DNA from: Malacoraja senta
Lineage: Eukaryota
NCBI GenBank assembly: GCA_038087875.1
Contig: CM075989.1
Coordinates: forward strand, 2,976,001-3,040,000
Length of the DNA: 64,000 nucleotides
Direction: 5' to 3'
The translations under genes were made by a program, and so were the position numbers. The notes below the pieces were generated by a model. That model had not been told where the DNA came from. It saw nothing but the letters and a program-made list of their open reading frames with translations, and did no database searches. This document shows, in pieces, positions 1 to 64,000 of the stretch (position 1 is its first letter; the number at the start of each line of letters is the position of its first letter).

Positions 1-99
1 ACGAAATTAGATATCTGCAGCACACATGTCAGAAGGCAAACAAAGTGATTCATCTCAAATCTGTTGCCTTCGGTAACTCGGGAACAGGATCTGCTTCTG

Positions 100-512
100 A
101 AAGGGGTCCATACTCGCTGGAGTTGAGAAGGATGCGAGGCGACCTCCTTGAAACTTACCAAATAGTGAAAGGCCTGGATAGAGTGGATGTGGAGAGGTTG
201 TTTCCACTCGTGGGAGAGTCCAGGACCAGAGGACACAGCCTCAGAATAACAGGACGTACAGTTAGAAAGGAGATGAGGAGGAATTTCTTTAGTCAGAGGG
301 TGGTGAATTTGTGGAATTCTTTGCCACAGAAGGCTGTGGAGTTCGTCAATGGATATTTTTAAGGTGGAGAGTGATAGAATCTTATTTAATAAGGGTGTCA
401 GGAGTTATGGGGAGAAGGCAGGAGAATGGGGTCGAGAGGGAAAGATAGATCAGCCATGATTGAATGGCAGAGTAGATTTGATGGGTCGAATGGCCTAATT
501 CTGCTTCTAAAA
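100..512 (+). mobile_element. CR1/HER1-type LINE, 3' fragment
   Basis: Encodes CR1 ORF2 C-terminal motifs YSLE-RRMRGDL-E-Y-I-KG and TRGH-L...FFSQRVVNLWNSLP, followed by a CR1-type 3' UTR. Confidence 0.9.
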
Positions 513-1010
513 CATGAACTTATATGCAGTACACATATAAGCTGGCAAACAACGAGCTTCATCTCAAATCTGTTGCTACGGCTTTCGTATCTGAGGAGCA
601 GAGTCTGTTTCTGAAATGAGCCTAAACTACATTTAATACAAGTCCTTGCCATTATTTAATTCAAGGGCAAGGTGCTGCAGATGCGGCAAATTCGACTCAT
701 CAACAGAGTTTGCTGGAAATAATCAGTAGGCCAAGCAATAGCAAAGGGAAGAGACAGAGAAAACGTTTCAGGTCACTGATCAACTGCAGCAACATTAGTT
801 AGTCTTTGTCACTTTGTCGTTTACTCCTCCCCCCCCCCCCCCCCCTCCACTCGCCTGTATCCACCTATCACTTGACAGGCTTTGTCCCACCACCAAAGAT
901 AGACACAGAAAGCTGGAGTATCTCAGCGGATCAGGCTGCATCCCTGGAGAGAAGGAAAAGTTGACGTTTCGGGTCATCATCCTTGTTCACCCATACAGAC
1001 AGCACCCGTA

Positions 1011-1061
1011 ATAATAATAATAATAGATTTTTATTTATATAGCGCTTTTCAGGACTCAAAG
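1011..1061 (-). mobile_element. Extremely 5'-truncated L2-type tail inserted in a SINE
   Basis: Minus strand reads CTTTGAG...AAAAGCGCTATATAAATAAA-(TTA)n; flanked by CCCGTA repeats at 1005-1010 and 1062-1067. Confidence 0.6.
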
Positions 1062-1692
1062 CCCGTAGTCAGGATCTAACCCAGGTCTCTAGTGCTGTAA
1101 AGGCAGCAACTCTAACGCTGTGTCTTTTAAATATTGTTCCAGTCCTTGCCTCAACTACCTCCTCTGGCAGCTCGTTCCATATACCCACCACCCTCTGTGT
1201 GAAAAGAAGCCCGTGAATGAATGTGCTTCTAAATTTTCTCTGGTGACTATGAAGAAGGTCATTGTTGGTCCACAACCAATCATTTGGATAATCAGTCGTT
1301 GGAGATGTGAACAAACCTCTGGACACAAATCCTTTACCCCCTCTCCCATTTCTAGCATCATGACCTTATCTCACTGCATATCATCGAGGATGCCTTGGAA
1401 ACAAGATTTTTTAAAATAAAATAGGCCTTTCTTTCAAAACACCACACGTCATAAAGTGAGCACTTAGTTTATTTGATGAATGCATCGGTTGTTTCCTCTG
1501 TTTCTCTAAAATACAGATCATACTGCAGATGCAACGTTTCATTACTGAGTGCTGATGGCCATTTTCAATGCAGTGAGTTGATTTGTGGTGATCTCATAGG
1601 GAAAGGTTTACGGGTGACTCATCGGATCAGCAAACGTTGGCATTTGTCATGGAGGAAGTCCGTAACTATTTCAAACACACAGATCTCGAATT

Positions 1693-1960
1693 GGCAGTGG
1701 TACAGCTGGTAGAGCTGTTGCCTCACAGCACCAGAGACCCGGGTTCGATCCTGACCTCAGCTAATGTCTGCGTGGAGTTTTGCACGTTTTTCCTGCGACT
1801 ACCTAGGTTTCCTCCGGTTCACTCCCACATCCCAAAGACGTGTGGGTTTGTAGGTTGGTTGGCCTCTGTAAATTGCCCCTAATATGTAGGGAGTGGATGA
1901 GAAAGTGGAATAACATAGAACTAGTGTGAGAGGGTGACAACTTGTAGACATGGACTTGGA
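1693..1960 (+). mobile_element. tRNA-derived V-SINE (HE1-like)
   Basis: A/B-box head (TGGTACAGCTGG...GGTTCGATCC) plus V-domain (GGAGTTTTGCACGTT). Confidence 0.85.
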
Positions 1961-2217
1961 TGTGATTTAGGATCAGGTTTATTATTGTGACGAGGTACAG
2001 TTGAAAGATTTGTTATGCGTGCTGTCCGTACAGATCAGATGTACCATACATACATTTAATCTGTTCAAACACAATAGACAGAGCAAAGGAGAAGATACAG
2101 AGTGCAGAATATAATGTGTAGAAAAGAACTGCCGATAATGCTATACACCGAAGATAGACACAGAATGCTGGAGTAACTCAGTAGGTCAGGCAGCATCTCT
2201 GGAGAAAAGGAATAGGT

Positions 2218-2245
2218 GATGTTTCGGGTCGGAACCCTTCTTCAG
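2218..2245 (-). ncRNA. Minimal hammerhead ribozyme core in Penelope-derived repeat
   Basis: Minus strand: CUGAAGA-A-GGGUUCCGACCC-GAAAC-AUC. Confidence 0.6.
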
Positions 2246-2611
2246 ACTGAAGAATAGAGTTCACAGCTTTGCCGTGCCAGAGACAGTTCTAGAGGCAAAG
2301 CCAATATCCTCAATGGGGTAGAGATGAATCAGGCAGCACCCTAGCTTATGGAAGGACTGTTCAGAAGCTTCATAACATAGGGGAAGAAACTGTTCCTGAG
2401 TCTGGCAGTGTGTGCTCTCATAAGGTCATAAGGGATAGGAGTAGAATTAGATCATTTGGCCCATCAAGTCTATTCTGCCATTCAATCATGGCTGATCTAT
2501 CTCTCTCCTAACCCCATTCTCCTGCCTTCCCCCATAACTGCTGACACCTGTACTAATCAAGAATCTATCTATCTCTGCCTTTAAAGCTTCTGTACCTTCT
2601 GGCAGATGGGA

Positions 2612-2932
2612 ACCCAAATAACCCTTGCTTTCCCTCTCGCTCCATCCCTCCTCCTTCCCAGTTCTCCGACAAGTCTTACTGTCTCCGACTACATTTTATC
2701 TCCGTTTGCTTTGTCGTTACCTTCTCCCAGCTAACAATGATCTATTCTACATTTTCCTTGATTCCCATTCCCTTTGTCCCGTTTTCATGCCTTGCACTTC
2801 CTTATCTATGTATCACCCTCTCCCCTGACATCAGCCTGAAGAAGGGTCTCGACCCGAAACGTCACCCATTCCTTCTCTCCAGAGATGCTGCCTGTCCCAC
2901 TGCGTTACTCCAGCATTTTGTGTCTATCTTCA
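2612..2932 (+). mobile_element. Penelope-like terminal repeat (pLTR) fragment
   Basis: Same sequence follows the Penelope endonuclease C-terminus (LQPSGMNIDFSN) at about 56600-56990; contains a hammerhead core. Confidence 0.75.
2836..2863 (+). ncRNA. Minimal hammerhead ribozyme core
   Basis: CUGAAGA-A-GGGUC-UC-GACCC-GAAAC-GUC: all conserved core nucleotides, stem II and GUC triplet present. Confidence 0.75.
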
Positions 2933-3444
2933 GAAGAAGGAATTGGGGAGCAGATTGGCTTGTTTCCGTGCTGTAGCTTTTAACTAAACTAAAGTGATCA
3001 CGTGAAGGTACAGGACAGTGAACTGACATCGCTCAGCCTCTTCTCTCCTGCTTTGTATTGTCCCATTACTCATTATCATTAATCCTTCACGTTGGACAGT
3101 GAAAGTGATATTCTCTATTTATTTCCTTCTCAGCTCAAGACCTCTGCTCCAATACACACGAACAGGGACCTTAACTGCTACGTCCCATTTTCAATCCTTC
3201 AACTAATAATGAAGTGAGAATCTTGTTTAAGGTCGAAAACTATTCAATGGAAAATTGCATTATGTGGAAGTGATTAAACTCAGAGTTCCTCACTCACACA
3301 GAGCTTGTACAACATTTGTTTATTAACACGACCATGTGAAGTGACTGCATTTCCTGCATAATATAACCCAATAAAAACTGCAGAGAAGGAATTGAACACA
3401 TAAATATTAATAATGGTATTTATCAAGGCAGCTAGCAGTGGTTA

Positions 3445-4200
3445 GGGTGGTCCACCGGGTGGTACCATCAGCGATGGCAGCCTCGCCAACGGTCTGTCTG
3501 TCTTGTCATCTTTTTTTGTTATTTTTAGTGTGTTTTTAAAAGTTTGTGTTAATGTTCTTTGTTTTATGTGGGGGGTGGGGGGAGGGGGGGGGGGAATTTT
3601 TTTTTCGATCTCTTACCTTGCCAGAGATGTGATTGTTTTCCAGATCGTATCTCCGGTCACTCTGCGGCCTAACATCATGGAGCTGGCGCCTTGCTCGAGA
3701 CTGACTTTGGGCCCCAACGCGGGCACGTGGACATGCCATCGGAACCTGCGATCCCTTGCCTGGGATCGACGCTCCAACTGCGGATTTCATCATCGAGGAG
3801 CTCGCATTCTCGGGTAGAGACTGATGTCGAGAGGCTCCAAAGTCACAGAAGGTTCGACCAGCCCCCACCCGGGGTCCGATCGCCCGGCGTGGGGGAGCTG
3901 AGATCCCCCCAAAGCAGGAGCTTGATTGCCCCGATGCGGAGGGCTCGACCGATGGCTGCGGGAGCCAAGATCACCCCGACAAAGGAAGGTTCGAGTGCCC
4001 TGACAAAGAAGGGAAGAGATTTGAACTTTTTTTCGCCTTCCATCACAGTGAGGAATGTGGAGGAGTCACTGTGGTGGATGTTTATGTTAAAATGTATTTA
4101 GTGTGTCTTGTTGCTTTTTATTGGTATGACTGTATGGCAAATCAAATTCCTTGTATGTTGCAAATCTTACTTGGCTAATAAGGTATGATTATGATAATCA
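3445..4200 (+). mobile_element. About 750-bp non-autonomous retroposon with CpG-rich core
   Basis: Colinear with 58741-59497 at both ends; ends TTGCAAA..ACTTGGCTAATAA plus a short tandem tail; no recognisable protein. Confidence 0.65.
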
Positions 4201-4234
4201 GATGTTAATCAATCATATTTCGTAACATCGTTGT

Positions 4235-4592
4235 ATAAAATCATGAGAGGAATGGAACACATAGATGCACAGTCTCTTGCCCCGAGTAGGGGAATCGAGG
4301 ATAAGAAGACATAGGTTTAAGGTGAAGGGGAAAAGATTTAATATGAATCTGAGGGGTAACGTTGTCACACAAATGATGGTGGATGTATGGAACAAGCTGC
4401 CAGAGGAGGTAGTTGAGGCTGGGACTATCCCAATGTTTAAGAAACAGTTAGACAGGTACATGGATAGGACAGGTTTGGAGGGATATGGACCAAGCGCAGG
4501 CAGGTGGGACTAGTGGAGCTGGCACATGTTAGCTGGTGTGGGCAAGTTGAGCCGAAGGGCCTGTTTCCATGCTGTATCACTCTATGACTCTA
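4235..4592 (+). mobile_element. CR1/HER1-type LINE, 3' fragment
   Basis: PRVGESR-R-HRFKVKG...WNKLPEEVVEA; ends GCCGAAGGGCCTGTTTCC, the tail shared with the SINEs. Confidence 0.9.
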
Positions 4593-5040
4593 TATCAACA
4601 ATCGATTGGTTGAATCCGCCTTGCACAGTCAGTCAGGATGAAGTTTCAATTACGACTTTATTGCACCAATTGATATAATTTGGCTTCAGTATGCTGATCT
4701 GCCGAATGAATTGTTTTACAATAAGTGCACAATGTGTGCCTTGTTTGTTCCATTGGTACGAACACTGGTATTGAATAACCAACTAACTAAAAGTAATGAC
4801 AGCAAGTTCCACTTGATTGGCTTTCCACCACCTGCTCCCGAGAATCCATCCATCTCATTGCAACATCTGCGGCAAAGAAATTTATCTGCCGCTCCTTAAC
4901 TAAAATAAATATTCTCACAGTCACAGGGCTCTGCTGAAGCATTGTTCCACCCTATAAATTCTTTGCATTCTCAGACTCGACAAATGCAAAATTCATTTCC
5001 CAGGCTGTCGTGTGATAAGAAAACACAGAGATGATCAGAG

Positions 5041-5061
5041 CGATCGATCGATCGATCGATC
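5041..5061. repeat. (CGAT)n self-complementary microsatellite
   Basis: CGATCGATCGATCGATCGATC. Confidence 0.9.
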
Positions 5062-5256
5062 CCCGGCAGGGAAGATGCATCGATCTTGCGGTTTTTTCTA
5101 CTTTGACAACTGAACATACAAACCAGTCAATAAGGGATCAATATGCAAATATGAGGAATCAATTTTGGAGAGAAACATGATGATAATCATTCTACAATTG
5201 TTTGGGGCCGTCTAAATAAGGACATTGGAACTTGTGTGAATCAGTCATACATCATC

Positions 5257-5856
5257 CACCAGTGGGTTGGCATCACTGCCAGTGGGCCAGTGCCACTGCC
5301 AGTGGGTTTAAGTCACTCTGCCAGTGGTCCAATGTCACTCTGGCAGTGGACCAACAACTGTGCCAGTGGATCTGTGTCACGGCCGGTGTGTTGGTGCATC
5401 CGCCAGTGGTTCAATGTCACTGCCAGTGGACCAGCATCACTGCCAGTGGGACATTGTCACTCTGCCAGTGGGTCAGTGTCACTCTGCCAGTGGACCAGCA
5501 TCCCTGCCAGTGGACCAGTGTCACTCTGCCAGTGGGCCAGTGTCACTCTGCCAGTGGGCCAGTGTCACTCTGCCAGTGTGTCGGTGTCACTCTGCCAGTG
5601 GACCAGCATCACTGCCAGTGGACCAGCATCACTGCCAGTGGGCCAGTGTCACTCTGCCAGTGGGCCAGTGTCACTCTGCCAGTGGATCAGCATCACTGCC
5701 AGTGGGCCAGTGTCACTCTGCCAGTGGGTCAGTGTCACTCTGCCAGTGTGTCGGTGTCACTCTGCCAGTGGACCAGCATCACTGCCAGTGGGACAGTGTC
5801 ACTCTGCCAGTGGGCCAGTGTCACTCCGCCAGTGGATCAGCAACACTGCCAGTGGA
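5257..5856. repeat. Minisatellite of mixed 20-bp and 22-bp units
   Basis: About 28 units built on GCCAGTG: GCCAGTGGACCAGCATCACT and GCCAGTGGGCCAGTGTCACTCT. Confidence 0.95.
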
Positions 5857-5904
5857 TCGGTATCATTTAAGAACAAAGAGTCAAGACTCTCTCTCAACTA
5901 TCGG

Positions 5905-6330
5905 AGTGTTTAATTACCATCTGTACTGACAACTGAACATGGAAATTCTTGCTTGCTGAAGCTTAATGGGCCATAACTTTAATAGTGTATGGATGAAGAT
6001 GTAATAATCAAAAATGAAATACAATTAATAATAGTGATACTAGCTAACGACGATGGTGCAAACACCAAAGTCCTGTGCAACCAAAGACACAGTCCATGTC
6101 CATGGAAGACCATAGAGCTTGGATGAGTGTTGTGCTGTGGTACAAGAGCCTGATTATTGTGGGGAAGAAGCTGTTCTTGACCCTGGTGGTCATGGTTTCC
6201 AGTCTCCTGTACCTTCTGCCCCATGGTAGGAGCAACATGAGTGTGTGGCCAGGATGGTGTGGGCCTCTGATGATGTTGGCTGCCCTTCGGAGGCAGCACC
6301 GCATATAGATCCCTTTGAAGGTGGGGAGGT
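5905..6330 (-). mobile_element. Rex1/Babar-like LINE, 3' fragment
   Basis: IY-RCCLRRAANII-GPHHPGH-L--LLP-GRRYR...R-KNSFFP-IIRLL. Confidence 0.8.
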
Positions 6331-6356
6331 CAGTACCTGTTCGACCAGTACCAGTC

Positions 6357-6635
6357 AGCGGCAGAGTAGCATGGCGGTAGAGTTGCTGCCTTACAGCGCC
6401 AGAGACCCGGGTTCGATCCTGACTACAGGTGCTGTCTGTACGGAGTTTTACGTTCTCACTGAGGCCCACGTGGATTTCTCCGAGATCTTCTGTTTCCTTC
6501 CACGCTCCAAAGACATACATGTTTGTAGTTAATTGGCTTGGTGTAAATGTAAAATTGTCCCTAGTGTGTTTTAATGTGCAGAGATCGCTGGTCAGTGTGG
6601 AGTGGGCGGGCCCTGTTTCCATGCTGTATGTCTAA
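6357..6635 (+). mobile_element. V-SINE (HE1-like)
   Basis: tRNA head, V-domain, CCTGTTTCC tail. Confidence 0.85.
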
Positions 6636-7344
6636 CTGTGATGGACAGGGCAGTGTCTACCACTCTCTATCGTCACCTTTAGTCCAGCACATTCGAGTTC
6701 GTCAACCAGGGCCATGTTCAATCTGAAGAAGAGATTCGACCCCAAACGTCACGGATTCCTTCTCTCCAGAGATGCTGCATGTCCTGCTGAGTTACTGCAG
6801 CATTTGTGCCTATGCAACCAATAGATATGCTGGGAGACACACGGAACTGCAGATGCTGGTTTACAAAGAAAGGCACAAAGTGCTGGAGTAACTCACCGTG
6901 TCAGGCACCACTGTTTCTTCAGCATCACTCGATTTGTGGTTCAATATCAGTCCGTGGGACATCAAGCCAGCTCCAATTCTCAGAATATTGAGTTCTAATA
7001 TAATTGTAATAAATGCCATTAAACAGGAATTTCACACCAGTGAGCAACAGTGTGTCTTTTACGAGAAGTATTTTTGTGTCTTCAAAAACCACACGCTGCT
7101 TCAGGATTCCACTCAAAACTCTTGCAATGTCTGAGCTTCCTAACATCTCTCCTTAAAAACCCAACATTAACCACACCTTTACTCATTCGTTCCAAACTAT
7201 TCTCTTTGGCTCTGAGCCCAAATTGTTTTTAATACTTTGATGTCCATCAATGTACAGTGTTTCTACATTAAACATGCAGCCAACAGTCTCAGATTAGTCC
7301 CCAACCCTGTATCTACCATGTTTCTCCAGAGATGCTGCCTCTTT

Positions 7345-7674
7345 CTCCATCTCCTCCCCCACTCCTCCCCCTCCCCCTCACCCTCTCCCCCTCCCTCACC
7401 CTCACCCTCCCTCCGCATCTCCCCTCCCCCTACCCTCCCCATCCCCTCCCCCTACCCCTCCCCATCCCCCTCCCCCTCCCCTCCCCCCTCCCCCTCCCCC
7501 TCCCCCTCCCCCTCCCCCTCCCCCTCCACCTCGCCCCTCCCCCTCCCTCACCACCACCCTCCCCCTCTCCCTCCCCTCCCCTCCACCTCCACCTCAACCC
7601 CCCCCTCCCCTCCCCCTCCCCCTCCTCCTCCACCTCCCCCCCCCTCCCCTCCGCCTCTCCCCCTCCCTCACCCC

Positions 7675-7711
<37 letters not shown>

Positions 7712-8068
7712 CCATTCCCACTCCCCCTCCCCTTCCCCTTCCCCTTCCCCCTCCCCCTCCCCTCCCCCCTCCCTCCCCCTCCCCCTCCCCCTCCCTCCCC
7801 CTCCCCCTCTCCCCTCCCTCACCCTCACCCTCCCCCTCCGCATATCCCCTCCCCCCCCTCCCCCTCCCCTCCCCCCCTCCCCCTCCCCCTCTCCCTCCCC
7901 CTCTCCCCCTCCTCCCCCTCCCTCTCCCTCCCCCTCTCCCCTCCCCTCCCCTCACCCTCACCCCCTCCGCATCTCACCCTCCCCTCCCTCACCCTCCCCT
8001 TCCCTCCCCTCCTCCTCCCCTCCCTCTCCCCCTCCCTCCCCTCCCCCTCCCCTCCCTCCCCCTCCCCA
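7345..8068. repeat. Polypyrimidine (CCCCCT)n/(CCCTCA)n tract
   Basis: About 720 bp almost entirely C/T; hexamer units. Confidence 0.95.
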
Positions 8069-8448
8069 TTGAACATATAAGATTGTTAAGGGCTTGGACA
8101 CGCTAGAGGCTGGAAACATGTTCCCGATGTTGGGGGGAGTCCAGAACCAGGGGCCACAGTTTAAGAATAAGGAATAAGCCATTTAGAACGGAGACGAGGA
8201 AACACTTTTTCTCACAGAGAGTGGTGAGTCTGTGGAATTCTCTGCCTCAGAGGGCGGTGGAGGCAGGTTCTCTGGATGCTTTCAAGAGAGAGCTAGATAG
8301 GGCTCTTAAAGATAGCGGAGTCAGGGGATATGGGAGAAGGCAGGAACGGGGTACTGATTGGGGATGATCAGCCATGATCACATTGAATGGCGGTGCTGGC
8401 TCAAAGGGCGGAATGGCCTACTCCTGCACCTATTGTGTATTGTCTATT
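8069..8448 (+). mobile_element. Young CR1 subfamily 3' fragment with (TATTGTC)n tail
   Basis: Near-identical to 55140-55510 and 35821-36051. Confidence 0.9.
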
Positions 8449-8489
8449 ATCTCCCTCTCCCTCCGTATATAACATAAAACATACAACAT

Positions 8490-8925
8490 TACTCACATTC
8501 CATGCATATCCATGTGCCTATCCAAAAGTCTCTTGAACACCGCCATCATACCTGCCTCCACCACCACCCCAGTGTCTTCCTGGCACTCAGCACCCTCTGT
8601 GTAAAAAAACATGCCCAGCACATCTCCTTTAAACTTTGCCCTCTGGTATTTGGATTTTCCATCCTGGGAAAAGGGTTCTGACTGTCTACCCCATCTCTGC
8701 CTCATAATTTAATACACTTCTATCAGGTCTCCCCACAACCTTCTGCATTCCACAGACAACAATGAAAGTCTGTCCAACCTCTCCCTGTAGCTAATACCTC
8801 CTGATCCTGGGATGATTCCAGTGAACCACATCTGGTGAACCACATCTGAACCCTTTCCAAGCCTCCACTTCCCTTCCTGTAATGGGTTGACCAGACTGTC
8901 ATAACACTCCAAATGCAGTCAAAAC
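8490..8925 (-). mobile_element. Old CR1 fragment
   Basis: SYRERLDRL-L-S-ECRRL-GDLIEVY on the minus strand. Confidence 0.75.
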
Positions 8926-8937
8926 TACAAACTCTAA

Positions 8938-9404
8938 AGGGCCTGTCCCACTTGGCCGTCATTTGCGCCTCATTTACGCGTCATATGTAAAATAGGTCGA
9001 CGTGTCGTGATGTGTGACGTCGCGCGCAAATCAAGCGTCATCACAGCCGTCAGGTGCGCGTGACATCATTAGAATGCCCTGCGATGCATGGTTACAGACG
9101 TCGACGCACAGTGACGTAACCATGCGTCACCACGCGCTACACGTGAGAGTCGGGACGCCAGCGTGTGACGCCAATGCATCAGCGTGCATACGCGATACGT
9201 CACGCAGGTGGCGCGCGAGGATTTCGTTACACTACGACATCCTGGAGCGCTGCGTGATACCGCACGCCACCGCATGCGATTCCACGCCTCACCATGCACA
9301 ATGCGTGCATCACCCACGTGCACCCCACGCGTCACGACGCATCAACCTATTTCACAAATGACGCGTAAATGAGGCGCAAATGACGGCCAAGTGGGACAGG
9401 CCCT
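8938..9404. mobile_element. PIF/Harbinger-like MITE, CpG-rich
   Basis: About 47-bp perfect TIR starting AGGGCCTGTCCCACTTGGCCGTCATTTGCG; TAA/TTA flanks. Confidence 0.85.
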
Positions 9405-10309
9405 TTAAACTACATCGTGGCTTCCTAACTCAAATATAATCAATTACCCTGAAACTACAAACAAAAGTTAACCATGTTTTTAAGACGTCGGACGAAGGGT
9501 CTCGACCCAAAATGTCATCTATTCCTTTTCTCCAGAGATGCTGCCTGACCCGCTGAGTTACTCCTGCACTTTGTGTCTATCTTCATGCTTTTAAAGCAAG
9601 GGTTATTTATTAAAGCAAAGCACCGACCTAGTCTTGAAGGCCTCTGAGAAAGAAAAGTTCTTCTTATATGTAGTAGTCATGACCTTGCAGGCGACCTCTT
9701 GATTTACTGCTTCTACTAATTGAGCCCAAGCATTTTCCGAAGCAGGATAATGAGGAAATAATAGCGAGGGCAAATGCTTGGTCTCCCATTAATGCCTGCC
9801 TCTGGTTCATGCTGTCAGTACTGTATAGCTTCAGAGTATTGCGGGCAGCTACTGCTGACAATGGCTGGATGACAAGGAAAGCACTGGTTAACCTTTACTT
9901 ACCGCACCAATCAGCGCATGATGAGGATATCAACGTTCAGTCATTATCTGCCAGGTTTGCCAAACATCTGCTTGTGTTCAGGGCGTGCGGCCAAGCACAC
10001 TCCCTCACTGGAGGACTACAGCTCTATCGGTACACTTCCAGTTGCAATGTTAATCTGACAGCCATCTCCGCTTACCACACTCGAACCCTTGGCAGCGAGC
10101 GGGGGCCTTGCCCTGTTGTCCCGGGAATATACACTCCATTTAGTTTAGTTTAGTTAGAGATACGGCACGGAAACAGGCCCTTCGGCCCACTGAATGCATG
10201 CCGACCAGTGACACTACACTGTCCCCGCACACTTACACTATGCTACGCACTAGGGACAATTCACAGCTCCAACAATAACCACATTTCAAAAATAATCAGT
10301 GGTTGTAAA

Positions 10310-10912
10310 TTGTTTTGGGGTCCCTATGGAAGGCTAACCAAGTGGAATATGAGGTGCTGTTCCTCCAGTTTGCATGTGGCTTCACTCTGGCCATGGAGGA
10401 GGCCCCGATCAGAATGCGAATGGGAAGGGGAGTTTAGTTCAGTTCAGTTTAGTTTAGTTTAGTTTAGTTTAGTTTAATTTAGAGATACAGCACAGAAATC
10501 ATCCCTTTGACACACCAAGTCCACACCGACCAGAGATCCCTGTACACTAGCACTACCCTACACACTAGGGCCGATTTTACCGAAACCAATTAACCCACAA
10601 ACCTGTACATCTTTGGAATGTGGGAGGAAACCAGAGCACCTGGAGAAAATCCATCCATTCAAAGAGAGAACATACTAAGCCATACAGACAGCACCCCCAG
10701 TCCAGTTCGAACCCGGGTCTCTGGGGCTGTAACGGCAGCACCTCTACCACTGTGTCACTGTGCCTGCCGCCCACAATGATTTGGCAACCAGGAGATCTAG
10801 CAGGCCTTGGTGGACCAAATGCAAGTGTTCGGTGAAACAGTCACCTAGTCTATGCTTGGTACAGGAAGCCACATCGACAGCACCGAATGCAGTAGATGAG
10901 GTTAGAGGAGGT
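10310..10912 (-). pseudogene. Penelope GIY-YIG endonuclease remnant, split by a SINE (10432-10770)
   Basis: Minus strand gives TSSNLIYCIRC-RCG-LY...KHRLGDCF-EHL and CKLEEQHLIFHL. Confidence 0.7.
10432..10770 (-). mobile_element. V-SINE (HE1-like)
   Basis: Reverse-complement SINE with (TAAAC)n tail. Confidence 0.85.
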
Positions 10913-11296
10913 GTATATAATATTCATTTGGGTTGTCTTTGCAATTGCCAAATGCTTCAGGACACGGAAGGAATACACTCTGGTCTTTTTCTCAAAAGGA
11001 ATAGGAGTAGAATTGGGAAATTCGGCCCATCAAGTCTACTCCGCCATTCAATCATGGCTGATCTATCTCTCCCTCCCAACCCCATTCTCCTGCCTTCTCC
11101 CCATAACCTCCTACACCCGCACTAATCAATGTACTAATTCCCCTCTTGGATCCATGGATGGGCTGAATGGCCATTCCTACCCTCGCACTAACTACTTGTT
11201 GTGCCCACGTGCACAAGGTGGGAAGCGTGGCCCCAAGCTGACCATTGAACAACATGCCCACGGAACCCAGTGATGGGAAACCACCAACACCTGCCA

Positions 11297-11620
11297 TGGA
11301 TAGACGCAAAATGCTGGAGTAACTCGGCGGGATCGGCAGCATCTCTGGAGACCCTTCTTCAGACTGAGAGTCAGGGGAGAGGGAGACATAGAGATATGGA
11401 AGAGTATGGTGTGAAAACAAGAGATCAAAGGGGACGAAGTTCAAGGAGAATGTAGAATGTTAGCTCTGGGGAAGATGACAACGAGGTATACAACCCAGTA
11501 ATTTTAATCAGGAGGCCAGTCAGACCAGTCGGACAACTAGGATGGGGGAGGGATGGAGAGAGAGAGAGAGAGAGAGAGAAAGCAAGTTACTTGAAGTTAG
11601 AGAAGTCAATATTCATGCCA
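11297..11620 (-). mobile_element. Penelope pLTR fragment
   Basis: Reverse complement of the 2612-2932 sequence, preceded by the GMNIDFSN coding end. Confidence 0.7.
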
Positions 11621-11770
11621 GTTACTTTCCACAGCATGGCCAAACACAGGTGCCACATAAGGTTGGGGGAAACATAATAAGGCTTGTGTTTAAACAGTAG
11701 CCTGACTCACAAGGTATTGTGATTGTTTTCTCTGGGGTCTGAGGGATGTCCTGGTGGAGGTATATAAAAT

Positions 11771-11939
11771 GTAGACAAAAGTGCTGGAGAAACTCAGCGG
11801 GTGCAACAGGCAACGAAGGGTTTCAGCCCGAAACGTTGCCTATTTCCTTCGCTCCATAGATGCTGCCGCACCCGCTGAGCTTCTCCAGCACTTTTGTCTA
11901 CCTTCGATTTTCCAGCATCTGCAGTTCCTTCATAAACAC
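11771..11939. mobile_element. Penelope-derived fold-back element
   Basis: Inverted arms GTAGACAAAAGTGCTGGAGAAACTCAGCGGGTGC / GCACCCGCTGAGCTTCTCCAGCACTTTTGTCTAC. Confidence 0.75.
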
Positions 11940-12039
11940 GGAGGTATATAACATTATGGGAGACATAGAGAGTGTAGACAGTCAAATCCTTGTTCCCCGA
12001 GTGGAAATGTCAAAGATTAGACAAGATCGTTTTTACGAT

Positions 12040-12290
12040 TTAGTTTAGTATTTACAGCATGAAAACATGCCCTTCGTCCCACTGAGTCCGCGCCGTCGAA
12101 TTTTTACCGAAGTCAATTAACCTGCAATCCTGTACGTCTTTGAAGTGTGGGAGGAAACCGGAGAAACTGGAGAAAACCCAGTCGGTCACGGGGAGAATGT
12201 ACAAACTCCATACAGACACCATCCATGGTCAGGATCTAACCTGGGTCTCTGGCACTGTTGGGCAGCAACTCGACCGCTGTGCCACCATTC
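12040..12290 (-). mobile_element. V-SINE (HE1-like)
   Basis: Reverse-complement head, V-domain and tail. Confidence 0.8.
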
Positions 12291-12625
12291 CACCCCATGT
12301 AAGAGTGGCACAACTTAACGAGATGAGTGGTATATGGATTGGTTTTACACAGAGTAGTGGGTGCCTGGAATGTACAGCCTGAGGAGGTGGTGCAGGCAAA
12401 TACTATGGTGGTGTTTAAGACTTTTAGACACAAGGATACACAGGGAGTGGCAGATATGGATCATGTCCAGCAGGCAGAGATTAGTTTACCTTTGCTTTAT
12501 GTACGGCACGGGCAATGTGGGCCGAAGGGCCTCGTCCGGTGCTGTACTGATCTATGTTCTATGTTCAATGTATAACTTTCCAAGACCGAAACCAAACTGA
12601 CCGAAGGATTTCAAATGGATGGATA

Positions 12626-12843
12626 GTAGCATAGCAACAGAGCAAATAGCATCGTAGCAACGTGGCATGGTAACAAGCCATAGCAACAGGGAAGGGGGTG
12701 GCATAGCAACATGGTGGAGGCAGGACAGAAACAGGGCAGAGGACAAATTGAAAGAGCATGGAGCTGAGCAAGTGGAACAAAACAACAAGTCCGCTTTGGC
12801 ATAGACACAATGCATAGCAATTGGGTGTAGCTGCCATGGTAAC
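12626..12843 (+). promoter_or_regulatory. Cluster of RFX X-box-like motifs
   Basis: GTAGCATAGCAAC, CGTAGCAAC, GTGGCATGGTAAC, CCATAGCAAC, GTGGCATAGCAAC, GCTGCCATGGTAAC. Confidence 0.45.
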
Positions 12844-12934
12844 TAGGTAGCCAGCTCTTTCATGTTATGTGGCTTGTTGGTGATGGAAATCAATTAAAAG
12901 TTACTTTGCATCAATGCTAGCGAGGAAGTCCTAG

Positions 12935-13235
12935 AGTGATGCGGAGTGGAAACTGGCCCTTTTACCCAACGTGCCCACTCCTGCCAACATGTCCCAGCTA
13001 CACTAGACCCACCTGCTAGCATTCAGCCCATACCCCTCCAAATCTGTCCTATCCATGTACCTGCCTAACTCTTTCTTAAATATTCGGATAGTCCTAACCT
13101 CAACTACTCATTCCATCAACCTCTGTGTGAAAAAATTACCCCTCAGATTCCTATAAAAACTTTTCCCCTTCACCTTAAACCTATGTCCTCTGGTCCTCGA
13201 TTCCCCTACTCTGCGCAAGAGACTGTGCATCTAAC
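12935..13235 (-). mobile_element. CR1 3' fragment
   Basis: Reverse complement of the 4235-4592 family. Confidence 0.8.
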
Positions 13236-13267
13236 TGTTCTATTCCTCTCAGGTCTGAAGTATTTAC

Positions 13268-13990
13268 AGTTAGAGTATAGAATTGAGATCGACCGATTGA
13301 CCAAATGGTGCCAGCACGACAACCTGGCTCTCAATATCAGTAACACCAATGAACTGATTGTGGACTTTGGAAGAGGAAGGATGAGGACCCACAATCCTAA
13401 TGATATCAACGGGACGATGGTGGAGAGTGTCAAAAACTTCAAATTCCTGGGCGTGCATATTTCTGAAGATCTTTCCTGGACCCTGATGCAATTATAAAGC
13501 CAGCACATCAACGCCTCTACTTCCTGAGAAGATTACGGAGATTCGGCATGTCAGAGAGGACTCTCTCGAACTTCAACAGGTGTACAGTAGAGAGCACATT
13601 GACTAGTTGCATCGTGGCCTGGTTCAGTAACTTGAAAGTCCAGGAGTGGAAAAGACTGCAAAACGTAGTGACCACTGCCCATCACCGGCTCTGACCTCCC
13701 CACCGTCGAAGGGATTTATCGGAGTCGCTGCCTCAAAAAGGCAGCCAGCATCATCAGAGACCCACACTACCCTGGCCACACACTCATTTCACCCCTGCCA
13801 TCAGGAAGAAGGTACAGGAGCCTGAAAACTGTAACGTCCAGGTTCAAGAACAGCTTCTTCCCTGCAGCCATCAGGCTATTAAACACAACAACCTCCAATA
13901 AGCTCTGAACTACAGTAGACTATTATTATTATTATTATTATTATTATTAGTGCACTACTATTGTTTGTTTTTCGAGTATGTGTGTATGTG
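13268..13990 (+). mobile_element. Rex1/Babar-like LINE, RT C-terminus and 3' UTR (UTR resumes 14590-14705)
   Basis: YR-EI--L--WC---NL-LN---T-ELIVDF...VE-V--FKFLGVHIS-DLSW, then QRLYFLRRLRRFG. Confidence 0.85.
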
Positions 13991-13996
13991 TATATA

Positions 13997-14446
13997 TCTT
14001 ATATTACTAAAAGTAAGATCTTGACCACTTTTGACTCACTGCGATGTGATTTCCAAGAGAACGCTGCCACTTACGGCTGTCATTTTTGGCCTCCTCGCTC
14101 AGAGCCAGACTGGACCAGAGGATTTTTCCCATCGATGAAAGATCAGAGAGATATTAATGCTTTAAAACATTTCGCCATTCTCTCTGCTGCCCCCGCTGGC
14201 GGCAGGGTGAAGGGACTATAAAACCTGGATGTGTGGTGGCTCACTCAGAAGGTGTCGTCAAGATGGCGCCGAGTGCAGGTGCCGTTGAAAAATTCAGGAG
14301 AGCTGCTCTGTCTATGGTGAGTGTGTTTGTTGGATGTTATTTAAAGCACGTTTTTGCTTCAGCACCAGCAGCCTCTACAGGAGGCTTTAAACATTTGTTT
14401 TACACACTGTATATTCAACATATTCTGAAGTTACTTGGCATTTTAG
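13997..14446 (+). mobile_element. Probable Helitron 5' portion
   Basis: Begins A|TCTTATATTACTAAAA inside a (TA) run, interrupting the Rex1 UTR; no 3' hairpin-CTAG seen. Confidence 0.5.
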
Positions 14447-14472
14447 GTGTGTGTGTGTGTGTGTGTGCGTGC

Positions 14473-14566
<94 letters not shown>

Positions 14567-14592
14567 GTGTGTGCGTGTGCATGTGTGTGTGC
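14447..14592. repeat. (GT)n microsatellite
   Basis: Long GT run with GC interruptions. Confidence 0.98.
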
Positions 14593-15229
14593 ACGCTGAA
14601 CTTTTTTTTTACAGTTTACTGTGTTTACATATTTTGTTGTGCTGCAGTAAGTAAGAATTTCATTGACCTATCTGGGACACATGACAATAAAACATTCTTG
14701 ACTAAATGGAATTGTCGGAGTGATCCTCGTGGATTCTTTACAGTAGATCACCAAACACTGCACCTAGTGTTAAACTGGGAGAGGTAGCTATCTGTAAGGG
14801 AGCATTCTCTCCTCCAGTACTGTATGTAATCAGCCATTGAACCCGGACCTGCCCTATGCTAGGCTCTGGAAAGTGATGAGATGACCCCTTATACAACTTG
14901 GACAAGGAATGCATGAGACCGTTCTGGGATCGTGCCCATCGGCATCTGTAAACCAGCCCCAAAACTGAGATAATGTGTTTATGGCACGTGTCATGCCTGT
15001 AGCTCTGTACGTCTATCTCCGGGTTGGAACGTTCTCAGGTCAGGAGGCTGCAATGGCCATGTCCCTCCATGCAGTGTTAACAATGCACCCGGAGCGGAGG
15101 TCACTGCCTGACTTTCCACTGGAAATGTTACACAAAGCTGAGCAAACGAGCAGATCAAATGGAGAACATTGTTCATTATGTGGACAGAAAATGGGTAACA
15201 ACCTCGACTGCTCTTGGGCAAAGGAAGTC

Positions 15230-16430
15230 TTTTACCAGGATGCATCACAGCATGGTTTGGGAACAGCTCCGTCCAAGACCGCGTAGAATTGTTGGCGCAG
15301 CCAAGACCATCACAAAACCTAACCTTCCTTTCATTGACTCCATATAACCATATAACCATATAACCATTGCAGCACGGAAACAGGCCATCTCGGCCCTTCA
15401 AGTCCGTGCTGAACATTTTTTTTTTTTTTTTTTTTTTAAATAAATACTTCCCCCTAGTCCCATCTACCTGCACTCAGACCATAACCCTCCATTCCTTTCC
15501 CGTCCATATTCCCATCCAATCTATTTTTAAAGGATAAAATCGAACCAGCCTCCACCACTTCCACTGGAAGCTCATTCCACACAGCTACCACTCTCTGAGT
15601 AAAGAAGTTCCCCCTAAACTTCTGTCCCTTAATTCTCATGTCCCCTTGTTTGAATCTTCCCTACTCTCAATGGAAAAAGCTTATCCACATCAACTCTGTC
15701 TAACCCGCTCATAATTTTAAAGACCTCTATGAAGTCCCCTCTTAATCTTCTGCGCTCCAAAGAATAAAGACCTAACTTGTTCAACCTTTCTCTGTAACTT
15801 AGTTGCTGAAACCCAGGCAACATTCTAGTAAATCTCCTCTGTACTCTCTCTATTTTGTTGACATCCTTCCTATAATTAGGCGACCAAAATTGTACTCCAT
15901 ACTCCAGAATTGGCCTCACCAATGCCTTGTACAATTTTAACATTACATCCCAACTTCTATATTCAATGCTCTGATTTATAAAGGCCAGCACCCCAAAAGC
16001 TTTCTTTACCACCCTATCTACATGAGATTTCACCTTCAGGGAACTATGCACAGTTATTCCTAGATCCCTCCATTTACACCTCACGCTGCCTCGGCAAGGC
16101 CAGCAGCATAATCAAGGACCAATCTCACCCCAGTCACTCCCTCTTCTCCCCCCTCCCATTGGGCAAAAGGTACAAAAGTGTGAAAATGCACACCTCCAGA
16201 TTCAGGGACAGTTTCTAGAGACCAGTCCTGATCTACCATCTACCTCAATGGAGACACTCAGATTATCTTTAATCGGACATTATCTTGCACTAAACATTAT
16301 TCCCTTTATCCTGCATCTGTGCACTGTGGACAGTTTCATTGTAATCATGTATCGTCTTTCCACTGACTGGATAGCACGCAACAAGAGCTTTTCACTGTAG
16401 CTTGGTACACGTAACAATAAACTAAACTAA
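15230..16430 (+). mobile_element. Rex1/Babar-like fragment interrupted by CR1
   Basis: GCITAWFGN...LP-IDS|IYTSRC--KA-SIIKD-SHP-H-LF. Confidence 0.7.
15344..16067 (-). mobile_element. CR1 LINE, 3' 720 bp
   Basis: ORF 15629-16084: LYKALVRPILEYGVQFWSP...ERRRLRGD; CTCCAT on both flanks (15338 and 16068). Confidence 0.92.
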
Positions 16431-16496
16431 ATTGTTTCCAAAGAGTCACAGAGTTTGCTACTCTCAAACAACATACCTACAGTACCTGCACAGTAA

Positions 16497-17290
16497 AGGC
16501 TCTGTCTTACGGTGTTGCGGTCATTGGCGGTGAAGCGCGGCTTCGCCTGTAGAGTGGACCGCACGGCAACGGCGAGAGTGCCGAGCCTATGCCACGGTAG
16601 CGCCGCACGGGTGCTGCGCGGTGGCCGAGTGATTTAAATACGGCTGGTCCCACGTGCTTGCGGTAAGTAAAAAAAAAAGGGCGGGCCGACTGCGATGACG
16701 TCATTTTGGATCTGCGGGGCTGTGGCGGCGGCCGTCCTGATCGCGGCGCTGTAGAGATGGCTGTGGCGGCGGCCGTGCCGCACACGTGACTCACTAGCGG
16801 CGGCTGTGGCGGCGGCCGTCCTGATCGCGGCGCTGTAGCGGTGGCTGTGGCGGTGGCCGTGCCGGCGGTCGTGCCTCACTGGCGGAGGCTGTGGCGGTGC
16901 AAGTTCGACGCACGGCGCTCGAACCACACTGGCGGCGGCCGTGCCGCACTCGTGACTCACTAGCGGCGGCTGTGGCGGCGGCCGTCCTGATCGCGGCGCT
17001 GTAGCGGTGGCTGTGGCGGCGGCCGTGCCGCACTCGTGCCTCACTGGCGGAGGCTGTGCGGTAGGGACATATTTTTGAACAGTGTTCAAAAATATGAACA
17101 GTGTTGGTTTTATTTTAGCACCGTGGGAACAACGACGTTGGGAACAACGCCGCACGGCCCGGAATTGTGCGTTTGACCGAGTGCGCGGTCTATGGCGGCC
17201 CAGGAGCGGTAGATTCTTCCCGTTTCGCCGCCAATAACCTCCCCTCCACATCGTCGAGTCGACTCCTCTCACCAGCCACCGAACAACCCA
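16497..17290. repeat. CpG-rich block with about 42/84-bp tandem repeat; possible DNA-transposon end
   Basis: GGCTGTGGCGGCGGCCGT recurs every 41-44 bp from 16718 to 17052; block starts TAA|AGGCTCTGTC, resembling the MITE termini. Confidence 0.7.
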
Positions 17291-17352
17291 CAAAAATCAC
17301 CCTCAATGCTGAGAAAAGAAGAAGGAATATACAAATGTATCAAATCCATTAA

Positions 17353-17612
17353 TTTAGTTTAGTTTAGAGATACAGAGTGGAAACAGGCCCTTTGCCCCAC
17401 TGAGTCCGCACCGACCAGCGATCACCCCGTACAGTAACACTATCCGACACACACTAGGGACAATTTACAATTTTACTGGAGTGTGGGGGGAACCTGAGCA
17501 CCCGGAGAAAACCCACGTGGTCACGGGGAGAACATGCAAACTCCGTACAGACAAGCACCCGTAGTTAGGATTGAATCCGGGTCTCTGGGACAACTCTACC
17601 GCTGCGCCACCA
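17353..17612 (-). mobile_element. V-SINE (HE1-like)
   Basis: Reverse-complement SINE. Confidence 0.85.
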
Positions 17613-18009
17613 TGTGACAGGGATCTGGAAGACACGGCCAGAGGTGGTGGTGGAGGCAGATACTATAATGCTGTGCCACCAACGTGTGAATCACTGTCAC
17701 ATCGTTAACACATCATCACACTACAGATGTTAAATCGCAGACGGCACAAACTGAACATCGCACCTCAAAGTCTTGCAATTCACACTCAACAAACAGAACC
17801 AGGTTTAAGCCTGTGTTTGGAATTTGTGGCCCCCTGACAGGATTTTCCCTCATCTTGACCAGTAAAAGCATAATGTTCAAGTTAGCATGCAAATGTGAAA
17901 ATCTTACCTCAGATTATAACCACGTCAACAATCTTGGGGAGGAGAAGTGATCAGGAAGAATATGTTGCCATTTAGGAACTTTCTTCGTAAAGGAACACAC
18001 ACAAAACAT

Positions 18010-18330
18010 GGAACAGTACAGCACAGGAACTGGCCCTTCGGTCCACAATGACTGTGCTAAACATCATGCCAAGACACACAAATCCCTCTGCCTGCATGTG
18101 ATCCATATCCCTCCATTCCCTGTATACGCATGTGGTGAACTAAAAGCCTCATAAATGGCACTATCGTATCTGCCTCCACCACCACCCCCGCCCGGCATTG
18201 CAATCCATGCACCCACCATCCTCTGTAAAAAAAACTTGCCCCTCTTACTTTAAAGCTGTGCCCTCTAGTCTTTGACTTATCCACGCTGGGAAATAGGTTC
18301 TCACTGTGTACGCTTTCTATGCCTCTCCAA
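18010..18330 (-). mobile_element. CR1 3' fragment
   Basis: LFP-V--SKTRGHSFKVRG; tail GGACCGAAGGGCC. Confidence 0.75.
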
Positions 18331-18787
18331 AACAAAAACAGTGCAAAACTCATAATACATCGTTAGTGTGTCTCCACATTGCTATTTTTATAGCTACAAC
18401 TATTGGTACTTCTTTTCATTACTCATAGAACCATTGCCACTCATGTGGCACTCCTGGGATGATACCCCTTCCCTTGGTTGAGGGCTGTCCCCACCGACCA
18501 GAGTGTCAGGACCACCCTTCACCATATTGAGGACAGGTAGAACCTCAAGATGCAGTGACACTGGGTGTCCAGGTACTGTGGCTCAACGACCAGCCTGATG
18601 CAGCCACACATGAAGGTGTGATTGGAGATGGAGATGTAAGGAACTGCAGATGCTGGAATATTTTACAAAAATAAGGAAAGATCGATAGGAATATTGTCCA
18701 AATACAGGCAAATGGGACTAACTGAGATGGGGCGTCTTAGTTGGATGGACAAGTTAGGCTGAAGGCTCTGTTTCTGCAGAGTTAAAG

Positions 18788-19000
18788 TCATAGAGTGACA
18801 CAGTGTGGAAACAGTCCCTTCGGCCCAACTTGCCCACACCGGCCAACATGTCCCAGCTACACTAGTCCAACCTACCCGCGTTTAGTCCATATCCCTCCAA
18901 ACCTGTCCTGTCCATGTACCTGTCTAACTGGTTCTTATACGTTGGGATAGTCCGAGCCTCAACTACCTCCTCTGGCAGCTTGTTCCATACACCCACCACC
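18788..19000 (-). mobile_element. CR1 3' end
   Basis: Reverse complement of 4380-4592. Confidence 0.85.
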
Positions 19001-20790
19001 CGTATCACCCACCTGTAATACATGACCTATGAACAAAACACAAAGTAGAGGTGTGACTCAACAGATCAGGCAGTGCCTGTGAAGCAAATTTTCATAAGTT
19101 CATGTTCATAAGAGATAGGAGCAGAATTAGGCCATTCAGCCCATCAGGTCTACTCCGCCATTCAATCATGGCTGACCTTTCTTTCCCTCTTAACCCCATT
19201 TTAAGCTGTTTCCCCATTCAGCATGGACCCTCCGCAGTGGTCGGTTAACCACTCATCCGGTAGTTGCTTGCTGACAAAGGGCCTTTGAGGTCTCCCTTCC
19301 TTCATCTCACTCTGGGACATGGGACTCAATGATCATCGACTCCTCCCTGACAGGTAAGTATCTGTCCCGTGACCCTCACTAGTGTCAGGCCACAGAGAGG
19401 AGAGCCCAGGCAGCTCACCTGTGGGAGGTAGGTGCTCCATCTCAAATGCCCAGACCTTTAGGCTATGGTTCAATGGTACTTACAATGCCACATGTACCAA
19501 CACTGAAATCCATTTTTATATAGAGTTCAGTCCCACGAAACATAAACAGTTAGATACATCTTAAATAAGCATCTCAGGTACAGTACAAGAATATAAGAAG
19601 GAACTGCAGATGCTGGTTTAAACCAAGAAGCTGGAGTAACTCAGTGGGGCAGGCAGTATATCTGGAGAGAAGGAATGGGTGACGTTTCGGGCCGACACCC
19701 TTCTTCATACTGGTCTATCTTTAGTTCATGTTCATAAATTATAGGAGCAGAATTAGGTCAAGTGGCCCATCTAGTCTATGCCACCATTCAATCATGGCTG
19801 TTCTATCTTTCCCCCATTCTCCTGCCTTCTCCCATTGGTCCTGACACCCTTAGTAATGAAGAATGTGACCAAACTCTGCATTAAAATTATCCACTGACTT
19901 GGTCTCCACAGCCCTCTGTGGCAACGAATTCCATATGCAGAGAATGCATCTCATTCCATTTGTACACCGTGGGGTGGCCCGACTGTAATCATGTATTGTC
20001 TTTCTGCTGACTGGTTAGCCCGCAACAAAAGCTTTTCACTGCACCACGTGACAATAACCTAAACACAAACTCAAACTGAGAGTCACTGGATTTGGCGCCA
20101 TTTTCAAGTCCCAGTTATTATAAGTGTCGAGAGGTGTAGGTCATAAGGTCATAAGGTCTTAAGTGAATTAGGCCAGTCGGCCCATCAAGTCTACTCCGCC
20201 ATTCAGTCATGGCTGATCTATCTCTCTCTCCTAACCCCATTCTCCTGCTGTCTCCCCATAACCTCTGGCACCCGCACTAATCAAGAGGTTGTACAGGTTA
20301 TTGCATATAGTCCAGTGGAGTGTTCCCTGACTATATGAAAGGGAATTGCTGAACGAGTGGGCAGTGAAATCATTGTTCACTCTGTGGAATAAATAGGAAT
20401 GAAAGGAGCACTATATTGTGCATCAACGCACTAATGGAATCAAGAATGTCTGATGCACAACAAAACTGTGTGATCCAGGACTGCCGTTTCATTCTCATAG
20501 ACAGCTGTTATTTTGTTCTCTGTTCAAAATCATTTGACTCTGAAGACTGCACTATTCCAGTTCCATTGTTCCATAAGATTAGTGCTGCATTGGAATCCAT
20601 GTCATTGGAGTGTTTTTATTTGCTTGCTCTGGTTATCAGTGTTTATTTATTCCCAGCAAGACTCACACAAAGTGGCTCAAAGCGACCATCAGAAGGAAGG
20701 GAAATGGACGACATCATTTCTGCGTAGTTTCTGCGATTCGCCGTTATCGGTGAGCAGACCCCCCGAGACCATTCTGCCCCAAACTCCAGT

Positions 20791-21099
20791 GGGGCAGCAC
20801 GGTGGCGCAGCAGTAGAGTTGCTGCCTCACAGCACCCGAGATCCGGGTTCGATCCTGGCTACGGGTGCTGTCTGTACGGAGTTTGTACGTTCTCCCCGTG
20901 ACCGCGTGGGTTTTCTCCGAAATCTTCGGTTTCCTCCCACACTCCAAAGACGCACTATTAATTGGATTGGTATATGTGTAAAATTGTCCCTAGTGTGTGT
21001 AGGATAGTGTTAGTGTGCGGGGATCGCTGGTCGGTGCGGACTCGGTGGGCTGAAGGGCCTGTTTCCGCGCTGTAGCTCTAAGCTAAACTAAACTAAACT
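20791..21099 (+). mobile_element. Full-length V-SINE (HE1-like)
   Basis: GGGGCAGCACGGTGGCGCAGC...GGGTTCGATCC head, V-domain, CR1-type tail, (TAAAC)n. Confidence 0.92.
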
Positions 21100-21189
21100 G
21101 TCTGCAGGCTCGAGTTGACACAAGAACAGTCCGTGATGTCAGGTGTAGAGACATTCGTCAGCACGATGACAACACATGAACAGGTTTAT

Positions 21190-21466
21190 TTTAAAGATAC
21201 AGCGCGGAAACAGGCCCTTCGGCCCATTGAGTCCTCGCCGACCAGTAATCCCCGCACACTTACACAATCCTACACACACGAAGGACAATTTTACAATTAC
21301 ACCAAGCCAAATTAACCTACAAACCTGTAGGTGGGAGGAATTGGGAGATCCCGGAGAAAACCCCCGCAGGTCACGGGGAGAACGTACAAAGTCCATACAG
21401 ACAGGTCAGGATAGAACCCGGGTCTCTGGCGCTGTGAGGCAGCAACTCTACCGCTGCGCCACCGCG
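21190..21466 (-). mobile_element. V-SINE (HE1-like)
   Basis: Inverted relative to 20791-21099, about 90 bp away. Confidence 0.88.
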
Positions 21467-21566
21467 ACGCCCATGTATCTGGGAATTTGCATTAAAGTTC
21501 CCAGAGGCCAAATGATGTTGATCAATTATTGGGGATTCTGGGCATTACCTAGAGTAAAAACCTCCC

Positions 21567-21872
21567 AGTGGCACAGCTGGTAGAGCTGCTGCCTCACAGC
21601 GCCAGTGACCCGGGTTCATTCCTGACCCCGCTGCTGAATGTGTATAGTTGACCTATTCCACCTGTGTCCACGTGAGCTTTCCTTCAGATCCTCCGGTTTC
21701 TTCCCACATCCCAATGGCACGCGGCTTTGTGGGTTAATTGGCCTCTGTAGATTGCCCCTAGTGTGAAGGGAGTGGATGAGAAAGGGGGATACCATAGTGA
21801 GAACAGGTGATCACTGGTCAGCATGGATTCGATCGACGAAGAGTCTTTTTACATGCTCTATCTCTAAACTAA
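21567..21872 (+). mobile_element. Older V-SINE
   Basis: Degenerate head and V-domain. Confidence 0.75.
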
Positions 21873-22107
21873 AAAATGTGAATGTCCTTCTAATTATCAG
21901 GAACTACCATGCATGCCTTTAACCGTGGCATTTTAAACGGCTTAAAATGGGGTTAAGAGGGAAAGATAGATGAGTCATGATTGAATGGATTCTTAATGAT
22001 CGTGCATGCCCTGCCTGTCTCAACCAGGTGTTGAAGAGAGGAGAGACTGATTTTAATCTACACGCTTTGCAAACTCATGGGATTTTACTCTAATCTCAGA
22101 TTTCGGC

Positions 22108-22495
22108 CATTTAGTTTAGTTTAGAGAAACAGCGCGGAAACAGGCCCTTCGGCCCGCCGAGTCCGCGCCGATCAGCGATCCCCACACACTAAAGGGGCCT
22201 GTCCCACTTACACGATTTTTTCGGCGACTTGCTGGCACCCGTCATAGTCGCAGCAGGTTGCGGGGTGACGCCTGTATGGTCGTGAGCAGTCGCCCAAAGA
22301 GTCAACATTTTCAACATTTTGAAGATTTTCGGCGACCTGCTGTGAATGACGGGAGCCGAAAAGTCGCCGAAAATAATCGCTTAAGTGGGACAGGCCTTTA
22401 ACACTGCCCTACACACACTAGGGACAATTTACAATTTATCCAACTCAATTAGCCTACAAACCTGTACGTGTTTGTAGTGCAGGAGGAAACCAGAG
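22108..22495 (-). mobile_element. V-SINE 3' half carrying a MITE
   Basis: SINE sequence resumes exactly after 22398. Confidence 0.85.
22193..22398. mobile_element. PIF/Harbinger-like MITE
   Basis: TIR GGCCTGTCCCACTTA..CGATT.TTTTCGGCGACTT; TAA duplicated. Confidence 0.85.
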
Positions 22496-22934
22496 GGCCA
22501 GAGTTTCCATGCTGTGTCTCTGGAGCAAAGTAAACTATTCACTCCACAACACGGCACCACACTCAGACAATGTTCTGATCCTCTCCCTCACTGCTTGGCC
22601 CAGCCCCCTTCTCCTCGCCCCCAAACAAAGCCCACTTACCCAAACAAGGTCTCCACACAAGGTCACTCTCTGGGCTGCTGCCACCTTGTGGTGTCTAAAC
22701 CGACCGTGGGTCCCACCCTTCGCATCGACCAGGCCTGGTGGCACAACGGAGCTCCCGGCGAGAGCTGCCAAACCTTGCGGAGCTGACAGGATCGGGCTCG
22801 GCGAGAGTGGAGGGACGTCGGTGAGAGTGGAGGGGAGGGGGATGTCGGTGAGCCGCCGCACGTGAGCCGCATGTGGCAAAGTCCCCCCCCCATGTCCCCT
22901 TTTGTTGTTCTCGATGGCAGCGGTAGATCCTGAT

Positions 22935-23203
22935 CAGCGGTTTGATCCTGACTACGGGCGCTGTCTGCACGGAGTTTGTACGTTCTCCCCGTGACCTCCT
23001 GGGTTGTCTCCAGGGAGCTCCGGTTTCCTCCCACACTCCAAAAACGTACAGGTTTGTAGGTTAATTTGCTTTGGTAAAATTGTAAATTATCCGCAGCAGG
23101 TAGGGTAGTGTTAATGTGCGGGGATCGCTAGTCGGCGCGGACTCGGTGGGCCGAAGGGCCTGTTTCCACATTGTATCTCTAAACTAAACTAGAGTAAACT
23201 AAA
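22935..23203 (+). mobile_element. V-SINE (HE1-like)
   Basis: B-box, V-domain, tail. Confidence 0.85.
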
Positions 23204-23219
23204 CAGTCCTATCTCCTGG

Positions 23220-23398
23220 GTAGACAAAAGTGCTGGTGAAACTCAGCGGGTGCGGCAGCATCTGTGGAGCGAAGGAATAGGCAACGTTTCGGGCCGAAAC
23301 CCTTCTTCAGACTTCATAGATGCTGCCGCACCCGCTGAGTTTCTCCGGCATTTTTGTCTACCTTAGACTTTCCAGCATCTGCAGTTCCTTCTTAAACA
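23220..23398. mobile_element. Penelope-derived fold-back element
   Basis: Inverted arms around a hammerhead core; flanked by related CAGTCCTATCTCCTG sequences. Confidence 0.8.
23283..23310 (-). ncRNA. Minimal hammerhead ribozyme core (second subfamily)
   Basis: CUGAAGA-A-GGGU-UUCG-GCCC-GAAAC-GUU. Confidence 0.7.
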
Positions 23399-24901
23399 GT
23401 CCTATCTCCTGCCTGCCTCCTACCACCCCCCCCCCCAACCCCACCCCCTCCAGGTCCCCATTCGTTCTCAGCAGCCCTCTTTGCTCTCAGCTGTTGATCG
23501 CGGGTCCCATTGACATCGGCGGTCGGCGAGCCAGGCCTAGCTGGTCTACTGGAGTCCTTGGGCTCGTTCGCGGGACAACAGCCTCACCTTGAACTTAGGC
23601 CCTCCTATATTTCCATTCTGAAATGAAGAATCTCGACCCAAGACGTGGCCCGTCCATTTCCCACCACAGGTGCTGCCTGGCCCACTGAGGTCCCCCAGCA
23701 CCTTGTCTTCAGCTTAATTTCCCTGTGTCAAACTTCCCTTCAAGAAAGGAAATCATTAGCATCGCTGCCCCAGCTGATGTTTCTGATTCAATTTCCCCCA
23801 AGTCCTGAACTTAAAACTGGGTAAGGTTGATTTGAGCTGTAATGAATGACACCAAATGGTAATGTGCAGTCAATGAATTAAATGAGGTTACTTCTGCACA
23901 AATTAATTGGCGGACATGATTTGATTAACAATGGTATTGAACTCTGTCCAATTCACTGCAATGATGGAGGTGTAATTGGCTGGCTCTCCACTCAAAGTTC
24001 ATTCCAATCAACTAATCAATCTATGCCTAAGCATCCCGAAGAGTAAATATGAAATACTTTTGCTTATTGATTGACCATATTTATGAAGCATAATTAATCA
24101 ATGGTTACTCTGTAGTTCTACTATTGGCTCAGCTTTGTAGGCTTGTAAATACGACATCGTTCTCCTAATTTAGCTCCACAAATTAATCCTTCAAAGGCGC
24201 TTTGACAAATAATTCAATGCCCTATTAAATGAATTTCACTTGCGGGAGGAAATGAGTAAGAACTGCCTGCCCCCTCAGCACCCATACAATCTCAACTGTT
24301 GCGGACAATTCTTGGCTTATTTAATTTCACGGTGGAAACAAATAACCAAATAAAATTGAAAAATGTCATCAGTTCCCAAAGGCAAGACTCAAACATCAGA
24401 AATTGAGAAGATTATGATAAATATGTCCTAATGTTATGCTCAACATCACTGGAATGAAGATATTATGCGATTGATTGAGACACGATATTGCAGGCGAAGA
24501 TTCATCTGGGATAGACATAAAATGTCATCTGTGTTGGTTATTTACTCATTAATAAATGCCGAAAGTTAGAAATAAAGCTCGAAAAATGCGGTCATATTTG
24601 TGGTGAGTGAGAGAGAGAGAAAAAGTAACTGTTTCAGGCAATGACCTTCCATCAGAAGAGGGTAGATAAAAGTGCTGGAACAACTCAGCGGGTGAGGCAG
24701 CATCGAAGGAGGGTCTCTGGCTCATCAGAAGAGTGTACTTACGTTAATAGCGAGCTTTCTCTTTGGTAAAGCACAAAGTGCTGGAGTATGTCAGCAGGTT
24801 CGGCAGCATCTGTGGAGGGAATAAGCAGCAACGTGTGGGGTTCGGAGTCCTTCTTGTTGAGTGGAAAGGATTGCTTGTTGACTGGGCTCACTGCTGAATG
24901 A

Positions 24902-25080
24902 TAGACACAAAATGCTGGAGGAACTCAGCGGGTCAGGCAGCATCTCTGGAGAAAAAGAATGGGTGACGTTTTGGGTCGGGACCCTTCTCCACTATCCATT
25001 CCCTCCACAGATGCTGCGTGACCCGCTGAGTTCCTCCAGCACTTTGTGGTTTTTGCTCAAGGGTCAGCATGTGCAGTTCC
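24902..25080. mobile_element. Penelope-derived fold-back element, decayed
   Basis: TGCTGGAGGAACTCAGCGGGTCA / TGACCCGCTGAGTTCCTCCAGCA arms. Confidence 0.7.
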
Positions 25081-26057
25081 CCGTGTCTATGGTCATTTTC
25101 AATCTTGCCTCTTGGGTCTCTGGCTTCCACTGACATCGAATGACCATTTGGAAGGTTAGAGCTGAGTTTAGTTACTTTGCAGTTGCTGTTCAAGTGTGGT
25201 TTGGTGCATGGCTGGATTACAGATTACATTAGAATTGAAGATACAACATTGTAACAACCCCTTTGGCCCACCGAGTCCACATCAACCATCGATCACCCAT
25301 TCCCACACTCTGCTCATGAGGGGCAATTTGCAAGGGCCAATTAACCTACAAGTCTCTAGGATGTGGGAGGAAACCGGAGCACCTGGAGAAAACCCATGCA
25401 GTCACAGGGACAATGTACAAACTCTGTACAGGCAGCACAACTGACAGGATTGAACCCAGATCTCTGGCTCTACCATTTCGCCACTGAATGCCACTGTGAC
25501 CTTATGTGCTGTCTGTGTGGAGTTTGCATATTTCCCCATGACTGCGTGGATTGCCTCCGGGTGCTCTGGACTGCAAACTCCACACAGTCAGCACCCAGGG
25601 TCAGGATTGAACCCGTGGTCTCTGGCGCTGTGAGGTAGCTGCTCTACCAGCTGCACCACTGTGCTGCAATTAGATTTGTTGATTGGTTAGACTTTTGGCT
25701 TGACACAATGAATGAAGGTAACAAACTTTATTGTTGCCATATTCAGGCTTTTAGTAAATAAGGTTAGAAATTGTGGCAAGTTTTGAAAAAATAAATCTAT
25801 TTGCCAAATAATAGTATAGGTGCGAATTTGGGCTGGCAATCACGAACCTCAATTTCACATTCCCATCCATGTTAACTCTTATTCAGTTTTCATCGAGACA
25901 CTAGAGACTGCAGGTGCTGGAATCTGGAACAAACAACAATGTGCTGGAGGAACCCGATGGACCAGGCAGCATCTGTGGAGGCAGAGGGATGGGTCGACAT
26001 TGTGACTGGAGACCCCCCCACAGGACTGCATGGATTGTGTTTTAATTTGTGGCCCAT

Positions 26058-26287
26058 ATTGTGGAATTCCCTGCCACAGAGGGCAGTGGAGGCCAAGTCA
26101 CTGGATGGATTTAAGAGAGAGTTAGATAGAGCTCTAGGGTCTGGTGGAATCAAGGGATATGGGGAGAAGGCAGGCACGGGTTATTGATTGAGGACGATCA
26201 GCCATGATCACAATGAATGGCGGTGCTGGCTCGAAGGGCCGAATGGCCTCCTCCTGCACCTGTTTTCTATGTTTCTATGTTTCTATA
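26058..26287 (+). mobile_element. CR1 3' end with (TTCTATGT)n tail
   Basis: LWNSLPQRAVEAKSLDGFKRELD. Confidence 0.9.
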
Positions 26288-26569
26288 TTCTTTATTAAAT
26301 GCAGATGGACTTCTGCCTTCTGCCGGAATGTCACCAAATTCCTGAACAATGTCCCAGCTTGGCTGATGAATCCTTGGACCTGAAGTGTTAAGTCTGCTTC
26401 CTCTCTCTACAAATGCTGCTTGGCCTGCCGACCATTTCCAGCTTTTTCCGGTTTTATTCCAACTGAGGTCATTCGGAAATCAGGATGGCTTCCCCTGATG
26501 AATCCCAGTGGAGTAAGGCAAGCCCAACACTGCAAATGGCCAAATCCATTTGATGTTTCAATCAGAGTT

Positions 26570-27260
26570 ATGCAGCTATGCAGCACGGACACTGTCCTCC
26601 AGACCCACCTTGCCAATGCTGACCAAGTTGGCATATTGGGCTGGTCTGAGTTACTACATTTGGCCCATAACTCTCTGAACCTTTCTTATCCATATATGTC
26701 CAAATGTGATCCAAAAGTCATTATTCTATCAGCATCTACAGCTTCCTGTCAGCCCATTCCAGATAAGGACTACCCTCTGAGTGAAAGAGTTTTCCCCTGA
26801 GGTTCCTCTTAAATCTCTCCCATCTCACCTTAAACCTGTGCCCTCTAGTTTTAGAAAACTCCACTCTGGGAAAAAGACTGTGAGCCCTCACTGTATCCAT
26901 GCCCCTCATGATATTGTCCATCTCAATAAGTTCACCTCTCAGCCTCCTACACTTCAGAGAAAGAAGTCCCAGCCTATCCTACCTCTTACTGTGTCAAGCA
27001 TGCAAGCCCAGGTAGCATTCTGTAGATTCTCTTCTGCACTCTATCCAACTTAATGATATCCTTCCTGTAGCTGGTCGACCAGAACTGTACACGGTACTTA
27101 AAGTGTGGTCTGACTAACAATTTGTAGAGCTGCGTCATGATGTCCCAACATTTGTACTCAATACCCTTCCCAATGAAGGCAAGAATGTCAAACGCCTTCT
27201 TCAGCGCAGTCTACTTGACTTGACACCTTGAACGTCCACATCCAGATCTCTCTGTTCTTT
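26570..27260 (-). mobile_element. Old CR1 fragment
   Basis: LFPRV--SKTRGHRFKVR-ERFKRNLRGK. Confidence 0.75.
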
Positions 27261-27713
27261 GCTGTGCTAAAGATGGGCCGGGATTTAAAGGAGCCTGAGT
27301 AATGAAATTATGGTAACATTAACTTGTTGATTATAATTGCAGGGATGTGTCAGCCAATGTAGTAAAGATCGGGGAGCAATGTTGCTCATCAGGATTGATT
27401 TAAACTCACAGGGAAATAAATGTAGCTTTACTTTAGTTTAGTTCGGAGATACAGTGCGGACACAGGCCCTTCGGCCCACCAAGTCCTCGCCGGCCAGCGA
27501 TCTTTGTACACTAGCACTTTCCTACACACTGGGGACAATTTACAATTTTACCAAAGCCAATTAACCTACAAACCTGTACATCTTTGGAGAGTGAGAGGAA
27601 ACCAGGGGAAAAAGCTTGAGGGTCACGGGGAGAACAAACAGGATTAATATAGCACCTGTAGTGAGGATTAATATAGCACCCCTAGTCAGGATTGAACCCG
27701 GGTCTCTGGCGCT

Positions 27714-27851
27714 TTTTCTTCTTGCGTATGGCGTGCACAGCCTAAAGGTGCAAGTCAACTTGTTCTATTTGATCTATTTGTTTGTGCACGTCGGTTTGAT
27801 TGCATTAGTCGAAACAGGGTGGACCACGTGAAGGTTGCAATCTCCCACCCC
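27714..27851 (-). mobile_element. 138-bp non-autonomous retroposon (ingi/Vingi/RTE-like)
   Basis: Perfect 12-bp TSD GTCTCTGGCGCT (27702-27713, 27852-27863); 3' end GCCATACGCAAGAAGAAAA; no Pol III boxes. Confidence 0.85.
27798..27851 (-). ncRNA. Minimal (P4-less) HDV/CPEB3-like self-cleaving ribozyme
   Basis: GGGGUGG-GA-GAUUGCA-ACC-UUCACGU-GGU-CCACCCU-GU-UUCG-A-CUAA-UGCAAUC: P1 7 bp with G.U at position 1, P2 7 bp, P3 3 bp, L3 UUCACGU, J4/2 CUAA. Confidence 0.88.
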
Positions 27852-28169
27852 GTCTCTGGCGCTGTGAGGCAGTAACTCTACCGCTGCGCCACCATGTTGC
27901 CCATTAATTGTCAATACACGAGCCATATGTTGCTAGTCCAGACACACTACTCATAAGCACTGCCCAAGGGCCACTCCCAATACCTGCACAGGATGCAGAG
28001 GGTTTAAGTCTAGGAAATGATGACCCACTATAATGCTGAGGGCTCCTGCAAACCCAGAGCTCTATCACTGAATCCATCACTAAATACCAGCATTCTAGAT
28101 TTCACAATAAATCTCCTGAACTGACGTTAGTCTCAGCAGCCGACCCGCACTTGTAGTTTTCCAGCATAA

Positions 28170-28725
28170 GTCATATGGTCATACAACATGGAAACAGGCC
28201 CTTCAGCCCAATGTGCTCACACCGGCAGCTACACTAGTCCCAACTGCCCGCGTTTGGTCCATATCCATCCAAACCTGTCCTATCCATGTACATGTCCAAC
28301 TGTTTCTTAATTGTTGGGATAATCCCAGCCTCAACTACAATAGACAATAGACAATAGGTGCAGGAGTAGGCCATTCAGCCCTTCGAGCCAACACTGCCAT
28401 TCAATGTGATCATGGCTGATCATCCCCAATCAGTACCCCATTCCTGCCTTCTCCCCATATCCCCTCACTCCGCTATCTTTAAGAGCCATAACTAGCTCTC
28501 TCTTGAAAGTATCCAGAGATCTCTTGAAAGTATCCAGAGAACTACCTCCCCTGGCAGCTTGTTCCATACACCCACCACCCCTTGGGTGAAAAAGTTACCC
28601 CTCAGATTCCTATTAGATCTTTTCCCCTTCACCTTGAACCTATGTCCTCTGGTCCTCGATTCATCTGCTCTGGGCAAGAGACTTGAGCGTCTGTGCATCT
28701 ACCCGATCTATTCTTCTCATGTTTT
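28170..28725 (-). mobile_element. CR1 with a second CR1 3' end nested at about 28339-28538
   Basis: AACTAC on both sides of the inner copy; ESRTRGHRFKVKG ORF remnant. Confidence 0.85.
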
Positions 28726-29204
28726 TATCCATGATATGTGGAGTTTAATGGGTAATTGGAGCACATATTGTACCGTGGAAATACACAAGGCAACAGTATG
28801 ACTCGTGAGCTCCCAGTCCCTGCAATCCCTCTGTGCCAAAGTACAAACATATCAACTCAGATGAATAGGCTCCTAAGGCAGGCTCCGCCATTCATTATGA
28901 TAATGATTGGTCTATTTTAACTTCAACCTAGCATTCCTGTCTCTCTGGGATAAATTTTCATCCTCACAACTCATTAACAACCTCTGACGAAATATATTCC
29001 AAGACCCTCCTTCCACCGTCTTTTGAGAGAAGTTTCAAAGACCAACAACCCTCTAAGAGGAAAAGAATTATCCCATCTCCGGAATCAATTTTAACCCTCG
29101 GTTCTAGATTATCCTCAAATAAAATGGTTTGTAGGTTAATTGGCCTTTTGTGAATTGCCTCTCATTTGAAGGGATTGGATGCAAAAGTGGGATAATACAG
29201 TGCG

Positions 29205-29560
29205 ACACAGTGGCGCTGCAGGTAGTGCTGCTGTCTCATAGTGCCGGAGACCCAGGATCGATCCTGACCTCGGGTGCAGACTGTGTGGAGTTTGCACGTT
29301 CTCCCTGTGACCGCGTGAGTTTCCTCCAGGTGCTCCAGTTTCCTTCCACATCACAGAAAATGGCTTTGTAATTTAATATGCTTCTGTAATTTACCCCTAG
29401 TGCGAAAGGGTGATTAATGGTCGGCATGGACTCAATGGGCCGAAGGGCATGTTTCGATGCTGTATCTCTAAACAAAACTAAACTAAACCAGGTTGAACGG
29501 GTGATCGATGGTCGACAAGGATTTGGTGGGCTGAAGGGCCTGTTTCCATGCTGTTTCAAT
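29205..29560 (+). mobile_element. V-SINE with duplicated tail
   Basis: Head, V-domain and two GGGCYGAAGGGC tails. Confidence 0.8.
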
Positions 29561-31406
29561 CAATTAAAATCCCTCTTCCGATCCACCTCCTGAATACAAG
29601 CATGTTATTCATCCTTCCCACATAAGACAATCTGCCCGCTCCAAGCATCATTGTTATAAAACACCTTTGAACCGCTTTCAATGTATTAAAATTCTTCCTG
29701 AAATAAGGAGACGCAATATTGTACACAGTACTTCAGATCGAGTCTCACCAATGCCCTTTATAAATGAAACATAACCACCTTACTTCAGTATTCAATTCCC
29801 CTACAATAAATATATCATGTTTCATAACAGAACGTTATTATTCATTGTTGGGGAATAAGTAGTAGCGTGGTTGTAAATCTTACACCAGGACCCTCAGATC
29901 CTAATGCATCTCGGATCTCAGCTCCTTCTGGCCAAGCCTCAGTTCATCTTTCCTGTCAAAATGAAACGTTTCAAGTGTTCCCATTCTGTATTCCTTACGT
30001 TAGATGTTTGCCCACTTCAGCCTACCTACATCCCAATGTAGCGGCCCTTCCAGTTGCCGTCTGCCCTCTCTGTGACTTACTTTCCTGACCCTATGTTTAT
30101 GCCGTTTGGCGATCATATACATTCATTCAGGCCATTTATATTCAATAGTTAGATATCGACACAGCCCTGTGGCATGGCACTCCTCACATCTGACAGTCAG
30201 CAAGCCCTTTCAGCCGACTAGTAATGCTTCCCGAATTCCAGAGTCCGCGACCACCACAGAATGTTTACTGACTCAGAAATACTCAATGCATCTCACCTGC
30301 CCCCTCCTGCTTTCCTGAGCATTCAGAATTTGCAATTACAAGTTTATGTAAAATAATGATTTATGATCTTCATAACCTGGAAAAGCAGAGTCAAATGTGA
30401 TTGCCATTGATTTGACCAATTATGAAGGAGACACATATGACTAACAGCAGAAATACTAAATTATACATCCAGGCAGCGGAGCCAATGGCTGGTTAAAATA
30501 CAGAGCAGGCTGTAACTATGTGGTTGTCATTGTTGATATCCATTCCGTTCACAGTTGTTAAGTCTTCTCACGTAACAATGCATGCAGGGAAACTATATTA
30601 ATAGAAACAGGAGGAAAACCAGCAAATACTGGCAATCTGAAATGAAAACACAGAGTGTACTATGGATCCATCTGCAAGTCCAATGCGTATCAATCATATC
30701 ATGGTATTAGTAAGGGTTGCGATCTCAGTGTTGGATTAAAATCAGGACTGCTTTTAAGAGATATCAGAGAATCCCTCTGCCAACTAAATGCCAGGACCGC
30801 TGAGCTAAAATATGACTTCACTATCAAAGGCAGAAGCTTTGCTGTATGCATTCAGAAAGAGCCTTCACGTCTAAAATACAATCCCCTCATAACTGAAAAT
30901 TGTTTGAAAATAATTTCTCAGACAGCTCGTTAAATAGTCAACAATTGATTGATTGAACCACTCAGAGCATAGAGCAGTATTATATTTAATATTCACTAAG
31001 ATCAATTGCATTGGTGTTTTTTTTTAATGGCCCACGTCAGCAGCAAAAAAATCGGCCATTGATTAAATACTTTAAACTTACACACAGAAACATAGACAAT
31101 AGGTGCAGGAATAGTGTTAAAGAAGGAATTGCAGATGCTGGAAAATCGAAGGTACACAAAAATGCTGGAGAAACTCAGCGGGTGCAGCAGCATCTATGGA
31201 GCGAAGGACCTTCGAGCCAGCACCGCCATTCAAAATGATCATGGCTGATCATCCAAACTCAGTACCCCGTTCCTGCTTTTTCCCCATATCCCTTGATCCC
31301 GTTAGCCCTAAGAGCCAAATCTAACTTTCTCTTAAAAACATCCAGTGAATTTGCCTCCACTGCCTTCTGCGGCAGAGAATTCCACACATAGAGTCAAGCT
31401 GCAATT

Positions 31407-31710
31407 TTTAGTTTAGTTTAGTTTAGTTTAGAGATACAGCCCAGAAACAGGCCCTTCGGCCCACCGGGTCCGCGCCGACCAGCGATCCCCGCACATTCAC
31501 ACTATCCTACACACTTGGGACAATTTTTACATTTACCAAGCCAACTGACCTACAAACCTGTATGTATGTCTTTGGAGTGTGGGAGAAAACCGAAGATCTT
31601 GTAGGTCACGGGGAGAACATACAAACTCCGTACAGACATAGTCGGGATCGAACCCGGGTCTCCGGTGCTGCATTCGCTGTAAGGCAGCAACTCTACCGCT
31701 GCGCTACCGA
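31407..31710 (-). mobile_element. V-SINE, variant head (GCAGCGAATGCAGC type)
   Basis: Same variant head as 48422-48668. Confidence 0.85.
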
Positions 31711-31775
31711 GACTGTCCTCTCCAAATCTCCAAATAGAAATAAAAGCAAAATATAATTTTCCAGAATGGTGTTAG

Positions 31776-31985
31776 GGCAGCATGGTAGTGCAGCTGGTAG
31801 AGCTGCTTTGTTACTGTGCCAGAGACCGCAATTCAATCCTGACCCCGGGTGCTGTCTGTGTGGAGTTTGCACCTTTTTACCCTGTGACCGCGTGGGTTTC
31901 CTCCACGTGCTCCGGTTTCTTCACACATCCCAAAGGCGTGCAGGTTTCTGGGTTAATTAGCCTCTGTAAATTGCCACTAGTTTGA
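31776..31985 (+). mobile_element. V-SINE 5' part
   Basis: Head and V-domain. Confidence 0.8.
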
Positions 31986-32039
31986 GTTTAGTTTATGGTC
32001 ACGTGTACCGAGGGACAATGAAGAGCTTTTGTTTCACAC

Positions 32040-32292
32040 ATTTTTCACACGGGGAGTGGTGAATCTGTGGAATTCTCTGCCACAGAGGTAGTTGAGGCCA
32101 GTTCATTGGCTATATTTAAGAGGGAGTTAGATGTGGCCCTTGTGGCTAAGGGGATCAGTGGGTATGGAGAGAAGGCAGGTACAGGATACTGAGTTGGATG
32201 ATCAGCCATGATCATATTGAATGGTGGTGCAGGCTCGAAGGGCTGAATGGCCTACTCCTGCACCTATTTTTTATGTTTCTATGTTTCTATGT
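32040..32292 (+). mobile_element. CR1 3' end
   Basis: VVNLWNSLP plus (TTCTATGT)n tail. Confidence 0.88.
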
Positions 32293-32396
32293 TGCGTACT
32301 AACCAGTCAGCGGTGAGATGGAATGGGTGATGTTTCGGACTTACCCTTCTTCAGACTTGTTACTTGTGACATACAACTAGGAAAATTGATCAGCAA

Positions 32397-33120
32397 TTCC
32401 TTGGAGCGCAGGAAGATGAGGGGTGATCTTATAGAGGTGCATAAAATCATGAGAGGAATATTTGGGGTCGATGCACAGAATTTTTTGCCCAGAGTAGGTG
32501 AATCGAGGACTAGAGGACATAGATTTAAGGCGAAAAGGAAAAGATTTAATAGGAATCTGAGACCTGTCCCACAGTACGAGTTCATTCCAAGAGCACTCCC
32601 GAGTTTTAAAAAAATCAAACTCATGGTAAGCACGGAGAATGAACGTAGCGGGTACGTCGGAGCTCGTGGACGTCTCTTAGCGGCTCGTAACACTAACGGC
32701 AGGTACTCGGGAAGACTCGCTAACGGCAGGTAAGCACGGGAAGACTCGTGAAGATTTTTCAACATGTTGAAAAATGTCCACGAGAGCCCCGAGTACCGAC
32801 GAGTGGCCATTACCGTAAATCTCAGAGTTGGAATCAGGGCAAACTTGGGAGAACTCTTGGAATGAACTCGTACCGTGGGACAGGGCTTTAAGGTTTTCAC
32901 ACAAAGGGTGGTGGGTGTATGGAGCAAGCTACCAGAGGAAATAGTTGAGGCAGGGACTATCCCAAAGTTTAAGAAACAAGTAGACAGGTACATGGATAGG
33001 ATAAGTTCAGAGGAATATGGGCCAAACGCACAGGTGGGAAAGTGTAGCAGGGACATGTTGGCCGGTGTGGGTAAGTTGGGCTGAAGGCCCTGTTTCCACG
33101 CTGTATCACTCTATGACTCT
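32397..33120 (+). mobile_element. CR1 3' fragment interrupted by a MITE
   Basis: SLERRKMRGDLIEV...RNLR | FTQRVVGVWSKLP. Confidence 0.9.
32560..32887. mobile_element. Harbinger-like MITE (different internal sequence)
   Basis: About 40-bp TIR CCTGTCCCAC.GTACGAGTTCATTCCAAGAG; TSD unclear. Confidence 0.8.
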
Positions 33121-33740
33121 AGTGTGAACGGGTGATCGATGGTCAGCATGGACAGTGGGCCGAAGGGCCTGTTTCCATGCTGTGTCTCTGAGCATTTCCA
33201 TCTCTAATAATACTGGCAGCAGAAGCTACTCCCTTGTACAATCCATGGATCTGCGCCATTGAGAGTAGGGATTCACATGAAGATGTCAGCTGAAAAGTGT
33301 CACATTAAACCTCACACCTCAAGAGGGAAGGAGACTAGAGAACGTCCCTTTTTCATGTACACCGGATATGAACTGGAACAATGAAGCCTTTACTGGCTGC
33401 AGATTCACAAGCACATTAGAACCATTCACTGCTGCCTTGGGTGACATTAAGAGCATTGAAATGCCAACTCCACTGTTGAGATTTCCCATTCATTAGGAAA
33501 ATCATGATCCAAAGGTTCAATGGTTACAAGCTCAGCGATATGAGAGGGTAAGGCATCCTGACCTACACTGAACAAACTTCCAGCTTCAGTAGTAATATCC
33601 AGGGGCAGCACGGTGGCACAGCGGTAGAGTTGCTGCCTTAATATGGTATTTCAAGATACAATAAATAAATAACTGTGAGGTAACTATAGTTGTGCAAACT
33701 TCAAAGTCTACAGTGCACACAAGGCGACAACCCATAAAAG

Positions 33741-34053
33741 GGCGGCACGTTGTTGCAGCAGTAGAGTTGCTGCCTCACAGCGCCAGAGACCCAGGTTGGA
33801 TCCTGACTATGGGAGCTGTCTGTACATTGTTTTACGTTCCCTCCATGACCTGTGTGGGTTTTCTCTGGGATCTCTGGTTTCCTCCCACATTCCAAAGACG
33901 AACAGGTTTCTAGGCGAATTGGCTTGGTATAATTGTAAATTGTCCCGAGTGTTAGTAGGATAGCGTTAGTGTGCGGGGATCGCTGGTCGGCGCGGACTTT
34001 GATGGGACGAAGGGCCTGTTTCCGCACTGTATATCCAAACTAAACTAAACTAA
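33741..34053 (+). mobile_element. Full-length V-SINE
   Basis: Head, V-domain, tail, (TAAAC)n. Confidence 0.9.
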
Positions 34054-34439
34054 ATGTTCTGGTAGAACATTGTGAGACAACTGGGTTGGCTCCCAGACTA
34101 ACAAAATCATCAGCAAGTGGGGTCCTGCTCAATGAAACTGATCCAAGAATGGGGCAATTAGATTTCCATTGGGGAGGCAGAGGGAAATTCTTCACACTGG
34201 TTATTGTTTCCCAAAGGAACATAAAACAGGATTTGTGCCACCTGCATGTGTTTATTTTTCCAATTTGCTAATTAAAAGCCGAATAATATCTCCTCCTTAG
34301 TTAATATTTACAACGAGGATTAGAGCCGCGTCTGATTGCAAATAAATGGTTTTATTGCTGGATAAACAGCAAGCCTGCATTGTGCAATGCAGTGAATAGC
34401 CACTACATCGTTAGGAAAAGTCATTGACAGTCCTGCACT

Positions 34440-35080
34440 CGTGCAGAACTCATCAAACCCACCAAGCGACTACACCACCAATTTCCACCCTGCCCTTGGA
34501 CCGTGGACTCTCTAACACCTCACTCCTCCAGAGCTTTTCTTTAGACTTTAGACTTTAGAGACACAGCGTGGAAACAGGCCCTTTGGCCCACCGAGTCCGC
34601 GACAACCAGCGATCACACCCGTCCACTAGCGCTATCCTACGCGCTCGGTACAATTTACAATTTTTACTGAAGCCAATTAACCTACAATCCTGCAGGTTTT
34701 TGGAGTGTGGGAGGAAACCAGAGCACCCGGAGAAAACCCACGTGGTTACAGGGATATTGTGCAAACTCCGTACTGACAGCACCCGTGGTCAGGATCGAAC
34801 CCGGGTCTCAGGCGCTGTAAGGCTGCAACCGTGTCGTCCATGTCTGGGGGACAGTCCTTCCACAGATATTTATTACGAACCCACCGACTCCCACAGCTAA
34901 CTTGGCTGCACCTCCTCCCGCCCTGCCTCTTGCAAGCACGACATCCCTTACTCTCAAATTCTGCATCTGCTCTCAAGAAGAGGCCCTCCATTCTTCGACA
35001 TATGACACACCCATCTACTTCAGATAACGTGATGGGAACCCCCTTCCCTGCCCACCGTTGTATTAGTGTTCCTGGATTAT
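34440..35080 (+). pseudogene. Penelope RT remnant split by a SINE (34541-34830, minus strand)
   Basis: TNFHPAL...STDIYYEPTDSHS...SCK-DIPYSQ. Confidence 0.65.
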
Positions 35081-35165
35081 TCCAGAGGTTGAGGCCCAGC
35101 AAGCAAATTCATTCCCACCTGCAGAATTTAAGATTAATTATACAAATTAATTTACAATTAATTTT

Positions 35166-35462
35166 GGGGCAGCACGGTGGCGCAGCAGTAGAGTTGCTGC
35201 CTTACAGCACCAGAGAACCAGGTTCGATCCTGACTACGTTGCTGTCTGTACGGAGATTGTATCTTCTCCCTGTGACCACGTTGGTTTTCTCTGGGAGCTC
35301 CGGTTTCCTCCCACACTCCAAAGACGTGTAGGTTTGTTGGTAAAATTGTAAATTGTCCCCAATTGCGTGTAAGATAGTCTTGGTGTGCGGAGTTCACAGG
35401 CCAGCGTGAACGTGGTGGACCAAAGAGCCTGTTTCCACGCTTCATCTCTGAACTAAACTAAA
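35166..35462 (+). mobile_element. Full-length V-SINE
   Basis: Head, V-domain, tail. Confidence 0.9.
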
Positions 35463-35637
35463 TCTGGAAATGAATTGTCTTCAGCAATGAACAACAAACA
35501 AGTATTTGTAAAAGTCGAATAAATCAAGTCAAAAGCCAATGGTTTCTCTCTCTTTCTGCTGATGCTACCAGAATTACAGAGCTTGTTCTAAATGCGTCCT
35601 TGCTTCTTCTAGTTTAAATAACACATATGAACATCTT

Positions 35638-36182
35638 TTTAGTTTAGTTTTGTTTAGAGATACAGCATGGAAACAGGCCCTTCGGCCCACCGTGTCCACA
35701 TGGACCAGCGATCCCCGCATGTGAACTCTATCCCACACACACTAGGGACAATTTTACACATACACCAAGCCAATTAACCTACAAACCTGTACGTCTTTGG
35801 AGTGTGGGAGGAAACCAAAGTTTGTGAGTCTGTGGAATTCTCTGCCTCAGAAGGCGCTGGAGGCCGGTTCTCTGGATACTTCCAAGAGAGAGCTAGATAG
35901 GGCTCTTAAAAATAGCGGAGTCAGGGGATATGGGGAGAAGGCAGGAACGGGGTACTGATTGGGGATGATCAGCCATGATCACATTGAATGGCGGTGCTGG
36001 CTTGAAGGGCTGAATGGCCTACTCCTGCACCTATTGCCTATTGTCTATTGTCAAAGATCTCAGAAAACACCCATGCAGGTCACAGCGAGAATGTTTCCAA
36101 CTCCGTACCGACAGCACCCGTAGTCAGGATCGATCCAGGGTCTCTGGCGCTGTAAGGCAGCAACTCTACTGCTGCGCTACCG
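35638..36182 (-). mobile_element. V-SINE with nested plus-strand CR1 3' end (35821-36051)
   Basis: CAAAG duplicated around the CR1. Confidence 0.88.
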
Positions 36183-37440
36183 TTGATGCCCTAAGATGAT
36201 CTCTGGATCACACATCCAGGGTTCGGGACTTGAGTTTAACACTTCAATTATCATGGTAGGGTTCTTCAGGAAAAGAGAGCTGTAACTTTCCCTATCCTGG
36301 TTTTTATGCAACAGATCATTAGTATGGAGACACTACTTCTGGCCTTGCCATTGAGCATAAACAAAGCCCAATGTCGGTAATGGGGTGGAGGTGAATCGGC
36401 AAGTACCCCCAGCTTGTGGAAGCCTGATGAATTAGGGAGAGAAGCTGCTTCCGAGTCTGATGGTGCAGCTTTCTGTACCTTCTGCTGGACGGCAGCAGGG
36501 ACAAGATGTGGATGAAACAGCGAAACAATATAGGAACAGTCTGAAAAGAAGTTGAGCCTTTTTCAAGTGTTAAAGAAAGAAGTGCAGATGCCGGAAAAAT
36601 CAAAGGTAGACAAAAATGCTGGAGAAACTCAGCGGGTGAGGCGGCATTTGATGCTGCCTCACCCGCTGAGTTTCTCCAGCATTTTCAGTCTACCTGAGCC
36701 TTACTCAACTCCTCTCCATAAGTCTGCGTCGGCTCTCTCTATAGCTTCATTTATTGATTCCTCACTTCCAGCTCCACAGACCGTGAGCAATCAATGACTT
36801 TAAAAAACGGCAGAAATCATCAGGTCGACACACAAACTGTGGAGCTGTATAACACTGCTACAGATTCCAGACAATATTGCAATACTGCATCTTGGTCACT
36901 GATGTTTTAATTGCCTTTGCTCCATCAGAACGAGCATCGGGAAATCGTGCTGGATATGGGGCAGTGATGGTCACAAACGCTGACGGTTCGGATGGCATCA
37001 ATAAATCTGTCATGATTCATAGCATCAGTCGAGTCTCTCAACTTTGGATCTCTGCCTGGCCTCAACACTTGCCGACCAAAATGCCCGTTACGTGAAAGAA
37101 TACTAGTTTTGATGTGAGCTCAAGTGGAAGTTAAACAGGCTGGTGAACAGAAGTCACTGCCAGGAGACTATTGCTTCATACACTTTAGTGATGCCTTTGA
37201 AACAGTGCTGAGAGGTTTGATTGATTGGACCCATTTGATAAATGGAATGATTATATTTCCACAGTCGTACTGAGGAAGAGCCACAATTAACAGCTGAACA
37301 TCAATAATGGCAACTTAACTAAATCAATTTAAGAAGCTTTCTTTCCCCTGGTTTCTCTCTCCTGATTGTTGTCTATGGCCCTGCCTCTCTCATGTACCTT
37401 AGCTCCATGCCAACATTACACCTGCAGCGAAACGTCGTCA

Positions 37441-37693
37441 TGTGCAGGAGAGAGCTGCAGATGCTGGACTGGTTAATACTGAAGATAGACAGACAAAGCT
37501 GGAGTAACTGAACGGGTCAGGCTGCATCTTTGGAGAAAAGGAATAGGTGACATTTCAGGTCGAGACCCTTCTTCAGACTGAAAGTCAGGGGAGAGGGAAG
37601 CATTCTCCAGAGATGCTGCCTGACCCATTGAGTTACTCCAGCATTTTGTGTCTATCTTCGGTGTAAACCAGCATCTGCAGTTCCTTCCGACAC
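37441..37693. mobile_element. Penelope-derived fold-back element with hammerhead core (37549-37576, minus strand)
   Basis: About 90-bp imperfect inverted arms; CUGAAGA-A-GGGUCUCGACCU-GAAAU-GUC. Confidence 0.8.
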
Positions 37694-37744
37694 AAGATCA
37701 TGACATTGTAATTTACAAGGCTTTTTTTTTTTTTTTTTTTAGAT

Positions 37745-38080
37745 ATTAGATAGCCCTTTATTGTCATTCAGACCGAAGTCTGAACGAAATTGCAACAGTC
37801 GTACATAAAACAACAATAAACACATATTAACATCCACCACAGTGAGTCCACCCAACATCTCCTCACTGTGATGGAGGCAAAAGTCTTAGGTCTGCAGTCT
37901 CTTCCCTCCTCTTCTCCCCCTGCGCTGAGGCGATACCCCCCGGGCGATGTTTCCCGCGGCTCAAACACCGCGGCCCGGGGTGGTCGAAGCTGCCGCCCAC
38001 CAGTCCTGCAGACCGAACCACCGCCAGAACACCGTCCCAGCCACCCTCACGTGAGTACCGTGCCGTCTTCAGCCCCGACA
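37745..38080 (-). mobile_element. Non-autonomous retroposon 3' part (relative of 3445-4200)
   Basis: Shares GCCTCCATCACAGTGAGGA...CACTGTGGTGGATGTT; ends TGACAATAAA. Confidence 0.65.
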
Positions 38081-38832
38081 TTTGTCTCTCTTTGGTGGAA
38101 CATCATGATGTCCGTTAGCAAGGAAACAAATCTCTTGCTTCATTGAGTCAACACCAACCATCAGACACACAACGACACTAATCCTATTCCAATCCCATAT
38201 TATTCTCCCCGCACTGGGCACCACCGTGGCACAGCTGGCCGAGCTGCTGCCTCACAGTGCCAGGGACCTGGGTTCAATCCTGACCTCGGGTGCTGTCTCT
38301 GTGGAGTTTGCATGTTCTGCCTATAACTGCATGGGTTTCCTCCTGATGCTCTGGTTTCCTCCCGCACCCCAAAGACTTGTGGGTTTGCGGATTAATTGGG
38401 CTCTGTAAATTATCCCTAATGCGTAGGGGAATCGATGAAAAATTGGCATAACTTAGAACTGATGTAAACGGGTAACCGATGGCTGGGGATAGACATTAAA
38501 AAACTGGAGTAACTCAGCGGGACAGGCAGCATCTCTGGAGAGAAGGAATGGGTTATGTTTCGGGTCGAGACCCTGCTTCGAAGGCTGGCGTTGACTCGGT
38601 GGGCGGAAGGGACCGATTCCATTTTCTACTCTAAACTAAACACATCCCCATCTACAAGATTCTATAGCATGCCTCTACAGAGGCCCATTAACCTATGAAC
38701 CCACACCTTTTATTGGGATGTGGGAGGAAACCGGGAGCACCCGGAGAAAACCCACGCTGTCACGAGGAGAGCATGCAAACTCCACACTGAGAACACCATA
38801 GGTCAGGATGCTGAAACTGTCAGGCAGCAGCT

Positions 38833-39177
38833 CATAGAGTCACACAGTGTGGAAACAGGCCCTTCGGTCCAACTTGCCCATGCTGACCAACATGTCCCAT
38901 CTACACTAGCCTGCGTTTGGCCCATATCCCTCTAACCCTGTCTTATCCATGTACCTGTCTAACTGTTTCTTAAATGTTGGGATATGTTTTCTCCTCAGTT
39001 ACCTCCTCGGGCAGCTCGTTCCATACACCCACCACCCTTTGTGTGAAAATGTTACCCCTCAGATTCCTATTAAATCTTTCCCCCTTTACCTTAAACCTAT
39101 GTCCCCTGGTGCTCGATTCCCCTACTCTGGGGAGACTCTGTGCATCTCCCTGATCTATTCCTCTCATGATTTTGTAC
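38833..39177 (-). mobile_element. CR1 3' fragment
   Basis: PRVGESSTRGHRFKVKGERF...TQRVVGVWNELP. Confidence 0.88.
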
Positions 39178-39824
39178 GATTTTATAGCTGTTCCAGATGT
39201 GACAGTCTGCCCCTCTGTGCAACAGTATGATTGTCAAGCTCAGAGCTGAAGTCAGCCATGCCCACCAACCCATGCCCCCTCTCCTGCTAGGGATCTCTGA
39301 TGGCATTCAGGAACAGTAATTGCCTGTATTTCACCATGCTTATTAACCTGATGGACCAGAGTAATTGTTTCACTGCTCAGGCTGTGATCAGTCAATCAGT
39401 CAAAGCCAGGAACGAGCTTTATCTACGGCAGGGATGTTCACCATAGCCTTGGAACGTTGAGTAATTGCTTTGAACAACAACCTATAAAGCAAAGATTGTC
39501 CAGTGCCCAAACTAATGAAATACACTGCAGACAGAAGCAGACATTAGGTTCTGGGCCTCAGACCTCCCGCCTGTAACCTTTCCCATCATACCGAAACATT
39601 AACACTGCCCCCTCTCCACTAATAGTGTCACAGAGTCTTCCAGCGTGGAAACAGACCCTTGGGCCCAACTTGCCCACACCGGCCAACATGTTCCATCTAC
39701 ACTAGTCCCACTTGCCTGCATTTGACCCATTTCCCTCTAAACCAGTCCCATCCATGTACCCATCTAACTGTTTCCTAAACACTGCGAATCCAAGTGTTAA
39801 AAAAATCCATCCTTGAATTACTTA

Positions 39825-40066
39825 AGGGCCTGTCCCACTTGGGCGTCATTTGCGCGTCACGCAGGTGGCGAGCGAAGATTTCGTGCATCCCAAAATCCTG
39901 GGGTACCGCGCGCGACCGCGTGTCATTGCCTACGCCACCACGTCTCACCACGCGCCATGCGCGCGTAATGAACGCCATGCGCCTGTCACGCACGCGTCGT
40001 GCATCGTGACCCGTAAATGATGTCGCGTAAATGACGCGCAAATAGTGCCCAAATGGGACAGGCCCT
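39825..40066. mobile_element. PIF/Harbinger-like MITE
   Basis: AGGGCCTGTCCCA...TGGGACAGGCCCT with perfect TTA TSD. Confidence 0.88.
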
Positions 40067-40160
40067 TTAGTCTTGATGGCAGAGCTGAAGTACTTGCTAC
40101 GTCTTCCAGCACTTGCTTCATTCAATGCTGCCTCCCACAGCTGCCAGTGCACATACAATC

Positions 40161-40475
40161 GGCACGGTGGCGTAGCGGCAGAGCTACTGCCTCACAGCGC
40201 CAGAGACCCGCGTTTGATCCTGAATACGGGTGCTGTCTGTACAGAGACTGTACGTTCTCCCCGTGACCTGCGTGGTTTTTCTCCGGGATCTCCGGTTTCC
40301 TTCCGCACCCCAACAATATACAGGTTTGTAGGTTAATTGGCTTTGGTACAAATATAAAATCATCCCCTGCATGTGTAGGACAGTGTTAATGTGTGGGGAT
40401 CGCTGGTCGGTGCGGGCTCAGTGGGCCAAAAGGCCTGTTTCCGCGTTGTATCTCCAAACTAAACTAAACTAAACT
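40161..40475 (+). mobile_element. V-SINE
   Basis: Near full length. Confidence 0.9.
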
Positions 40476-41689
40476 GGGCATGAAGCTGGAAGAGGTATGA
40501 TCTGATGATAGACACATAAAGCTGGAGTAACTCAGTTGGCTAGGAGTGACAATCTGAGGTGGGCCTCACAAGCCAGAGGCTGCCAGTTAGTGTGCTGCTC
40601 ATTTGGCAGCCTCTGTGTAAATAGGGTTTGACTGCAGCGCCACGATGCAGCACATTAATTCACTGCATGCCCGCAGCTCTGGCAAACTACGAGCAAAAAG
40701 GAAAAGCTGCTGAAAATCCGCCCGTCCACATCAATCAATCAGTCAGTGCGCGTCCAGGGACTAAATGAACTGAATTGATGGTCATAGCGACAATGCTAGT
40801 GCTCAATGAGATGCAGAGCTCACTCCACTCTGGCCCTACAATTAGATCAAAGGCAACTGCTCGAGTTAACCCTTAAAGAGCCTCCATTCAGTTTAGGCAC
40901 AAAGTGCTGAAGCAACTCAGCGGATCAAGCAGCATCTCTGGAGAAAAAGAGCAGGTGAGGTTTCGGGTCGGGACCCTTCTTATATATTCCTATATGGGAA
41001 GACATTAAACGTGATCAGCATGCCTTTGGAGTAATGAGAAAAGAAATGTTTAAAAGTACTGAAACTGCCCAACAGAACAGAGGAAGATGGGTGAGTAAAT
41101 GTTGAATTTACTGAGTTGAATACTATTGTATTGGTTGCACATATTTCATACTGGCAAGCTATGCGGTAACTGGCAAGTACGTGCATCGAGAAAACGTCAA
41201 GAGTAAGAGATAGACACAGAGTGCTTGAGTAACTCAGTGGTTCATGCAGCATCTCTGGAGAAAATTATAAGGTGACGTTTTTGCTCGGGACTCTGAAGCC
41301 TGGAGTCTAAAGAAGGGATTCGCCCCAAAACGCCAACTATTTTTTTTCTCCACAGATGATGCCCGACCTGTTGAATTGCTCCAGCACTTTGTGTCTGTCT
41401 TCGGTATAAACCAGCATCGGCAGTTCCTTCCTATCCACTCAATTAAAAAAAAAAAAATTCGAGGTGCAGTGTGGAAAGAGGTCCTTTGTCCCACGGAGTC
41501 CGCGCAGACCAATGATCACCCAAACACTAGTTCTATCCTGCACCCAAGGGACAACTTACCGAAGCCTATGAACCCACCAACCCGCACGTCTTTGGAATGT
41601 AGGAGGAAACCGGAGCACCCGGACAAAACCTCCAGGGAACGTAAAATCGGAGTCAGAGAATGCCCAACTCTTAATGATGTGAGAATTCT

Positions 41690-41865
41690 TTGTTGAGACC
41701 ATTAACTCGGTGAAAGAAACTCTTTGGTCGGTCCAAATGTTGTTGGCCTCCCAGCAGAGCGAGATGTCCGTCGGGGAATGCTGCCGACTGGCCCTCTCCA
41801 GACTGCAGGAGTACATGCTGAGGGACGCACTGAAGCTCGGTGCAGTCAACGCCAAGGCTCTGTGA
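41690..41865 (+). mobile_element. Tx1-clade LINE ORF2 C-terminal fragment
   Basis: INSVKETLWS...ECCRLALSRLQEYMLRDALKLGA-NAKAL. Confidence 0.7.
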
Positions 41866-41875
41866 TAGAGGACCA

Positions 41876-42916
41876 AAGTCAAGTCAAGTCAAGTCAAGTC
41901 ACATTTATTTATATAGCACATTTAAAAAACAACTCTCGTTGGCCAAAGTGCTTTACATTTGTTATAAGAATAGCACAACAAAACAAACTACATACATATA
42001 TACATGTAGCCCTCGCTCAGAGGACGTCAGGAAAGGCTTGGGAGTATAGATAAGTCTTTAGTCTTGACTTAAAAGAGTCGATGGAGGGGGCAGTTCTGAT
42101 GGGAAAGGGGATGCTGTTCCACAGTCTAGGGGCTGCAACCGCAAAGGCGCGGTCGCCCCTGAGCTTATGCCTAGACCGTGGGATATTCAGCAACCCCAAG
42201 TCGGCCGATCTGAGGGGCCTGGAGGTGGAGTGGTGGGTGAGAAGACTTTTTATGTAGGTGGGGGCAAGCCCATTGAGGGCTTTGTAGACATGGAGGAGGA
42301 TCTTGAAGTTTATACGGAACCGCACAGGGAGCCAGTGGAGAGAGGCCAGGATCGGGGTGATGTGGTCCCTTTTTCGGGTGCCCGGCAGGAGTCTCGCTGC
42401 GGCGTTTTGGACCAGTTGCAGGCGGGACAGGGAAGATTGGCTGATGCCAGTGTAAAGGGAGTTGCAGTAATCTAGGCAGGAGGAGATGAATGTGTGGATG
42501 ATCTGCAGTAATCTAGGCAGGAGGAGATGAATGTGTGGATGATCTTTTCGAGGTCATCAAAGTGGAGGTATTGTTTTATTTTAGCTATCGTCCGAAGCTG
42601 AAAGAAGCTAGCTTTTACCACGGCATTGACTTGTTTGTCAAATTTCAGTGCTGAGTCAAATATCACGCCAAGGTTTTTGATGTGAGGTTTGAGTAGTGGG
42701 GTAAGGCTTCCAAGGCTGCCTGCTATCATTTTGATTGAGTCCGAGGGGCCGAGAAGGATGACCTCAGACTTACTCTCGTAAGAAAGGCTTGGGAGTATAG
42801 ATAGGTTTTTAGTCTTGACTTAAAGGAGTGGATGGAGGGGGCAGTTCTGATGGGAAGGGGGATGCTGTTCCACAGTCTAGGAACTGCAACCGCAAAGGCG
42901 CGGTCGCCCCTGAGCT
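41876..42916 (-). mobile_element. L2-clade LINE 3' region with internal duplications
   Basis: KNLGVIFDS-LKFD...FRINFKILL-VYKALNGLAP-Y...GDRAFAVAAPRLWNS; (TTGAC)n tail; about 40-bp duplication at 42464-42544; partial second copy 42780-42916. Confidence 0.92.
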
Positions 42917-43084
42917 GAAAGTCTAGCGTTTTTCTGCTGCTGGACATTGGAGGGTAGAGTCCAGTGGAGACACTTTCACGAATGATCCCCGGAATGAGTG
43001 GGTTAATATAAAATGAGCATTTTGACAGCACTGGGTCCATGCTCGCTGGAGTTTAGAAGGATGGGGGGGGGGGGGGGGGTAGTC

Positions 43085-43491
43085 ATTGAAACTTACTGAA
43101 TAGTAAAGGGCCTGGATAGAATGGACGTAGAGAGTATGTTTCCACCAGTGGGAGAGCAAAGGACTAGAGGCCGTAGCCTTAGAATAAAAGGATGTACCTT
43201 TCAGAATGAGGGGAGGAGGACTTTCTTTAGTCAGAGAGTGGTGAATCTGTGGAATTCATTGCCACAGAAGGCTATGTACATTCTGCCAATGACATTCATG
43301 AGTTTTCTCTGGATGCTTCTGTTTCCTCCCACAAAGATGTACAGGTTTGTAGGTTAATTGGCTTTGGTAAAAATTGTCGCTAGTGTGTAGGATAGTGTTA
43401 GCGTGATGGGATCGCTGGTCAGCGCAGACTCTGTGGGCCGAAGGGCCAGCTTTCCCGTTGTATCTCTAAACTAATACCAAACTAAACTAAA
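43085..43491 (+). mobile_element. CR1 fragment followed by SINE 3' half
   Basis: FFSQRVVNLWNSLPQKA, then V-domain end and tail. Confidence 0.8.
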
Positions 43492-44097
43492 CAATTCTAT
43501 CCAGACCATCCACCCATTGATGGCGGGATTCCTCTGCTCCCTTTGTATTTCCTGATTGAGTTCTCTTTTCTTGGAGGAATCGCGGAGATTCCAGGGGAGG
43601 AACATCCTGCTCCTGGTTGAGCTGCACTGTCGACTGAGTGGTAAAACATTTCCCAGCTTTCGCCCCTCTACTACAATCAGTCTGAAGAAGGGTCACCTAT
43701 CCAGGTTCACCTGAAGCATCACCTATCCAGGTTCTCCGGAGATGCTGCCTGACCCGCTGAGTTACTCCAGCACTTTAGACGTTGTCGGTCAACAGAATGA
43801 TGGGTGGGACCACTGTACACTGAAAGAATGGTCTCAAGTTCAAATTCAAGTTCATTTGTCACTTGCTCCAATTGGTACAGTGAAATGATTTTGGGTCTGT
43901 AACCCAACTATACCACAGCTCAGGAATGGAAGTTGGTGGAGAATGCAGACACCTTGTGCCTCTTGTGCTGACCAATAAGATCATCTTGACCCAAACGTCA
44001 CCTAAACCTTTTCTCCGGAGATGTTAACTAACCCACTGAGTTGCTCCAGCTTTCTGTGTCCATCTTTAGATCAAACCTCTTCCAGCTTCATGCCCGG

Positions 44098-44510
44098 TTT
44101 AGTTTTATTTAGTTCCGAGATACAACGCGGAAACAGGCCCATCGGCCAACCGAGTCCACACCGAGCAGCAATTCCCACACACTAATGCCCCTGTCCCACT
44201 TAGGAAACCTGAACAGAAACCTCTGGGGATTTTGCACCCCACCCAAGGTTTCCGGGCGGTTCCCGGAGGTTTTTGTCAGTCTCCCTAATGGTCGAAAGTG
44301 GTTTCCGCTTCTTCTATGTTCCGGCGATTATTTCCGTGCACTATGTTCCCTGCGGAACCGCACGGAATCCTTGGGTGGGGCGCAAAGTCTCCAGAGTTTT
44401 TCCGTTAAGGTTTCCTAAGTGGGACAGGGGCATAACACTGCACTACATACACTAGGGACAATTTTACATTTACACCAAGCCAATTAACCTCTAAAGCTTA
44501 CGTCTTTGGG
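44098..44510 (-). mobile_element. V-SINE 3' half carrying a MITE
   Basis: SINE is continuous across the insertion. Confidence 0.85.
44186..44432. mobile_element. PIF/Harbinger-like MITE
   Basis: Perfect 25-bp TIR TGCCCCTGTCCCACTTAGGAAACCT; perfect TAA TSD. Confidence 0.9.
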
Positions 44511-45019
44511 AGTTATTCATTTCATTGATCATCGATTTACTTAAAGACTGAACATTCACAGTCTAAGTGAAGAAATAAAACCATCCCGTGGCGAATTGTC
44601 TGTCAGAAGGGCTATCCTCGTTTCCCAAGATTATGTTTCCACTATTCTTCAGTCTCCACCCCGAGGTGAGTATCAGCATCAACACTATCAACCCACTTCA
44701 GAACCGTATGTGAGTTGAGGAAGATCATCTCTCATTCATCTAAACTCCAATAAGCACAAGCCCATCAGACTCCGCCAGGAACCCAAACATGCCACTACAT
44801 TGCTTGCAGGCAGAGACACCCAGGTAAGCAAATGTTTAGCAAAGAACTCTGAAGCGAGCGGCAGCCTTTCATAAAGCACGGAAACAACTGATTGAAGCTG
44901 GCATGTGCACTCCTTGCAGCAACACTAGCATGTAAACACTGACAACGCTGGGAGGGAGAGCACAGCTGACTGGAGTCAATCCCACCGCCTTCAGTCTCCG
45001 ACTCCAACACTGACTCCAA

Positions 45020-45421
45020 CACCCACCATCGAGGGGATCTATCGCAGTCGCTGCCTCAAAAAGGCTGGCAGCATCATCAAGGACCCACACCATCCTGGCC
45101 ACACACTCATCTCTCCGCTGCCATCAGGTAGAAGGTACAGGAGCCTGAAATCTGCAACATCCAGGTTCAGGAACAGCTTCTTCCCCACAGCCATCAGAGT
45201 ATTAAACACAACTTCAAACAAACTCTGAACTATAACAGCCTATTGCACTTTATCTGTTTATTTATGTGTGTATATATATATTCTATGGTATATGGACACA
45301 CTGATCTGATCTGTATTTATGCCTGCAATATTCTGTTGTGCTGCAGCAAGCAGGAATCTCATTGTCCTATCTGGGACACATGACAATAAATTCTTTTGAC
45401 TCTTGACTTGACTTGACTTGA
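45020..45421 (+). mobile_element. Rex1/Babar-like LINE 3' end
   Basis: IYRSRCLKKAGSIIKDPHHPGH...RFRNSFFP; TGACAATAAA-(CTTGA)n tail. Confidence 0.85.
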
Positions 45422-46557
45422 TGGAGCAGTGCATTCCCATAACGCCGGCAACTGCTCCACTTGCGACCGTGTTGATCTTCAGATGTGAAGTTCAGTGCCC
45501 ATATGTTGCCACGCTGTACGTTTAGCACATACAGCAGAGGACACATTTGCCTCCGGCTTTTTGTGTTTCCATACTGGTGCTTGCAGGCACTGCGAGACTG
45601 CTGGTTGCGAGCTGCTGCTTTGTTTGATGACATTGGCAAGCTGCTTTTCCAATCTCTCCTTCACTGTGGAGAAAGGTATGTTACAAAGTGGGATCCAACA
45701 AAGTTCTTCAAACAATACAGACATGACTTCTTGTTGCTGTCTGGCATTGTGCAAGTCAGTGAGTGAAGTGAGAAAAAGACACTCGACTTGGAGAGGTGTG
45801 GAGTGTTGAACCACACTCTCACACTGAAGTAGCTCGTAGTGCTGCCGCCTCGCAGTGACAGAGACCCAGGTTCGATCCTGACCTTGGGTTCTGTGTGGAG
45901 TTTGCACGTTCTCTTTGTGACCTTCGTGGGTTCCTTCCGGGTGCTCCAGTTTCCTCCCACACCACAAAGGCATGGGTGTTTGTTGGTTAATAGGTCTTTG
46001 TGTGTAGGGAGTGGATGGGAAAGTGGGATAATCTGTAGAAGGGTTCCGACCCGAAAAGTCACTTTCGTATTTGTTTTCTAGGTCTGCACAAAACGTGAGA
46101 GTCTTTAGTCTACAACAGAAGTCTTTAATGTTTCACTCAATGCTGGCAGCAAGACTAGTCACGATGGCTGCCCGCATACAGTCTGCCGACAGGATCAACT
46201 ATATACAAGACATCTCCCTTTGTCCTGTGCAGCGCCACCTGCTGCACAGGAGGAGCAACGGGTCCTCCCACCCCACACAGTCCACCAAACATCACAGTCG
46301 CCTATTCTTTTTGCCCAGTGATACTGCCTGACCCGCTGAATTACTCCAGCATTTTGTCTATCTTGGTTGTAAACCACCATCAGTATTTCTTTCCTCCCCG
46401 GTAGAACCAGTGTCAACGGGCGATCGTTGGTCAGTGTGACTGCCATGAGGGTGGGGGGAGAACAAAGGACAATGGGTACCCAGTGTGGGGAACCACTGTT
46501 GGGGGGGGGGAGAGAACAAAGGGAAGAGCCAACATGATTTGTAACTTTGTCAGCACT

Positions 46558-46919
46558 GATTTTTACCGTTATTATACAAATATTTTTATTCAAAAAATAA
46601 AAATAAACATTCAAATTAACACAATCAAAGACTGCCTATATTGACAGTTTTACAAACAAAAGATCATCAAATTAATATAACGCCAACTTTATCAACAGAA
46701 CACTCGACCTCCAAAGTGTTCACGGAAGACCTCCAAAGTTCCCGTGGACACCAAGTGTTCCCTCTCCAGGGACACGCGGGCACGGACGTAGGCCCGGAAA
46801 AGGGGCAGGCAGTCAGTCCTGGTGCGGCCGTCGACTGCCCGCTGCCTGGACCCACGAATGACCCTTCTTGGCCAGGCCCAGGAGCAGACGGACAGGGAGA
46901 CCCCTCCCCTCCATCCCAT
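46558..46919 (-). mobile_element. Tx1-clade LINE 3' fragment nested in a non-autonomous element
   Basis: LLLGLAK...DCLPLFRAYVRARVSLEREH-VSTGTLE-FR; AGCAC on both flanks. Confidence 0.7.
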
Positions 46920-47375
46920 AGCACCGTAGGTGCCCGCTAATTTGTATACGTTGGGTAAGCAACCATAGAATCTCACTGTGCCTTGTCACATGTGACAATA
47001 AAGTACTCCAATCAGTAGGCCGCAGGCCTGTTTCCAAACTGTATCTTACAATCTATCGGAAAACCATGCCCTGTTTGTCTCATGTCCAATATGCCTGGGA
47101 GGGGAACCCCACAATGAAACTTCTGAACCCAGATCAGTTGGTGCATATTCTCTGTTGTTATGTGTCTTCATGTCCTTCAAGTGGGAAAGTAGCCTTGAGA
47201 TGTTGTTATCTTAAGAACAGATATGATGTCAAACATATGCCCTGGCAGCCAGCTTTCCTGTTATCAGTAATTGAATGTGCATCATGTTGCTAGGGTGTGA
47301 TGGAAAGATTTGCAGTGTGAAATCCCATTAGGATTTCAGACCTGATAACAATTTCAGCTCGAAGTGAGGAGAGAG

Positions 47376-47495
47376 CTTGCATGTATGTACTACCTTGCAT
47401 TACCTCAGGATGTCCCAAAGTGTTTCACAGTCAACAAAGTACTTTGAAGTCTAGGCAACGTTGGAATCTCAGAAAGACAGCAGTAAATTTAAATG
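47376..47495 (-). mobile_element. Ancient DeuSINE/L2-type 3' tail
   Basis: Minus strand ACTTCAAAGTACTT..TTGACTGTGAAACACTTTGGGACATCCTGAGG...ATGCAAG resembles the recalled AmnSINE1/SacSINE1 tail. Confidence 0.6.
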
Positions 47496-48421
47496 AAGCA
47501 ATATGTTAATGAGTATTTTGGATTCAGGCCCTTCGGCCCACCAAGTCAGCGCCAACCAGCCACCCCGTACACTAGCACTATCCTACACACTATGAACAAT
47601 TTACAATTTTTACCGAAGCCAATTAACCTCCTCTGGCAGCTTGTTCCAATATTAAACAGCCACAGTGTATAAGCTTATTCCACAGTTCACCTTCACATTT
47701 CTCCTCTTTCTTTAAACTATGCCCCCTAGTTGCAGACATACCTGATCAGGGGAAGAAGATTTTGACTATCTATCACCGCCGGAACGCCACCGCAGCCCCG
47801 AAGCCGGCCAGCCCCGCGCTGGTAAGTCCTGGCTCTGCCTCCGGAGCCCCGAGGTCGGTCGGTCGCAGTTGGAGTTGGAGGCCGGCAGCTCCGCCATTAG
47901 GCCTCGGCGCAGACGGAGGCAGAGAAGGGGGATACGACAAGAAAAAGTCGCATTCACCCGAAGGAAGAGACAAAAATCATGTTTCACCCCCCCACCCCAC
48001 ACATACACAACCCAATAAACTAAAATTTAAATAGTCCCTACTGTGTAGAATAGTGCCAGTGTATGGGGTGATGGCAGGAAAGCATGAACACTGGAATTGC
48101 ACTTTGCAGCAGCCTCAAAGAAGCAACTAATATGATCAATTAGTCACCTTCTCCTTCTGCTGTGGAAGATGGTACAGAGGTCATAAAACCTCCCAGTTCA
48201 AGAAGAGCTTCTTCCCAATCAGGCTCTTGAAAACTGCACAACACTAACCTCAGCAACTATGGACTGTGTTATTGATTGCACGAAGGACTTTAATTTTGCA
48301 CTATTATGATTACCTAATATTACTGTTCTTAATTTACTGTAGTATTGATTAATGTACATTTATTTGTGTGCTATTATGTTAATGGGCAAGTTAAGCCCCA
48401 CAAGTAAGAATATAGAAACAA

Positions 48422-48668
48422 GGGCGGTCACGGTGGCGCAATGATATGCCTTGCAGCGAATGCAGCGCCGGAGACTCAGGTTCGATCCTGACTACAGGTG
48501 CTGTCTGTACGGAGTTTGTACGTTCTCCCCGTGACCTGCGCGGGTTTTCTCCGAGATCTTCGTTTTTCCTCCCACACTCCAAAGACGTGCAGGTTTGTAG
48601 GTTAATTAGCTTTGGTAAATGTAAAAATTGTCCCTAGTGGGTGTAGGATAGTGTTAATGTGAGGGGAC
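48422..48668 (+). mobile_element. V-SINE, variant head
   Basis: Head and V-domain. Confidence 0.85.
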
Positions 48669-48861
48669 AATTAACGTACGAATCCACACATCTCTGGGAT
48701 GTGGGAGGAAACCAGAGCACCGGAAGGAAATGTGTAAACAGCACCCGAGGTCAGAATCAAACCTGGGTCACTGGCGCTGTGAGGCAGCAACTCTACCAGC
48801 TACGCTAATGAGGAGAAGGGAGACAGCTCAACGTAACACTAAATTACACTATCCATGGAGA

Positions 48862-49336
48862 CATAGAAACATAGAAACATAGAAAATAGATACAGGAGGA
48901 GGCCATTCGGCCCTTCGAGCCAGCACTGCCATTCATTGTGATCATGGCTGATCGTCCCCAATCAATAACCCGTGCCTGCCTTCTCCCCATATCCCTTGAC
49001 TCCACTGGCCCCTAGAGCTCTATCTAATTATCTCTTAAATCCATCCAGTGATTTGGCCTCCATTGCCCTCTGTGGCAGGGAATTCCATAAATTCACAACT
49101 CTCTGGCTGAAAAAGTTTTTTCACACCTCAGTCTTAAATGGCCTCCCCTTTATTCTAAGACTGTGGCCCCTGGTTCTGGACTCGCCCAACATTGGGAACA
49201 TTTTTCCTGCATCTAGCTTGTCCAGTCCTTTTATAATTTTATATGTTTCTATAAGATGCCCCCTCATCCTTCTAAACTCCAGTGAATACAAGCCTAGTCT
49301 TTTCAATCTTTCCTCATATGACAGTCCCGCCATCCC
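48862..49336 (-). mobile_element. CR1 3' fragment
   Basis: GLSYEERLKRLGLYSLEFRRMRG-LIETYKI. Confidence 0.92.
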
Positions 49337-49424
49337 ATAGAATGATGTAAGTCCAAAATCGATAAAGGATTGTGAACTGTAAAACTCAAGGGTAGGGAAG
49401 TTGTGAATCGTGTAGATGCAGGTG

Positions 49425-49510
49425 AAGGGGAGGGGGAGGGGGAGGGGGAGGGGGGAGGGGGAGGGGGAGGGGGAGGGGGAAGGGGAGGGTGATGGGGAGG
49501 GGGAAGGGGA
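49425..49510. repeat. (GGGGGA)n tract
   Basis: Hexamer G-run repeat. Confidence 0.95.
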
Positions 49511-50373
49511 GAAACAGTGTCGGCCAGGGCTCAGGGAATTGGAGTGGGAAAGAAAGGGGGGTCTTGGGGTAGAAAGGTGAGGGGAAAGGGACCTGTTTGT
49601 GCAGTAGTTACTGAAGGTTGGAGAATTCAATGTTCATACTGCTGGGCTGTAAGCTGCCCAAATGGAATATGAGGTGCTGTTTCTCACGTTTGCATGTGTC
49701 CTCACTGTGGCAATGCAGGAGGCTCAGGACAGATAGGTCAGTGTGGAAAAATGTTCAAATGGTTAGCAACTGGAAGATTCTAGAGCCATAGAGTCACAGA
49801 GTGATACAGTGTTGGAAACAGGCCCTTCGGCCCAACTTGCCCACACCGGCCAACATGTCCCAGCTACACTAGTCCTATCTGCCTGCGCTTGGTCCATATC
49901 ACTGCAAACCTGACCTATCCATTTACCTGTCTAACTGTTTCTTATATTTTGGGATAGTCCCAGCCTCAACTACCTCATCTGGTAGCTTGTTCCATACATC
50001 CATCACCCTTTGTGTGAAAAAGTCACCCCTCAGATTCCTATTAAATATTTTCCGCTTCACCTTGAACCTATGTCCTCTGGTCCTCGATTCCCCTACTCTG
50101 GGCAAGAGACTGTGCATCTACCCGATCTATTCCATTCATGATTTTGTACACTTCTCTAAGATCACCCCTCATCCTCCTGCACTCCAAGGAATAGAGACCC
50201 AGCCTAATCAACCTTTCCCGATAGGTCACACCCTCTAGTCCTCGTAAATTCTCACTGAATCCTTTCAAGCTTGACAATATGTTTCCTATAACATGGTGCC
50301 CAGAACTGAACACAATATTCTAAATGTAGTCTCACCAATGTCTAATACAACTACAACATGACATCCCAACTTC

Positions 50374-50590
50374 CATGTGTAGGAAAGAACTGCAGATGCT
50401 GGTTTAAATTGAAGGTAGACACAAAATGCTGGAGTAACTCAGCGGGACAGGCAGCATCTCTGGAGAGAAAGAATGGGTGTCGTTTCGAGTCAGGTCTGAA
50501 GAAGGGTTTCAACTCGAAACGTCACCAATTCCTTCTCTCCAGAGATGTTGCCTGTCACGCTGAGTTACTCCAGCATTTTGCGTCTACCTT
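50374..50590. mobile_element. Penelope-derived fold-back element with TSD, inside CR1
   Basis: About 80-bp inverted arms; CCAACTTC duplicated (50366-50373, 50591-50598). Confidence 0.85.
50496..50523 (+). ncRNA. Minimal hammerhead ribozyme core
   Basis: GGU-CUGAAGA-A-GGGUU-UC-AACUC-GAAAC-GUC-ACC (3-bp stem I GGU/ACC). Confidence 0.7.
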
Positions 50591-51802
50591 CCAACTTCTA
50601 TACTCACTATTCTGACTGATGAAGGCCAATGTGCCAAAAGCCTTTTTGACCACCCTATCTACCTGTGACTCGACCTTCAAGGAACCATGCACCAGTACTC
50701 CTGGATCCCTCTCCTCTACAAACACTCCCTAGAGGCCTACCATTTACTGTGTATGTCCTGCCCTTGTTAGACATCCCAAAATGCAACACCTCACACTTCT
50801 CTGTATTAAATTCCATCAACCATTCCTCCGCCCACCTGGCCAATCGATCCAGATCCTGCTGCAATCTTTCACAACCGCCTTCACGATCTGCAAAACCACC
50901 CACTTTTGTATCATCAGCAAACTTGCTAATCTTGCCCTGTATGTTCTCATCCAAATCATTGATGTAGATGACAAACAGTAACGGGCCCAGCACCGAACCC
51001 TGAGGCACACCACTAGTCACAGGCCTCCAGTCCGAGAAGCAACCTTCCACCAACACCCTCTCTTCCATGGAGCCAATTTGCTATCCATTCAGCTATCTCT
51101 CCTTGAATCCCATGCGATCTAACCTTCCAGAGCAGCCTACCATGCGGAACCTTGTCAAATGCATGTAGGACTTGGCGGACTGAGCTCCAGTGTTTGGCGA
51201 AGCGTTCTCTGAGTCTACGCTTGGTCTCGCCGATGTACAGGAGGCCACGTCCGGAACACTGGATGAGGTTAGAGGAGGTACACATGAACTTCTGCCTCAC
51301 TTGGAAGGACCACTGAGGTCCATGTATGGAGATGAGGGAGGAGGTAACGGGACGGGACAGGTGTTGCATCACATGCGGTTGCAGGGGAAAGTACCTGGGC
51401 AGGTGATTTGGGTGGAAAGGAATGAGTGAACCAAGGATTTACAGAGGGAGCGGTCTCTGTCGAAGGTGGAGAAGGGTGGAGATGGGGAGATGTGACGTGG
51501 TGGTGGGATCACATTGGAGGTGACGGAAATGTGTTGGATGCAGAGGCTGGTGGGGTGAATGGTGAGGACCAGGAAAAATCTGTCCTTGTCCGTCTGGAGG
51601 GAGGGGCAACTACGGGACACAGAGAGGATGTGGCTGAGGGGCCCATCTATGACAGAAGGAGGGAAACCATGTATACTAAAGAAAGAAGACGTCTTGGATG
51701 TCCTAGAATGGAAATCTTGGGAGCAGATGTGGCGGAGACAGAGGAATTGGGAGTCGGGGATAGTGTCCTTGTAAGAGGCAGGGTAGGAGGAGGTGTAGTC
51801 AG

Positions 51803-52105
51803 TGTCATAGAGTTATACACTGTGGAAACAGGCCCTTCAGCCCAACTTGCCCATACCGACCAAAATGTCCTTTCTATCCTAGTCCCACCTGACTGCATTT
51901 GGCCCATATCTCTCTGAAACTGTCCTATCCATGTACCTGTCTAAATGTTTTTTAAACGTTGCCATAGTACCTGTCTCAACTACCTCCGCCAGCAGCTCGT
52001 TCCATACACTCACCATCCTTTGTGTGAAAAAGCTACCCCTCAGGTTCCTATTAAATCTTTCCCCTTTCACCTCAACCTCTGTCTGTGGATTCCCCTACTC
52101 TGGAC
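51803..52105 (-). mobile_element. CR1 3' end nested in Penelope remnant
   Basis: KGERFNRNLRGSFFTQR...FKKHLDRYM. Confidence 0.88.
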
Positions 52106-52384
52106 AAGTTCAGATTACTGTGGGAGTCAGTGGATTTGTAGTAGATGGCCGTTGACTTGTTGGCCCCTGTGATGGAGACAGAGAGATGAAGAAAGGGGTG
52201 AGAGGTCGTCACAGATATCCAAGTGAATTTGAAGGCAGGGTGGAAGTTAGTGGTAAAGTTAATGAAATCAACAAATTCCGCATGGGTGCAAGAGGCAGCA
52301 CCAATGTAGTCACCCATGTAGCAGAGAAAGAGTTGGGGCATGGTGCCAATGTACATTAGGAACTTTTAATTTGGCCATGTTATA

Positions 52385-52678
52385 GGTGGCACGGTGGCGC
52401 AGTGGTAGAGTTGCTGCCTTGCAGAGCCAGAAACCCGGGTTCGATCCTGACTATGGGTGCTGTCTGTGCGGAGTTTGTACGTTCTCCCCGTGACCTGCAT
52501 GTGTTTTCTCTGAGATCTTCGGTTTCCTCCCACACTCCAAAGATGTGCAGGTTTGTAGGTTAATTGGCTTGGTGTAAATGTAAAGTGTCCCTAGTGTGTG
52601 TAGGGTAGTGTTCGTGTGCGGGGATCGGTGGACTGAAGGACCTCTTTCCATGCTGTATCTCTAAACTAAGCTAAACTA
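52385..52678 (+). mobile_element. V-SINE
   Basis: Near full length. Confidence 0.9.
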
Positions 52679-52718
52679 TATTGGAAAGTTGGTCTGTTGC
52701 CAGTATAGGTGACGATTA

Positions 52719-52945
52719 AGGGGCCTGTCCCACTTGGGCGGCATTTGCGCGTCATTTATGCGACATCATTTATGCGCCACGACGCACGACGCGCGCCTCG
52801 TGACGTGCACGTAATGCGCGCATGGTGCGAAGTGACATAGGCAGTGACGCGCGGTCGCGCGCGGCGCCCCAGGATTTGGGGATGTACAACATCTTTGTGC
52901 TCCATCTGCGTGACGCGCAAATGATGCCCAAGTGGTTCAGGCCCT
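52719..52945. mobile_element. Harbinger-like MITE, same subfamily as 39825-40066, opposite orientation
   Basis: GGGCCTGTCCCACTTGGGCG..CATTTGCGCGTCA TIR; internal sequence is the reverse complement of the 39825 copy. Confidence 0.82.
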
Positions 52946-53162
52946 GAAGCATGCTTGACCCTTGAACAGGGATGTGGAAGCATCTATTTGGCACAAATGA
53001 CAATAAAACATTCTTGACTCTTGACTTGAAGGAACCCGACTCAAAACGTCACCCATCCTTTTTCTCCAGAGATGCTGCCTGGCCCGCTGAGTTTACTCCA
53101 GCCACTTTGTGTCTACCCTCACCTAAAAGATAGAGTGTGGGTGGAGAGAGTGCAAGATGTTC

Positions 53163-53975
53163 CATAGATACATAGATACATAGAAAATAGGTGCAGGAGT
53201 AGGCCATTCGGCCCTTCGAGCCTGCACCGCCATTCAATATGATCATGGCTGATCATCCCAACTCGGTATCCCGTACCTGCCTTCTCTCCATACCCCTGAT
53301 CCCTTTACCCACAAGGGCCACATCTAACTCCCTCTTAAATATAGCCAATGAACTGGCCTCAACTACCCTCTGTGGCAGAGAGTTCCAGAGATTCTCCACT
53401 CTCTGTGTGAAAAAGTTTTTCCTCATCTCGGTCTTAAAGGATTTCCCCCTTATCCTTAAGCTGTGACCCCTTGGTCCTGAACTTCCCCAACATCGGGAAC
53501 AATCTTCTGCATCTAGCCTGTCCAACCCCATAAGAATTTTGTACGTTTCTATAAGATCCCCTCTCAATCTCCTAAATTCTAGCGAGTATAAGCCAAGTCT
53601 ATCCAGTCTTTCTTCATATGAAAGTCCTGACATCCCAGGAATCAGTCTGGTGAACCTTCTCTGTACTCCCTCTATGGCTATAATGTCCTTCCTCAGATTT
53701 GGAGACCAAAACTGTACGCAATACTCCAGGTGTGGTCTCACCAAGACCCTGTACAACTGCAGTAGAACCTCCCTGCTCCTATTCTCAAACCCTCTTGCTA
53801 TGAAGGCCAACATACCATTCGCTTTCTTCACTGCCTGCTGCACCCTGCATGCCTACTTTCAATGACTGGTGTACCATGACACCCAGGTCTCGCTGCATCT
53901 CCCCATTTCCTAATCGGCCACCATTTAGATAATAGTCTGCCTTCCCGTTTTTGCCACCAAAGTGGATAACCTCAC
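53163..53975 (-). mobile_element. CR1 LINE 3' 800 bp
   Basis: ORF 53253-53843: AVKKANGMLAFI...LYRVLVRPHLEYCVQFWSP. Confidence 0.95.
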
Positions 53976-54079
53976 AGTAGCTCACAGTAACTCACTGACC
54001 ACCAGGATGTCTCTGGGTGTCTTTGTCACTGAGGACGGTGCCTTTGATTATTATGTCGCCCTTCTCCTCGTTAGTGTAG

Positions 54080-54372
54080 CCGGTACAGCTGTTGTCTCAC
54101 AACGTCGGAGAATCCGGTTCGATCCTGACCTCGGGTGCTGTCTGTGTGGAGTTTACACATTCTCCCTGTGACATGTGGGTTTCCTCCGGGTGCTCCGGTT
54201 TCCTCCCACATCCTAAAGACGTGCAGGTTTGTGGCTAAATTTGCCCCTCTGTAAATTCCACCTCGAGAAATTGGGATTACATAGAACTAGCGTGAATGGG
54301 TGATCGATGGTCGGTGTGGACTCGGTGGGCCGAAGGGCCTGTGCACACATTGTATTTCTAAACTCTAAACTC
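54080..54372 (+). mobile_element. V-SINE
   Basis: B-box, V-domain, tail. Confidence 0.85.
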
Positions 54373-55039
54373 TTTGTATGCACAACTACCTCAAAGCATC
54401 ACTGCAACCCACCTGTCAGGAGTCCACTGCTGTCATGAAGCGTGTGTCATTCATCTTTCATTCGCTGTCCATGGGAATAGAAATCCTCTCCTGCAACTGC
54501 TTCACTAGCTTGCTCTGGATTCCCTGTCAGCACGTTAAGTTGCACTGTTGCTGTGTGGACACTTTGCATTCTTAGCATCGAGCCCAGCCGGACATGTTAG
54601 TAATATTGCCGGTGCCACAAGTCGGGTAGACGTTCTGCCTCAGACCATCCCTGCCAGCAGCCTGGTTCACTCAATCAATGCTTCCATGGTTCAACACTTC
54701 AATAGTGTTTTATTTGTCACGTATGCAACTGCGCAGTGAAATTTGTTTTACATATATTACACATGCGGGCGCCGACGTTATTGCGGCCATTATTCAAACT
54801 ACGTCGGCCCGTGTGCTTGATGTACTGGAGCAGTTCCCGTGAAACCGACGCTCCTCTCCTCTCCTCGCCTGGCCATCTTTGTGTCCGGAGGCACCTCCTG
54901 CAGCCGACCAGAAGGTGCTGGAGACATTACCCCGGTTCACTCTCCAACCGGCCCTTGCTACTCGCATCCGCCTTCTCCAGCTCCCTCCCAGTTACGCCGA
55001 CTGCCGAGCTATCGAGCGGGCTCACGCTCCTACTGACTG

Positions 55040-55510
55040 GTTTACAAGGTTAATTCCGGATGGCGGGACTGTCATATGCTGAGAGATGGAGCAGCTGGGC
55101 TTGTACACTCTGGAGTTTAGAAGGATGAGAGGGTATCTCATTGAAACATATAAGATTGTTAAGGGCTTGGACACACTAGAGGCAGGAAACATGTTCAGAT
55201 GTTGGGGGAGTCCAGACCAGGGGCCACAGTTTAAGAATAAGGAGTAAGCCATTCAGAACGGAGACGAGGAAACACTTTTTCTCACAGAGAGTGGTGATTC
55301 TGTGGAATTCTCTGCCTCAGAGGGCGGTGGAGGCAGGTTCTCTGGATGCTTTCAAGAGAGAGCTAGATAGGGCTCTTAAAGATAGCGGAGTCAGGGGATA
55401 TGGGGAGAAGGCAGGAACGGGGTACTGATTGGGGATGATCAGCCATTGAATGGCGGTGCTGGCTCAAAGGGCCAAATGGCCTACTCCTGCACCTATTGTC
55501 TATTGTCTAT
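55040..55510 (+). mobile_element. Young CR1 3' fragment
   Basis: TGACTG TSD (55034, 55511); near-identical to 8069-8448. Confidence 0.92.
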
Positions 55511-55987
55511 TGACTGCCGAGCCTTTGAGTGGGCTCCTGGTCCCACCGACCGCCGAGCCTTGGGTGAGCCTTTGGTTGAACCAAGAGATTAGCCCTCCTG
55601 CACGATGACAAGCTGAATGGCAGCCATGCTCCTGGTGGCCTCCCACTCACAACCACTTCAAAACACAGGAGCCAGTCATTCATCTGGTGGGTACGTGGGG
55701 GGGATGCGCTCTGCTATTTGACATGCTTCATCACAGCACAGCAGCAATCAACAATGCAAACAGAATGTGGAAGTTGAAAGCCAAACCCGTTCAATGCTCA
55801 GAGTGTGTGGAGTCAGCTTTCCCTGGCTGCAGTCTTTTACAGCTTGTCCCAGCTGAGAACTAGGAAAGAAAAATCAGCCAGTCTCATCTCTCTCCAGGTC
55901 TCAAGATGGCCACCTTCTCAACAAAATGGGTGTGTGCGGGTGACAGGAATCGTTGGCCGCAGATGACTCTTTCTGCACTCAGACACG

Positions 55988-56297
55988 GGCGGCGCGGTGG
56001 CACAGCGGTGGAGTTGCTGCCTCACAGCACCAGAGACCTGGGTTCCATCCTGACTACGGGTGCTGTTAGTACGAAGTTTGTACCTTATCCCCGTGACCGG
56101 CGTGGGTTTTTCTCTAGGATCCCCAGTTTCCTCCCGCACTCCAAAGGCGTGCAGGTTTGTAGGTTAATTAGCTTTGGTAAAAATTGTAAAATTGTCCCTT
56201 GCGTGTGCAGGACAGTATTAGTGTTATGAGGATCGCTGGTAGGCGTGGACTCGGTGGGCCGAAGCGCCTGTACTCTGTATCTCTCAACTAAACTAAA
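55988..56297 (+). mobile_element. Full-length V-SINE
   Basis: Head, V-domain, tail. Confidence 0.9.
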
Positions 56298-56569
56298 CAT
56301 GAAGAAAATCTGAGAAGGGTCTCGGCTGAAACATCACCTCTTCCTTCTCTCCAGAGATGCTGCCTGACCCTCTGAGTTACTCCAGCTTTTTATATCTATT
56401 TTCGATGAAGAACCAGCATCTGTACTTCCTTCCTACACATGAAATAAGACTAGGTTATTTTGCTTTCACCATCTCAGCAAAAACCCCATCCACTGGCTGC
56501 CCATCGCTGGGGTGAAGAATCATCTAATTGGTGGTCAGTTATGCACAGAGCTAGAAGTATACAGACAGA

Positions 56570-56992
56570 ACAGAACAGCATATTTCACTTGGGCAGGCTT
56601 ACAACCCAGCGGTATGAATATTGACTTCTCCAACCAACTAACCTTTGCTTTCCCTCTCTCTCTCCATCCCGCCAACATCCTAGTTCTCCGATCAGTCTGA
56701 CTGTCCTCCTGATCCAATCTTACTTGGGTATGCCTCGTTGTCACCTTCCCCTAGCTAACAATTATCTCTTCTACATTTCCCTTGAGCTTCATCCCCTTTG
56801 AACACTCGTTTTCACACCTTGCCCTTCCATATCTGAAGTTCCCCCTTCCCCTGAATATCAGTCTGAAGAAGGGTCTCGACCCGAAACGGGAACCATTCAT
56901 TCTATCCAGAGCTGCTGCCTGGCCCGCTGAGTTACTCCGGCATTTTGTGTCTATCTTTGGTGTAAACCGGCATCTGCAGATCCTTCCTGCAC
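56570..56992 (+). mobile_element. Penelope 3' end: endonuclease C-terminus plus pLTR
   Basis: LQPSGMNIDFSN, then pLTR; hammerhead core at 56863 has lost its cleavage triplet (GAAAC-GGG). Confidence 0.78.
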
Positions 56993-57829
56993 AGTTCTGG
57001 TCACCTCTTTACAGGGAAAGCATGAGAGCGGCAGAGAGAAGCAGGCCCGAAGCTTACAATGTATGAGTGTCAGTGTACCTTTCAAAGCTATGTGGCAGGT
57101 GATGGGAATAGTACCACCTCCTGGTGTCAGTTGAGTGACGATTTCCTTCAACAAAGGATGCTTTACCTCTGTTGCTTTACCTCAGTGAACATCAACACTC
57201 AGGAGTTTACAGACTCCAGGCAAGGATGTTGCCAGGACTGAAGAGATTTGAACGTAAGGAATCACTGCATATGAAGATAAACACAAAGTGCTGGCGTAAC
57301 TCGGCGGGTCAGGAAGCATCTCGGGGGAGAAGGAATAAATGACATTTCGGGTCCAGACCCTACTTCAGACTTAGTCAGGGGAGAGGAAAGCTCGAGGTAT
57401 GAAAAGGTACAGAACAAACTGCCGGCAATGGTGATACGTTTGGATAGAGCAGAAAATGCTGGAAATGCTCAACTGGTCAGGAGGCGTCCACGGAGAGAGG
57501 AAGAGTTAAGTTTCAGCTCAGGGACTGCTCTCTTCAGCACAGAAGAGTCGATGGGGAGAAGCAGGTTGAAGCTGCCCACTACCATGGTCCAGCAAGCCTT
57601 CCATTCATCATCCCACTCTGCACAACCAGCTCCAGATTCAACGCAAGGAAGAACCAAGATGTGACTCCAGGACAGTAGATGACTGAGACACTGGTAACGT
57701 TTCTCAGATGCGATAGAAGGCAAAATCGAGCAGATCTCAGAGAGTTGGTGTCACAAAGCTATGTCTGGATTTAAGCGGCCTTTCGATAGGTGCATGGATA
57801 TGCAGGAAATGGGATGGAATGGAATATGT

Positions 57830-58280
57830 TATTGTCACATGTGACTAGGCAGTGAGATTCATTGCTTGCATACACAATGTATACAAATAGCGGCCAGCTA
57901 CGGTGCTGACAAAGTTACAAAGTATGTCGGCTCCTCCTTTATTCTCCCCCCCCCTCCCCATCACAGCCCCCCCCTCACCACAGCCCCCCCCCCACGCCAA
58001 GTCCCCATTGTCCATTGTTCTCATCCGTCGACTGGCGCCATTCTCGACCGCCGCACCAATCTCCCCACAACGTTGCCGAGTCCACTCCTGAGGCCTCCGT
58101 GGTGCCGACTCGGGCCCCAGCTGCGGGCTCCGTCGGTCGCCCCGCCGATCCGGGCCCCAACCCAGGCATCTACGCGGCCATCCAGGAGACATCAAGACCG
58201 TGGTGCCTTGATAAAGGCCTCTGGCCACGTTCCTAGTCCACAGCCGTGGCCCGGCGAGCGGCTATGGATAATTTACGTTT
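57830..58280 (-). mobile_element. GC-rich non-autonomous retroposon (relative at 46440-47003)
   Basis: Shared TTTGTAACTTTGTCAGCAC...GAATCTCACTG...GTCACATGTGACAATAA 3' end. Confidence 0.6.
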
Positions 58281-58740
58281 AAGTTTATGTTTACAATTGT
58301 AACGTGTAGAAGGGTCTCGACCCAAAACATCACCTATTCCTTCGCTCCATAGATGCTGCCTCACCCGCTGAGTTTCTCCAGCATTTTATCTACAGAGAAA
58401 GCTTTGTTTTACAGCTTATCCCATTAAATCAGTTAATACCATACATACTAGATAGGACTATGAAGGGTCTCGACCCAAAATGTCACCCATTCCTTCTCTC
58501 CAGAGATGCTGCCTGTTCCACTGAGTTACTCCAGCATTTTGTGTCTATCTTCGGTTTAAACCAGCATCTGCAGTTCCTTCTTATACATAGTAGATGGAAC
58601 TGTTCGGTAAACATTTGAAAGATTGTCCGCACCAAAACGTGGTGACACTGCCTAGGTGAGGTCTGCTGTATGATTTTACTGGGTTGTATGTAAAACACAG
58701 CAATAAGTACCATTGAATCATTGGAACTCAAGTACATAGA

Positions 58741-59497
58741 CCACCAGGGGCGCCGGGGAGATGGCAGCCCTGCCGGCAGTCTGTTTGTTTTTTCATCTTT
58801 TTGTTATTTTTAGTGTTTGTTAAAAGTTTGATTTAATGTCCTTCGGTTTGTTTTATGTGGGGGGAGGGAGGGGGGAGGAATGGGGTAAACTTTTTTTCAA
58901 GTTCCTACCTTCCCGGAGATGTGATCATTTTTCGGATCACATTCTCCGTGCTCTGCGGCCTTCCATCGCTGGAGCTGGAAGCCGCCTCGGACTGTCGTGA
59001 GCCCCACCGCGGGGCGCGGACTTAACATCGGAGCCAATCCCTTGCCTGGGATCGCTCCAACCACGGCCTGCGGACTTACCACCAAGGGCTCACAGGCTCG
59101 GGAGAGGCTAGTCGGGAGCTCCAACGTCGCAGAAGGTTCGACCAGCCCCTACGCGAGGTTTGATCGCCCGGCGCGGGAGACTGACAACCCCCCGATGCGG
59201 GAGCTGAACGCCTCGACGTGGAGAGCCCGAACGCCTCCGGCTACGGGAGTCGAGATCGTCCCGTCAACGGGGGCTCGAGGCCCACGACCTAGGAAGAACA
59301 AAAGGGAAGGACTTGAACTTTATTTCGCCTTCCATCACAGTGAGGAATGTGTAGGAGTCACTGTGGTGGATGTTCATGTTAAAATGTGTTTTTGAATGAG
59401 CTGCTGCTTTTAATTGGATGACTGACCTGGCCAATGAAATTCCTCGTATGTTGCAAAACATACTTGGCGAATAAAATCTGATTCTGATTCTGATTCA
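58741..59497 (+). mobile_element. About 750-bp non-autonomous retroposon, second copy
   Basis: Colinear with 3445-4200; (CTGATT)n tail. Confidence 0.65.
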
Positions 59498-60310
59498 GTA
59501 GGTAGAGCAAAGGTGAAGATACAGAATATAGTTCTCAGCATTGTTGAGTAACAGTTCCATAGACATCGTCCAATGCCTGCAATGGGGTAGCGGTGAATCG
59601 GACAGTACCCTTGCTTACGGAAGGACCATTCAGAAGTTTGATCAGAGAGGGGAGGAAGCTGCCCCTGCGTCTGGTGCTACGCTCTTTCAACCTTCAGTAT
59701 CTTCTGCCCGATGGGAGCGCGGCGAAGAAGGCATGACCCGGGTGGGAAAGTCTTGGATTATGTTGGCTGCTTCCCCGAGGCAGCGTGAAAGATGCACAGA
59801 ATTAATTGTGGCGAGTCTGTACAGGCACGTGCAGGCAGATGAGATTAGTTCAAAGGGTTCAAAAGGTATTTTATTCTCACGTGTACCAATTAAGGGACAG
59901 TGATACTGGATTGATTCATCTTGACCTTCAAGTTAGTTCCGATGACTGGTTAGCACGCAACAAAGGTTTTTACACGTGACAATAAACTAAACTTAAGCTC
60001 AACTCACGTTCGGCACAGACATTGTAGGCTGAAGGGCCTGTTCCTTTGCTGTACAATGTTCTATGTATTATGGATCCTCAGCTCAAACTAAGTGCTCCCA
60101 GCAGATCTGGAATCGTGTCGATTGCAACATTTCAAACACTGACAAGGTGGCTTTGATTTGCAATGAGGACTTCAGTCTCAGCAACCAGGAAACTCAGGGA
60201 ATACGTTCCAGATCCCGATCACCACCCGGTGAAATGATCCACTCTTAAACTCCTCTTGTGCTAATTATTATAAATCCATCATTTCTGGCTATTGACCCCT
60301 CCGTGAAAGA

Positions 60311-60555
60311 AAACAGGCCCTTCGGCCCATTGAGCGATCCCCACACATTAACACTATCCCACACACACTAGGGACAATTTACATTTATACCAAGCCAATT
60401 AACCCATAAACATGTACGTCATTGGAGTGTGGGAGGAAACCGGAGCTCCCAGAGAAAACCCACACAGGTCACGGGGAGAATGTACAGACAGCACCCGTAG
60501 TCAAGATCGGTCCTGAGACTCTGGCGCTGTGAGGCAGCAACTCTACCGCTGCCCT
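60311..60555 (-). mobile_element. V-SINE
   Basis: Reverse-complement SINE. Confidence 0.85.
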
Positions 60556-61379
60556 TGTACAATGCAGGTTTTGTCTTTGAATTATCAGCAGACCTCTGCA
60601 GATTAAACCTCACTGTTTAGCTTCTCCACATGGCACAGCGTCGTAGCTGAGGAGATGGATTTATACTCTCCCGCAGAATGGGGTAGTGAGACGGAAGTTG
60701 TGCGATTTTTCTCAAGGCAACATAAGGTCTTGTGAATTATATCTGTCCCGAGTCAACCATAACTTAGGATTTCTTGACAGTGCTGTCATTTCAAGAAAGC
60801 ATTGCCTCTTCCAGCAACAACCTGCCGCCTTTTGTTAGTCCACGCGCGGAATAAAATCTTCCCCGGAAATAAATGTGATATATCATTTTAATTATCTGTG
60901 ATTTATGTAGTGTGAGTTTAGTCTGCGGAAGACAAATGTGGATTGGTGAACACGTGAGAGTGTTTTATCATCTAACCGAGAACTGACTCCACAATTCAAA
61001 GTGGTTATGAATTTATTTGTGATACCTTGGGAAATGTCCTTCTAATCACCTTAGTATAAGAGGCACTGCAAGCAACAGACAAGTGCTTCACCACTGCAAT
61101 GCTAATGTCATCCTTGGCACAGTGAAAGGATCCTGACTTCGAGGTTCGAAGGCTATTGTGTCAAAGCCATCTCGAGAGCTTCTGATTGAATGATGGTTTG
61201 GGAGAGGCACTAACGACAGGAGGACTGCGAAGGTGATAACTCATTTAACATTCAGAATTAAGAGATTTCAGCTTCTTCCTCATATATAAGGCTGTGCAGC
61301 TGCAGAGCGAACGCATTTTGCTGTTTGAAACAGATAATTACAACACAAATATCAGCTTTATGCTGCTTCCTTCATTATC

Positions 61380-62570
61380 GAGTCATGGAGTCATTCAGCC
61401 CTTTGGCCCAACTTGCCCACACCAACCAACATGTCCCACCTACACTAGTCCCACCTGCCTGTGTTTGGCCCTGTGAATGGCTCGACCATGTATTGTCGTT
61501 CTGCTGACTGGGACAGCACGCAACAAAAGCTTCTCACTGTACCTCGGTACACGTGACACTAAACTAACCTGAACTAAACCTGTCCTATCCATGAACCTGT
61601 CTAATTGTTTCTTAAACGTTACAATAGTCTCTGCCTCCACTACCTCCTCTGGCAGCTCGTTCCATGCACCCACCACCCTCTGTGCTGAATGCAATGCCTT
61701 TGTTAGCACATAATCCACATCCCTCTATTCCCTGCATCTCCATGCACCGATCTAAAAGCTTCTTAAATGTCACTATTGTAGCTGCCTGTGAGAAAAAGGT
61801 TCTGACTGTCTACCCTATCTATGCCTCTCATAATGTCATACACTTCCATCAGGTCTCCCCTCAACCTCTGCGCTCCGGGGAAAACAATCCAAGTCTGTCT
61901 TTATACCTGACACCTTCTCATCCAGGCAGCATTCTGGTAAACCTCCTCTGCATCCTCTCCAAAGCTCCCACATCATTTCTGTAATCTCCAGAGCTGCACA
62001 TAATCCTCCAATTGTAGCCTATCCAAAGTCCTATAAAGCTGCAACGTGACTTCCTGACTCGTTAATGCCCCGGCCAATGTAAGCAAGCATACCATACGAA
62101 TTCTTTACCACTTTATCTACTATATTGGCACTTTCAGGGAGCATAGGACTTGGACCCCAAGATCTCTCTGCATATCACTGCTGTTAAGTGACGCCATTAA
62201 CAGTATACTTTCCCCCTTTCTTGTCACCTATCAAAGTGCAGCACCTCGTACTTGCTCGGATTAAACCCCATAGCCTTTTCTCCACCTGTTTTCCTAGCTG
62301 ATCTGTATCTCACTGTATATTTTGACAGCCTTGCTCACTGTCTGCAAGTCCACCAACTGTGGTGCTGCCTGCAAACTTACTTATGCATCTCCATTCAAGT
62401 CATTTATATATATTTCACAAAGAACAGAGGTCCCAGCACAGACCCCTGCCAAACTCCACTGGTCACAGAATGTCAGCCAGAATAACACCATTCCACCACA
62501 ACCCCCCTCTGTTGTCCAAGAGTAAGGCAGTTCTGGATCCAAATGACAAAGTCGCAATGGATCCCATGCA
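61380..62570 (-). mobile_element. Cluster of old CR1 fragments
   Basis: QRVVGAWNELPEEVVEA; IYINDL RT remnant; HGIH-D---WIQN-L. Confidence 0.7.
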
Positions 62571-62574
62571 CACC

Positions 62575-62857
62575 GAGTCTCTTGCCCAGAATAGGGGAAT
62601 TGGGAACCAGAGGACATAAGTTTAGGTGAAGGGGGAAAGATTTAATAGGAAACTCAGGGGTAACTTTTTCATGGAAAGAGTGGTGGGTGTATGGAACGAG
62701 CTGCTGGAGGCAGGTACTATAGCACGGCTTAAGAAAATATTTAGATAGGTACATCGATAGGATAGGTTTAGAGGGATATGGGCCAAATGGGACATGTTGG
62801 TCAGCATGGGCAAGTTGGGCCGAAGGGCCTGTTTCCACAGTTTGACTCTGACTCTGA
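62575..62857 (+). mobile_element. CR1 3' end
   Basis: Same family as 4235-4592. Confidence 0.85.
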
Positions 62858-63385
62858 TACATCCTTGTCTTGTTGAGGCAGGTCTTCCTGTTAGTACTAA
62901 ATGAGAATGATGTTCAAGTGAGGTTCAATGTGAAATGGACCAGACATGATTGGGAGAGTCTGGTCCATGTGTAGCCAAGTTAAACCATTCAATTGCAGCA
63001 ACGTACAGAGCTGCCACCCTGTGATGCTGATTCACTGCGTTAACTGAAGAGTGTTTGTGGTGTTAGTGACTGTTCCTACGCTGAATGACTCTATGAATGT
63101 CCATAGATCTGTGGCACGTGGGCACACAGATGTGGCCGCTGGTTTAATGGATGCTGGTGTGGGCGGTGCTGTTTGTGAGGTTGGATCTATTGGTGCTGCA
63201 GGTGCTGTGTTTATTGCTCTTGCTGTTATTGTTATTGCTCTTCCTATATAATACTATCAGAAGCTGCTGCAGTTCCCATTGCTCCTCCTAATGTTGTGTG
63301 GTGTTATTTGTTACTGCTGCTCCAGTCCTTATTGCTTCTCTTATTGATATTGCAGCCACTGATCTATTCAATTAATTCCCACAGT

Positions 63386-63657
63386 TGTCATGGAGTCATA
63401 GGGTCATACAGCATGGAAACAGCCCTTCGGCCCAACGTGCCCACACCGATCAACATGTCCCATCTACACTAGTCCCACCTGCCTACATTTGGCCCATATC
63501 CTTCTCAACCTGTGCTATCCATGTACCTGTCTAAATGTTTCTTAGCTGCATCAACTGCCTCCTCTGGCAGCTCGTTCCAAATACCCACCACCCTTTAGTT
63601 ACCCCTCAGGTTTCTATTCATTCTTTCCCCCCTCACCTTAAGCCTATGTCCTCTCGT
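63386..63657 (-). mobile_element. CR1 3' end
   Basis: Reverse complement of the 4235-4592 family. Confidence 0.85.
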
Positions 63658-64000
63658 TCATGTTGATTTTCGAATGTCTTTTTGCTGAAATGCTGTATTG
63701 CCATCACTCGCATTTTCTGATTCTTATTGTGCTGCTGCTGTCTCTTGCTGTGCTGTTGTATTTTTGTTCATTACACCATGGCCGCACCACCTCAGGAAGG
63801 CCTCTGCCGCGCGGCGTGACAATAAAGAACTAAACCAAAGCTGGAGATGCCAGTTTCCCCCGTGTCTCTAAGGCACAAGACAAGGCTTCAGGCCCAACTC
63901 CACACACTCATGCATCGAAGGTTAAGATAACGTCCAGTACAAAGAGAATCCCTTGTCATTGTAGGTAGAATCCTCTGTCCAGACATTAATGATTACCGTC

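What the first reader, a model, noticed from the sequence alone, without database searches (positions are those of the whole stretch)
27714..27851. 138-bp retroposon whose 5' 54 nt form a minimal HDV/CPEB3-like ribozyme
Seen: on the minus strand the insert begins GGGGUGG-GA-GAUUGCA-ACC-UUCACGU-GGU-CCACCCU-GU-UUCG-A-CUAA-UGCAAUC. P1 (7 bp, G.U wobble at position 1), P2 (7 perfect bp), P3 (3 bp) and a J4/2 with a candidate catalytic C all fall in the HDV nested double-pseudoknot order, and P4 is reduced to UUCG. The predicted cleavage site (5' of G at 27851) is exactly the boundary with a perfect 12-bp TSD. Known: L3 UUCACGU followed by J1/4 GU is the arrangement in the mammalian CPEB3 ribozyme, and HDV-like ribozymes define the 5' ends of R2, RTE and ingi/L1Tc retrotransposons. 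Inference: a promoter-less, ribozyme-headed SINE that frees its 5' end from read-through transcripts and is mobilised by an ingi/Vingi/RTE-type LINE. I cannot tell whether this family has been described in cartilaginous fish.
Basis: partly seen in the sequence, partly recalled or inferred. Interest (0 to 1): 0.9.

Follow-up and report, generated by a model that had tools for sequence, protein, structure and literature searches.

The report
Ribozyme-headed SINE of CPEB3 type
The 138-base insert is one copy of a short mobile element, present thousands of times in this genome, whose first 54 bases very probably fold into a miniature self-cutting RNA of the same type as the ribozyme in the mammalian CPEB3 gene, which hints at where that mammalian ribozyme came from.

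Summary
Observation confirmed. Window 27714-27851 (minus strand) is a retroposed insert with a 12-bp target-site duplication. It belongs to a family with at least 3,839 near-intact heads in the 1.94-Gb genome. In a sample of 40 copies chosen without regard to the 5' end, 34 start exactly at the predicted cleavage-site G.

The first 54 nt meet every term of a published HDV-like ribozyme descriptor. That descriptor found 1 site in the window, against 18 sites in 556 Mb of shuffled sequence.

The same descriptor and Rfam then exposed further retroposon families in this genome headed by related ribozymes. Several pass Rfam's curated cut-off for the "mammalian CPEB3 ribozyme" (35-64 bits). They include a second P4-less SINE and a LINE-like element whose ORF opens with an AP endonuclease. 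Across families the P1, P2 and P3 sequences differ but still pair (87.7% of cells paired, against 66.9% in shuffles), while L3 and J4/2 stay fixed.

The finding's own head does not reach any Rfam cut-off. No cleavage was shown and no RNA data were found. The mobilising LINE is unidentified; my first candidate turned out to be a nested insertion.

Verdict: a new variant of a known kind, ribozyme-terminated retroposons.

The parts
27852..27863 (-). 5' copy of the target-site duplication (AGCGCCAGAGAC)
   Evidence: Direct reading and script.
27798..27851 (-). 54-nt head: candidate P4-less HDV-like (CPEB3-type) self-cleaving ribozyme. Predicted cleavage is 5' of the G at 27851.
   Evidence: A published descriptor matches in full. 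Rfam's only ribozyme hit, RF02682 at 17.5 bits, spans the full model at exactly these ends. A covariance model built with this family left out ranks it first in the window (15.6 bits, E 0.064).
27845..27851 (-). P1 5' strand (nt 1-7), with G1 at 27851
   Evidence: Pairs with 27816-27822. 5 of 7 P1 pairs covary across families.
27836..27842 (-). P2 5' strand (nt 10-16)
   Evidence: Pairs with 27798-27804. 6 of 7 pairs covary and 96.6% of cells are paired.
27823..27835 (-). P3 (ACC/GGU) enclosing L3 UUCACGU (nt 17-29)
   Evidence: L3 fits TYYHCGY of the published descriptor. Most L3 positions are invariant in the 13-copy alignment and invariant or nearly so across the 38 copies.
27816..27822 (-). 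P1 3' strand (nt 30-36). U36 is the wobble partner of G1.
27809..27815 (-). J1/4 (GU) plus the 5-nt linker UUCGA that stands where P4 would be
   Evidence: The G pairs with the L3 C (P1.1) in 38 of 38 copies. The second P4-less family has UUCCA at the same place.
27805..27808 (-). J4/2 CUAA; candidate catalytic C at 27808
   Evidence: Fits CNRA. The C and the two A are invariant in the 13-copy alignment and invariant or nearly so in the 38-copy one.
27798..27804 (-). P2 3' strand (nt 48-54), the end of the head module
   Evidence: The head is found alone with exactly these ends in locus L033/L038.
27722..27797 (-). Body of the SINE: a linker that varies between subfamilies, then a constant 3' region of about 60 nt
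   Evidence: Subfamily comparison. A long-range 8-bp stem is predicted but does not stand out from shuffles (z = -0.72).
27714..27721 (-). Tail (GAAGAAAA here; (GAA)n in other copies)
27702..27713 (-). 3' copy of the target-site duplication

Best explanation
This is a non-autonomous, LINE-dependent retroposon (a SINE in the broad sense). Its head is not a Pol III promoter module but a 54-nt HDV-like ribozyme of the CPEB3 type that lacks P4.

Inferred mechanism. A copy is transcribed as part of any longer host transcript. The head folds into the nested double pseudoknot and cuts immediately 5' of its own G1, so the released RNA starts exactly at the element's first base and still carries the whole ribozyme. 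A LINE reverse transcriptase recognises the constant 3' region and the (GAA)n tail, primes on nicked target DNA and copies to that 5' end. Each new copy is therefore full-length, TSD-flanked and again able to cut itself free.

Shown here: the family, its TSDs, the uniform 5' ends, the fit to the fold, and covariation with sister families. Inferred: cleavage itself, read-through transcription, and which LINE does the copying.
For: Family and copy number:
- At least 2,081 first-look candidates.
- 3,839 near-intact head cores, against 0 in the reversed control.
- 3,947 tails.

TSDs: 24 of 30 best-matching copies have an exact TSD of at least 8 bp next to the 5' G.

5' ends: 40 copies were chosen by an internal 28-mer, in positional order. 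Of these, 34 start at nt 1, 4 start at nt 2-4, 1 has an internal deletion and 1 is 5'-truncated.

Fold:
- Full fit to the published descriptor hdv-looseP4. Its false-positive rate was about 3e-8 per position.
- The only Rfam family that matches the head, of 4,227, is an HDV-class ribozyme, aligned end to end (E 0.097 on 60 nt).

Sister families in the same genome:
- A 193-nt SINE (F2) whose head scores 42.5, 41.7 and 35.1 bits on RF00622, cut-off 35. In 39 of 40 scored copies the match starts at G1, and TSDs abut it.
- RF00622 gives 51 matches among 59 scored candidates, 39 of them over the cut-off, best 64.2 bits.
- Among those is a second P4-less SINE head (F4, 36-44 bits) with a near-identical linker.

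Covariation:
- In 38 unpicked copies of 7 families, 87.7% of cells are paired, against 66.9 +/- 1.1 in shuffles (0 of 500 reach it) and 37-48% when partners are slid.
- The covariation score is 0.606 against 0.207.
- P2, which no covariance model used here encodes, is 96.6% paired, with compensatory changes at 6 of 7 pairs.

Variants within the family: the three common ones (G8A in 26 of 97, A32G in 34 of 97, U45G in 30 of 97) fall in J1/2, on a U.G/U-A-compatible P1 position, and on the free N of CNRA.

Other head types excluded: no tRNA; no 5S, 7SL or snRNA match at E <= 10.

Precedent: ribozymes that define the 5' ends of R2, L1Tc/NARTc, RTE and baggins (passages of PMC6765202; abstract of PMC3414825).
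Against: - No cleavage assay was possible.
- No RNA run was found, so nothing is known about expression or RNA 5' ends.
- The head is below every Rfam cut-off (17.5 against 44 bits). It gives no CPEB3 or HDV_ribozyme hit at E <= 10 and only E 0.064 with the leave-one-family-out model, whose calibration is rough.
- The nested fold energy is ordinary (z = 0.20).
- P4 is missing and the second P1.1 pair is U.U.
- Copies are 88-100% alike, so within-family variation is mostly neutral decay. A32G is a CpG-type change that could arise after insertion.
- In the covariation test the counts of pairs with both-side changes and of pair types did not exceed the shuffles in the 38-copy set (409 and 450 of 500).
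- Uniform 5' ends are also what any short SINE with a fixed transcription start would show.
- The partner LINE is unknown.
Confidence: 0.78

Rival explanations
1. The head has the HDV-like shape by descent but no longer cuts, or cuts too slowly to matter. The fixed 5' end comes from an internal promoter in the same bases that starts transcription at G1, and the fold serves stability or RT binding.
For: P4 is lost, P1.1 is weak, and the Rfam scores are sub-threshold. A dual promoter and ribozyme in one 77-nt head is documented for L1Tc/NARTc (abstract of PMC3383444). Uniform 5' ends fit a fixed start equally well.
Against: No tRNA, 5S or 7SL-like promoter module was found. Two P4-less families each reached hundreds to thousands of copies while keeping every core residue of the descriptor. 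Helices covary between families, which a promoter would not require. Minimal P4-less HDV-like ribozymes are active in vitro according to passages of the theta-ribozyme preprint.
Confidence: 0.13
2. The head is chiefly a structured 5' terminus that the partner reverse transcriptase or an RNA-binding protein needs, for example to end cDNA synthesis or to integrate the 5' end. Cleavage is incidental.
For: The R2 protein binds a pseudoknot within its 5' ribozyme region (passage of PMC6765202). The head keeps exact ends in different contexts.
Against: This does not explain why the catalytic-core residues (the G.U at the cleavage site, the C of J4/2, the L3 consensus) are all kept. Nor does it explain how the RNA would acquire its exact 5' end.
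Confidence: 0.06
3. Chance: an ordinary SINE head that happens to fit a permissive motif.
For: This scan has produced several ribozyme-in-SINE-head readings on other genomes that did not hold up. The nested folding energy is ordinary.
Against: The published descriptor matches about 3e-8 of shuffled positions, yet here it matches exactly at the family's first base. Independent families with other helix sequences fit the same structure, and some pass Rfam's cut-off.
Confidence: 0.03

Closest known systems
R2 SIDEs and R2/R1 hybrid SIDEs of Drosophila (Eickbush and Eickbush 2012, PMC3414825; abstract read)
   Same: A short non-autonomous element consisting of an HDV-like ribozyme at the 5' end joined to a LINE 3' end. 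The 5' end is made by self-cleavage of a co-transcript and the element is copied by target-primed reverse transcription. In the hybrid SIDEs the ribozyme and the 3' end come from different LINEs.
   Different: SIDEs are rare, insert site-specifically in rDNA, and carry the long R2 ribozyme. This family is dispersed, with thousands of copies. Its head is 54 nt without P4 and of the CPEB3 sequence type. Its 3' donor is unknown.
NARTc/L1Tc with the L1TcRz ribozyme of Trypanosoma cruzi (PMC3185411, PMC3383444; abstracts seen in the search listing)
   Same: A non-autonomous partner shares a 5' HDV-like ribozyme with a LINE. The ribozyme frees the element from long co-transcripts.
   Different: A protist ingi-clade element whose 77-nt head doubles as a promoter. 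No promoter activity is known here.
Mammalian CPEB3 intronic ribozyme (Rfam RF00622)
   Same: Same fold. L3 UUCACGU, J1/4 GU and, in the older subfamilies, J4/2 CGAA are identical (consensus). Sister heads in this genome pass RF00622's cut-off.
   Different: The CPEB3 ribozyme is single-copy, intronic, has a 7-bp P4, and is described as found in most mammals (passage of PMC10919898). The head studied here lacks P4, has other P1, P2 and P3 sequences, does not reach the RF00622 cut-off, and is the head of a mobile element.
Minimal HDV-like ribozymes (drz-Mtgn, theta ribozymes of gut phages; passages of bioRxiv 10.1101/2023.06.13.544163)
   Same: Double pseudoknot without a P4 helix, about 50-60 nt, with the catalytic C first in J4/2.
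   Different: Those are from phages and metagenomes and sit next to tRNAs. This one is eukaryotic and heads a retroposon.
Ribozyme-terminated RTE and baggins LINEs of insects (Ruminski et al. 2011; paper not held, known only through passages of the review PMC6765202)
   Same: An HDV-like ribozyme at the first base of a LINE that lacks a promoter. The LINE-like family F3 in this genome looks like this.
   Different: Those are autonomous elements of insects. No sequence likeness to CPEB3 is reported in the passages I saw.

Membership tests
HDV-like self-cleaving ribozymes (nested double pseudoknot) | P1 of 5-8 bp starting at the cleavage-site purine and closed by a pyrimidine (G.U) | tested here: met
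   7 bp, G1.U36. In 97 copies, G.U in 84 and a standard pair in 93.
HDV-like self-cleaving ribozymes (nested double pseudoknot) | P2 pseudoknot of 6-8 bp between the segment 5' of P3 and the segment 3' of J4/2 | tested here: met
   7 Watson-Crick bp. 6 of 7 pairs covary across families and 96.6% of cells are paired.
HDV-like self-cleaving ribozymes (nested double pseudoknot) | P3 of 3 Watson-Crick bp closing a 7-nt L3 that fits UYYHCGY | tested here: met
   ACC/GGU with UUCACGU.
HDV-like self-cleaving ribozymes (nested double pseudoknot) | P1.1 between L3 and J1/4 | tested here: inconclusive
   C22-G37 is present in 38 of 38 aligned copies. The second pair is U.U here and was never scored as a standard pair. 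For CPEB3, passages of PMC4836649 likewise describe one G-C and one U-U.
HDV-like self-cleaving ribozymes (nested double pseudoknot) | J4/2 beginning with the catalytic C (CNRA) | tested here: met
   CUAA, and CGAA in the older subfamilies.
HDV-like self-cleaving ribozymes (nested double pseudoknot) | P4 helix | tested here: not met
   Replaced by 5 nt. The published loose-P4 descriptor allows 4-54 unpaired nt, and P4-less ribozymes are reported active.
HDV-like self-cleaving ribozymes (nested double pseudoknot) | Site-specific self-scission, abolished by a C-to-U change of the J4/2 cytosine | not testable with these tools
   Needs a bench assay.
Rfam RF00622 (CPEB3 ribozyme) | Covariance-model score at or above the gathering score of 35 bits | tested here: not met
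   No hit at E <= 10 on the head and none at gathering score in the window. Sister heads F2 to F7 score 35-64 bits.
LINE-dependent non-autonomous retroposon (SINE in the broad sense) | Short, non-coding, dispersed, TSD-flanked, with a simple-repeat 3' tail | tested here: met
LINE-dependent non-autonomous retroposon (SINE in the broad sense) | 3' end shared with an autonomous LINE of the same genome | tested here: inconclusive
   No LINE with this tail was found in the DNA held. Tail and head counts are equal (3,947 against 3,839). The one apparent match (L039) is a nested insertion.
Classical SINE (Pol III head) | Head derived from tRNA, 7SL or 5S RNA with an internal Pol III promoter | tested here: not met
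   ARAGORN finds none. No such Rfam match at E <= 10.
SIDE / NARTc type (internal-deletion derivative of a ribozyme-bearing LINE) | An autonomous LINE carries the same ribozyme at its 5' end | tested here: inconclusive
   No LINE 5' end with this exact head was found. This was not exhaustive: 170 of the 270 matches were never listed, 90 of the 100 listed were judged only from the printed matched strings, and 55 of the 93 matches were not read. A LINE-like family with a related CPEB3-type head exists (F3).

The most novel reading that the evidence does not exclude
The CPEB3-type ribozyme is an old, mobile vertebrate module. It is a self-cleaving 5' cap substitute that has been passed among RTE-like LINEs and several SINE families, with or without P4. 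The single-copy ribozyme in the mammalian CPEB3 intron would then be a domesticated head of such a retroposon. The 54-nt head in this window would be the smallest natural eukaryotic member of the class.
Probability: 0.4. Interest if true: 0.85.

Novelty: new variant of a known kind. Interest (0 to 1): 0.72.

Why it matters
Ribozyme-terminated retroposons are known mainly from insects and trypanosomes. Here a vertebrate-type genome carries thousands of copies of several such families. Their heads are sequence-level relatives of the CPEB3 ribozyme, which the papers I could read describe only in mammals and whose origin is open.

If the heads cleave, three things follow. First, they show a SINE design in which a ribozyme, not a Pol III promoter, provides a heritable 5' end. 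Second, they supply natural P4-less variants, 52-54 nt long, for structure-function work. Third, they make the retroposon origin of the CPEB3 ribozyme directly testable by comparing heads across vertebrate genomes.

My searches of the held library found no description of this. The terms used were HDV-like ribozyme with SINE; with CR1; with lamprey; ribozyme with SINE and shark; self-cleaving ribozyme with cartilaginous fish; CPEB3 ribozyme with retrotransposon and origin; CPEB3 ribozyme with fish; and CPEB3-like with ribozyme. Key subscription papers (Webb 2009; Webb and Luptak 2011; Ruminski 2011) and Repbase/Dfam could not be consulted.

Tried and rejected
1. Partner LINE, retracted. I first read locus L031/L039 as an esterase-APE-RT (CR1-group) LINE that carried the head and shared its last 88 nt with the SINE. 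That reading is wrong. The same LINE in the window (15345-15617, minus strand) and in L039 ends in its own 8-nt tandem tail. In L039 it is flanked by a 5-bp duplication (AATCA) of SINE nt 51-55. So L039 is a SINE copy split by a nested, 5'-truncated LINE. In line with this, 29 of 29 other copies of that LINE have no head within 1.5 kb upstream. Their full-length 5' ends are arrays of 80-bp monomers.

2. Search for a LINE 5' end behind this exact head. Patterns of head plus non-SINE bases gave 8, 270 and 93 matches. I read downstream sequence at 8, 10 and 36 of them; another 90 were judged from the printed strings only. All were SINE variants, inversions or deletions. Never listed or not read: 170 matches and 55.

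RTE-like RT fragments in the loci I held stop short of their 3' ends.

4. RNA evidence: no RNA holder was listed. The four runs laid are contigs, probably DNA, and show only that the element and its A32G variant occur in four coded organisms.

5. Ordinary fold statistics of the head and body do not stand out. The bacterial promoter/terminator scan is irrelevant here.

6. The second hit of model R1 (window 19746-19785) lies in another dispersed repeat and is not a ribozyme.

7. The earlier-findings index holds nothing on this genome or sequence.

8. Pfam on the 43-aa start of the F3 ORF gave nothing.

Full report
**The object.** On the minus strand the window reads a 138-nt insert (27851 down to 27714). 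It begins GGGGUGG and ends in an A/GAA-rich tail. The 12-mer AGCGCCAGAGAC lies on both sides. The flanks are two halves of another repeat: contigs of three public runs (X1, X4, X19) join them without the insert (table 5). ARAGORN finds no tRNA in the region.

**A large, young family with one 5' end.**
- The window's own genome (1.94 Gb) gave at least 2,081 first-look candidates. The 40 scored were 96-100% identical, and 38 of them matched from query base 1.
- Of the 30 loci fetched, 24 had an exact TSD of at least 8 bp within 2 nt of the first G. The tails were (GAA)n.
- To avoid bias towards full-length copies I counted an internal 28-mer of the young subfamily (270 exact matches). I then fetched 40 matches in positional order, leaving out loci I already held. 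Homology started at nt 1 in 34, at nt 2-4 in 4, one copy had an internal deletion and one was 5'-truncated.
- A CpG-tolerant 34-mer of the head occurs 3,839 times, against 0 for the reversed control. A 30-mer of the tail occurs 3,947 times.
- Older subfamilies exist. One is a 120-nt form and others are long forms with a different linker. Their heads differ from the window's at A32G (U-A becomes U.G in P1) and at the second base of J4/2 (CGAA instead of CUAA).
- In 97 ungapped heads the only variants above 10% are G8A (26), A32G (34) and U45G (30). All three sit at positions the fold tolerates. The other recurrent changes are CpG decay. Some of those 97 loci had been selected for an exact 14-mer in nt 41-54, so that stretch is not informative.
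- Contigs of runs from four coded organisms also hold the element, mostly in the A32G form.

**Does the head fit an HDV-like ribozyme beyond chance?**
- The 54 nt lay out as follows: P1 (7 bp, G1.U36), J1/2 GA, P2 (7 bp), P3 (3 bp), L3 UUCACGU, J1/4 GU, a 5-nt linker in place of P4, and J4/2 CUAA.
- Earlier notes of this scan record similar ribozyme readings on other genomes that failed, so I used a descriptor that I had not written. It is hdv-looseP4, from the supplement of the RNArobo paper (PMC4870747, Additional file 1, Fig. S36).
- Re-implemented, it matches the head with no mismatch and nowhere else in the window.
- In 4,343 dinucleotide shuffles (556 Mb) it matched 18 sites, and only one of them had P1 and P2 both at least 7 bp.
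- Rfam supports this only weakly. The sole ribozyme family matched is HDV-F-prausnitzii: 17.5 bits against a cut-off of 44, the full model aligned to exactly 27798-27851, with E 0.97 on 601 nt and 0.097 on 60 nt. The CGAA forms score 14.4 bits or nothing.
- Nothing in the window reaches any gathering score.
- The nested MFE structure is P1+P3, but its energy is ordinary.

**The turn: sister families.**
- Run over all the loci I held, the published descriptor also hit a spot unrelated to the finding, in the flank of L024.
- That spot is the head of a second SINE, F2. It is about 193 nt long with an (AAG)n tail. TSDs abut its first G. There were at least 2,053 candidates, and 39 of the 40 scored matched from base 1.
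- Its head passes Rfam's curated cut-off for RF00622, the 'mammalian CPEB3 ribozyme': 42.5, 41.7 and 35.1 bits against 35.
- Searching the genome with RF00622 gave 51 matches among 59 scored candidates. Of these, 39 were over the cut-off, the best at 64.2 bits. None was found in the 14 control genomes.
- I fetched 20 of the hits. They fall into further families.
- F3 has a full P4 and scores about 44-64 bits. An ORF starts 30 nt downstream. Its first 43 residues are 93% identical to a database protein that carries AP-endonuclease domains. Relatives of that protein are 950-1,000-residue endonuclease-plus-RT proteins on contigs of about 3.2 kb. I take this to indicate an RTE-like LINE, which is an inference from architecture.
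- F3 has about 20 5' ends in the genome, several of them truncated.
- F4 is a SINE of about 175 nt with TSDs and a P4-less head of 52-53 nt (36-44 bits). Its linker UUCCA differs by one base from the UUCGA of the finding.
- F5, F6 and F7 are other heads with P4. F6 resembles the CPEB3 consensus even within P4.

**Covariation.**
- In a MAFFT alignment of 13 well-kept copies from six families, 91.6% of cells pair, against 72.4% in shuffles. Those copies were picked for few mismatches, which inflates the percentage.
- I therefore repeated the count with 38 unpicked copies: all 20 RF00622 loci, the first 8 F2 loci, and the first 10 of the unbiased sample of the finding's family.
- In that set 87.7% of cells pair, against 66.9 +/- 1.1 in shuffles (0 of 500 reach it) and 37-48% with slid partners. 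The covariation score is 0.606 against 0.207.
- P2, which neither Rfam's model nor mine encodes, is 96.6% paired, with both-side changes at 6 of 7 pairs.
- Against this, the two measures that count pairs or pair types did not exceed the shuffles in the 38-copy set (409 and 450 of 500).
- The L3 residues, the G of J1/4 and the C..AA of J4/2 are invariant or nearly so.
- A covariance model built without the finding's family ranks the finding's head first in the window with filters off, but only at 15.6 bits and E 0.064, with rough calibration.

**What I got wrong on the way.** I first took L031/L039 for the partner LINE. It looked like the head, then an esterase-endonuclease-RT LINE (Pfam), then the SINE's last 88 nt, inside one TSD. 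Passages of PMC13343379 tie esterase ORF1 to CR1/L2 elements. But that LINE ends in its own 8-nt tandem repeat, both in L039 and in the window copy at 15345-15617. In L039 it is bracketed by a 5-bp duplication of SINE bases 51-55. It is therefore a nested insertion into a SINE copy. The near-equal head and tail counts (3,839 and 3,947) also argue that no abundant head-less element shares this tail. The mobilising LINE is unknown. F3-like elements are candidates only because they carry the same kind of head.

**Mechanism and standing.** The best reading is a SINE whose head is a self-cleaving CPEB3-type HDV-like ribozyme. Read-through transcripts are cut 5' of G1, and a LINE RT copies the released RNA to its end, so every daughter keeps the ribozyme. 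The family, its ends, the fit to the fold and the covariation are shown. Cleavage, transcription and the partner are inferred.

The closest known systems are the R2 and R2/R1 hybrid SIDEs (abstract of PMC3414825) and NARTc (abstracts seen in the listing). A review already states that some SINEs use HDV-like ribozymes (passage of PMC6765202). What is new here:
- the CPEB3 sequence type outside mammals;
- the natural P4-less forms;
- the copy numbers;
- the coexistence of several LINE-like and SINE families built on one ribozyme module.

Papers I could read still describe the CPEB3 ribozyme as mammalian (passages of PMC10919898; PMC8256844).

Noticed in passing
L024:1956-2023 (minus); copies L196-L218: Second SINE family (F2, about 193 nt, (AAG)n tail, TSDs at its first G). 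Its head passes Rfam's cut-off for the CPEB3 ribozyme (35-42.5 bits). At least 2,053 first-look candidates.
   Followed up: yes
L219-L221, L228, L238 (for example L221:161-233, minus): LINE-like family F3: a CPEB3-type head with full P4 (about 44-64 bits), then an ORF 30 nt downstream that opens into an AP endonuclease. Relatives are single-ORF APE+RT proteins on contigs of about 3.2 kb (RTE-like). About 20 5' ends in the genome. Its 3' end was not seen.
   Followed up: partly
L230-L237: SINE family F4 (about 175 nt) with a P4-less head of 52-53 nt that still passes RF00622 (36-44 bits). Its P1 is 6 bp and lacks the extra 5' G, so the base pair at the cleavage site would be G-C, not G.U.
   Followed up: partly
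L222-L227, L229: Further CPEB3-type heads (F5, F6, F7). In many families the bases right after P2 read ACCAC, which suggests a shared ancestral 5' region. F6 resembles the CPEB3 consensus even in P4.
   Followed up: no
L039:545-3940: A copy of the finding's SINE split by a nested, 5'-truncated esterase-APE-RT LINE, with a 5-bp duplication of SINE nt 51-55. This is easily mistaken for a ribozyme-headed LINE.
   Followed up: yes
L043, L045, L055, L068 (upstream parts); window 15345-15617 (minus): That esterase-bearing LINE has 5' ends made of 80-bp tandem monomers (up to 6.2 copies) and a 3' end of 8-nt tandem repeats. At least 2,303 first-look candidates.
   Followed up: partly
L040:780-1010 (= L033/L038, one locus assembled twice): The 54-nt head alone, with exact ends, sits with 29 extra bases in the centre of a long inverted repeat that looks like a MITE or foldback element. 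How it got there is unexplained.
   Followed up: partly
L151, L152, L176, L189, L192: Copies in which the 38 nt between the two P2 arms are inverted relative to the rest of the element, at five different loci. This could be inversion across the 7-bp inverted repeat or a subfamily made by template switching.
   Followed up: no
window 28011-28048 (+): Weak C/D-box snoRNA-like match (SNORD41, 21.3 bits against a cut-off of 41, E 0.16) with C and D boxes and a short terminal stem.
   Followed up: no
Ends of families F1, F2 and F4: The three SINE families end alike (..ACGCAAGAAG, ..ACGAAAAGAAG, ..TCGATAAGAAG). This would fit one reverse transcriptase family recognising all three.
   Followed up: no
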